From contig RBZT01000855.1 in NCBI GenBank assembly GCA_003693705.1, positions 1-64,000 of the forward strand: a stretch of DNA of 64,000 bases. Reading direction: 5' to 3'. Under the pieces are notes generated by a model. The model was given only the letters and a program-made list of their open reading frames with translations, was not told where the DNA came from and ran no database searches. Within the stretch, counting starts at the first letter, position 1. Each line of letters begins with the position of its first letter. This document shows positions 1-64,000 of this stretch, in pieces. The stretch is from Polymyxa betae A26-41 (Eukaryota > Protista > Endomyxa: Phytomyxea). The translations under genes were made by a program, and so were the position numbers.

Positions 1-581
1 CCTTTTGGATCCTCCTATTCGTCTTCTGGATCTTATCTACCGAATAATGCTCAATCTGGACAGTCATCTTATTCGGGATCTTCTAACAATCGTTTCCGTT
101 GAGCTTCACATTTCATGAATTCATCTGTATATCTCTCCACATCATTTGTTGTCTAATAAACATTTTGATTTGCACATTCTGAGTACACGCCTTTCATTAC
201 TAAATTCAGAGAGAAACGGCGAACGTTATGGTGAACATTCAATCTTGCTATCTCATAGATCAGAATGTTGTAAGAAGATTAACTTTATGATCAATATAGA
301 GCAGAGTGAGGTTGAGAACTTCCCATACAGCAAACATCAACTAAGTTTCTCAGTGATTATGATAGAATCGCTGTATGATCATTCAGTTGCATCGCGACAT
401 GTTGAATAGTGAAAGCTGTGGTAGGGTTAGGGTTTTATGCAATGTACGCACAAGGAACAAATTAATTTAACAAAGTAAGTCGGATGGGAGGTCAAGCCCT
501 CACGCGGGCTGTTCAAGTGCGTTCAGTTCACGAACCATAGTTTAATCCTGATCGTTAATCGTTATTAACAGCAGAGCACAC

Positions 582-3500
582 ATGTTCTCGGAAACGAAGC
601 AGCGCGAACTGCTCCCGAAATCGGTTCGCCCGATACATTATGAGCTGACGTTGACGCCGGATTTGAATGGCTGTACCTTTGACGGAATCTGCTCGGTTGA
701 AGTTGAGATCGTCGAGTCCACGACAACTGTGGTGGTCAACGCTCGTGAGCTGACGATCAAATCTGTCGAGATTAGCCACAAGGTTCCCGTTGTGTCAGTA
801 GATCTAAATACTTCTAATGATTGGCTGACTGTCGTTTTCTCTAATGAACTTCCGAAAGGAAAAGCAACGATGTTAGTTGTAAATGTCTAGCGTCTACTGT
901 TTGGATTTGAGTGTCTTTTAGAGTATTCAACTACTCTGGTATCCTCAACGATAAAATGGCTGGATTCTACGCCAGCAAATATGAGCGGGATGGGGTCCAA
1001 AAGACGATGGCTGTTACTCAATTCGAGGTTTCCCGATAATTTTGATATTGGTTTGCTTTCATGAAATTCTCCCATCTAGGCCTGTGATTGTCGACGAGCG
1101 CTACCCTGCTGGGATGAGCCAGCTGTAAAAGCCACGTTTGGTGTCACGCTCGTTGTTGATGAGGTTCCCGAATACATCGTCATTTCTGGTATAGCTTCTC
1201 AGGCTGCAATAGGCGCTGACTGCTGTTAGCAACATGCCAGAGAAGCAGTGTACCGCTCTTGGCAAAGGCTTAGTCAAACGTCAATATGATCGCACACCAA
1301 TTATGTCCACATATTTGCTGGCGTTCATCGTTGGAGAATTCGATTATTGTGAAACAGTACACAGCATTATTAGTGTATCCCCTTCGTTAAAGGGTTTATC
1401 AGGTCTCTAAAGATGGCGTTACAATTCGTGTTTTCACCCCGGTTGGTGCTCGGGTTCAAGGCCAGTTTGCGCTCGATGTTGCTGTCAAAACGTTGGACTT
1501 TTACAACAGATACTTCGAGATCAAATACCCGCTGCCCAAAGTTCATATTCGCTGCTGTCAACTTCTTGATAACTAACGATTTGTGTAGCTTGACCTTCTC
1601 GCTATTCCAGATTTTGCCTCGGGTGCAATGGAAAAGGTTTGATTGTTATAATGCCTGGTGTGAGTTGTTGACTAGTTCTTATAGTAGGAATGCGCTGCAG
1701 TGCCATTTGTTTGGCTTTTCTGACCTTTGATAGTTGGGGATGCGTCACATATCGCTCAACTGCACTTCTTGTCGATCCGCAAAAGTCATCAGCATCGACC
1801 AAGCAGTACGTCGCGCTGGTTGTCGCTCACGAGTTAGCACACCAGTGGTTCGGAAATGTAATCATGCTGCTGTGTTATTGCCATCAGGCTAATATTTTGC
1901 AGTTGGTCACGATGGAATGGTGGACCGACCTTTGGCTCAATGGTACGTGCAGCTCAAACGTACGTCGTCCTTACGTATGATCAGAGGGTTTTGCGTCCTG
2001 GGTGGAATACCTTGCCGTTGATCACCTTTTTCCCGAATGGAGAATGTAACGTATTGTTTTCCAATAGCTTATTATTTACTGATTCTGATTCAGGTGGACC
2101 CAGTTCGTTTCGCAGGTATCACTGACGCAAAGTGAGTTCATTCTGCTTAAGATCTCGTAGGACTTCGGTAGCGCTTTGTCATTGGATGCCCTGCAAAACT
2201 CGCATCCCGTTGAAGTTCCAGTTCATAAAGCAGCCGAAGGTTCAGTTATTTACTATGTAACATTTCTTGTTAACCCTTCTGATAGTTGACGAAATCTTCG
2301 ACAATATCAGCTATTCCAAAGGTGAGTGCTGAACTGCTGATAAATGGCTTAGTCATTTGTATATTCGTGTCAGGTGGATCTGTCATTCGAATGCTCGTAA
2401 GCTATATGGGCGAAGAAGAATTTCGTAAAGGTATTTGTTTGTATGTTGAATTCAGTATCGTGAACCCGTATCAGGCATGGTTGTTTATCTAAATCGTCAT
2501 GCCTATGGCAATGCCAGCACCAACGATTTGTGGAACGCACTTGGGGAATCCAGCAAGAAACCGATTTCCGCTGTCATGGAAAAATGGACTCGCACGCAGG
2601 TGGTACTCTCAATCCGCTTACTAACTCTTTACTGATTTCGTTAGGGATTTCCTGTTGTTGCTGTTGATTACGATTCGGCAAATCCGTCCAACTTGCTTTT
2701 ACGACAAGATCGGTATGTGTTGCTTTCAGATTTCGTATCTTTGCTGATAATCTTAAAGATTCCTTGTAAGCGGCTTGTCTAAGGAATTTGCATCCCAAAT
2801 TTGGCCGATTCCGATTACTACCGTCACTGACATTTCAAAATCTTCGCCGATTGTGCTGTTTTCTGAGAAATCTCGTTAGCTGTCGTGAGAGGTGTTCTGG
2901 CTTCTATCTGACATCCCATATCAGAGTCGTTATCAATTGGTTCACAGAAAGCTTCGTTCATTAAATTGAATGCCGGCCAGTGCGGGGTCTATAGAGTCCT
3001 TTACTCTACTGCCATGTTTGAGAAAATCCAAAACGCTATCAAAACCGGGTTGCTTGCAGATCCAGCTGATAGGTAAGACTGATCTCATTTTTCACGAAAT
3101 TTACCATGAATCTGAACTTTCAGGCTCGGCATCCAGAACGACGCGATTGCGCTCTCGCGAGCTGGTCTGTTGAAAACTCATCAAGTTCTGCAGTTATTGC
3201 TGTCTTATATGAAAGAATCCAACTATACTGTCTGGAGCGATATCATGGTCCACACTGTGAGCGACGTCAAAGGGTTTGTTGTTCAGGCTGTCTTCAATCC
3301 CGATTCCAATATTCTTGTTGCAGATTGTTAATGATACATGATGACCTGTACAACCGTTTCAAAAAATTCATCCAAGAATTGCTGGAGCCGGTAGTTACCT
3401 CAATCGGCTGGGAACCAAAACCTTCCGACGATCATCTCACAGCTATGCTTCGCAGCCTTGTGATCCCCAAAATCGGTTCAGTTCGCAGGATTTATTACTA

Positions 3501-4235
3501 CTCTTTGTTAAAGACAAGGTTTTAGGTATTAACGGGCATTCTGCCACGATTAATGAGGCTTGCAAACGTTTCGACGCCTTCGTTGCTTCCGGATTCCAAA
3601 GCGGTTTGGTCCCCGATCTAAGAAGCGGTGTTTATAGCATCGCTTTAGCGAACCGAGGTGCAAGCGTCTACAATGTTTTGATCGATTTTTACCGAAAAAC
3701 TACTCATCAAGAAGAGAAGGTTTGCGATGGTTGTCCACAGCTTGGCGAACGTCTAACTGACTGCCAGGTCCGAATTTTGTCTTCGCTTGGAAGTGCTCAA
3801 GACTCTGCCTTGCTTCAAAAGGCTCTAGATTTCTGCTTTACTTCTGATGTTCGCAAGCAGGATATCATGTACATAATTCGTAGTGTCTCAGCTAATCCCA
3901 AAGGTGTCAAGCTCGCTTGGCTGTGGCTCAAGAATAATTACCAAAAGATCTGCGACGAATTCGGGTCCGGCCCAACGTTCAGTAGACTGATCTCGTACGC
4001 GACCAATAATTTCACCACCAGAGGAATGGCCAGTGAGGTTAAATGATCGGTCTCGTAGACTTGTAAACATATTCATTGAGTGATTCGTCAGATCTCGAAT
4101 TTCTTCTGCGCACACGCCCATGTTGGCGCTGAACGTACTGTCAAGCAGAGTTTAGAGCAGATCGAATCGATGGCATCCTGGTTGGACCGTGATCAGGCTT
4201 CCCTCCAGGATTGGCTTTATTCTCACTACCATTAA
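582..4235 (+). CDS. NPEPPS: M1 family zinc aminopeptidase (puromycin-sensitive aminopeptidase-like), many introns
   Basis: Manual splicing gives [74 protein letters not shown] (HExxH-x18-E), [12 protein letters not shown] and an ERAP1-like C-terminus. Stop TAA at 4233-4235. Confidence 0.95.
1636..1733 (+). other. Nested [D1,2] twin intron (stwintron): internal intron 1637-1684 splits the GT donor of the external intron (G1636 + 1685-1733)
   Basis: The exon must end at 1635 (GAA AA) and resume at 1734 (T TGG GGA) to give GAMENWG. The gap begins GG. Removing GTTTG...TTGAC...TTATAG (48 nt) creates G|TAGGAA...CTGAC...GATAG (50 nt). Confidence 0.85.
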
Positions 4236-4434
4236 TACAAACGCCTTTTACTGGCGGGACAATACGTAACAAAAGGATCTGACTTGTCATGTTAAATAAA
4301 AAAAGTTGCGTCATGTATCGTATTCTGTCATTTCTGTTTATCTGGCATGTCCTTAATTCCAGGACAATTCGTGTGTCATTGGCCAGCATTGGTCTCGTGT
4401 ATCTATCAGCCAGCATTGAGAGCGATTGGGGCTG

Positions 4435-7400
4435 ATGGGAAACCAGCTGGGGATCGGGCAGACAGTTAGCTCATTGCACGATCTGCCCTTGTTCCTATCG
4501 GAACTTTCGCCCTTCTTGCAATTTCGCCGAAACCTTGGTGGTGGGAAGGTTCTTTGAAAACAGCTTCCCATCCAGCATTACTTATATTTTAATAGGTGCT
4601 GAAAACTGTCGAATGCGGTTTCGGGCAGGCCCTGGTTGTGGTTAAAATATACATTAGACGGGACCCTTCGCTTTCAGCGTTAAAATCGTATTCGACTGAA
4701 CTGGAGCGAATCTCTTCTGGCCTGCAATCGTCACCATGTCTGCTTCCATATTCGTCATGGCATGTTTCTCCCCGTGCTGTCTTCTTGGTTCGTCCGTTCA
4801 TCGCCAGCAACCTACACGATCGATTTCATATGCGGCCCTTCTTGACAGAGACCGAGAAGGTGGCTTGTTTCTTTGGTTGGTAGCTCGAAACATCTAATTT
4901 AGATTTTGGAAGATTTGGATTATCTACTGTATACTGCGAGGATTGCAGGCGCTTCATGAAGCTGAGATCTGCCATTCCGATTTAAAGACAGAAAGTACAA
5001 GCACTTCCTCATCAAATTATCTACAATTAATTTCCGAGTTTAGATATCTTGTTGAACTCCTTTCAATGGGTTATAATTTCAGATATCAATGCGTTTTTCA
5101 AACCGACTCTTCTTCCGGATGATAATCCGTACGATTTCCACACGTTTTTCGAATCGCGTCGCGATCGGTCGCTTCGAAAACGATGCTATGTCGCTCCTGA
5201 AAGGTAAACAATAGAATAGATTTTAGCAGAAGCATTGGTTCGCTTTAAGGACACAAGTTGAGGTTGCACTTTAAAAGCTACTTTACTAATATCGACATAG
5301 GTTTTATGATTCGTCGTTCTCAACGACAATTGATGGCGAGGCGTTACGGCCATCGATGGATATGTTCTCGTTTGGTTGCGTCGTGGCTGAAGTGTTTCTG
5401 GAAGGCGAGGCTCTGGTTAAGCATTGGTTTTCTCCTAAATTTCACATTTGACACGTTCTCTACAGTTTGACCTGCCCCATTTATTATCGTTCAAATCCGG
5501 TCGTTACGACCCAGAACCAATCATTCAAAAAATCGCATACGCTCAAGTTCACGATTTAATTCGACAATGTATCCAGCTGGAGCCAACCAAGCGACCGAGT
5601 GCCGCTCAATGTTTAAAGGCATTCGAAGGTTTTTCTTTTTATTCTGGAGCGTGGCTTTTTGAATTCACAATCTATCTCTGCAGGCTCACTATTTCCGGAA
5701 TCGTTCACGAAGGTGTATGATGTGCTGAGCACCGTGATGAGTGACAGCGTCGACTCGCTGGACACTCGGCTGCAGATTGTTCGCAACAGTTTCACTTCGT
5801 TAATGGAGAGCATCAGTGACAACCCGCGAGCTCAAAAGTTAATGAAAGTATCAGCCGAAGAAGCAACATTGCTTCATGCCGGTATTTTGACATTTCGTTA
5901 TACTTCTGTCATTGAGTTTACAAGATGTTGTTTCACATAGAAGTGAAGTCTGCCAAGCACGATTGTCGAGTTTCTAAAGAAATTTTTGCTTATGACAATC
6001 TGATCGAAACGCTTTCCTTATTGAAAGCTAATCAGTCCGAGGATAACCCGAGTAGGCTTTCTGATGATAAAAGTTTTCACCGAAAGGAGCACGATCTTGA
6101 GGGTGTGTCTGTGCAGCCCCTCGAACAACACTTGAATCAATCGACGACCGAATCCACGTTGCCTCTAATCATGTTCGGTTAGTAGCCGCTGTTATCATGG
6201 TTTGCTGTCCCTAATGGCTAATCAGTCTGTTGCTGTATTCGAAATCTGACGCAATCGGATTCGAAAATACTGGCCCTGGATATGCTATTATCATTGGCGT
6301 ATGCAACATCGGACAGCATCCGTTTGAATCGTATTCTGCCCTATGTAGTGGCTTGTCTATCAGATCCGGCGTATGACCGAACATATCGTTTATCTGTCGA
6401 TCCGCTCATGTTCTCCGTCAGGCCATTAGTCCGGGCTGAAGCGATTTCGGTCCTGACCACGCTCGTCGTACTGGTCCAGTATATCACGGCTGCCGATAGA
6501 CATATCTGGGCTGAGTACAATTACAAACGGCATGATATTGTTTTGCTTATTTGATTGTCTAGTTACATCTTTCCTTCAATGAACAACATTCCAAATGATT
6601 CTGAAGAGTTCGTCAAAATCAGTTTCGCACAGGTCCCATACCGGCAATTCGGGCTTTGCATTGGATTTTTGAAATGGCATGCTGGCAGAATATCGCTCGT
6701 CTTGCAGATGCGTCGCGTCGGTTTCTGGACTGCGCTCGATTTGCGGAGACGACTGTTGAATCGTCGCCGACTGCCCTCGACACGTATGAGAGCGAACTCG
6801 AAGTAAACTCTAAACCCTAACCTCTCACCATTCATTGAGCCAAAAACTATAGGTCCTGCAGAATGCGGTTTGTCGTTTAGTTGGCGATACGTTAGCGAGT
6901 TCTGGGAGCTCGGTGAAGGTGGCGATGCTGTCGGATATCGCGCGGCTTGGTATTTTCTTAGGACGTGATCGATGCAATAGCTGGCTGCTGCCAATGCTTA
7001 TTACTGTTCTCAACGATCGTGATTGGCAGCTTCGAAATGGTTCGACTGCGTTTTTTTCATTACCCTCTCTTGCGCGCGCTTTGATTTTTATCGCTGAATT
7101 TCGTGCTGACATTTGCTAAGCTTTCTTCAAAAATGTAATCGGCATCTCTGTATTTGTTGGTCGAATTGCTTTCCAGAATTTCCTGCTGCCCTGTATAGAA
7201 CAGGCTCTATTCGATGTCGAAGAGACTGTTATCGTTAGTGCTCTGCAGGCATTGATCGCCCAAGTCGAAATCGGTATTTGCATGTTCCCGGCTGTGCCAG
7301 CGCAAGCCCGCTTCGTACTCAGGCTGCCATATAGGCTTATTCGAACATTCCGTTGGCATCAATGTGACGACTCGAATTGCCCCGTTATTATGTCATCCGT

Positions 7401-10133
7401 CAACCTGGATACGGATTCAGGTATTGAAGTTCTGCTCGATTGTTGTCGAACAACTGGGCCCCGCTAAAGCATACTGCCTCGTTGGCCCTTGCATTCAACC
7501 TTTTCTCAGATCACAGTCGCGCGTCTATTTACTGACAAAGTATGTCGAGAAGTCTTCATTGGTATTGTTCTGATACTGATATGAAGAGATACATTAAAGT
7601 ATAATCTAAGGCCGCCGTTGAAGCTGTCGATGTTCGTCTCGAAGACAGTCTCGGATGAAGATGCTGACCAGAGCCATGTACTGACCGCTATGATGCCCTA
7701 TATTGAAGGTGTTAGTGCTGCGCGATTACAAAAGATTCAGAGCAAACAGGCATCCGGTGACAAGACCGATGTCAGTTTCATCAATATGATGCTACCTCTA
7801 TGATTGATCTGTTTCTTTTCTAGGCTGACATCTTGCAGAGATACGTCCAGCTACCCTTGGAATTCCCCTTACTTGCCATCTCCGTTGAACACACCGTTCC
7901 AACCGCATACAAACAGGTTCACCTTTTTGTCTAAGCTGGAAATGTTTTCTGATGATATTTTTAGTCAATCGTGGTTGAAGCAGGAGTTCCTGATGTAATG
8001 CGCCCTTCAATTTCTCAGGAGAATTCGGCCTACATAGAACCCTGCATCGAATCTAATTCCACCGGTATAGTCGTCTGCTCAACTGGAAATCAGTCAGTGT
8101 TGCTAAGAGCTGTCATTATCTGCAGTTCATACAGAGTGTCATGACGATCTCGCTCGGCCTTCTGCCAAAAATATCCCTACTTTGATCGACATTTTTCAGG
8201 TTGAACAAGTTTCATTACTTGCATCGCTGAGCTCTGATCGGTTTTGTAGAATCTCGTAATTTCAAAATCTAGGAATGCCGCCAATCCTGTCTTACGCCAG
8301 GCTTCCAGCCAAGTCGCACCCTATATTTGTTCGGCACTCGGTTCGTTTGTTCTCCATCTTTTGCGTCATTATATCGACAATTGAAGTGCAGATGTTCCTG
8401 GGCCCATGTGCAATCTTGGGTCCTGCAATACGGCCTCATTATCGTCCTCCTGGGTGTATGGCAATAGTAGCCCACCATATGATCGTCGAATGGCATTACA
8501 TCCACACAGCTGGCGACCGCAAGGTATCTTAGTTGCTGAGCTGCATGATCACAGATCGGCTGTTACTCAAGTGAGGAAAGCGAAGTCGTGAGATGACGTC
8601 ATAACATTGTTCAGATTGCAGTATCGAGAGACAATCAGTTTATTTGCAGCGGCAGTATGGACGGGTCGGCAAGAATTTGGGATTGTCAGCGATTGGAAAA
8701 GTCGGTGTCAACTTCGTCGCAATTCATCTACCATATCTCTGATGGAGGCGTCTCCGCGGTTACCCTCTGTGATGCATCGCATTCGGTTGCTTTAGGCACA
8801 ACATCAGGTACATGATCATTAACACTGTTTACCCAAAATTAGTTTTGATGTATATTACAGGTTGTGTGCACGTAGTTCGCGTTGACAGGACATTAAAAAA
8901 GGATGGTAGCACTGAGAGATATGCTGGAATAACACCAATCGCGAAATTGGAACCTCGACTAGGATCTGTGACATCGGTTGGCATGAGTTTTGTCAACTGT
9001 AATGTAGTTTGTTGACGTTTTTGAAAGGTTCAACATTGCAATCGTGTATCGGAATCGTTGATCATATTCTCAACCGCGGAGGGTATTGTTAAAGGGTGGG
9101 ATTTAAGGTCGTAAAGAGTATTGATTTTGCTCCAGTTCGCTTAGTAACTGCGACAGGTCGAATCGCGACTCGTTTGAGATGAGGATTCCGTCCCACCACG
9201 GTTTATTAACTCATATGCAATTGGGACCTTCTATTCATTCTTTAGTGACCGGATCGTCTCGAAGTTTTGTGTCTCTGGTTTGATTAATATTCCTCACAAG
9301 CGTGCTCTCTTTAACGCAACTTTCTAGTTCGATATCAGATTTCACGTCCCAGTTCAGTCCTGGAGACATTCATCTCATAATTCCATATCATGCTTGAAGA
9401 CGACACCGGTTACAAGTATTACTTCCTCAAACTCACGAGCATCCTGTACGGAATCCGGTCCTCTGTTATTCATTGGAACATACTTCAGTAACAATCTGAC
9501 TGCTTTCGATCTGAATACTGGGGAGGCTAAAGCTTGTTTTGTATCTGATCCTGATGACCGTAATTCCTCGACTTTATTTATTGTGCGTTTCACTGAGAAT
9601 CTGTTTAGGTGGCGTTCCTCATTTAGAACCTGATCAGTTTAAGTATCAGCATCTGATCTCTGAACTAGGCGCATGGCCGCCCAAACCGTTTGGAAACGTT
9701 GGCGTTTCTGGGGTTTTGCATTGTCCAGGGTCGTGGGTCATTACGTCGTCCTGGAATCGCAGGATAACATTCTGGGATATTGCGGAACCGCAGGCTTCGT
9801 ATACAATCTCTGGGGGTCCAAAATTATCGGTGACGTACTCGGATCAGAAAATGCCTGGATTGGATCTCTTTGAGGTTGGGATTTACTAATTTGTCGATAT
9901 CTGTTTCAGACGTTCGCAGGATTCCATGCAGACAACCGAGGAAAGTCAGAGGAAACCAAAACGTCGGGGGCCAGTACCTGTTGACAGCTCACATGCGGAT
10001 GTTATAACCAGCATGGCTGCAGTTCAGTTGCCTCAAAAGATGCTCGTATTGCCCAATCTACGACTTTAATGACAGTCTAATTTGGGTTTAGGTTACAAGC
10101 AGCCGGGATGGAAGGATTAAAGTCTGGGTATAA
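4435..10133 (+). CDS. VPS15: VPS15/PIK3R4 (kinase-like + HEAT + WD40)
   Basis: MGNQL myristoylation-type start; SNLHDRFHMRPFLTETEK; HSDLKTEN; CYVAPERF; RLNRILPYVV; ITVLNDRDWQLR; WRPQGILVAELHDH; terminal SRDGRIKVW. Confidence 0.93.
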
Positions 10134-10243
10134 AGCAGTCATGTAAATCTTGCGTTATATATTTATCTGCATTTGCATTTTAATGCTGCATCTAATGATA
10201 CTGTTGACAATACGACAATGATTAAAAAATATTTTTCGGTGAA

Positions 10244-13200
10244 CTAGGACGCCATTTGGTCTTGTTCCTCATTTTCGTCGAGGTCGCGAACAAATGCATA
10301 CCGAAGAACCGGAAATGATCGCCTTGAACTGAATTTGGATCCCACCGATTCTGATGAAGACGTAGAAAATATGTCGTTGATCTTAGATTTCATGCCGACC
10401 TCATTCAAGTCCTGACGCGTGATCATGCCTACAATCTGCAATGTGAAATTTCAGATACTGTAATTGCAAGCACCTCTACAACAGCCATACCTGATTTTGT
10501 CTGTTGACTACTCTATACAGAACATTAAAATATGAGAAAGGTAATTCAACTCAGCACAGTTAAGTTACCCTAAGTGACGAAGACCCATGGTTCTAAACAA
10601 GTCGAACACATGAATGACTGGTGAATGTTCTTGAACGACATAAGGCGATGGGTTCATATAAGGCTATGATCATCATCAACATCGAGTCAGAAACCCATGT
10701 GTGTGTTGATTACAGTCAAGTCTATCCATAAATCAAGATCCGCTTCTGACAGCTTGACCTTTTCAATATTCGGGTACCTTGCAATCATGATAAGCAATTT
10801 ATATCAAGTTTGAGGCTAGCAAACCTGGGATATGATCCTTCAAATTGGAAATAATGAAGCCTTGGCTCAGCCTTATGAGGCGTCGGTTCTTGTTGATAAA
10901 AGTCTCGATGGATTAATATAGTGATGAGATAGTTGCGAGAGATAGATCCTCTATGATCCAATCTATCAGAACAATCCCAGTCGTGAGTACAACATCTTGA
11001 CGATATCATATTAAAGCCTTACGAATCTTCTGGAAAAGAAGCGACAACAGGATAACAATTATGAGGGGTTTTAAACACGACAGAAACTACATCTCGTACC
11101 CTGCAAACTTCCTGGATGGTAGCGACATCCTGTGTCATAATATCCTAGAAGCATTAGTCATCCAAAACCCCAAGTAATCAGCAATTTACATTGGCAATTA
11201 GATATTCAGCCACAGGAGGAGCAGAAGAGCTTAAATAAGAAAGTTTTTTCAAGTGAATATGAGCATCATACAGATTCTCATTGAACAGATCGCCAGTCCA
11301 TTTAGCAAACATCAGAGCAACCATCAAAGGTAACCCATATTGAATATTTCCAGTTGCTTCTATCAAAATTACAGTGAGTGAGATCGTCATTCGAGCCATT
11401 CCACCTAGACAGAATCAACTGTTTGGTTCTAAACTTAATAGCAGTCCACCAGACCAAGAACAGCAGCTGCTCCAATCAAAGCGTAAACACCGCTGTCAAT
11501 TTCACCAAATAGAGCAGTCCAGTTTAGGAATTCGCCTACCTAGGAACCAATAATTTCAAAACATGCACAAACACAGCCGAGCATACTTACAAGGCGACCG
11601 AATGCTGCCCCCACTAATAAATTGGGGACGAATAATCCACTCGGAATCGATAACCCATATGTCGCACAGCACAGAATGTACGTGATAATGGAAAAGATAG
11701 CTGTAGTTACGAATCCTTCATTATAGAATTATCACGGCAAAGTAGAATTTGATCGTTTGCATACCAAAGCGTTCATCAGAATGAAACAGGTTCTTCACTG
11801 CGGATTCAGCAGGATTGAAAAATAATGTAGCAGTCAAGCTGTATCGTCCCTGTTGAAAATTTGACGACTCTTAGTACAGCATTGAATACGAGTTAATACT
11901 GTTGGACAAGTGAAGCGGCGGCGCGAACTTGCTAAGCCTGACGATTCGTCATCAATGCATTCCGTTGCAAACAGCGGAACACAAATTGAAAACAGGCTGA
12001 TGCAGGCAGCAAATGAAATAGCTTCCAGAAGGCGCATATACCGCCGAGTTAGATGCAAATTTCTCCATTTGCAAATGGCAATGTTGCAGTGGTTGAACGC
12101 TGCTCCAAAGAGGCCTCCAAAAATTCCTTCATAAAAATTAACTATGAACAATGCTAAGAAACTGGAGCTTCATGCTAACCAATCATCATGAAAATAGGGA
12201 CTTCGCTTAATCCATACAAGCAGCTGCTCTGACTGAAACTTGGGAAGAGCCCGAAAGTGAACGTTGACGCGTCTCCAACCGAATCCTGTTTGCCTGCGTT
12301 CGACAATATGTTTAAGATAAATGCAGAAGATAAAGCTGTAAAGAACGCCCGAATCGTTAAAGCGGTGCTCCAAAAAGATGAACTTTCCTCTAAGTAATAG
12401 CTAAGAAAAGGGAATTAAAGGAGCTCAACTAGGACCTATAGCAAACAACACACCGCCTAGTGGAGCACCAAAAGCACAAGCTACTCCTGCCGATGTTCCA
12501 CAGGCGATGAAATCGCGTTTCTCTCTAAGAAAGGTTCAGATTTGTGCTCCAGTAAAACAACGAATTTTACCTGTCATTACGGAAAGGACGGAATAGGTTC
12601 AACTTTGTATCGATACCTAATGTCGTCGATTTGCCCTTCAAGCTGTACTTAGCTGTTACGAAATTTGATAAGAAGATCGACTACCTGCGAGATTCCAGCA
12701 CCGCATACTGCCCCAATGTGGATCATTGGTCCTTCACGTCCAATGGGTAGTCCAGAAGCGACACCGAAAACGATGCCTAATCGTATCGTCAGATTTTGCC
12801 CACGACCACCATATTTAAAGAGCGACCAATTGACTTGCAGAACAGGGTTTTTAACCGAACAGCTCTTGGAATCTTTACCCCGTTAAGTATGCACTTTATT
12901 TCTGGGATACCACTGCCAGCCGCAACTGGCTCATAATATGTCACTGCTAATGCGGAAATCGTGACCAATACAACCGATATCCCAGCATAGATTAGAACGC
13001 CATTGTACACCTTATCTGGGCTTTCAAGGCAGACCTGGCACAGTTCAATAAACATATCACTGAAAATCAGCTTAACAACCTGGACCAGTCCAAATTTGAG
13101 ATGTTCGAAAAACTTGATTCCCAGCTCAATAAGGAAAGCAATGACGGCAACACAGACGGCCACTAGGAACGTCAAGATCCAGCGCCATAAAATCTCGCTG

Positions 13201-13496
13201 CGACGATCTGCTTCAGATCGTGTCCGGATATAGATTTGCCGAACCTGAGCATGCAGGTTTAGCCATAACCAGCAACAAGACCGACATGGGAATAACCAGA
13301 GAGTTGGGGATTTCAAAGTCTGGACCAAATGAGAGACATGACTGCAGTGGTGACCGTTTAACATACCAAAGCTATCAAATTGACGTGATTGCGTTACTTT
13401 GGGGACCCCGCTCAGTGACTCAGCTGGCTTAGGCTCATGATTGTCTTCAGAAGCATCCTGTTTGCCAAGCAGCAATGGAATTGAGGCATCTTCCAT
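10244..13496 (-). CDS. CLC chloride/proton antiporter (CLC-6/7 or CLC-d-like) with CBS domains
   Basis: [57 protein letters not shown], and the CBS segments FRTMGLRH and VGMITRQDL. Confidence 0.93.
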
Positions 13497-13722
13497 TAGA
13501 AACTTTCGTTCGGCGCCTGGTGGACCTGAGCCTCGACTTGTATCGGTATGTAGATAAAATACCTATGAAGATTCCGGAGCGGAGTGCCTAAAATGACCAT
13601 GGCCAACATGCCACATGGGATATCAAGTCCGGTGAGGCCACATTCTAGAAGTATCTTTGAAGAGATGGTCGTTTATTTGGATTATTGGAATGATATTTGA
13701 TTGAAGAACCCCACAGTGGCCG

Positions 13723-16700
13723 TCAACCATAACTAAGATTTGATTCTCGACGAGCAGAACGTATTGGGGGCAAATTGTTTTTGGGACTCCCAGATCCGGC
13801 AATCGACACATTAGAGTTTACTGGTGTTGACATCAAAGCTTCCGAAACAGTTCGTTGATGGCGAACATTGCTTTTGGAACTAGATCTCTTTGATTCTACA
13901 GTACGCCCGGTGGCAGAAGAAATTGACTGCTTAATAGAAACAGTGTTAGCGCCTGCATTCTGTTGACCTAGTTCAGCAATGAATTCGCTACTTAGGTCGT
14001 TGTCCTTCAACTCTTTCCTGGATAACGCATCAGCATTACTGTCTTACAAATCGATTTGCTATTGCTGTTTACCGTCTATGGCACAAGCTGTCGTCAAAAT
14101 TGAAAGCACAATAGCTACAACACACGATTGCTGTGATAGCAATGGCTATACCCCCAAGTATGAGCTGAACACGGCGATCTTCGACATTCAAGTTCATTAA
14201 AGCAGACCATAACGACTGCGGTACGATAGGTGGAAGACTCTCATCGATATACCTAACGAGAATCAAAATACTGCATATTAAAACTGGGGACACGGATACC
14301 TATCAGGGGGAATTATACCTCCAGGAAACTCGACACTACAGGGAGTATCAACAATACGACCTGTAGCAACCAGAGCATATGATTGGCCCTTGAACATTGG
14401 AAGTGATGATGCCTTTATGTTAACTGTGATCTCGACTCCAGGATTGATACTGCCAGGCAACGAAACCCGTTCAACTGTATTTAGAGAATCTGCTGATGTT
14501 CCGCCGTTTCCTACTTTGACATCAGATTATGCAATAGCAGGAAAAAAGTCTGCTGACCGTAGTATCTGCTTGAATCGACATTAGTATTTACAATCAAGTC
14601 AAGATCTTGGACTAGTGAAACTGATGCTGACAATGTTGCCGGATAATCAGTCCAAACCAATGTGAATCTTGGCGGATACAACGAATATTTGTATGCAACA
14701 CAAAATGTGTACGACTGCGTTTTCGTCCGATTAATGGCAGGATCAGCGCCCGACACACCCTATAAAGTTGTGCAATTGATCCATGATTGTTGTCAGTGAT
14801 GAGCCCTAACCGACCCTGGGTATAAAAGTTTTATGTTTGAAATCGTTATCGGTAAAATACAAAACATGATTGAGTTTCAACCTCCCGAATCCTTGCAGAT
14901 TATCCGGTGCACCCGATAAACCTTTTCTTGATAATATACCATCGTTAACGATTTCTTGTGAGGCGATCGGCCAGGCGCCGGAGACTGCAATTGCTTTTAA
15001 CAGAGCAGCTGAGGGAGAAAATCCTGAGCTGGAATCCGCAACTCCATTTTTTAGGAAGCCTTTCATCAAATATTCTCGAACTAATACTGAGGTGAATGTT
15101 TAGAAATTTCAGGTTAATCACCAAATCGATAACTAACGCATGTTTGACGCTACTAATGGAGTGGCCATTGACGTCCCTTGCAAAACTGCAAGATCGGTGT
15201 CTGTTCTTCCTAAACATCCTCGGCCCGCGCTGACTAGTGATCGCCCCGGGGCAACTAAATCGGGCTTAATACGACCATCACTAGTCGGCCCATGACTCGA
15301 GAAATCCGCCTACAACAATAACAGTTGAGGCTCGTCATCTGACTTCATCGCGAGCTTTACCAAATCATCTTGCGTATTTTCACCAAGATAATTGCTCAAG
15401 CTGCAAGAATTAGCATCGCTGAGGTTGCTGTAGCAGAATATATTTTGGAACATATTCCAAGAAGAAACCGAAGCTCCCACAGAAATGACATTCTTGGCTG
15501 TAGCAGGTGGCGTCACCCCTTTCGATCCCAAATTCCCGGCTGCAAACAGCAACAGCATATCAGGGTTATCCCAAACAAACTTGTCGACATCTTGGCTTGT
15601 TGACTTAATCACGCTTCACATTAATCACAAGCCAGATTGTTGGCGTTATTCCTACCGTATATTGCTGAAGCTGCGCTTTCGATCCCCAACTGTTGGTGTT
15701 CACACGAGCCCCTGCCGCATAAGAATATGGAAAATACATGGTATCTAGAGAGGCCGGCAACTCAACATCATCCCCATTTTGGATATCGAAGAATGCGATG
15801 CGAGCTTCGGAGGAGATCCCATCATATTTGGAGAATCCATCCGGGTCGTTCAACACCTTCCCAGCGAGGGTGCCAGCCACGTGGGTCCCATGACCATCCT
15901 CATCGATGTTATCTCCAGTATCGGGCACGATATACTGTATGATTTTCCGATGGCGGCTGGGGCGTACGCTCTTAGGGTCTGTGAAGCTAGTGACATAGCT
16001 GAAGTTCACGGCGTGATTTGGATCATAAAAGAAACAGCTGGATGATGATAGACCAGAATCACTGATTCCGATGACCTGGTCTTGACCAACAATCCCTGAT
16101 CTATTCGTGAGCAGAATCCAGATTGTCTGGTCAAAGGCTTACCGTGTTTGGCGAATAGAAGAGATGCGTCCTGCCCGCCTACTGGATCGTCGTTTTGCAC
16201 AAGCGATTTGGCCCAATAGTTAGCAAGCGCAAATCTTTCTCGTCTTACAATCTGATAAACTTCAGGTTTCTCGGCGAACCAGGCACTGATAACATTCAGC
16301 TCGTGATTTGTTGAAATAGGTTGATTATTGAATGCTATCGAGGAAACCATCAATCGATTTGTATATGGTATTGGATCAATTTGCAGTGTGCAATTCAGTT
16401 CAGCATGAACTTCGGTAGACCAAAGGCCACGAATCTCCTGAATCAGGCCATCGGCGTATGAGACTTCGGGTAATGTTATTATTAGTTGGAAAATTTGATC
16501 CTGAGGGTCATCTTCCAGGACTAGAAATCGCTTTGATGATTTTTCTTGAACAGGTTCGTATTTATATTTGGAATCCCAGATTCCGGTCCAGGTGATTTCT
16601 TCCATTTGTTGGATAAGACGCATTGCTCCGGGAGTTGTGTACACAACGAATGCATTATAGGGTATGTACCAAGTGAGGTCGTTGTCGATAAGCTTACGAA

Positions 16701-16959
16701 CGGCTTCCTTAGTTTGATCCGAAACCGAGTCGGTAAATTGCACGATATAGTGTTGCTTTGAGTTTGCACCTAAAGCTGCAAAAGATTGATCTATTCGCAG
16801 AGGTTCAGCAGAAGCTGTATCAATGACTCCTGCCTTTAGCATGAGCAAGTGAGATCTGCTGAAACCATTGTGAGTCTCCTGCTGACCAGAGGTTTCAAAT
16901 CGGTTTGAAAGAATGGCGATTAATATGCAGAGGGACCACTTGTTGAAGACTCTTTGCAT
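13723..16959 (-). CDS. Membrane-anchored subtilisin-like S8 serine protease (KP-43/TagC-like)
   Basis: Signal peptide; catalytic D (ISDSG), H (DGHGTHVAG) and S (GTSMATP); FAAGN; [10 protein letters not shown]; [12 protein letters not shown]; C-terminal beta-domain (TLVWTD...QDLDL); TM helix [16 protein letters not shown]. Confidence 0.9.
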
Positions 16960-17532
16960 CTGTCTGCAAAGTTTTCTCTGTCTTAAGCAAGACGAAAAAC
17001 TTTAAAAGATAGTACCCTGGTGATCTGTTGCAAGAACAATGATTTTAGCTTCGAATGTGAAAGACTAAAACGATTTTGATCTATAAGCACATATATGCTG
17101 TTCTAAAGTCCAAAGCTGCATATTGACAGTGCCCATTGAAACTAATGCGAAGATTTAGAAACAAAAAAAAAACAGATTTCGTGGATGTGCCAGCTTATCG
17201 CGCCATGGACGTCTTTGGTAAAAAACGGATTTGACACAAAACTTTAGTGAGCACAATCACCACATGATCCAGTCTAGTCTTCCGACCACTTCAGCAAAAT
17301 TCGATTCCAGGCAGCTCCGAAATCGGCGATGAAGCTCAACATTCAGCAAACTGAGGTGCGGAGTTAGCAAGCCATTGCCGAATTCGTAATACCGGAGCTT
17401 CTGGGACTCACGTTTCACAAGTCCGACTCTGGCCAAGGCGACGCCCCAACGCCAAATTAAGTGACTTATCACTAATCGACAAGTCATTCGTAATTTCATT
17501 GTCGAAGTCTTCGTCGTCGTCTTTCGTTCATA

Positions 17533-19295
17533 ATGGCTCGAGGAGAGACCGTTGTCCAAAACGTCCCATTGAAAGCAGCTGACCCTGCCGTTTATGAAAT
17601 TCTTCAGAAAGAAATGCGACGCCAGTATGAAGGCCTGGAACTGATTGCTTCTGAGGTTACTTTAACATACCCCTTTGTTATGCATAATGTGATCTAAATT
17701 AGAACTTCACCTCGCAAGCTGTTATGGAAGCCTGTGGAAGTGCCTTCACCAACAAGTATTCCGAAGGATTGCCTGGTGCTCGCTATTGTATGCTGTGAAT
17801 CAGATGTCATCATTGTCTGACAACGGTTGAATCAGACGGAGGGAATGAATACATCGACGAATTAGAAATTCTGACTCAGAAGCGGGCGTTGGAAGCATTT
17901 AATCTTGACCCATCAGAATGGGGTGTCAATGTCCAACCTTACTCTGGATCGACTGCCAATTTCGCGGCCATGACCGCTGTGCTTCAACCCAACGACCGGT
18001 ATGCTGTTATTCCGAACCTTCATATGTGTCCATGACAATCGCTAAGCTTGATGGGCCTGGATCTGCCTTCTGGAGGCCATCTCTCTCATGGGTTCTACCG
18101 AGGTCACCGAAAAGTCAACTGTTCTGCAATCTACTTCCAATCTCTCCCATACAAGGCAAACAGTCTGCAAATTGTTTTCAGATGATTCCTAAATAATTGG
18201 TCATAGGTCAATTTTAAAACTGGTTTGATCGATTACGATGCCTTAGAAGAGACAGCTGCTGTATTTAGTCCCAACCTGATCGTAGCCGGAGGCAGTGCCT
18301 ATCCTCGAGAATGGGACTATAGCCGCATGCGTTCTATTGCCGATAAGAACAAGGCTCTGTTGTTAACTGACATGGCCCATATCAGTGGATTGGCTAGTTA
18401 CTTTAGCTCACGCTTTATTGTCACTGACATTGCAAAGTACAGGTTGCTGCTGGGGTAGTCGATACACCCTTTCGGGACTCCCATATCGTTACTACCACTA
18501 CTCATAAGAGTTTAAGAGGACCTCGTGCTGCCTTGATCTTTTACCGAAAAGATAACGAATTTGTAATGGCGATTCCTTTGTTTACTGAAGTTCCCTGAGT
18601 TGATTGGCAGAATCTTGAACGCCGTATTAACGCTGCTGTTTTCCCTGGGTGCCAAGGCGGTCCACACAACCATGCGATTGCTGGTGTCTGCGTCCAGCTA
18701 GATGAAGTCAATACACCTGATTTTAAGGCCTATGCAGCCCAAGTACTGAATCTCCACTGTTATTTCCCTGCACTTTCTAAGTTGTCCTAGGTCGTAGCAA
18801 ACGCAAGAGCCATGGCGAACTCGTTAACTAAGCTTGGCTATTCCATCGTTTCTGGCGGGACTGACAATCACCTGTTGCTTTGGGATGTTCGTCCTCTCGG
18901 TTTGACAGGAAGCAAAATCGAACATTTGTGTGATTTAGTTGGAATCACTCTAAACAAAAACAGGTGTGTTATTCTCAGGTTCCATCAAATCGTCAATAAC
19001 TGTTGATAGCGTGTTTGGTGACGCTTCTGCAATGTCGCCTGGAGGTGTTCGTATCGGAACGCCCGCTTTGACCTCTCGCGGTCTTGTGGAATCCGATTTT
19101 GTAGTCATTGTGGAGTTTTTGGACAAAGTTGTTAAGCTGTGCTTGAAAATCCAGGATGCTGCAGGCACCAAAACTTTGGCTGACTTTAAAGATGGAGTGA
19201 AGTTTGAATTAAAAGCAATCGAGGCTCTTCATGACGATGTCAAGAATTTCGCAAGATCGTTCCCCATGAAAGGTTTCAATGCTGAAGATTTGTAG
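17533..19295 (+). CDS. SHMT: Serine hydroxymethyltransferase
   Basis: [58 protein letters not shown] (PLP lysine), [29 protein letters not shown]. Confidence 0.97.
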
Positions 19296-19412
19296 TAATC
19301 CCGGCCTCAAGTTAACGGCTCAGTTTCTTCATAGTTACAATCGATAAATGCTATGAATATGGTTTAATTACCTGAAACCAGGTACGATTTGGATCGAAAT
19401 CACAGGTTGCAA

Positions 19413-20596
19413 ATGAGGGAGCAATGCAATCCACAGAGCGTATGTGAGAAAGAAGAAGTGTTGATCCCTCAGCCAGGTAGCATTCTGGATGGAAAATGGA
19501 GAATCGATGATTGCAGACAACTCGGCACTGGTGCTTTCTCAACAGTGGTCCGAGCTACCAACGTCAAAGATCTGGATCCGACAACGGTAGCACTAAAAAT
19601 TGAGCATATGGAAAGCCAGTACTGCCATTTAAAACGCGAAGCAATTATACTCAAAGGTAGTGAAAACCGTGTTAAGAAGAGTTGAGCAACAACGCAAAAA
19701 CTGTAGGTCTAAAGGGAAATCGACATTGTCCAAAGTTTATCTCCTACTTTGAAGATAAAGCATACAAGGTGCGAGGTAAACTTGAAGGCAACAACGAGAT
19801 TAAAAATTGTCAAAAGCGATCGTGACAGGGCTTGCAATGGAGAAGCTCGGGGATTGCTTCCGAACAAAACGGATTGAATCTGATTTGATATTGAACTTTG
19901 CCTTTCAAGCAATGGAAGCCCTTTATGATTTGCATAATTCTGGATTTGTCCATAGGTATAATGCCGCTCTAGCAAAACAGATCCTCAGATAAGAGATTTT
20001 ACCATCGTTAGGGACGTCAAACCGAGCAACTTCTGTAGAGGATTATCTAATGATAACGACATTTACTTAATCGATTTCGGGCTCTCTGCAATGATTGACG
20101 ACAGTGGCGAGCCCGGCGACAGGTTCATTGGCACCAAGAGATACGCCTCCAGCCGAGCTCATCAAGGTCTTCCAGCTCGACCCATCGATGATTGCTGGTC
20201 ACTTCTCTTCACCGTTATAGAAATGGACGAGGGTATGACCTGATTACATTACCATCACGTCAACTCACGTTATTCTAAGGACAACTTCCCTGGCAAGATA
20301 AATCTCTCTCTATGGAGGAAGTCCTTACGACCAAGCAATCTTGGATCGAAGGAAACAGACCATCACGTTCAGAATGGATCAACCAGCTGTTTCATCATCT
20401 GAAGCATTGCGGCGACCAGGTTGATCACGATTTCATGATGGATATCATCAGGTGCCAGTTTCGTCCCAGCGAACAAGTCCTTACAATGGATCCGAAAATG
20501 TTGATTGAAACCTGCAAGCGGCCTAAAACACCGAATGGGACACCTTTGTCTAAGATTAATACTTACAGGCAACGCAGGTTTCGAACTGTCGAATAA
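19413..20596 (+). CDS. CK1-group Ser/Thr kinase (TTBK/Asator-like)
   Basis: LGTGAFS, VALKIE, LAMEKLG, HRDVKPSNF, YLIDFGL, FIGTKRYAS, DDCWSLLF, LPW. Start codon approximate. Confidence 0.85.
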
Positions 20597-20774
20597 ACTA
20601 TACAGCAGAGAAAAATCAAAAACAAACTCGGAAACCGGAAACACCACAGTTTGAAAGCATTTGAAGAGAATCTCCGCTGTTCTTATGTACGGTAACACAA
20701 TGAACTGTTCATAGACATGTCACTTGGCAGCCGACTTTCTCATTGCTAATTGGGCTGATATTGGCTGCTACATC

Positions 20775-22308
20775 ATGTCGGTCCAAATACGATTATATAG
20801 AGCGCTGCTGAAGGCGAGTCGACGTTTCGATGCGATGGCTCAGCCAAGGTCAATCGAGCCTTTACTGAATTCACCTGTTGTTTCTCGTCACGCTGGGTTC
20901 GAAGTTTTCCTGGGCGAAAAAACAGCGACGGAATGCATTCAGGAATGCTTCCGGCGGCAGAAACACACTGACTATGCAACTGGTGCTATAGATGATGGAT
21001 TCCATTGTCTGCGGGCTCTGCAAGCAGCAGAAGATCTGGCGCAAGAGAATTTGCTTGTTGACAGCGACGATGCTGAATATTCTAATGACGAAGAAGAGGA
21101 TGATTATGAAACCGAGGATAATGCTGACATGCAAGGCCTTGATCAGCCTGTTGTCCACCGAATCGCAATTTTTCCTTATCGACCCCATCTCATTCACGAG
21201 CCTTTTGAATTGGAAGATTTGCTGCGCAGAAGCCGACGTAGGACTTCAACTTCAGATCGTCCCAAATGTAATCCGGGTCAGCTGAAAAAGCGCTGTTCAC
21301 AACAGGTAGTTGAAGCTTAATGCCATTTTTTTTCAATTTCGTTCGCTAACCTTTCCATCAGCTAACATTGGAGCTGATATCTGCAATTGAAAATGAGGAC
21401 GCTCTTACAGTGCAGAGCATCACCTCAGACATCCTCGATGTTTCTGTAAACCTTATCCCTAAAGCTATGCTTTCTTCTGTAATTGAGTCCTGCTGCTCTA
21501 CGTTAAATAGTCAGCTTGTATTCGAGCTATTTGAAAAGCTTCGTAAACAGGTACTTGTTCTATAGCTATTCGACATGCCAACTAATGGATGTGTAGGGAA
21601 ATACAGCTTCTCCTATGATTTTATTCCCGCTTTTTCAGCATGCTGGAGCATACGATGATGTATCTGCTGCCTTTGCAGCCTTACGTGAAACGCGGTGGGC
21701 ATTGAAACGTATTGCTCCGGTTGCTGTTGAATGCGAGCCGGATGATCTCTTCGATAAGGCGTCCATCCATGCTGTCATGTGGATTTGTAGCAATGTTTGC
21801 CAACATGAAGTTGCTGAAAGATTGTTTAAGCTGATGACTGATCGTGGTGGGCGACCCGATATAATTACCCTGCTAATTCTGCTCCGCTCTATTTGTATCA
21901 GATCAGATCCAGATATTCCTCGAGCGATTGAATTGTTGTCCAACTTGGAGAAAGAATGGAACATTTCTCCCAATTCGGATGCCTTTAATTTACTATTATT
22001 TGCGTGCTACAACAGGTATACTCTCAAACACTGGTGAAGCGATCCACTAATTTATGCATTGTAGTCCAGCGTACAATTTGGATGATGCCATCAAGCTGTT
22101 GCGCAGCATGGAAAGGCGTAATGTCCAGCCGACAAAAGAATCTTATCAAGCGCTGTTGCTGTGTGCTGCAAAAGACGAAAAGGAACGATTTTCCAACATT
22201 TCCTCGCAGCTTAATTCTATCTTGAGCTCTTTGGACAAAGCCGGGTTTAATGTAGACGACCTGATCAACGACATAGCTAGTAAACTTGCTGCAAGATGGC
22301 GCCTTTAA
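20775..22308 (+). CDS. LYR-motif N-terminus + acidic linker + PPR-like repeats (probably mitochondrial)
   Basis: RLYRALLKASRRF...IQECFRR; later PPR-like units (AERLFKLMTDRGGRPDIITLLILL, SPNSDAFNLLLFAC, AIKLLRSMERRNVQPTKESYQALL). Confidence 0.7.
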
Positions 22309-23095
22309 TCAGTAATGCTGTGCAGACTACACATAGTTTCTGACGAAGTGTATTCTGACAGTGAATCCACGTACCCGTTCAAGTCCAATTCAATTTGGCA
22401 GCACATGGGCTGCTGTGTCAGATTCTTACTGTCATTGTGGCCAGCTGATCGATACTGGAACTTCGTCGGGTCGATTCGCTTCCGCGATCGTTTAACAAGT
22501 GTGAAGTCTTGTATTTATCTTTGTGTATTTATACACAGCTGGAAGTTTCACGAGATTCAGCGAGCTGTTTTCAAGACATCCAGTGGATTCAACCAGTCAT
22601 CCTTGCTGTAGGTCAGATCATCAGATGTTGCCATGCATTTTGTTCGTGCTGCGCTACTGGTTTCAAATCGTTTAAGTAGTTTGGGTTCTGATTAGTTTGT
22701 TTGGCCTCAAGTTTCAGTCGGAATCAGCGGATAAGGCGCGGGATTAGAGAGTGTCACAAGACCCAACCTAACTACTGGCTCTTCACATCTCAATAATGAT
22801 AGATATAATACAGCTTATGATGTCTGCGAACAAAATGGATCAAGATGGCAAAACCGGGCTTTCGATTGTTTTGTTATATAAAATGCACATTATACAATGC
22901 ACATTCTCAGTAAGCAATTGTAATGAGCCCTGGATCAAAATGTTCAAAGATGTTTGGTGCACTCAGCTGTCTCATACTTGATCAAAGCTTTGGGGCTTCT
23001 TTGACATATAATTTTTGCTTTTGTAACGGCAGGTTGCCCATTACGATTAACCCCCCTGGGCTGTCACGACTCTTCATGGCTGTGGTCAGAATCGT

Positions 23096-26000
23096 ATGAA
23101 GACTCAGGAAATTGGCAATAGTTGGGCTACTCAATTCAATAAATTGTATGCTGACCTTTCGAGCTAATCAAATGCTTAAGTATCGTTCCCTTTGACGCTG
23201 CCGGATGCGGTATGTTAAATACGTAAGGGGGGTCCTGCTCTCCAACACACGGACCGATGTTACATTAGGAGTCATTTCAGTCAATCTGACTGAGGCCGGG
23301 GGGGTGTTCTGTATTAATTTCAAAAGCTCTCCAGTTGCATCGAGGCTGATCTGCAGCGCTCCCTGTTACGATGACGATCCCGTCGCAGCGAAGGTGAATA
23401 ATCTGATACGGCCTCGTCCCAAGGGTGCTGGCATGATGACACGTGAAAACAGGAGGCCTACTGGTGCCGATCATTATGCATTTTTTGCAATGCTACGAGA
23501 TCTTGCCGATATGCCAATTCTTCGGGGGACATTCGTCCAATTCAAGCTTGTTGAGCAGATTACTGATGGCACGATGCTTTCGCATAGGATCCGGGGTCCC
23601 GCTAGGGCTTACCGTCAGGCAAATAAGAAACAATTACAAACCCCAGTGGCTTTACTGACAAATCTTACAGCTGATAGCTCGCTGCCTTCGTATAATTCAT
23701 TCTACCATTTTGATAGTGAAGGAATCTAACAGAAGCGATTTATCAGGTGAAAATGACTATTTTATGAGACCGCCTTTTAAGGATTGTTAGATACCTTTTA
23801 TGTTGTACCTGGCTCGAAGAGGTAGACATGCGGGTGTTTTGTGACGTTTTCTAACCATTTTAGCCATTCGTTCCAATGTGGTAATTGGACTGCTCTGTTC
23901 GTAAATACATTTATTCCTGGCCATAATTCTCAAGACAATATTGGGATACATGTCTCCAAAGATGAGTTCCTTGATGCTCTTCAATCAGAAACTATCTCGA
24001 GGGATATTTTGCAAACGATTTGGCAGCGTCTAAGCGAAGAATTAGCATCAACTCCTGATGAGAGCAGGAAAGCCGAATTGCGGAAACATATGGTACCTCT
24101 TTCTCGTTGTTATTCTCGTTTTAACAAGTTTCCAATGCAGATTGTCACGTTGTTAATCTGCAAATATGCGGAATCGCACCCAGATGAGATCGATGTTCCT
24201 GGTCATCGAGTTTCCCTTCGTACCATTCTAGGAGCAGAGATGCTGAAATTGCGGATGTCGTCTAAAACCGGAAATTTCTTCTGTTTTGATCCCTCAATTG
24301 ACGATATCAAACGCAGTCTTCGAACAGAGTTGGTCGACCTATTAACGTTGGGACGTATTATTAGTTCCCCTGAGCATTTTGTTGCCATGCTACATCATAT
24401 GGCAATCACTGCCTTGGAAATGCTTTCATCCTTTGAAGCCACAGTGTCTGCTTATTTGGGAACGGTAAGCCATCTCCTGAACAAATTTCTAGTAGTGATA
24501 GTATTTGTAGATTCCTCAAATCACTGATATCCCTTGTTTAACATCCAGGCTATTAGCAAGCATAGTCCATGAAAGGCTTTGCTTAAGGAGATTAATCACT
24601 AGGCTCCAGCAGAACTCGTTTGGCGAATTATTCAGTCGGTGCCTAGCTACCGCACAAGAAATGACCCCTGACGAGAAACGTATCAAAAAAAAAATTACGT
24701 TGACCATCACTCATTTAATTTGAAAAGGGTTGCTTGATCTTAGCTCAAGCATAGAGATTTATGTCGAGCATTTACAAAAGGTTTTCTTTGGAGGAAGAAT
24801 CGAATGTTTTCGAAAATTAGAGGGTTATCGGATAAGCTGGCACGATCTACTTGCAGCTTTGAGGAGACATCAAGCGCTGATGTTCTACAGAGACGCCAGG
24901 GTTGTAGCAGAATCATTGTATCTGTTCGGCTATTTCCTGATAGATCTTGATAAGAAATCGCTAATGTTTGTTGTCAGGAAACAGCTTGTATCTCACTGAT
25001 GAATTTCCCCATAGGTTGGAAAAACTCGAAGATGACCCGATGCAATCTGATAGGTATCTTCATCGCTTTCAAGACGTTGTTGATCTAGAAAAATTTCGTC
25101 CTTTCACCGACTGGTAAGCAATTCTGGTTTGTCCTATAAGTTTTAAATAACGCGCAGGCTTGAGCTGGACATCATTTCCCAATCTGAATCGGCCATTTTG
25201 GAAAAGCATGGAGGTCGAGCAACGGTTGATGTTTCTGGCCTGATGGATACTCTAGAAACCTATGCACACGTCACTGATTATCGTGCTGGGTCTTTCCGAT
25301 ATACTGGTGTATTTCTTGGAGATGCAGCTATCGCTCTTTTGATAGAAAGAGGACATGCTGCCGATGTTCTTCATGCACAAGCATTAATGGCTGTACTAAT
25401 GTCTACAAAAGCGATTAGGAGAGTTCCATTAGTCCTTGACGAAGGATTTCAAGCTGGCAGAATTTTATATAGGCTGGGATGCCATCAATGGGCCTCTGCA
25501 CGAATTAGTCAAAAAAAATTCTCCCTGATGGTAAAAAAGCATGTGCTTGTAATACAAATACTGTATGAACAAGAGTTTCTTCAGGTTGATTCTGCTTTCA
25601 TGGCTGGAAGAGCTGAGCATGTTACTGTTCGTCGGCATGAATCATATCGTGATCAAAAGTATCGAATTTGCGACATGGACTATTCGAACCTTCTAGAGCT
25701 GATTGTGAACCACATTCCGAATTCCTGTCAGAGCAGAAACTCAAACGTTATCGAGTTTTCTGGCGCCTCTTTGGTCTCGTTGCTGATGCATCATGTGGTG
25801 TGTATTGATGTCCCAAGTGGAGAGTTTCTAGGTCAGGTACTGTTGACAGCTGGGGTCATTACTGAGAAAGATGCTCTGTCAACTTTAAATGTATGTTGGG
25901 CTCTGTTTTGTTTGCAAGCAAAGTGTAGTATTTTTGACCTGATTGTAGAATAGCAATGCCTTTCGTTCCACAAGCAATTCCCTATATCAGCTAATCTCCA

Positions 26001-26450
26001 ATTTCTCACCCTCACAATGCCTTGACCAAACGCAAAAGCCTCTAAATGAGACTTTTATTGATAAAATTCGTAACATTGCTTGAGAGATCCAATGAAATCG
26101 CTGATCGAAATGTCAGATGGGCTATCTTCTCCAGAATCTATCGCCTCGCTTGTTTCTCGAATGAAGAATGAAATGCCTCTACACTCAGTTGCGCGATTTT
26201 TTAATGAGAACATCGTATATTTCAAAGCATCTGAGGCTATTCAGTTTTTCCAAAAGTAAGCTTAATGTTCGACAAAAGAAATGATGTTTTAAACTGCAAT
26301 AGGGCTGCCATCGTTAATTCTTTCGACGAAGCTATGCTGCTTGGACAATTTTTGCAGATAACCGGGGCAATTAGACCTCTTCGACCGCCTGGCGATTTTC
26401 CTGGTGCACATAAATTTGTGTTCTGTCAAGCAGACAAAGCGGGATTTTGA
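23096..26450 (+). CDS. Large uncharacterised protein with three C-terminal DEP-like domains
   Basis: Spliceable exon chain. Repeated DEP-like pattern: VFLGDAAIALLIERG...AQALMAVLMSTKAI; EFSGASLVSLLM...GEFLGQVLLTAGVI; YFKASEAIQFF...EAMLLGQFLQITGAI. 5' end approximate. Confidence 0.6.
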
Positions 26451-26587
26451 GAAAATGCACTTTATCTGTCCCAAAGATCTAGAATCCATTAATATAGGTA
26501 TTTATTCTTAACGACTACTGTACTTAAACCTAATTATACTCATGTAAACATGAAGTTCCCAGTTGATGCTGCTTGAATCTCTAGACA

Positions 26588-26635
26588 GAAAACTCTCGAT
26601 TTCAATCAAGTGAAAACTTTCGATTTCAATCAAGT
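26588..26635. repeat. 24-bp tandem duplication (2 copies, 1 mismatch)
   Basis: gaaaactctcgatttcaatcaagt followed by gaaaactttcgatttcaatcaagt. Confidence 0.9.
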
Positions 26636-26873
26636 CTCTTAGTTTTTCGTCATTCAGTCAGGGACGTCAACTGGCCCGTTTGTCCATTTAAGTTCTGGAA
26701 ACGTCTACGACAGTTGGACAGTGTCATAGCTGCGAAAAAACCTGTCTTATTATAAATCCAAATAGCCAAGCAAGTGTCGTAGTAACCTTAACTATTCGCC
26801 AATTGGCACGCTTTGCCACATAACGAATAGTGCGTTGGAACTTTAACCAATAGGCAACAGTTGTCATATCGCA

Positions 26874-28891
26874 ATGCAACCTATCTGTAAATTACTTCTC
26901 GTGGTTGTCTTCTGTCTCCTGTCCTGTTTGCGTGTTGGCGCCGATTCGTCGGTCGCGCAACTTGGCTCAGTTGATTTCGACAAATTTATCTCCAATAACA
27001 AACTCGTCTTGGTGGTGAGTATCTGTTTCGCTGGTAGCTATGCTTTAGTAGTTATTCATGTACAGAACTTTTGCAATCCTGCTGAAAGAGACTGTAAGAG
27101 ACTTTCGCATGAATGGAATACAGCTGCCAAAGACAATTCCGATGAAAAGCTCAAATTTGCATGTATGCCTCATGTAACCTTGCAATTGATCTTTTTACTC
27201 ATAATAGTATAGCTGTTGACTGTGTCAAATCAAAGGATGTTTGTGACAAGTATAATATCGCTTCTTATCCAACGGTTTTGCCATTCGATTCTGGATCTCC
27301 TGTCGATATCTACGTCTCCAAGAGGCTAAAAGCATCTGGTAATTTTGGTACAATCGCGTTCTACCTTCTCTGAATGTTAACAGTTATCAATGTAATTGCT
27401 GAAGAGCTCAAGAAGCCTTCCGTTGTCAACAAACTTGGGGCTGAGGATGATGTGAAAGCCTTTATGGGTCACGGGTGGGTTGATGCTTTGAGTCTAATAT
27501 TCATCTAATATAGCTCTGCAGCACTAATCTCATAGCCTTCATCAACACTGAAGACGATGATTGCGTTGATGTTTTCAAAGCTATTGCTGATAGGCCTCCT
27601 GTTCCAGCCAGTTTTGCCACCGCCCCGACTGAAGTTTTGCCCAAAGTCTGGGATGGCCCCAAATCAAAATCCGGCCCAACCATCTTATTAAAGGCTCCAT
27701 TTCAAAAGACTCCAGTTAATCAAACTCCTGACAATTGACTAGGGCTAATATGATCTTAGGTTGCTTTCCCCGATAAAGATTGTTCGCTGGATGCCTTAAA
27801 TACTTTCATCAAGCTCGAATCATTCCCGTTGGTTGGCGCGATTTCCAATACCAACTACAATCGTAATGGGCATTTTGCATTTTCATCAACATCTCGAATA
27901 CTTATCCGTTTTTAGAATACGTTAGCCGTGGTTTGCCTATAATATGGAGCTTCCTTCAAAGCAATGATCAGCTTGAAGACAATGTTGCCATTCTTGAAGT
28001 TCGTTGCATCTTTGCATCGATGAATAGAATGTTGAATTGATGAATTTTTAGAAAGCTGCAGTAGGGTCCAAAGGCAAATTATCGTGGGTCTGGTTGGATG
28101 CTGATTCGTTCAGCCATCACGCTTCTGCGTTGGGTCTTTCAGGAGACAAATGGTGAGGTCTGAGTTTATTTTCGCTTCTCATCTCTGATTTATCGTAGGC
28201 CCGGTGTAGTGATTGATAACCAAAAGGAAAAGAAGAAGTATGTTATGTCAAGTGATGCCGATTTCACCAGCGAAAACCTTTCAAAATTCTCTACCAAGGT
28301 GATTCCTCATTTCTCCTTTAAATGGGATGTTAACTGCAAAACAGGTTCTTTCTGGGGAGATTGCTCCGACTTTGAAGTCTCAGGAAGTTCCCTCTGATGA
28401 GTCTTCCGCCTTGAAATCTGTTGTTGGAAAGACGTACGACGAGGTTGTTATCAAGTCTGACTCGGACGTCTTCCTGATGGTTCACGCTCACTGGTTAGCT
28501 TCGTGTGAATTCGCCAAATTGGTTTCTGAGCAGAGCGCTTAGGTGTGGTCACTGTCAGCGAGCTATGCCTCGTATTAACGAAACCGCCCAAATATTCGAC
28601 AAAATCGACTCTATCATGGTGGCTGTCATTGACGCCGATTTAAATGATGTCCCAATCGACTATCAAGGCTTCCCTACAATCTACTTCTTAGCTGCTGGGA
28701 AGAAGGACAAACCGATTCCGTTTCGCGGCGAACGTAATGTTCTGGGGTTCTCGAATTTTATTCTTGAACACACCACCAAGTCGGTGTCGTCATCAGATAA
28801 GGAGTCGTTGCTCGAACAAGCCAAGAATGCTGATGAACAACTAGACAAGCCCAATGAAGCCACCCCAGATGCCGAGAAAGACGAACTTTAA
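26874..28891 (+). CDS. Protein disulfide-isomerase family (a-b-b'-a'), ER-retained
   Basis: Signal peptide; VDC...KYNIASYPT; a' domain HAHWCGHCQR and GFPTIYF; C-terminal KDEL. Confidence 0.92.
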
Positions 28892-29035
28892 TTTACAGAC
28901 GCTTTCGTTGATTTTACTAAATTTGTTTTGAAGCGCATTCATCCAACACTGCATAGAAATTGACCCCTTCAGAAGTGTTTTCACTTTGAGGCTTCTGAAT
29001 TTGGGTGATTGATTTCCGTCACAACTTGTTAGGCA

Positions 29036-30098
29036 ATGTCGCAATTAGGAATCGGGTCAGCGATCGTGGTTGTCATCTGCTGCAGCGCTTATATCTGGTC
29101 GTGCTGGAGTGGTGTCAAACCAGCAATATGCCCAGCTGAGTTCATTCAATCTCCACAGAGCAGTACGCCGGAAGTCGCCTTCATTGTGCCAGCTTTGATC
29201 CAGTTGTTACAGATATCGGAATGCTGATGATTCCTTCGTTTATCCACCTATCATTGCTGCATATTCTCTTGTAAGCCGCTGTCAGAGATCCTCGGCATGG
29301 CTAACTCCCAAGCAGCAATATGTTGGCTTTTACATCAAGTTCCATTCCCCTAGAGCACGGCTTAGGGACCGCTCCCTTTCTTGGCCTCATCATTCAGCTG
29401 TCTCTGGTTAGCAACATCCTGTATATCGTTCTGGCCTATTTCATATCGGCTGCGTGGCCGGCATCGGCCGCTCTGCAGCTATGTGCTGCTGGGTTCTCGG
29501 GTGTCATCTTTGGACTCATGATGGTCGAGATTCGGTTCCGTCCCGATTCCGATTCACGAATGCAACTGGGCCCATTCTCGATCAATAAATGGCTCTATCC
29601 CTGGTAGAAGACAAAGTTCATTTTACAACATCTGACATCTACATCTCCAGGCTCATGCTAATTTCGATTCAGATTCTTATGCCGAATGTCTCATTTCTCG
29701 GACATCTTACAGGGATCTTATCTGGACTGCTTTGTAGGTGAGCATTTGGATGAAGAACATTGCTAAATGGATTATAGATTCGTTCGGGTTTATGAACTGG
29801 TTTACTGTAAGACGATCTTGGATCCGCCGCATCGAGACACGAATCGCAAACGTTGTTCAGCTCCGTTCATATATTCTGTGTCCAGAGAAATCGCTTCTTC
29901 CTGATCCCATCGTGTAATATTTCTCTTATGGAGTTTCTTTGATGATAGCTGAGACGTGATAGCAGTGATTTATCATCAATCGGGAAAAGGATGAGAAAAT
30001 GTATCAGAATGTGCAGGAACAGGAAAGCTTCCAGCCAAGGATATCGACTCAATGACGAGATCGTTGTCACTAGCACTACGCCCGAACAGCTTGTCTAA
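29036..30098 (+). CDS. Rhomboid-family intramembrane serine protease (RHBDD1/RBL14-15-like)
   Basis: HLSLLHILFNM, AGFSGVIFG (catalytic Ser), YPW, SFLGHLTGILSG (catalytic His). Confidence 0.87.
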
Positions 30099-30222
30099 AC
30101 ATTCACAATTTCAACACATTTTTTCAACTGTTTATATCAATATGACGTAATCAGAACCAACAACATGGAGCTTCAACGATGTTGGGGTGTGCCGCGATGG
30201 CGTTATCCAAATAATATAAAAT

Positions 30223-31021
30223 TTATTGAGTGTCCAGTTTTGGTAGCTGCGAGAACAACTCGAGTGCTACCGATTCGCTCGTCTTCAGATGCACCGATTG
30301 CACAGTATCCCATCCGTCTTTCAGATGCCGTACGACATCCTCCATACCCGACACAATGTTCTGTACGACCTGGGCGCTACTCTGACTGACACGTGCGATC
30401 TTGATGGTCATACAGGACCCGGCGCTCTTGAACATGTATGTGGAATCACGAGCCTTCTCCAGCTCCTTCTTGGTGTATTTCTCGTTGGAGATCCGGACCG
30501 GAACCGGTTGCTTCTTCCGGCTGAAGAACGCCTTCCCCAAGATATTGGGCAGAATAGGCAGGACGCGATCGTCCGCCACGAACAGATCGTACGAGCTGAC
30601 CAGTTCCCGTTTGTCTTTGTATTGGCTGAATTTCTGTTTCAGCTTCGAGAAACCAATCACACGTGTGTAGCCATCGATCGGATTCGTCTGCAGGCGCTCC
30701 TTGAACTCCTTCTGCGGGTCTTTGGTGATCAGACAGATCTCGCTACCATCCAGATACAACGAATGTGGGATCTCACTACACCGAATCAGAAATCGAATTT
30801 CAGAACTTCATCGCAGAATGCAATTACATGCGAATGGGTCGCGGGTTGGTTTTCTCGGGGGCCTTGAACACGTTGACGGTGAGCAGATAGAACTGGTCGT
30901 CATCAATCAGCTGAGGTTTGGCCCCAGCCGATTTCTTCTTCAAATGGCTCTGAAGGGCTTTCACAGCACGTTTGACCACAGCCGAATCCAGCGACCTGGC
31001 CTGCTCACCACATTCCAACAT
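30223..31021 (-). CDS. RSL1D1: Ribosomal L1 domain-containing protein (RSL1D1/Cic1/Utp30-like)
   Basis: VKRAVKALQSHL, PIR.IPHSL, ICLITKDPQ, SYDLFVADDRVLPILPNILGKAF, KQPVPV, HLKTSESVAL. Confidence 0.9.
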
Positions 31022-31222
31022 TTTTTCGACAAGAAATCTGTTCAGGAGCTCTGCAATCGCGTCTCGCAGTCCGTACGGAGTCCCACGAAATTTTCTAAAA
31101 AACTTTCCGAAAAACTGCGTGAACTTCCGCAACTTTTTTCACCAAAAATTTTTGCGAAAGAAGATTTTGGAAAAGTTTCGATTTTTATCCATTCGAAGGC
31201 GTCATTTTCATATCTCGGCGTC
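31022..31222. promoter_or_regulatory. Putative ~200-bp bidirectional promoter between RSL1D1 and mL54
   Basis: Divergent start codons at 31021 and 31223. The spacer is rich in AAAA/TTTT tracts such as GAAATTTT and CAAAAATTTTTG. Confidence 0.5.
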
Positions 31223-31576
31223 ATGATGGCGACAAGGGTGCGCTCTCAGCTGTGTCGTATCAGTTCACAGATTCGTAAGTGTCGCTGAGACGGATTTGAG
31301 ATGCTCATCTTGATGCTGTTGCTGTAATCAGGATGGCTGTCAGCGTCGCCGACCGAACTGCCTCCGATCCGGGTCGATTTCTTGAACATTTACGAGAACA
31401 AGCAGATTACGGTTTCAGATGAATATCCGGAATGGCTCTGGAAGATCCCGAATCTTGATAAATCACTCGGCGATCTGAAGAAATGCAATGTTGAGGAACT
31501 TGATGATCGGGACAGATCTCGTCTATTCAAGCTCCATAATCGATCAAAAATAAAATCGGCCAATAGCAACGAATAA
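31223..31576 (+). CDS. MRPL54: Mitochondrial ribosomal protein mL54 (MRPL54 / yeast MrpL37)
   Basis: Presequence-like N-terminus, one intron, LNIY...DEYPEWLW motif, terminal NRSKIKSAN. Confidence 0.8.
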
Positions 31577-31910
31577 ATAATACTTCAATACAGCTTATCT
31601 GCTATATTCATATTGTAATATTTTATTATTACGTCTTGGGCGAGTGTAACTAGAACAAGCGCGAAATTTGGAGAATCTCCTCAAGAACCCAGCGACGACC
31701 AATATCTCGTAATATTACAATCCAGTTTTTATTTGTTTAAGGAATTAAACTGATCAAAATGACATCTCACCTCCCTGCATTGCCCTTCTCAGGAAGCGCC
31801 CATCCTCAAAGAACAGAGAGACAGAGATCACAGGAAGTACCCGGGGCGGGATCGGCCACTGGGCCAGTACTGCCCGGCCGTGTCGCGCTCGTCGGAAACT
31901 GTGCCGGGAT

Positions 31911-33554
31911 ATGGCGCCGGTCTTCGTCCGTGTCGAGTTCGGCGCCGATCGACAACGTCTCGTTCGTTTATCGGATGGTCGTGATTACGACACGCTGATA
32001 TCAGTGATACGACGTCATAATCATGGTCACAATGATGCTGTTTATGTAAAGGAAGGTCCCATCAGTATACAGATCACCAACTCGATCGATCTATTACATG
32101 CCATCCATCAACATGAAGGAGATGCGCCTCTAACGCTCACATGTCGAGCGGCGCCATCCACCAAGGCCGCCGCTTCCGACACGAAACCACCCGCCGGGGT
32201 CGTGCTGGGCCACGACGACCACCCCGGAATCCTCGAACACAAATTCGCCCCGGACGAGCCGTCGCCAGCGATCGTCCCATCTGCTGTCGTCCCGCCGGCC
32301 GTACTGGCCCGTATCGGGAGCGGGGACGTGCAGGGACGTGACCAGATCCGGATCGCATTCAACGAGCTGACGCCCGGCCTGGGTGACGCATTCGCCTCGC
32401 TCATCGATTCCATGTCGCCGACAAAGGCGGCTCTGTTCATGACCGTCACGATGCCGTTCATGGCGCGGGCGGCGATACAGTCTGGATCGGCGGCACCACA
32501 GATAGCGGGCCGGGGTGCGAGCCGGGTAACGATCCCGCCCGGTCAGCTGGCGGCCGAGCTGGCCCGCGCCGTACTGGACCCCGCCTCGGACCTGTGCCGA
32601 TGGTTGGTGTTGCCTTTGACGATGCGAGCAGACGACCAACAGAGACGTCGTGCACATATGATCTTGGACTATTTCTGTCAGGTCCAGCAGCAGCAGCAGG
32701 ATGAGATGGGCCAAACCGACCCCGGAATGGTGCAAATCGCGAGATGTGCGTATGGTGATCATAGGGCTCTGACTGATCAGGATCTGACTGGATTTGATGG
32801 TGTTGTCTGGATCCCAGATGGACAGAATGGATTCCAGATTGGAGATGGGTCGTGTTCGGTCCAGGTCCGATAGGGTTTAGGGTCTCCAACACTAGACACT
32901 CAGCCGTTATAGGTCTGGCTGTTGACATGCGATCTCAGCCTGCCCGGTCTCCTGCAGGACCGTACTGGTCCCGGGCGTCTGCACCAGCATCGTCTGATTA
33001 CCCATCCGGATCTGATCGCCGTCCTGCCCCATGTGGAGCCTCTGGACGTGGGCAGCTCCTTGCTGGTATCTGGTATTCATCAATATTGGACATGGCAGGC
33101 AGTACAACAGCACTATATACCAATACGATCAGATCGACGTTTATCGCAGACTGTGATCTGGGCCCGAATTATGGCTGATAATGGCAATCCATTCCGTCTT
33201 CCCTCGATCATAGAGATTGTCAATATATTGATCTCCATACTGAGATCGACACCATCTGGACCATATCGTATCGCTATAGAACCAATACCGACCGGCGATC
33301 CACAGATGAACTTCCTCGTCATGACGTTGGCGGCATCCATCGCCGGCCGCCGCATCGTACTGGTCCGTAGCGCGGCTGGGACAAGTGTCAGCCTGGCTGA
33401 CGTCGAATCGATCGTTCCAATCCTGGCTCGTGTCACTATTGGAGAGCTATGGCGATGTATGAAGGCTATGAGGCCTGGATCCGATTCCGTATTTAGACAG
33501 CTGGCTATAAAAGTAGCTGCTCATATACCCAGATCTATTCGGCGACCTATCTAA
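31911..33554 (+). CDS. PB1-like domain fused to a degenerate poly(ADP-ribose) glycohydrolase (PARG) fold
   Basis: One intron, 32865-32911. PARG-like blocks occur in canonical order: TMPFMARAA, TIPPGQLAAELARAV, MILDYFCQV...GMVQIAR, HPDLIAVLPHVEPL...LLVSG, GDPQMNFLVMTLAASIAGR, VTIGELW. The GGG-x6-8-QEE catalytic loop is absent. Confidence 0.7.
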
Positions 33555-33720
33555 TACACTACATGATTCATAGCTGTATGAGAAAGCTCTGGTACATTGA
33601 CAGGCTTGTTTCGTGACGATATTCGTGTTAATAGACGAGGCTCATCCATCAGCTTGTTATATCGCATATTGCGTGATGTAACGCAATTACGAGGTCTGGT
33701 ATAGAGAGGCCCTGCTGGCC

Positions 33721-34890
33721 GCGTCTAGCTAAAATTCGCAGTGCGCCGAGCAGAGGTGGGCTGCGCCCCGATAACAAGAAAGTGCGCTCTCTATTTCTCA
33801 TAATTTTTGTTCTCTCGCTTTCGTTTTCAATAAAATTTCCAAAATACTTAACGCGCCGAAGCGCATTTCTAACGGAACCCGCTGAGGACATCTTATAGTC
33901 GTCGATGGTGTCATTTATCGCAAAACATGAACCGATATTTTCAAAAATTTATGAGAAAATGCCGAATAAGATCGCCTCTGGAATTGACGTCACAAGAACA
34001 AGAATGAACGCGAACCGGCATTTCCATATATTCAGACACAAACGAGATGGCCAGAGCAGGCCTCGGCGTCAGCTCGCAGTGGATGGTTTTGACAGCAATG
34101 CCGAGTAGCGAGAACATGAATAGATCCGGAATAGCTGAATAAACATAAAATTATATCTAACAGAAAAGAGATCGTAAATGGGCAGTTTGTTATCGGGATC
34201 CTACAATTTAAGACGCGATTGCCCATGCGGAAGCTTGTTATAACTTATTGAAAAATATATACCAGACTGGTATAAAATTGCTCGGACTTTAATGTCGGAG
34301 GATTACTGGATATATCCTCAGTGTATATACTAATTTTCTCAAATGTTCATTTGATTTGAGAAATTTGAGGAACCAAAAGGACTCTCTCTCGAATTAGATA
34401 TAACGCCAATTTACAAGAATCAAGTCCGTTTTGTGAATGCGAATTGATCAAATTGAATAAATCCTTTCTATTCGGAAATCTACTCTTTCCTGATTCGCAG
34501 TGTCTCGTACGAGTGGAATGATCTTGATGTATCGGACCTAGAATCTACTACGGTCGGAGTTCGTCCAGGACTCGACTGTTCTCCGTCAGACAATGAACAA
34601 GACGATCAAGGAAGTACAATCGACGAACGGGAAGTACAGACATATCATATCGTCTATCGTACAATCGAAAGCTGCCACAGCCAAATAGACATATCTCATT
34701 CGACTTCTCTGATATAAAATCTAATTGAAAATATTTGACTTACTGGACAATGGTGGGAGCCGAGCGGAACGCTGAGATACAAGTTTTTGCGTGGAGCGAC
34801 CAGAAACAGAGGTGAAGTAGTGAACGCACATTTTTAGTATGGGGGCGCAGCCCACCGCTGCTCGGCGCACTGCGAATTTTAGCTAGACGC
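33721..34890. mobile_element. Non-autonomous TIR DNA transposon, Mutator/MULE-like, 1170 bp
   Basis: 49-bp TIRs at 33721-33769 and 34842-34890 with 1 mismatch. Perfect 9-bp TSD CTGCTGGCC at 33712-33720 and 34891-34899. No transposase ORF inside. Confidence 0.92.
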
Positions 34891-35056
34891 CTGCTGGCCT
34901 CTGACAGGACGGCGGACCCCATTCCTATAATCGGACGACCCCATCACCCCACTGTATCATTTATATAGCTCTCCCTCTTTCTCTCTCAGAGCTGTTAGAC
35001 AACATTGTTCACATCATAATTCTCATTACAGTCGTGGATAGATCTGTAAACGAGCC

Positions 35057-36331
35057 ATGACCAAACCGCTGACGCCGCGAGAGCTGTCCGCCGATGAACC
35101 CATGCTGACGCCGAACCCAAACCGGTTTGTGATGTTTCCGATTCAGCACCATGAGATCTGGGAGATGTACAAAAAACATATGGCCTCATTCTGGACTGCA
35201 GAAGAAATCGATCTGGCTCAGGTCTGTATGTCATGCTATCTGCGTTTCGAATTTGGCTCTGAAGGCGTCCCCGAATAGGACCAGAAAAACTGGCATAACC
35301 TGACTGATGATGAGAGACATTTCATCAAGCACGTGTTGGCATTCTTTGCTGCGAGGTGATTTCAAGACTTCGTTTGTCATTGGTTAGTCTTATTGTCGTT
35401 CATAGTGATGGGATTGTTCTGGAGAATCTCGGACGGCGATTCATGGCCGAAGTTCAATGGCCTGAGATTCGGTGTTTCTATGGATTCCAGCTGGCCATGG
35501 AGAACATTCATTCAGAGACGTGAGAGCTTTGGGTCGCTTTACAAAGATGCCTGGCTCACTAATCTTGCAGATATTCGTTGCTGATTGATACCTATATTAA
35601 AGACCCGGTTGAGAAGACCATGCTGTTCAACGCTATCGATACGATCCCCTGTGTTCGTAAGAAAGCCGATTGGGCACTGAAATGGATCAGCGACGATTCG
35701 CCATTCGGTAGTAATGATCTGCTGCTTATAATCTGTACTGAATGTACGGATGTGTAGCGACTCGTTTGGTGGCGTTCGCCGCCGTCGAAGGCATTTTCTT
35801 TAGCGGATCGTTCTGCTCCATCTTCTGGTTGAAGAAACGTGGCCTCATGCATGGACTGTCGTTCAGCAACGAATTAATCGCTCGTGATGAAGGCCTGCAC
35901 ACCGACTTCGCCTGTCTGTTATACAGCCAGCTGGAGCACAAGCTTAATCAACAGACGGTAAATTCACAATCTGACAAAATTACCCATAATAACCATGCTG
36001 TCGAATTTAGATTCTCAACATCATTACTGAGGCAGTCGAGATTGAGAAGGAGTTCATTTGCGATTCTTTGCCCGTTGATCTGATCGGTATGAATTCGATG
36101 CTAATGTCGCAATACATCGAATGTGTCGCCGATCGACTGCTGGTGGCGCTGGGCGTAGACAAATTGTACAACACGCCGAACCCATTCGAATGGATGGACC
36201 TGATCAGCTTGCAAGGCAAGACGAATTTCTTCGAGAAACGGGTCGGTGATTATCAGAAGGCTGGCGTCATGGCCAGCGTCATGTCTCCGGATCGTTCCGC
36301 TCAACAATTCCGTCTTGACGCCGATTTCTAG
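35057..36331 (+). CDS. RRM2: Ribonucleoside-diphosphate reductase small subunit (R2)
   Basis: [84 protein letters not shown]-terminal FRLDADF. Confidence 0.97.
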
Positions 36332-36774
36332 GAGTCGTCCCATCATTGTTTTATAGGCGTCATCGTTCACCTGTTTATTAAAAACCATAATCCCTATTAA
36401 TCTCACAACGGATCAATTCCAAGTGTGTTTATCGTTCTTGGAATGTTTTCAGCGGGTCTTTCTGCTCCATCATTGAATTGTAGGGAACGGGTCAATGCGA
36501 GGGTGGTAGGTTCAGCAACGAAATCATCACTGGAATGGAGATCTGCATGACATTGATTCATTGTCGACATATTGTATTGCAGTCTTCTGCAGTACAAACT
36601 CCATACATTTGATAGATGTTGATCAATACTCCCTTCCACTATTCTATTCGGCATCGTGATCTGGGTTTCAATACATTATTCGCATGACGATGTGTTTAAA
36701 GCCCGTGATTATAGCCTGGTCCGGAAGGGAGCGGTGTCCCTAAACCGGGTCGTACCAACCCTCTGGGCCCAGAC

Positions 36775-39252
36775 ATGCCCCGATCGCCTTCATCACCGAC
36801 TTCAACAATCTGTAAAGATCTGACATCTACATTATCATATGATGCAGAACTACGCTCGAATATCCATCTAATGTCATTATCGATGAACTGTAATGCACAT
36901 CTACCTATTGATTGGTAACGATCCATGATACTGGTAATACTGGACCCCTGATACTGTCAACCAACCCAGTCTGGAGATGGAATCTATTGTCAATGATTGG
37001 AGTCGGGTTCTGGTCCTCGAACAGGTCGCCCGTAATTTCGACGAATTCGATGCCGTGCTGCGTCGTGATCTACAAGGTGATGATTTATGTCAAGATCATG
37101 GCCTTATACATCTATCATTACCTGATTATAATAGTGATCATGTAATATCATCGATCTATGCAATCCATAATGCCTGAATAATCATCTCATATATTAGTTG
37201 GTATTGGATGATGTCGTATTTAGCGAGATGTCACCGCCAGCAGAACATCTCAGCCGGGGGGACGCCCATCAACCCACCAGACCGGTTCCGAACAATCCCA
37301 GAAATGGTGGTCCAGTTCGACCTGCCGAGGCGGACGGGACGGCTGCTGTAGCGCCTGCCTTCATGACTGCCAGTGAACGGCTTGTACGTGCATAATCATG
37401 ATCGTGAATCCCTGAAATATTGAATATTTGTGTATATATAGAGATTAGATGAAGAGACTCGTCTAGGTGGACGTAAGAGAACATCAACTAATACATCACT
37501 CGGTGGTGGGGGTGCTGGGGGTGGCCCAGGGCTCAGTAAATCCGCCCTATCGAACATGAAACGTTCACGTACTGGCAGTAATCAACCAGAAACAGCAAGG
37601 TCAGTCGGGGAAGGCGGGGGCCAGTATCGCCCGATTCACAGGTCCGCTATTCTGACCTCCATACAGGGCACCAGGGCAGGCGAACAAATTGGCCACATCC
37701 GATGAGGGGGAATTCGTCATGCCGTACGTACCCGCCCTCCCTGTCCTAGTGGCAGTATCCGTCCCCCATACTGATATTGTGTAACTACAGGCCAGAACTG
37801 GAAGGATTGAATCTGTCTGTGAATCTCGTTCAAAATATCATATCGGAGATTATGGATAAAAGTCCCAGTGTACAATGGCATCATATCGGTATGGCAACGT
37901 GTGTCTAAGGGGGGGCTGGGGGGTGTATTGGACCCCAACCCAACGCCCCCATGGAACATCTGTGGGTCTGATGGGGTGCATTGGGTGTACAGCTGGTCTG
38001 GAATTCGCCAAGAAATGCATTCGCGAGATCGTAGTCTGGCCCATGTTGCGGTAAGAGCCGGGGACCGGTACCGGCCCTCCCGCATCCATCCATCCATCGC
38101 TCATGCATGACTGCAGGCCGGATCTGTTCAAGGGGTTGCGAGGTCCACCCAAGGTAACGTTGACCCGGGTTCTCCTTACACTGTATTACGTTACCAATTG
38201 TTTCGCACATGTGACACGTTTCCTGGTTCCTCTCTCTCTCTCATATCTGTAACGTTAACCTTATTGTGGTTGGTCAGGGTCTGTTACTATTCGGTCCACC
38301 TGGAACAGGTTGGTTCACGTTACCCCATTACGTTACTGCCCACTGTTTATCCGTATCTATACAGGTAAGACCATGATCGGACGTGCAATCGCCAGTGAAT
38401 GTCAGGCGACATTCTTCTCCATATCCGCCAGTTCACTAACTAGTAAATGGGTCAGTACGACCCTCCTCCTTATTGATTCACTCAATCAACCCCTACCTAC
38501 ATACAGCATGGTGAAAGTGAGAAACTGGTCCGCACCTTATTCGCTGTAGCACGTTGTTACCAGCCCGCCGTCATCTTCGTTGATGGTTGGTATTGGCCCC
38601 CCGGGGACAGTATTCCTATCCATATCTCCTACTGATTCACATCATAGAGATCGATTCGTTACTGGCGCAACGTAGTGATTCGGGTGAGTCGGAAACGTGT
38701 CACATGTGTATGCCACGTAACGTATCATGACGTTGTGTTGCAGAATTTGAAGGATCACGTCGATTAAAGACGGAATTCTTGGTCCAATTAGATGGAGCTG
38801 CTACATGTAAAGATGATCGCGTATTACTAATCGGTGCTACAAATCGCCCACAAGAACTGGATGAAGCCGCCCGGCGTCGTCTCGTCAAGCGTCTCTTCAT
38901 TCCGCTACCGAATGCCGACGCTCGTCGTGTTCTCATCCGACATCTATTGGCCGGTGAAGCCCATGAACTCGGTGATGAAGACGATGGGCGTTTGGACGAC
39001 CTCATACAGCGTACCAAGGGCTATTCCGGGGCCGATATCAACGCCCTGTGCACGGAGGCGTCGTACGGGCCCATCCGCGATCTGCCCAATATCGCCGATA
39101 TCCGACCTGATCAGGTCCGACCCATTTCCTATGACGACTTTCAGGCCGCACTGGCCGTCGTCCGAGCGAGCGTGTCGCTCTCCGATCTGGGCCAGTACCA
39201 TGATTGGAACGACCAGTTCGGATCATTCGCTATTGATCCCGTTATCACATAA
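36775..39252 (+). CDS. FIGNL1: Fidgetin-like 1 AAA+ ATPase
   Basis: FMTASERL (FxTA motif); IAGLEFAK...[32 protein letters not shown]; [10 protein letters not shown]; VIFVDEIDSLL; [14 protein letters not shown]; [15 protein letters not shown]; WNDQFGS. 5' exons less certain. Confidence 0.9.
38206..38708. repeat. Perfect 18-bp inverted repeat between two FIGNL1 introns
   Basis: cacatgtgacacgtttcc (38206-38223) is the exact reverse complement of ggaaacgtgtcacatgtg (38691-38708). Confidence 0.9.
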
Positions 39253-39371
39253 TAACACCTTCAATTATTTGTGATCTCGAATTGAATTTGAATCAGGTTT
39301 TTCAAGAATGATGGGAATCTTGTGTGATTTTTTTCAGAAATTTCGCGATTTTTTTTGAGAAATTCTCTGTA

Positions 39372-41845
39372 TTAGAATGGGGCGCCCGGCCATGTCGCTG
39401 CCTCAAATACATTTTTATCTTGTGATTTGGTCATACTCTGTAATCTTATAGCCATTAGTTCATCAATCTGTTTGCGAACAGCAGTTAGATGTCGAAGTAG
39501 AAGAGGGTTCTTCGATGAATCCATATCACGATCAATCTGAGCCAACCATACTGATAGCTTCTGTATAGCAGGATCTGTACCAGACACAACTGTCGGTTCC
39601 AGCAAACTGCAGGCACGAATTACATGACAGGGTTAGGGTTTTAGGGTTTCCGCCCGACCTTTCCAATGCTGCCAGGATCTTGAGCTTGACCGCCCCCGAA
39701 CTGGTCACAATCCATCTCTTACGTAATACAACGAGTGTCTCTAGAAGTACAGGTCTGGCACATCTACATGATTGTGCTAGACGTTGTATATCTGTATGAT
39801 GTACAGAGCCAGTACTACGTGTTATAGCATCAATTGTATGAACTAATTGACGGGTATGAGTGATGAGATTCGTGCTGATTCCCATTGATTGACGCCGCCG
39901 TTGATCGAGTTTATCAATAAGAAGTTGATCGAGATGTGTATGATCATCAATAGGATCGAGACCGGAACAATCACTAGACAGACACACAGCTGCTCAGTGC
40001 AATAAAATTCATTCGATTATCATGCATGCCATACTGTAGACAGGCAATCAGAGACGCCATCTCTCGCTTACTGAATGGGAACAGTTTCACGGCCCGGCCA
40101 GTACGCCCATTCAGGAACGACAGGTAGAACTGCGACGGGCCCGAATGGACCGGGCCGGTATTGCCGCCCACGACATGCCCATGGACGATGGCGGTCATGC
40201 TGGTCCATCGCAGATACAGTTGCGGTGTTTGACGTCGAGCTGCCAGCTGACGGCGCCTAAAGAACAGAATCAGTCGTTAAAACCCTAAACCCTTTCGAGG
40301 GCTTACAGCCGCGCCAAGCGCCCCGCATTCGATTCATCGTCATCGCTATCGGCGTCGTCATCGTCGGCGATGTCGTCGCCGTGCTTGCCCAATGCATGCG
40401 GTGTCCACTGTATCCCTGATACTGTGATCCTCATAGATCCAGATATCCCTGGACTAATAACATTCTTTAGATCATTACTTGATACTCTCACACCAGATAG
40501 ACGAACTCGTGTAGCACCAACATGATCTATCTCTATCCATATTGGCGATATCAATGATATCGTACTTGTAGGCAGGACAGCACGATATCGTCGCTCATGA
40601 TAATCCATCAATGTACAAGGCTGCTCATCATCATCGAAACGATCCGCGTCCGTCGCGGTCGTGCTGGTCGTCGTTGTCGCCGGGTCCAGCTGGGCCAGCA
40701 TGGCACCGAGTTCATCATCGACCGAATCGAACACACCAACAGTTCTGCGATTCGTGACGATCACGTTCATTTTCCGATAAAATAAAGTTCGTATTGATAT
40801 AGCTACAGGATATGATGTTATAATATCTATTGAATATGAACATTATTAAGGAGCCATCATAGATAAGGAACTGTCTCTCTCTGTCAATACCTTTCCATAT
40901 ATGAATTAGATATACAGCTCTATGTGTATATCTATCTAATGCATCAATCTGACACATAATAGATATATAATCAATACATAACATATATAATACACCTCTA
41001 TCTATATATTGTAGATCTATTAGATCAGATATCAATATCCGATCTAATTGTTTCAGATCCAAACACGTCTCTGTTCCCAACATAACACGATATAAATCAC
41101 GTGCTACTGGATCTGACCATGATCGCAGCATCTCGCCCGCAATCGGGACCTGCGACCGAATTCGGTCCAGTACGGCCCGGAGCGGGGTCGTACTGTCGGC
41201 CAGGGCCGGTCGCGACCTCAGTTCATGCTCCAGCAGATCCGACGACGGCGTCACTAAAACACATGACCGAGTTGGTACCAGATGGGGTCATGGGGCCCGC
41301 CCAGGGGGACCAGTACGGCCCGCGCGACTTACTGCCGATCAGGAGGAAGAGGTCTTGGACCGGACAGGTCTGCAGACAGAGCCGGGTCTGGGCCAGGACG
41401 TCGGGCTGGCCCCGGGCCCGATATCGGACCTGGTTCTGGATGCTGAGGCGCAGTACGACCGGCTGGGCCTGTACGTACCACCCGCGACGTCAGTCACGAC
41501 ATGCCTGGGGTTGGGGTGGTGGGGCCCGCCCCCTCGCCCCCTGAACGAACCTGTAATGGATAGATCTGATTGATAGCGATGATCAGTGCACATAGACGAT
41601 GTCCAGCTCTATCATCATCTCTATATAGTAACTGATCTAATATTAGACAGTACAACAGGGTCGCATTCTCAGCTGATTCCTGACATGACGCCTGTACCTG
41701 TACGACCAACATGGATTCTGTATCAGCTGTGTGTATGTATGTGTGTATCTATCTGTGTGTCTTAAACCTGATCTATGAGATTCGTATCTGATAATGACTG
41801 ATCTATATATGATGATATCAGATCCATCATATTGGATGGCGTCAT
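39372..41845 (-). CDS. Uncharacterised multi-exon protein (helical N-terminus, PH-like middle, VHS/ENTH-like C-terminal region)
   Basis: Exons join through GT-AG introns from MTPSNMMDLISSY... to ...EAATWPGAPF*. Domain guesses are by eye only. Confidence 0.5.
39629..39649. repeat. Interstitial telomere-like motif (longest of five such tandem motifs)
   Basis: agggttagggttttagggttt inside an intron. Related motifs at 422-436, 6805-6822, 32871-32882 and 40278-40293. Confidence 0.75.
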
Positions 41846-43091
41846 TGCGCGCTGATGATGGATCCGGCACCGGGCACTGGGGCCAGTACGCCAACCCTTA
41901 CTCGACCATTCAACGATGAATGTGATCTGATCATTACATGGGGTACCCGTTGATCTGTGAAATCAGAGAGATCGGATCAACATCATGCTGGCTTCAATTC
42001 TACTGAATGAATATATTCGTCTATGAAGTAGTCCATACCCGGTCTCAGATCCCATACTAAAGCTCGTCTTTTTCTGTTAAATAACACATAGTCAACTATT
42101 CACCTGATAAACGATCTCCCAGATCTAACACATAACAAATATATTAGTGATAGCCACATTCATCGAATATCAGATATCACATTCAGAGCATGATAGCGTA
42201 TTGAGCTGATGGTATTGCCAATTCATCTCACTCCTGATATGGCTCATTTGTGAAATTATGTTGGTGATGAATTCAGAGAACACAATCGTACTATTATTGT
42301 TGAGATAATCAATGGTGTTCATTCTGCAGCTGATCTATCCCAATCTCCAGTTAACCCATTCCTGAATAATTTATGAGCTTGATCAAATACGTTTTCTGGT
42401 TGGCGCTCTTGTAATCAATTAGGAGGACAGGAACATATCGATCAAGGTTGTTTGATACAAATCAGTAATGGTTCATTGTACCATGGACAGCTGCAATACA
42501 GGGCCTGAGATCTTTCATCAACCGGTTTCTTCTTATTTGTATCGTGCTGATGATCGGATAACAAACGAAGTCTGTTGTTGCCCAGGTGTTTGGTTGACAC
42601 AATTCGGAAATAGAGATTTCAGTCAGAGATTGATAACCAGCTGGTTGAATAATTCGTCGTACCCGATACAAATATTCAATCACATGATAGGAGAAACTAG
42701 GTTGAAAATAATATCAGGACATGGTCGACTTGATTGATTTTGTGCTTCATGAATCTCGTCAGCAAATGGATCATTTCATACAAGAGTGCCTTTAGAGATC
42801 AGAACTAAGAATTTGAACTTCTATAGAGTGAAATTGAGCGACATCCATAACATCTGATAATCGAGGTCTATTAATGAGAAGAGAGAGGTTATCCGATCAT
42901 TGTCTGGCAGCTTGATGACACAACACGACTCATCATTCAGCGACCATAAAGGACGTTGCGATTTAACGGCTACAAAGTTGTAAAGCAGAATGGGCAACAA
43001 CGAACTCCCATCGAGGCTGAATCTGCATGCTTCTTTATGATGGCTAATTAAATACATTATTAATAATGATTCCCATCTGGACGATCTCGTC

Positions 43092-43730
43092 CTAGACGAT
43101 AATCTCATGATCGGATTCGTTCCCGCTTCGGCCGTCCTCGGATCCCGATAGAGATCCATTGCCGTCATCACCGGCCGCCAGCAGCTGCGAATGCACTCGT
43201 AGCGCATGCATCCTTAGATGGGTTCGTCGAGAGAACGATTTCTGACAGCTGCTGCAGATATGCGGCTTATGTCTGGTATGAACGAGCTGATGCTTCTTCA
43301 GGTTGCCTTTATCAGCGAATGCCCGAACACATTTCGAGCACCGAAATGGTCTCTCGCCGGTATGAACACGTTCATGCCTCGTGCATTCGTATTTCGTCGC
43401 GAACGCTTTGCTGCAATCGGAGCATTCGAATCGCTTACTTCGGACGCGTTTCTTCTTGCTACCGATTCCCGGGACGACGGCGATCGACGATTCGGACGTG
43501 GCGTCCACGTGACCTTCCCTGAGTCGCGAATCGGCGCCTTCGACCGCTTTCCAGGCGCTGCTGGCGCCTTCCTTCTGCCACTTGGTTCGGAACGCCACAT
43601 CGGTCAGCACCAGCAGATGTTTGGCTTCATTAGCGGCGACATTATTCGCAGCCCTGGAGGCGGTCGGTATCAGGACGTTGACACGCCCAGATGGCATCTC
43701 ATCAGGCTCGTACTGGTCGCTGCTCTGCAT
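43092..43730 (-). CDS. C2H2 zinc-finger transcription factor (3 fingers)
   Basis: FECSDCSKAF...HERVHTGERPFRCSKC...HQLVHTRHKPHICSSC...HALRVH. Confidence 0.9.
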   Translation of the reverse strand: MQSSDQYEPDEMPSGRVNVLIPTASRAANNVAANEAKHLLVLTDVAFRTKWQKEGASSAWKAVEGADSRLREGHVDATSESSIAVVPGIGSKKKRVRSKRFECSDCSKAFATKYECTRHERVHTGERPFRCSKCVRAFADKGNLKKHQLVHTRHKPHICSSCQKSFSRRTHLRMHALRVHSQLLAAGDDGNGSLSGSEDGRSGNESDHEIIV

Positions 43731-43909
43731 TCAACGAAACGCTACCACAGAAAACGTGACAGATTGATCGATCTGGAAGTACCGAACAATTTCCTACACA
43801 GACATCACACCAGACCAGGGCCAGCACCACACATCTACTACAAGTCACACGCGAACGGTAGTAAATGGGAAAGGCTTCATTTTGGGTGGATAAACATTGC
43901 CCGAAGAGC

Positions 43910-44776
43910 TTAGTCGGTCTGCATGGCGTCTTTGGTTAACGACTGGAGCTTGGTCAGATCGCCGTCCCGAAGCCGACCCGATTTCAGCATCGCCTCCAGC
44001 TCGTTGATTTCGTCCATGCTCTTGGCCTTCTGGATGGCGTTCTATCGGCATTCACGTCAATAAACAAACATGGCAATCGTGAGTAAAAGATGTCGACCAT
44101 GATTAGATGCTTTTGTTCAGCAGTGAGCGGCTGCTTCGTGTTAGCATTATCAAGTTCGCATTCAGGTTTCGTCGTTGGAACTTGATTCTTGAACATTGCT
44201 CTGGCGCGCTCTCTTTCCGCCGTTTTTACTTTCTGAAAGTCCAGATGCCTCAGCTTTGGTAACAAGCTGATGACGTATAAGCGATAATTTTCAAGGACAG
44301 TGACAGGATTCTTCACGAATGAGACTCTTTCGAGATCTGTAATATTCAGCCAACGATAGAAAGCGTTCGTGACAGAAAGACTAACTTTGTAGATCTGCGA
44401 GTTGATCAAGGTCTTGTAAGCGACTAATTTGGTTGTTGGTCATAATAAGAGTCTCAAGATTCGGTAGATTTCGCCCCAAACCAGACGCGATCCGTCGAAT
44501 CCTATTGTTGCTAAGCAGCAGCGACTTTAACCTTTTCAGAACTGGGAGATTTTCCAGTTTGATAATATCATTATCAGTTAAATCGATACAATCAAATTGA
44601 TCTTCGGCAGCGCCAAGATTCTCAATAACAGGGATTTTCAGTCCTAGACTCGCACGGTCACAATTGGATCCCAGTTATGTCAAGAGAGCAGTTAAACCTC
44701 TTAGATTAAGCTCCCTCTCTAATACTGGGTTTATGCTGGCCGGGGATTGCTGGACTACCTCGGCTGTTAACCTCAT
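43910..44776 (-). CDS. SNRPA1: U2 snRNP protein A'
   Basis: MRLTAEVV...ERELNLRGLKIPVIENLG...DQFDCIDLTDNDI, LRR repeats, NYRLYVI..LPKLRHLDFQKVK, AIQKAKSMDEINELEAMLKSG. Confidence 0.95.
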
Positions 44777-45043
44777 TGGAGAGAGATGATGAGTGACGTC
44801 TTAATCAGAAGATGGTGATAAAACTACCAACAAAACAAACAGGAATCAGTCCGCAGCGGAAGCTCCATCTGCGTAGCTTTCTTTACCTTAAATGCCCCAA
44901 AACGAATAAACGATTATTCAGACGTCTTGTGCTATGGAAACATCTGCAGCCATAACTGTTTACAGAGCTAGCTGTAGACCATTATGGAATCTTTGCTAAC
45001 CATGCTGACTAGTAAACATCATCCTGCACTATGTAGATAGAGT

Positions 45044-48000
45044 TTATAATTCTGTTGAGAGAACGTTGACTTGATTTCCTCGTAACAAGAAAGTTGTGGT
45101 TGGGGTGCATGAAAGGCAATCCATCCATGCCATAACCTTTGTAGATGAATATGCAATGCTTGGGATTGGTACTGTTACAGCTATTGCAAGGGCTGATTGC
45201 GAATGTTTTTGTATCAGCTCGCTAACATGAAGAATTTTCAAAGTCAACTTCTCGAGTTCGCCATCATTTGTCAGCGCTTTGAACTTTTCAACAAGGTGCT
45301 GAGATGGGCGAAGGTGGCCTCGAGCATCTACCGACGCGGTTAGGCCGACAACTTCAGCAGGGATCCTCAGTTGCTTTAAAAGCCTAAACTCGACGCAAAC
45401 GAATAAGAGTGATAACACGTATAGCGTTGGATTATCTTACCCATACATACGAGCTATTTCACGACCAGAGCTCGAAGTAACAACTGTCATCAAGCGCATC
45501 TTGATGTTTTTCTTCTTGAATTGAGGAAATTTCGTGAGTAGATATCCCAAGAGAACAGTCAGACCACCATCATCAAACAGCCACCAAACATCAATTGAAT
45601 CTCTGCCTTCAGCATCAGAACGGAACAGTTTGGCGTTTCTCACAATAGCAAAGCCAGCATTTAATGCAAGAGACGTTTGCAGAATCCCAATATATTCGTC
45701 CAGATCCGCTTCTGAATTATGCCAATTATTCTTGAAACCTTTAACCAAGTTAGTGTGAAAAATATTGTTGTGAAGTCGCTACCTAGACACACCACATTCG
45801 CGGCCAAATGAGGTGTCACGCCAGAGGTCATAATTAGAGAACGAACAGCTTCAGTTAATGATCCAGCCACTATTACTGAAGCAAAACCCTTCACACGAAG
45901 ATCGGCGCTAAGGTAATCTTGCAAACGTTGCCGGACGCCAGAAGAGCACACAAGCTTTTTCATGTAACTCGTTTTGTTTTCATACATCTGAAAGGAGATC
46001 ATCGGAAGGAAGTTTACCAAAAATTAAAAATTGTTTACATCGCGATCGATAATGACATTGGCATAAATCGACAGTCCATGTCCAGCCCTGAGAAGATCGG
46101 TTGCTTTTATTAAATCTGGACGTTCGCCAGGCGAGCCAGATAAGATTAAAAAATTAGGCCTTCGATAGACGAACAGAGCTGAGTTAAACATGCAATAGAC
46201 CGCATCTCAACATACCTGTAAGTCTTTGATGTTTGAGGAGCTCGTTTTAAGTTATTCAGCGATTTGATGGCAGTTGTGAAAGCTAAGGTCTGGCTGGTGG
46301 ACCCCCAGTTGTACCGATACTTGTTTTTAGACGTAACGACGGCCAGATACTAATACAATCTGTTAAAACGATTTATTGCAATTGAAACACCAATACCTTG
46401 TAGAGGACAACTCCGATTATTATACAGGTGATCGAAGCGAATGCGTTAACAAACATCAAAGTAGCAGCACATAGAAAGAATCCAATCAAGGAAACCCACT
46501 TATTGGAATACTTAAAAGTTGGCCTCCAACCTGGTGATGCCGCAAACGAAGCTGCAAAAACAGCATAGTTGATAAGCTGGTAGAAATGAATTAGTTTCAC
46601 ATCCGATGATTTAGCCAACCGACCATAAACAATAGCAGATTTGCACCACTCGATAGCCTAGCATTCGAATTTGGAGACCCAATCAAAGTCTGCAACATTT
46701 TGAATTTCGTACACCAGCAATCGCATCATGAAACTTACAACAAATGCTGGAATTATACAGAAGAATACCAGACAACGGTTCAAAGACGGCTTTCTAACCG
46801 AATTTGCGCTTGGATCCAAGTCCAACCAAAGCCTAGAACCCTTCATAGAGGCTTTGACAGCAGGCAACTTATTCAGCAATTGGTTCAGGGCCGGAAACAG
46901 CTGATCTTGACACATTGCGAATAAGATTCTGGGACCAGTCATGAGGGCACCAAGAGCAGACGTCAATGTTGACGCGTAAATGCCAAGATAGACCAGCGGG
47001 CTCCATAAGGAAACATCAGCCATGATCATCTTCCTAAAAACTAGACCCTGGTTCCCATCGACCTGCCTAACATCAGTTCGGAAAGAATCTGCAAATACGG
47101 GGCACACTTCTCTGAGGCATGAAGATCCCAAAACCCAGCCGGAAATAATATAGGTGCATGAGCTGATCCCGATAGCAATCAAAGTACCGCGAGGGAATGA
47201 TTTATCTGGAGCCTAATTGCACTTAGTAAGCAAGCGACCCGAAAGTAAGCATTCTACCCTCAGCTCGCTGTACAATGTACCAGCAGCAGTGAATCTGCAA
47301 AGAAATGGAATTCAATACAGATTTTAAAGCGACCGAACACTTCGCCTACCCTGTCATTGCAGGAAAGAATAATATCAGAACGGACATCAAGGAGCTCCCG
47401 TCATAAAACCGAGGCCAAAAGTTATTGTGTAAGGTAGCAAGAGAAGCGCCGACGAAGCCGAATTGGGGTTTGGGCACTGATACAAACGCTCCCAAATAAA
47501 TAGATCCCAGACAAAGCAGCATAATAGCGAGAAAGATAGAAAAAACCTGAATATCGGTATAAATGGAGCCATGTAAATTAATCATTAAAACAACCATTAC
47601 AACTGCTTCAACCCCACAGCAGACGACAATTGTCAGCACCAATAATGTCATCAATTCAATCAATTTCATATCCCATCCATAGTCGATAACGGTGAAATTC
47701 GGTAGAAAAGTCTGCAAATATCAAATTAGAGCGAGTCTAGGCGATTGAACTTCAATACGTGAATTTGGTCCAGTAAAGCTTCTGCAAACGTAACCGTGAA
47801 TATCGACAGGTCAGAAGCATAACCAGCGATCATTAGGGTGCCAATAGCCCCTCCAAATTTCGGGCCAAGAGATCTGGATAACCTGTAGCGCATCATTACC
47901 GGGAGCATCTCTCGAATATGCCAAACCGCATACAGATAATAGATTCCACCACTATGTGGAGTTCCATTCGTTGCAATTGCACTCAAAGATAAGGCAGTAA

Positions 48001-48686
48001 TCACAGTCAGTACAGAGCAACCTAAAATCCTAATAGCTGTAAGTATACAGAAGAAATATGCTCAGCACAGCTAACATTGCGGTTCCCAAAGCCAGGCCGG
48101 TCTGGCCGAACGTCACTCCAAGACGCAAGAACATCACACCTCCGAAGATTTGCATGAGGTTCCTCGCTACAACACCATTCCACATGCCGAATGTAGCCTT
48201 GCGTTCATTTTGCACAGGTTCTGACTGCAAAAGGTCAACTTTTTGTGAATTGGACACGGCTTCGTCAGAGGATTCTGATCCGATTGATTCAGTTCCAAAC
48301 AGCAGATCGCTCACAGATGGTAGAAAGTCTTTATAGTTTTTGCTCGAATATGTCTGCAAAGAGGGCGTTATTTCTTCGCAAGGCTTTGTGCATTCAGACG
48401 AGAAGCTCTCTTTATCAGGAGCAAACAAATTCCGAATAAGCATTGAGTTGCCATGCGCCGGGATCTTCCGTTTAAATCTAACAGTCCTCATCTGATCTGG
48501 TGTCTCAGCTTTGCTAGCTTCTCCGTTTGACTGCTCAGATTCAGTATCGACAATATACATAAAATGATTTGACGATTTGGAAATTGATTGAGCGCTAGAA
48601 GAGGCATTTGATAAAAGCGATTGGGAACGTCGAAGCTTTTGTTTGACAGCATTCGGAAATGAAATTGGGGGAGGTTTACATTCCAT
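45044..48686 (-). CDS. SLC12 cation-chloride cotransporter (NKCC/KCC/CCC-like)
   Basis: FGMWNGV, FGGVMFLRL, SLSAIATNG..GGIYYLLSRSLGPKFGGAIG, FFPAMTG, SPGWRPTFKY, YRPNFLIL, IDVWWLFDDGGLTVLL, LLRGNQ. Start approximate. Confidence 0.92.
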
Positions 48687-49171
48687 CGCTTCAATGGAAA
48701 ACCAGGAAAACCATCCGTTGGCGAACGTCCAGCAAAAGTAGATCAATCCCGATTTAGGGATGGAGGCTTAGAGATATCGCTATTCCGGAAATTGTGCCAG
48801 AACGGAAATCTCTGTGACTTTCTTGGAAAACGAAACTTTCCAAAGGGCAAAGATTTCTGAGAGCAGTCACCGCATGTGACGTCAATTTCAGTTACGCTCT
48901 CGGTTTAGCCGGAAGAACCTTCTCCCGATCGCCGCCTCTGATACAGCGACATTAAGTGGATCCAGTTCTGGCGACATTGACGCAGCAATCCGATCGGGAC
49001 AGAGCAGAGACCACAAAAGCTCGCTCACAAAAGCGCTCTGTGCATTATTCCACTCGATGAGAAGATCGCCGATGAGAATGGAACGTAAACACGTCGGGCC
49101 TGACTCTGTGACGTCGTTTCCTGAAGAAGACATGAAAAGGAGGCCGCATTCACCGTTGATTGATATGAATC

Positions 49172-50875
49172 ATGGCCTTCCTCATCAGGTTGGCTAAACA
49201 GCAAACCTTGCAATCGAAAGCTGCACAGTTCGATGTGGAAATCCGGTCGCTGAAAACCGAACTGCAAATACCTGGACCTGTGCAGATCGAATGGATTCGA
49301 GGATCGCGCAGAACTGCGGCGATTGTCGATACGCCGCGTTCCAATGGTGGCTGGTTTAACCTGGAATGCAAACTCAGCATGCGGGCGACGATGTTCTTTG
49401 ATGCGGCTTCCAAAGGCGATCAGTTCCAGTCAAAATCGAGTAAATTAGTCTTCAAAGTGCTTTGTTCTGATGGTCTGAAACCCCTTGGCGAAATCCTGCT
49501 CGATCTTTCTGGCTGCTTTACAGGTCAACCTATAGATCTTCAATTGTCTTTGAAAAGCTGCAAGGATAAAAATGCCATCGTCGATCTTCGGATAGTTGGC
49601 CAAACCCATAACCATCAGTATCGTGACTTTTTGGTATATGTGATTCGAGCTAATTTTTTGAGCACAGCAATGAAATGCCTTCACAATGTGAATCTTTAGT
49701 GGAGCCAACATCAGCGATACATTCGGAATATGAGAATGATTCACATCAAAAGGAGGTTGTTGCAGAGCCTGATAAGCCAAAAGCACCAGAGAACTCGTCA
49801 GCACCAGCAGAGAATTATCTGACCCAAAATGTTTCGTTTGCCTCCGACAACGAAGGTTTTGGCGGAGGGGTTCCGACATTACCCAAATTGACGCCAAAAG
49901 AAGAATTCCTCTCGATTCAATTAGATAATGCCAAATCACAGCTGGAGGAAGCTTTGACTGAAATTGACCAGCTTCGTAGTAAAGAACGTGACATGATGGA
50001 AAACGAGCGAGAATTATTCCAGCTTAGACATGAAAACTTGCAATTACGTGAAGAACTGCAAGCAAACAAGGAAAATTTGATGACAAGATTGACGTACAAA
50101 GAAAAATTCGAAGATTCCAGGATAGAATGTGAACAGTTAATCCAGAATCTTAACGAAACATCACAGAACCTGAGTAAAGAGCGGCTTAGACTGCAAAGCA
50201 TTCAGAGGCTGATGATTGATATTGGTCGCAGAATCGACACAGATGGAGATTGTGAAATCAGTATCAAAGAATTGGATGAAAATTACAAGATCAACAGTGA
50301 GGGTGGTTGCGAAGGCGTTGTGAACGAGCTGCAAAGACTTGTCAGCAGAATATTCCAGTTAAGATGCGAGGTCAAAGAGCGACAATCCCAAGTTGAACGT
50401 ATCGGCTATCAGCAACAGCAAGTGGTTGACAAGTGGAAATTATTAGCAGGCAAGACCGTTAGAATCACAATCGATGGCGAAGTCGAAGAAATCGACTTCG
50501 GAAACCTCCGATCAGAAAGTCGCAGATCGAGCCTCAACCTGCCAGCATCAAAGTCTGATTTCAGCTCAGAATCAGTCAAGCGTGCAACCGAATCGAGTTG
50601 TGACGTGTTCCGCTTACAGATTCAACAACTGAAACAAGAATTAGAACTAGAAAGATCACAGTATAGAAAGGCAAACCTACCGGATTCCGATACGGTGTCG
50701 CTTGAGCACCAGCTGCTCGAAGCCAAAGTCAGACTCGCCAATCTCGCTGAAGCTCTTACTTCTCTAGAGCAAGAGAACAAGCTAATGAAAGAACAGTTGA
50801 ACCATTCAGAGTGGTATTTCAGATTTAACAAGTCGATAAAAAATCCTTAATCTATTCAGACGACACTACAGTTGA
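49172..50875 (+). CDS. NT-type C2 (EEIG1/EHBP1-like) domain + long coiled-coil protein
   Basis: FDVEIRSL...IEWIRGSR...TMFFD...FQSK..KL...LGEILLDLS, followed by heptad-rich coiled coil ending LLEAKVRLANL. Confidence 0.7.
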
Positions 50876-50911
50876 AACTACGCATTCACCAAAATTTTAA
50901 TGTTAGTACAA

Positions 50912-52923
50912 TTAGGGAGTGCAGCGCATAGGGTCACGTGGGAATAGCGACGTCAAGCGAATGTTTTTCAGACCGCAAAATAACATGACAACACGTTCCA
51001 AACCGATCCCGGCACCGCCATGTGGGAATGCACCGGACTTGAAAGAGTCGACATAAGATTGAATGGTAGAAACAGGAATGTTCTATTGGTCACGGTGAAT
51101 ATACTGACAAAATTGTAGAAATCCAATTATTACCAATTCTTCAGCACGACGCTGTAACAGCTCGGGATCGTGGATACGTTGAGCCCCAGAGGTGATTTCT
51201 TCACCGCGAAGGAAGACATCATACGAGTTGGAAAAACGAGGATCGTCAGGGCATGGCATTGTGTAGAACGGCCGAGCCGACATCGGGTATCGATCAACAA
51301 TATAGAAATCAGTTCCATACTTCTCCTTCACAAGAGCACCAAGATGTTTTTCCTAAACAAGGTTTACGAACATTACGGAAAATGCACTGGAGTGGCTGAC
51401 CTGAGGAGTAGTGATATCGGTATGCTCATCAGCCTCAGTATCGCCAGCCTCCCGAAGCAACTTGATAGCATCTTCGAAATGGAGAACAAGCGGCTTTGCA
51501 GGATACTGAAGTTTCTCAAACGGGTACTGAGCTCGGACAATCTCGAGCTCATCAGCATGTTTTTCATGCAGTTTATCAAAGATGAATTTGAAGAGGTCAC
51601 CTGAGAACGCAGCTTTGAGCATCACAGAAGATAAACGAATTGGAAGCCAGACCAAGTGTCTCAAGAATCTCATGATAATGTTCCTTAATTTCCATTTCGA
51701 AATCGAGACCAGTGAATTCGCACATATGACGGTGCGTGAAACTTCGTTCAGATCGGAACACAGGGCCAATCTCGAAAACACCATGAAGATCGCCGTTAAT
51801 ACACATTTGCTTATATAATTGCGGCGACTAGGGACATCCTTAATAGACAAAAAATCGAGTAGATTTCACCAACTTGAGCAAGGAATGCAGGGGTTCCAAA
51901 ATAGTCCAATTTGAATACATCAGCACCACCTTCTGATGCGGCACTAATCAGTTTTGGTGTGTGCACCTCGACAAAGTCGCGACCAAGAAAGTACTCGCGG
52001 AAATACATTCCCACTATGGAAACCATCACCAAACGAAGGTGAATGGAAAACAGAAAACTAACCGGCACTTTGAAGGCGAAAGATAGCGTGGTTGGAAACT
52101 GCTCGCAAATCCAGCCAGCGATTGTCGAGACGAACGGCACGTCCAACCGTCGCCATACCGTCCGATGCCGATTTGTCATCTGTATCATCAGCAAGGGGAC
52201 GGTTAGCATCGGCGATTTGCATAGCTAAAACAGGCGCCGAAGCCGAAATAACGAAGAGCTTTACAATCTGATAGAATGAATTCAACACTATGCGAAGAGC
52301 CCTAAGTTATTTCAACCTGAAGTTCGACATCGCTTTGGGACGTGCTCGTGATCGGAGCTTCAGCCTTGTTAACGATTCCAAGAACGTCGACAATGGATTC
52401 AACAGGAATCTTGCTGATGTACTTCACCATCTCACGAGGAGTCTCCGCGTCTTCAGAGATAACGGCCTGGATGGTATATGGTGTCTGACGGAGAACCAAG
52501 AAGCATCGCTTGCCTGAAGAATCCAGTCAGAGAAAATGTTACTGATAGAGCGATGATGCCTAACCGGTAGCGCGAACTGTTTCTAAGCGACAACGAAGCC
52601 AGATTTTAGCTCCAGCTGTCGATGCGTTCTGTTTACAAACAGACGCCCATTCTCGCGGCGAACGAGAGGCTGATTGAATCATTTTTAAGTCGCCATATTG
52701 AGCAGTCGTGTAATCATCGACAGCGATTACAGCGCGTTTCTACAAAAACAAACGCTTTGGTCTTTCGTAAACACTGAGAGGAAAATCGACCTACAGCAGC
52801 CTCGGCTGCCTTCGCCTTCCGCGCCTCCTTCTCAGCTTTGCGCGAGTCCTTGGCGGCCTGTTTAGCTGCCTTTTTAGCGTCCTTCTCCGGGTTCGAGCTG
52901 GCGACAGATTCTTCAGCAGTCAT
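50912..52923 (-). CDS. DARS1: Cytosolic aspartyl-tRNA synthetase
   Basis: [96 protein letters not shown]. Confidence 0.97.
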
Positions 52924-53408
52924 GGTTGATGATGAGAAACTAAATGGGATTTGGGTTGCGCTCCGGACAGCCGCAACAAATGGAAATGGAAATACAGTAG
53001 GAGGCCATGTATGGGCTGGGCATGGTGATGACGCATGTACTTGGCTACCTTATATTGCAACCTTAATACAAGCAGGAAGCAATTACAATTACAATGTATT
53101 CTTCTTTCAAGTTGCAATCTTCAGAATCCATTTATCTTAGCTGTTGCGTGCCCAAGCCATAGAATTTCGTGAGTCTAAAACTCTTTGGCCAGTAAGCTTA
53201 GTTTGAACGAATGCAAGAATATAACGTATGTTCGTACAATTCGACCTTTTAAAGCGAGTGAACATTTTGGTTTTCTGTATTTGGACTCGACTACGTACTG
53301 TAAGTTTCTTATGTTATGTTACGGGAATCTGGGCTTTAATAGCATCATCCAAGCCATACGGATCTGTAGGCAAAGTTGTAATGGTCTAGCATAAGCAAGG
53401 CAGTAAGC

Positions 53409-54018
53409 ATGGCTGTTATCCAAGAACCCATTCATTACCAGTCCAATGGACTCATGCCTGGGATGGTATCTCGAGTGAAGCATCCTGCGAAACGCCTCTA
53501 TTATCAGCGCCGGATGGCATCATCGCTAGCTTTGCAGACGATCATCTATTACAATGTCTGGTATTCGATTCTCTATTTTGGCCTGATCTTGTTGATTACT
53601 GGATTTAAGGTGGGCCACCGCTTTTAGTTTTTGGATCTTTGCTAATAGCGTCTAGTACAGGACACAGAAAATTAATTCTCAGTCAATCAAGATTATATCT
53701 CCAGTTCTTTTCTCAATTTGGAGTGTCGTCGAAATCTGTCGTTTAGTTCTGGCACACATTGGAAACTTGCAAGAGCGTGTGCAGCATCTGGCTGCATTCT
53801 TCTTTCTATCATTATTCCCACAATTGCTTTTGGTCAGCTACGTAGTTGGCTTGCAACCATACCCAACACCATTAGAAGAAATCGCTGGTGCTATTCAAAT
53901 CACTTTCCTGCTGGCTGAATTGATTGTTGGTTATCATGCCATACGCTATATCATCCGGGTTCAAGCCACTAGATTTAGGCTTGATTATCCATATCAATCT
54001 GCAGTCGAGGCTTTCTGA
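53409..54018 (+). CDS. TMEM17: Ciliary transition-zone protein TMEM17 (Transmemb_17 family)
   Basis: SSLALQTIIYYNVWY, VEICRLVLAHIGNLQERVQHLAAF..LS.FPQ, QATRF. Confidence 0.85.
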
Positions 54019-54283
54019 ATCCATCAGCCGTATCAGTTTTCGGTTTCCACAAAGTTGAGCTTTTCTGTGGTTATATAAGAGCCTTTGTCTTCATACGGCG
54101 ACATAAACAGTCTCTAGGCATAGAAGCTGTAAGAAACTAATTATTCGATATAAACAGTATATCAATAGAATGGGAAGTTCTTGAAGAATTTTCGGATGAT
54201 ATCTGTTCAGAGATTTTCTAGCAAAAATGCGATAAATTACACTTTCTGCGACACCTCTTTAAAGCTCAAAGCTGCAAAGTTAA

Positions 54284-55148
54284 ATGCCGGCGTCATGCTC
54301 GGAGCTGATGCTCGCTGCCGTCCGGATCGCCTGTGCTGAGATCGTCTCTGAGATTGGCTATGGTTATGCCACCGAGTCGGTCAGGGCTTTAGCATACTGA
54401 TGGCTTGCTCTAAAGCTCCTAACTTATCCAGGCTCTGGATACGATGAGCGAAGTTGTCGCTAAATATATCATCAATGTGGCGCTTGGGGCGAAATCCAAT
54501 GCAGAACTAGCTAGGAGAACAAGTATCACCATCTGGGATGCTATCAATTCAATCGAGAATCTGGGCATCGCCCTTCCAGTTCTTTTACAATTTCGCAAGA
54601 TTTCCAACGACCTACCTTTTATTTTTGGTTAGATATATTGTCTACAGTTTGGCATAATGGCTAAGTTTACACTCTCAGATCCATTACCTTTTCCTCAAAC
54701 CAGGAAGATCATTCTTTGTGCTCCGGTCGGGTCGCAGATTCCTCAGCAAAGCGAATCTCTTGTCGGTGCTAATCAAAGACTTAGGATGATTTCTTATATT
54801 TCTATACAGAATGAAGATGTTTCTACTTCTGCCCAAGAAGCTCCATTCGCTCTGCCAGAAATTCCCAGACATCTCCCTTCCCTGCCAGCTCCTCACACAT
54901 ATAAGTTCACTCCTGTATTTCAGAAAGCTAATATTGATCCAAATTCGAGGTAAGTATTTTCTTTCAGATTATTCACAGCAACTGACTTGGATATTAGAAG
55001 GAAAATGATTATTAAACAGAAGCGGCAAGTCGAGAGTTCCCTTGTCAAACTGAATAGGTCGATGCAACAACAAGGTTAGCAATCGCTAAATCCGCTGTCC
55101 ATTTCTGATTTAATGCCGACAGATTCGAACGCTAACAGACCTCATTGA
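54284..55148 (+). CDS. TAF8: TFIID subunit 8 (histone fold + TAF8_C)
   Basis: ACAEIVSEIGY..ATESALDTMSEV..KYI...AELARRT, then IPRHLPSLPAPHTYKFTP and KQKRQVESSLVKL. Confidence 0.85.
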
Positions 55149-55215
55149 ATTTAACGTATGATCTTATTTTCCAGTCATTAATATAAATTGTAGAAATCTT
55201 CTAAAAATTTAGAGC

Positions 55216-58127
55216 TTATAATTTATCGTCTATACTAAAATTTCTTTTTACTGGAGGTGCCCTGTTCACTGTTACATTATTCAAGTTCGATGGCATGCTT
55301 GATTTACGTAATGTTAATCTCTCCCTTCTTTCGCGTTCATCTCTCTCTTTTCTCTGCTGTGCTGCACGAAGGATCATTTCTTCCCTTCTTTTTTCGCTGG
55401 CCTCCTGGCGACGAATATCTTCTTCGGATTGTTCAGGTTTTGCTGTAAGAACAGGAAGTGTAAGGGCTGCCTCATGTTGTTCAGTATCAGCTTCTTGTGA
55501 TTTCCCGGTTTGCTCATCTTTCTGAAGATCCACTGAAATTAACTGGGTTCCTTGAGGAGCACAGTTGGTGTGCTCACTGGAACTCGGCAAGTAAGACGCC
55601 AATTCTTCAATCGGATTGGCAACAGAATCAGTTGAATCAAGAAATTGTGTTGATTCACATTGTTCAGTTGTGCCAGACATCAAGCGTTCACCAGTACCTG
55701 GCAAATAGGACGCTAGTTCTGCAGCGGGCTTGATGGATAAAGCTTGCTCTTTTACCACAGTTTCAGATCCAGTAACATCAGTCGCTTGGAATTTGGTTTC
55801 CTTATCAGATGTAACTCCCGGAGGAAGTGTTGAGGTCTCGCTCGTGTCCTGGACTTTATCCTGGTTTCTTGGTGCTATGAGATTAGGTGTAATCTGGTTC
55901 CTGTTCCCCTGTGTTTTATCACAGTGATTACTTGGTTCTGGTATTTTTCCTGAACGCTCAGAGAAATTTTCCTTATTTAAATAATCTTGATTTGGTTGCC
56001 CCGGTCTGTCATCAAATGCAATGTGAGGGATATGCTTCTTGAGAAAAGTTTCCGTTGGTCGGTGCAAACTATTTTGGAACCGTGGACTTTGCACTTGCAT
56101 AAACTCTAACCTACGCATGCTCAACTGCTCAACGTCGTTCTGTAGACGAGAAATTTCCCGTAGAAGCGATCTGCATCGTAATTGTTCATCTTCGTAGCGT
56201 GACTGAATTCTCTCTTCTTCGTTCAAGCGATCTTGTAGTTCTTTCGACAGCGATAATATTTGATTTTGTGAAACCTTCTGCTGATTGCTAGACTCCGATT
56301 TGAAAACTTTTAGTGCAACTTCATGTTGTGCTTCCAGACTTGCGATAGCCGCCTCATGACTCTTCCTGTCATCCTCAAGTTGTCGCTGCAGGAGACAGAT
56401 TTTCAAGTGGAGGTTTCCGTTCTCTTCTTTGAGTTCCCCGAGCTTGAGCTCCAAGCTCTGTCTTTCATTAATGTACATCTAAAACAAACAATATGATCTA
56501 CCTGCTTCAAATCAGAAACATGAGTTAATTGTTGGTGCAATTCGTTGACCCTGCTGCGGGCCTCGTCCAAATTCACTACAGCTATTGTTATCGTTATGTG
56601 TTGAAAGCAAACCACGTCTATACCCTTCAATGTGTTGAGTTCATGCAGATGAAGTGATTGTTGTTGCAGTTGACTCTGGGCCTCCGAAAGTTCCATTTTA
56701 CATTTCTGGAATGCTTCTGCTTCTTGATCCAACCATTGACGCTTCTCATTGTATTCCTTGATTACATATTCGAGTTGTTGTTTTTCCTGCCTCTGGAGGT
56801 AGCTATAGCTCGAATCGTACTGCAGAACTTTAAAGACTGAAATATTCGAAGATTTGCGAATTTACTTCAGCTGCATTTAGCTCCATAGCGTATGCTTTTC
56901 GCTCCAGCTCCTTCTCGAAAACGTTCGCCCGGAGTTTTGCATCTTCGAGCTCTTTACGTAATGATTCCCGCTCCAGCTGTAATGCTCGTCGTTCCAGTTC
57001 GACGCCTCGTTTCAAATCTATATCTCTGATAGAAGTTACATTCCGCATTAAAAAAAGATAATCTGAGAGCTAACCTTAATCTGATGGTCTCTATTTCGGC
57101 AAGTAATTGTTGCCTACGTTCATATTCAAGTGACTCTAACGTCTGCTTTCTTTTCTGCAACTGGCGATCTTGTTCTTGTTCTTGGATTCGGAGCTGTTGT
57201 AATCGCTCTAAACCGTTATCAGTTGAGATCGATGCTCTTATAAAGTTAGAGCACCTTGATGCTGTTTTTCGAAGGACTGTCGAATCGCATTAAGCTCCTG
57301 CTGGTACTTTTCGCTTTCGCTTATTCTAACAGCTGCGATCTCTGTTGTACGAATCCTTTCAACTTCCTGAAGAGAATCACTACAGGAAACGATTGCATCA
57401 TTGAGTAAAACCTGTTGCAGAGTCTCGGCTGCTCTTTGTTCAACTTCTCGAATCTGTGTCGCTATCCTTTCTTCGAATGAGCGCTTAGTAGCTTCATCCT
57501 CTTCATCGGACCGGCGTTTGAACCTATGCTTGAGCATGAATGCCAGTACTGCTTTTTGAAAAATTCCGAAAACTTCTGCTCGAGTAGACGTAGGCTTGAT
57601 TGAAGCATATCATCTGGTACTCTTTCTGTTTGAACAGAACAGGACTTAATAGGCCTATTAAGACTGAAAGAACCAATCAATCTTCTAAAGAGCGCGTTCG
57701 CAAAAGCATACCGAGTTGCAAGTTCTACGATAGAAGCTAATATGCTTTTCGATGCTGCATTGGCCGCAATAATTTGTTCAGGTAAATTCAGCATTCGCTC
57801 TAAATCACAGGCTTTAAATACATCCGGATCTGTTCCAGACTCCGAAAGGAACACAGAGAGCGCATAAGAATGATCATGCCGAGAGAGGAAATCGGCAACG
57901 ATCACATTGAATGCACGATCTGTGCCTGAGATCTGTTTGGCCTGGCCATCGCTGCTTCGGGCGCCGGCCTGGCGCAGCTCACATAATATCTGTTTTCTGA
58001 GCTGCGCTCGCAGTCGATCTAGAACTCCAGTCGTCTCCAGCCGATGATGGAGACGCCTTTGTAGGTGATCCAACGATATTCCAATGGCACCGTCGTCTTC
58101 ATATAGCATTGGACTGTGGTCTGGCAT
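55216..58127 (-). CDS. OFD1: OFD1-like centriolar protein (LisH + coiled coils)
   Basis: LHHRLETTGVLDRLRAQLRKQILCEL...FNVIVADFL..HDHSYALSVFLSESG, followed by extensive coiled coil. Confidence 0.78.
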
Positions 58128-58426
58128 GGGCCTCTTCCGACTCTTTAGATTTGGATCATCGACAGATAGCTCATCATAGGGATGCGTGGTTTGATAACTG
58201 CCCAATGAGAGTGACGTGTTCTGGTTTCTGTTGAATGCCTACTGTAATGTTACATAGGTGGTTCCACCTCCTGCTTAAAACGTCTTTATTTTTTCCTTCA
58301 AAGGCACAGAAAGAAATGAGATCCGTCAAGTGGTTCTTCGCTTCGACGCCGTTTTCAAACAGCTGGAAAGCTTCCGCAGTTCTCTTGTGATACAATTGCC
58401 GCTGTCTCTCTAATCTGTGCTTGCCT

Positions 58427-59887
58427 ATGGGAATCAAGAATTTGTCGTCATGGTTTATTCGAAGCCTTCCACTTGATACACTAAAGCGTATCGATACTCT
58501 CAATCCCGTTCATACGCTTGCTATTGATTTGAATGAGACGCTACATAGAGCTATGAACCAAGCTAAAGATAACGAAAATCGTTTCTACAAAAGGGTAATT
58601 GCCTTACTGACAGAATTAGTCGAAAGCACCAGACCACGACATAATATTGGCATCTTCTTAGATGGAGTCGCTCCGTCTGCAAAACTCTTACTTCAAATCA
58701 AACGTCGCCGGTCGAGCCCCCCTAGTTCCATGTTTACAGCCCCATTGTTTTCAAGTTTGGCAATCACACCTGGAACCCCAGCCATGAGGTCGATCGCCGA
58801 AGAGATCAGATTCAGATTTGGTGCTCCTGCGCATGGAATCCATTTCAGTTGCAGTGACGAGCCTGGAGAAGGAGAAGTGAAAATTGTGAAATGGATAAGA
58901 AGCATTCCTAAGCAGGATCTTGGCAATGTGCTCATAATCGGGGCAGATGCCGACTTCCTTCCAATTGCATGCATGCAGAAGGGGCTGCATTATTCGCGTA
59001 TATGTCTCGACATGCCTAATTACAAGACAGTTCCTATCCAGGGGTTCAGTCAATTTATATCCAGCGAAACCGAAATCGAGAAGGGCCGAATGGAAGATAT
59101 TTCGATACTGTTAATGATGCTGGGGAACGATTATCTGCCGAAAGTTGCAGGATTATCACCGGATGTTGCACTATCTGCATATCGGGCTGCAGGGTTTCCG
59201 CGCCTTGTTCAAATTTATCGGTCAACGGGAATGGCGTCTCTAAACAGATACAACATCATACGGCTGTTTGAACATTTGCATTCGATATTGCACCCAAAGT
59301 TCAAATGCTACCATGATAGCTCAGATTGCTCGGAATCGCTTGGCGATGATGGCGAAAATGAAAGCAACGAACTTGATATTAAGGCCTTCTTTGAAGGCAT
59401 CGCATGGATGGCTTCTATGTATCATACTGGCGAATGCCCGGATTATACATTTCGTTTGAAGAACAGGTCCTCAACTATACCTGTCTCGAACTGTTTAGAA
59501 TGGCTAAAAACTTCTTCACCTGAAAATATTGTATCTCCTGTATCAAACGAGCCGCCAATGGATGCCGATCTCGCTCAATTAATAATGATGCCGCTCTGGG
59601 GTCGATCTATGGTCCAACCGTATCTCCGGGGTCTTATGGATCCAGATTCTGAGTTGGGCTATTATTTTCATCATCCTTGCCATATCTGTGCTGGATATCG
59701 TGAAGTAATTCGGACTTTCCAAGACTCTGCAATGTTCGATGATTCGCCTGAAGCTGCCGATTTCAGGAGGAATATATTGGTCGAGCACGCCCTTCACATC
59801 CAGGAAACACATTCGTCTATCTGGACATCGCCTCCTATTAAAAGAATCAGATCACAGTTAAATATGTTACGGAATTCAAATAGATGA
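58427..59887 (+). CDS. Short, intronless XRN-family 5'-3' exoribonuclease
   Basis: MGI, LAIDLN..LH, LDGVAPSAKL..Q..RR, ITPGT, EPGEGEVKI, GADAD, LGNDYLP, FEGIAWM..MY. Confidence 0.88.
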   Translation: MGIKNLSSWFIRSLPLDTLKRIDTLNPVHTLAIDLNETLHRAMNQAKDNENRFYKRVIALLTELVESTRPRHNIGIFLDGVAPSAKLLLQIKRRRSSPPSSMFTAPLFSSLAITPGTPAMRSIAEEIRFRFGAPAHGIHFSCSDEPGEGEVKIVKWIRSIPKQDLGNVLIIGADADFLPIACMQKGLHYSRICLDMPNYKTVPIQGFSQFISSETEIEKGRMEDISILLMMLGNDYLPKVAGLSPDVALSAYRAAGFPRLVQIYRSTGMASLNRYNIIRLFEHLHSILHPKFKCYHDSSDCSESLGDDGENESNELDIKAFFEGIAWMASMYHTGECPDYTFRLKNRSSTIPVSNCLEWLKTSSPENIVSPVSNEPPMDADLAQLIMMPLWGRSMVQPYLRGLMDPDSELGYYFHHPCHICAGYREVIRTFQDSAMFDDSPEAADFRRNILVEHALHIQETHSSIWTSPPIKRIRSQLNMLRNSNR

Positions 59888-60256
59888 GGTATTGTTTATT
59901 TACAACACGGCAGCAATCGCTTGCCATCTGGAATGTGATCGAATGCTGATTAGCCGCCTAGACGGTGATCTGGGAAGGTTTCAATCCAAAGCACGCTTCG
60001 CTCTTGTCAAAGTTCGTCAAGCGTTGCATTAACCGACAGACATCGTTGCTCACAGATATGGATCTTCTGCACAGATAGCCCATTTTATACCTTTCCCTGC
60101 TAACTGTATTGGAGGCATTGCGGCGAACAGGAGTGATATGTTACATATTAGGAACTGACTTGGAAATGGTGTTACACGAATGACAGGAGATGGAAGTATG
60201 AGACATCATTGAGAGTTCATTCATCTCTCTGTATTGGCAGTCTCAAGCCCAATAAG

Positions 60257-60637
60257 ATGTCACTGAAGAGATCTAAGCACGCCGCGAAGAGCAAATCAGG
60301 TGGCTTACCGATACCTAGTAATGGCTGTCGTGCTACAAAGTAGAGGACTGCTATGGTGACTGGTGTCATAGTCAGCGAAGAACCCAAGATTCAAACTGGA
60401 ACAAAGTATGAACCGGATTGTGAGCTATATATTTGGGATATGGATCCAAAGTTCGGACCGAGTAAAGGATTGACGCGCTTGGAAAGATGGCTACGAGCTA
60501 AGGCTCTGGGACTGGACCGTAAAAAGAAACACCTTGAGCTTGTAACCATTTCCCTAACATTTTCCTCAGCCCCTGAATCCGTCTACGCAAAGCTACAACA
60601 ACATCCAGATCAGTATGGAAAATGGGAAGCCATCTAG
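60257..60637 (+). CDS. POLD4: DNA polymerase delta subunit 4 (p12)
   Basis: WDMDPKFGPSKGLTRLERWLRAKALGLDPPESV after splicing. Start approximate. Confidence 0.85.
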
Positions 60638-60847
60638 TTGAAGAGCAACTGGAACCTAACGTATTGGTTTATCGTCCGAATCAAGTATATATGCAAGGAA
60701 ATCTGACAGCCATAAGCCAATATAATCGCCAGTCAATAAAAAGGCCCTTCCATAATGGTTAATGACACGCAGTTATTTTCTTATTAGAGTTCTGCATAGC
60801 AAAAACATCAGAACCTTTGAAATTTTGTTCGTGAGCTTTCCGATGCA

Positions 60848-61568
60848 ATGACGAACACCAACCGCTCGCAGGAGCTTAATGATTCGATATTATGTAATAA
60901 CACCAATGTATGTGAATGCATGGTTGTTGGTTGGCGGTTATACTGGAAAAATCGCTCACCATCGTCTGGGATCGGCGCTTTTTTGACGGTTGTGCATCAG
61001 GATTTAAGGTCGAATTCTGAATCCCAAGACGCCACACAACCGCAGCCACCCAGTGACATCGATTGTACTGAATTCAAAAGACAATTCGCATGCTCCATCT
61101 GTGCTGCCAACTTTCCAAACGAAGCAGCACGAACTGACCATAGAAAAATTCATTTGTATTCGACTCCCTCACATGCCACAATCACTCACACTAATCATAC
61201 TTGTAGTGCAAATAGGACACTCGCTTGCAATTTATGTAGCAAAACTTTCCTTCTAATGTCATACTTTCATGAGCATGGTTTGGGTCGCAGTTGACTTTTG
61301 GCGTTTGATTGATTCTCGTTGCATTGCAGCCAAGGCCCATAATGTAAGCGAGGAGTTTCAGTGCAAAAGTTGTCCTGAGAGATTTGCAACCAACGGGTTT
61401 GGAGCTTCCGAGTATCTGTATTTCAAAAGTTGTAATATGCTCTTCAGTGACTTAAAAAGGCATATGAAATTGCACAGCGGCGTACCAAGATTCCATTGCC
61501 CGCTATGCCCAAGACATTTTTCACATTCAAGTTCTAGGGCAAGACATATGGCTATCCATCAAAAATAG
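60848..61568 (+). CDS. C2H2 zinc-finger protein (4 fingers)
   Basis: CSIC...HRKIH; CNLC...HAKAH; CKSC...HMKLHSGVPRFHCPLC...HMAIH. Confidence 0.85.
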
Positions 61569-61624
61569 CTGAATCGATCGATTGGAATGTAATATAGAAT
61601 CACAGAATGTATCATTTCTGACAA

Positions 61625-62924
61625 TTAACAGGGGGATTTGGTAGGTTGAAAGGCACATTTCACGACGACGTTTATGGGCTTGCTGGCTTGCTGGGCCTTT
61701 TTCTTCATCTTCTGGAGAACAGCTCCACCGTATGCGTAAATCATTAAAGAAGTGCACATGGCAGCGACTGACAGCCACTTTAACCAATCGGGTTTCTTCT
61801 CATCCTTGAATAGGAAGTAGCAAGCACCGATGACGATTAAACGACGAGGAGCACCCAAAGCTCTAGTCAGAGCAGCGCTGGCAAACGACGTCGCAGCAAT
61901 GCTGGAAAACAGCATAATAGGTCGGACGGTGAACAAACCAATCGAGATTGCAATTAGACCGTTGGTGCCATACTTGTCGGCAGTCAAGCTGCAATAACGA
62001 GGCCAATTGGAGACTTCTGGCATTCCCAACATAGGTAGAAGGAAAATGAACATGAACAGAGCCTGGAAAGCGTTCTGCCGCAAATTTGAGTCGAGAACTA
62101 AATCACCGACTTTTCACTCACGTTTTCAGCAATGCACAGCATCTCGCTCTTCTGGTTTTCGTGACGAACGAATTTGTATGTTGTGACTCCCAGTAATCCC
62201 AATGAGGCAGCGCTCGCGAATGATGCCACGGCAGCTAACACAAACTGTAAAGAATCTCCATCGTTTTCCTTCTTGTCTGTACTGCCTGAAAAAATTGACA
62301 GACATGATGCAGAGAACATGGTGCCGATCGCCAGATAATGCCAAGCTGTGAACTGAGCTTGCAATGAGTACAATCGGAAAGGAAAAGGATCCAGCACACT
62401 CACATGTTTCTTGGTGAACATTTTAGAGAACGTGACCGAGAACACGATCGAGCTCGCCTTTAATACAGTGTAGATGGCAACATGAAGACCAAGTGCACCA
62501 ACGGCACCGCAATAGGAGTTGACGGCGTCGAGAAATCCCATGAGGGCGTACATCGACATGCGGTATTTCCCATTGGGTACGTAAATGTAGCCTTGCGAAT
62601 AGATGGACATGGCGATCCAGATCATCAAGGATATCGGGAAACTGCAGGCTTCCACGAGCGTGATGTAGACCGACATGTCGATTTTAGCTTTGCCGTCGCG
62701 AACATATTTGAAAGGCTGACAGAGAATGGTGTGAGCCGCACGAGCCGCTATTAGAAAGCAGGCGATAATAATGACGGTGACGTTCTTCGACAAGGGACTC
62801 CGCAGCTTCGTTGGCTTCCAATAGCAGTCAACGACCATTGAAAGAACGCAAGAAGCCACCGCTCTCCTACCTTGTCGTGAATAGGATGACGATCGACTAC
62901 CTCAGAGGCATGCTGGGCGGCCAT
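61625..62924 (-). CDS. DMT-superfamily transporter (nucleotide-sugar/purine permease-like)
   Basis: About 10 hydrophobic helices; IYTVLKASSIVFSVTFSKMF resembles DMT/SLC35/PUP segments. Confidence 0.7.
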
Positions 62925-63412
62925 GTAGTGGTCGATAACGAGCACACAATCTCACTAGTCGAGACACAGACGGGATCTGAGACTGGAGATTATTCCAGGC
63001 CCGGGGGGCGGCATGACCAGGCCGCGGTCACGCAGGCGTTTGTTCGGACTTGCGGAGACTGGCGGAGGTCGGCGAACTGGGACCTGGATTTGAGCGCCCC
63101 CGAGGGGGGCCTCTTCTAATGTGAGTTACGCCGTGTTCATCTCTATCCTTTCGTCCTTACGAAACCAAACATCATCGTGATGATCACAAACGACCGTCCT
63201 AACGATAACATGCTCGACGCATCTCCTTTTTTCACCTAGAGCGATTGGAAGTGTGACCAGGCCCGCAATTAAAGTTGGAACGTTTCGAACGAAGACGTTT
63301 AAGTCTTTGGGCCCGAAATCGCTTAAAGCGAAATTACAACGTCCTGGATTTATGCGATGATTTAGGCTTGTTATTTTTATACAATATATTAATATGATAG
63401 CCGATCGAGATG

Positions 63413-64000
63413 TCAGCCTTGCATTAATAGCAACGGTCGATTCTTTGAATTCGTTGATGACTGGAATGGATTCTCCTTGACCGAGACCTTGGCCTCCAAA
63501 AAAATCTCCTTCTGCTGATTGATTACGGAATGCAGCCGAGCGATATCGGAGGTCAGTTTTTCGCGTTCGTTGTGGTTGGTTACGAACAACGAATGGAGGA
63601 CTGCAGCAAATAATTAGGAGCCGATTAACATTAGCAGACGGAATGCTTCGTACGCTGAGGAGGACTGTGCTGAACTGTTGAAGTGCTGAGATGATGCTGA
63701 ATATCTTCAACGTCATGAGACAGTTTCGATATACAATCTTTGAACTCTTCAATTTTCGCCCAGAAGTACCTGGGCGTTCAGATAAGCATAGGAAACAACC
63801 ACAACAGGATACGAATTGATTACGGTGAAGGCAACTGAGGCCATAGTTGCTGAATAGACTTATGCTTAAGACGAGCATTGGCGAATAATGCTTGCTCGCC
63901 ATACTTTAGCTCTTTTCTCACCTAAAAAGAGTTTGTGAATTAGCAGCGTGACAAGAAGGCGAAACACTTCTTTTTGGCGCGATTTAATTACAAAGCAACT
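63413..64000 (-). CDS. 3' part of a Nup58/Nup49-like nucleoporin (gene continues beyond the window)
   Basis: Spliced frame absent from the ORF track: EKELKYGEQ...QLPSPYFWAKIEEFKDCISKL..DVEDIQHHL...PQLLHSLF...LTSDIARLHSVINQQKEIFL....ENPF; stop at 63413-63415. Confidence 0.65.

What the first reader, a model, noticed from the sequence alone, without database searches (positions are those of the whole stretch)
1636..1733. Intron-within-an-intron ([D1,2] stwintron) gating the GAMEN motif of an M1 aminopeptidase
Seen: rebuilding the conserved GAMENWG motif needs the exon to end at 1635 (ATG GAA AA) and resume at 1734 (T TGG GGA TGC). That 98-nt gap starts GG, not GT, and is about twice the usual intron length here. 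It resolves exactly into two normal introns. The internal one is 1637-1684 (48 nt, GTTTGA...TTGAC...TTATAG). Its removal joins G1636 to T1685 and creates the donor GTAGGA of a 50-nt external intron with branch CTGAC and acceptor GATAG. Known: this ordered two-step architecture is the [D1,2] spliceosomal twin intron described in ascomycete fungi. Inference: I know of no report in a non-fungal protist like this one, so it would point to nested U2 splicing in another lineage, placed on an essential substrate-binding motif. A rival in-frame route (AG at 1675, 8-nt micro-exon 1676-1683, GT at 1684) gives GAMEKFLYWG and would break the motif. It could be an off-isoform.
Basis: partly seen in the sequence, partly recalled or inferred. 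Interest (0 to 1): 0.92.

Follow-up and report, generated by a model that had tools for sequence, protein, structure and literature searches.

The report
Intron-inside-intron shared by root parasites
A housekeeping peptidase gene of two plant-root parasites (Polymyxa betae and the clubroot agent Plasmodiophora brassicae) holds one small intron inside the start signal of another, so it very probably has to be spliced in two ordered steps, an arrangement I found described only in fungi.

Summary
Confirmed and extended. The window is Polymyxa betae (Rhizaria). A DNA contig confirms the GG at 1636-1637. Spliced contigs from three studies join 1635^1734 exactly (98 nt, GG..AG), restoring GAMENWG; their lengths exclude the micro-exon route as the main form. 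The other 20 introns are GT-AG, 42-54 nt. The gap splits into a 48-nt internal intron (94th percentile of predicted introns) and a 50-nt external one (simulated chance about 0.3%). New: the syntenic Plasmodiophora brassicae orthologue (PBRA_005790, 63% identical) has the same layout at the same base (56 + 48 nt, rebuilt donor GTCAGT) with unrelated sequence, and all three public models of it break GAMEN. Two distant eukaryote homologues carry a plain intron at this position, so the internal intron probably entered an old host intron. Best reading: a [D1,2] stwintron (about 0.9). The splicing intermediate was not seen; contigs cannot show it. No evidence for regulatory 'gating', sister copies or a large class (none other in 265 kb). 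No non-fungal report in the library searched; the scan had not noted one before.

The parts
582..4235 (+). Puromycin-sensitive-aminopeptidase-like M1 peptidase gene, 864 aa, 20 ordinary introns plus the twin intron
1589..1635 (+). 47-nt exon ending in ATG GAA AA (GAME plus two bases of the Asn codon)
   Evidence: joints 1540^1589 and 1635^1734
1636..1636 (+). G1 of the split donor of the external intron
   Evidence: absent from mRNA contigs, present in DNA contig; same G in P. brassicae
1637..1684 (+). Internal intron, 48 nt, donor GTTTGA, likely branch TTGAC 1668-1672, acceptor TAG
   Evidence: picked as an intron by a gene finder with no twin-intron state; 94th percentile of 462 predicted introns; branch point inferred from motif only
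1685..1733 (+). Rest of the external intron; with G1636 it forms a 50-nt intron, donor GTAGGA, likely branch CTGAC 1720-1724, acceptor TAG
   Evidence: 58th percentile; acceptor 1733 used in mRNA contigs; rebuilt donor matches 7 of 11 U1 positions against 4 for the GG site
1734..1857 (+). 124-nt exon: last base of the Asn codon, WG, and the zinc-binding HELAH motif (1828-1842)
   Evidence: joints; PF01433 E 1.5e-15

Best explanation
A [D1,2] spliceosomal twin intron. P. betae defines introns as units of about 42-56 nt. The spliceosome first removes 1637-1684, which joins G1636 to T1685 and creates the donor GTAGGA; it then removes the new 50-nt intron, joining 1635 to 1734 and completing the Asn codon of GAMEN. 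Shown: the start sequence, the end product, the quality of both constituent introns, and the same layout in P. brassicae. Inferred: the order of the two reactions, the branch points, and the origin, namely that a second intron appeared between G1 and U2 of an older plain intron before Polymyxa and Plasmodiophora split. It is probably kept because either half can only be lost precisely, not because it regulates the gene.
For: Mature junction GG..AG in three studies. Double length against 20 confirmed introns of 42-54 nt. Two-step parse scores 14.0 nats against 1.8 for a one-step 98-nt intron even with no GG penalty; simulated p 0.003. A gene finder given a [D1,2] state calls only this site in 265 kb. 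P. brassicae orthologue: 104-nt gap at the same base, G + 56-nt intron + T.., external 48 nt with donor GTCAGT; chance of such a split with a branch motif 1.4%; no sequence likeness between the species (shuffle p 0.24 and 0.76); three strain SNPs all lie inside the internal intron, none at a splice signal; no conventional GT/GC-AG route gives GAMENWG in either species. Plain GT-AG intron at the identical base in L017 (80 nt) and L021 (65 nt).
Against: The intermediate was not seen; only assembled contigs were available. The P. brassicae mature junction is inferred from motif conservation, not read from RNA. The P. brassicae internal intron scores only 1.0 under the P. betae model, although its donor GTACGC and branch CTAAC are good and the model was trained on another species. 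Intron scores come from my own self-trained model, unvalidated beyond this gene, whose 20 introns seeded it.
Confidence: 0.9

Rival explanations
1. One-step splicing of a 98-nt intron from a non-canonical GG donor at 1636; the internal signals are incidental.
For: Gives the same mRNA, so cannot exclude it. GG donors exist (PMC5714493). GT-AG introns of 85-115 nt are predicted in this genome. An unchecked scan note mentions a possible GG-AG intron elsewhere in it (s1-684964).
Against: Copepod GA/GG donors have an obligate exonic AG and nearly always A at +3; here the exon ends AA and +3 is T in both species. Normal-length GG donors are called no more often than GA, CT or AT decoys in 265 kb (4 against 2, 5, 10). 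It needs two rarities at once and leaves the internal YAG|T, branch motif and two normal lengths unexplained in two species with unrelated sequence (1.8% and 1.4% by chance).
Confidence: 0.07
2. The two-step path is real and is kept as a regulatory switch: alternative routes (micro-exon form GAMEKFLYWG, one-step +1 frameshift, stalled intermediate with a stop at the junction) turn the enzyme off.
For: The micro-exon route is in frame in P. betae. The intermediate reads AAG TAG (stop); the one-step product stops at codon 325. A latent donor at G1684 competes in the pre-mRNA.
Against: All three mRNA contigs show only the clean product. The micro-exon route needs a 39-nt intron scoring at the 18th percentile and has no counterpart in P. 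brassicae. Mis-splicing is an ordinary by-product of fungal stwintrons (PMC12403724).
Confidence: 0.08
3. Assembly error: one G too many, ordinary 97-nt GT-AG intron.
For: The DNA run laid (X2) may be the assembly's source sample.
Against: X2 is identical across the gene; two DNA runs of two studies hold 1.00 of sampled words; four P. brassicae assemblies have GG at the same place.
Confidence: 0.005

Closest known systems
[D1,2] stwintrons of Ascomycota (PMC12403724, PMC9024468, PMC5639578)
   Same: Internal GT-AG intron between G1 and U2 of the external donor; product looks like a GG-AG intron; both parts of normal size; position kept between related species without sequence likeness; sits where other taxa have a plain intron, as in lipS.
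   Different: Host is a rhizarian protist with much weaker donor and branch consensus; intermediate not yet demonstrated; none other in a 1% genome sample, against more than 100 in Hypoxylon sp. CO27-5.
Sister (repeated) stwintrons with near-terminal inverted repeats, Xylariales (PMC12403724)
   Same: [D1,2] layout.
   Different: No second copy in the genome, no unusual fold (z -0.5), old position.
Alternatively spliced [D1,2]/[A2,3] stwintron (PMC5587772)
   Same: The two introns overlap in one G (1684), which offers a latent donor.
   Different: The [A2,3] route needs a G after the last AG; base 1734 is T in both species, so only the [D1,2] order works.
GA/GG donors of the copepod Eurytemora affinis (PMC5714493)
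   Same: Junction reads GG..AG.
   Different: Those have exonic AG and +3 A and, with GA donors, make up about 12% of introns there; this site has neither, and GG donors show no excess here.
Recursive splicing and nested introns of animals
   Same: An intervening sequence removed in successive steps.
   Different: There no splice signal of one intron is interrupted by another (definition in PMC5587772), and the ends are GT-AG.

Membership tests
[D1,2] stwintron | Canonical internal intron starting at base 2 of the intervening sequence | tested here: met
   1637-1684, GT..TAG, 48 nt, 94th percentile; 56 nt in P. brassicae
[D1,2] stwintron | Its removal rebuilds a canonical external intron (G1|U2 donor, branch motif, acceptor) | tested here: met
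   GTAGGA..CTGAC..TAG, 50 nt, 58th percentile; GTCAGT..CAG, 48 nt in P. brassicae; tested on sequence only
[D1,2] stwintron | Mature mRNA lacks the whole sequence including G1 | tested here: met
   1635^1734 in three studies, lengths exact; P. betae only
[D1,2] stwintron | No conventional route yields the same mRNA | tested here: met
   Enumeration of one- and two-intron GT/GC-AG routes in both species
[D1,2] stwintron | Splicing intermediate lacking only the internal intron is detectable | not testable with these tools
   The runs shown to hold the gene are kept as contigs, which drop rare forms; the one read-laying run is spent
Sister (repeated) stwintron | Sequence-similar copies at other loci | tested here: not met
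   Only the self match in the genome
Sister (repeated) stwintron | Terminal inverted repeats or internal symmetry | tested here: not met
   Fold no better than shuffles; halves alike only at p 0.06-0.09
[D1,2]/[A2,3] alternatively spliced stwintron | G immediately after the last AG | tested here: not met
   1734 is T; also T in P. brassicae
One-step GG-AG intron (Eurytemora type) | Exon ends in AG and intron +3 is A | tested here: not met
   AA|GGT in both species (rule)
M1 aminopeptidase, PSA-like | GXMEN and HEXXH motifs, N-terminal and ERAP1_C domains | tested here: met
   enzyme activity not tested

The most novel reading that the evidence does not exclude
Donor-splitting twin introns are not a fungal peculiarity but arise wherever tiny introns are recognised by intron definition; this conserved case is the first visible member of an overlooked class of tens to a few hundred per plasmodiophorid genome that aligners and gene finders silently mis-model, some of them kept as order-dependent splicing switches.
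Probability: 0.3. Interest if true: 0.8.

Novelty: new member of a known kind. Interest (0 to 1): 0.66.

Why it matters
It would move stwintrons from one fungal phylum to the other side of the eukaryote tree, most simply by independent origin, and give direct evidence of intron definition in Rhizaria (in fungi, stwintrons provided that evidence; PMC5587772). It offers an intron-gain event inside an older intron that can be dated across plasmodiophorids. It warns that some GG-AG junctions counted as non-canonical donors may be two ordinary introns. Practically, it explains why three public P. brassicae protein models (CEO97676.1, XXQ35465.1, SPQ98222.1) lack an intact GAMEN motif. It is the same mechanism as in fungi, not a new one.

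Tried and rejected
Rejected: assembly error; micro-exon as main product; [A2,3] alternative; repeated or introner-like origin; tandem duplication of one intron (halves not significantly alike). Led nowhere: homologue search with the 146-aa C-terminal frame (blank means nothing given the length filter); short-fragment search returned mostly animal-type fragments; the one fetched has its intron at the G of GAMEN, not at N; strict-consensus pattern over the genome gave 6 matches against 14 for the control, and those inspected looked like ordinary introns or repeats, but that pattern would miss this site too; a 96-nt intron in L032 splits well but the [D1,2] route breaks the frame; no genomic DNA for the third relative P0288; L006, a close unnamed relative, covers only the 3' end. 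Limits observed: the joined protein model was used only inside scripts and sent to no search tool; exons were searched by reference.

Full report
Identity. The window is the start of contig C613 of a 27,085,814-base assembly in 1001 contigs. That matches the Polymyxa betae draft (1,001 contigs, 27,085,946 bp; PMC6328671), a plasmodiophorid (Rhizaria). The gene at 582-4235 is a PSA-like M1 aminopeptidase.

Observation. The contig of DNA run X2 covers 540-4320 without a difference, so the GG is in the genome, with the caveat that X2 may be the source sample. Contigs of X3, X4 and X12, from three studies, are spliced (one ends in poly-A, one carries three SNPs) and all join 1635 to 1734 with ends GG..AG and no ambiguity. 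The tool marked the letters between as 'not known', so I checked lengths: 2701, 2719 and 2643 equal the clean product exactly, while the micro-exon route gives +9, a one-step GT1637..AG1733 cut +1 and the intermediate +50 (15 joints were listed by the tool, the rest I placed from contig pieces and sequence). The clean product is an open frame of 864 aa with GAMENWG. The other 20 introns are all GT-AG and 42-54 nt, mean 48.

Is the split more than chance? An internal YAG|T that leaves two normal-sized parts occurs in 9-12% of simulated gaps, with a branch motif in 1.8%. I self-trained a gene finder on the 265 kb of this genome that I held. Without a twin-intron state it already takes 1637-1684 as an intron and splits the gene. 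The internal intron scores at the 94th percentile of 462 predicted introns, the external at the 58th, and a one-step 98-nt intron at the 8th even when GG is scored as GT. Given a [D1,2] state, it calls this site and no other. Decoy states (wrong first base or wrong base after the internal AG) give 4-16 calls at a lenient prior and 0-2 at a strict one. Long introns simulated from the model reach the observed combined score in 0.3% of cases. This model is my own, seeded on this gene's ordinary introns, so the numbers are a guide.

Orthologue. A C-terminal fragment hit led to locus L051, an intron-rich M1 peptidase gene beside the Vps15/PIK3R4 gene, as in the window. Its clusters hold Plasmodiophora brassicae proteins, including PBRA_005790. 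The protein is 63% identical and 17 other intron positions are shared. At the same base of the Asn codon it has a 104-nt gap (L051 3720-3823): G, a 56-nt intron (GTACGC, branch motif CTAAC, TAG), then T and the rest of a 48-nt intron with the rebuilt donor GTCAGT. Neither half resembles its P. betae counterpart (shuffle p 0.24 and 0.76). Such a split with a branch motif arises by chance in 1.4%. Four assemblies give two haplotypes; the three SNPs lie inside the internal intron and spare the signals. No conventional one- or two-intron route gives GAMENWG in either species, and the P. betae micro-exon route has no P. brassicae counterpart. All three public P. brassicae models break the motif: two read GAMEKVR.., and SPQ98222.1 uses exactly the internal intron and then improvises. 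Two unnamed relatives, P0288 (71% identical to the P. betae protein, source not named) and P0289 (an intronless contig), read GAMENWG. The P. brassicae junction itself was not read from RNA.

Origin. A metagenome pattern scan for an intron at this exact base gave 8 matches, two of them M1 peptidase genes with a plain GT-AG intron there: L017 (80 nt) and L021 (65 nt). L021 falls nearest clusters dominated by Ascomycota (a lead only); L017 is unassigned. Three animal-type loci and a glomeromycete gene lack an intron at this base. So the position is either old or gained more than once. The simplest history is that of the fungal lipS stwintron (PMC5639578): a new intron appeared in the donor of an older one, here before Polymyxa and Plasmodiophora separated. 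There is no sister copy, no terminal pairing beyond chance, and the halves are not significantly alike.

Mechanism and rivals. Two ordered U2 reactions explain every feature (about 0.9). Order matters: G1684 is a latent donor, and using it first would destroy the internal acceptor; the [A2,3] rescue of PMC5587772 is closed because 1734 is T. The main rival is direct use of a GG donor (about 0.07). It yields the same mRNA, but the site lacks the exonic AG and +3 A of known GG donors (PMC5714493), pairs worst with U1 (4 of 11 against 6 and 7; confirmed donors range 4-8, so this is weak evidence), and normal-length GG donors show no excess over decoys. The defining test, the intermediate, could not be run. 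I see no support for regulatory gating: only the clean product is in the contigs, although contigs hide minor forms.

Novelty. Twelve papers in the library hold the word stwintron. I read parts of five; the 2025 paper describes them as identified in ascomycete fungi, and searches for protist twintrons, nested introns and GG-AG introns turned up no spliceosomal case outside fungi in titles and abstracts. The library lacks most subscription journals, so 'first non-fungal' is probable, not proven. The scan's own notes hold no stwintron but list unchecked candidates for zero-length-exon intron pairs and a possible GG-AG intron in this genome. Frequency: none other among about 460 predicted introns, which leaves room for up to roughly 0.7% of introns. 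Verdict: a real feature, very probably a new member of a known kind in a new supergroup, conserved across two genera; interest 0.66.

Steps left out. The joined protein model was not sent to any search tool; exons were searched by reference.

Noticed in passing
window 2094-2115: 22-nt micro-exon between two ordinary introns, supported by the RNA contigs; the intron before it has no counterpart in the P. brassicae model.
   Followed up: partly
window 2240-2373 and L053 2170-2220, 3801-3857: Lineage-specific intron positions: P. betae has codon 379 phase 1 and 391 phase 1; P. brassicae has 376 phase 0 and 759 phase 0 (P. betae numbering).
   Followed up: no
window 18393-18442: GC-AG intron in the SHMT gene; its removal restores the conserved HISGLVAAG stretch. 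The intron at 17999-18046 of the same gene appears to end in the rarer AAG.
   Followed up: partly
window 5204-5300: Double-length (97 nt) GT-AG intron in the Vps15/PIK3R4 gene; direct joining fits the P. brassicae protein. It does not parse as [D1,2]; other nested or recursive parses were not tested.
   Followed up: partly
L032 minus strand 1601-1696 (G000:C8): 96-nt predicted intron in a TPR-type gene that divides into two well-scoring halves (6.0 and 6.1); the [D1,2] route breaks the frame, so another two-step route or a micro-exon is possible.
   Followed up: partly
L051 8051-12195: The Vps15 gene neighbours the peptidase in both species but is tandem in P. betae and convergent in P. brassicae, a local inversion.
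   Followed up: no
L006 1-999: Metagenome contig (JGI 3300001213) from an unnamed close relative, 61-66% identical over the 3' exons, with short introns at similar places.
   Followed up: partly
window 3606-4046: The 48-nt intron 3720-3767 is in frame and stop-free, so ab initio models read through it (881 aa instead of 864).
   Followed up: yes
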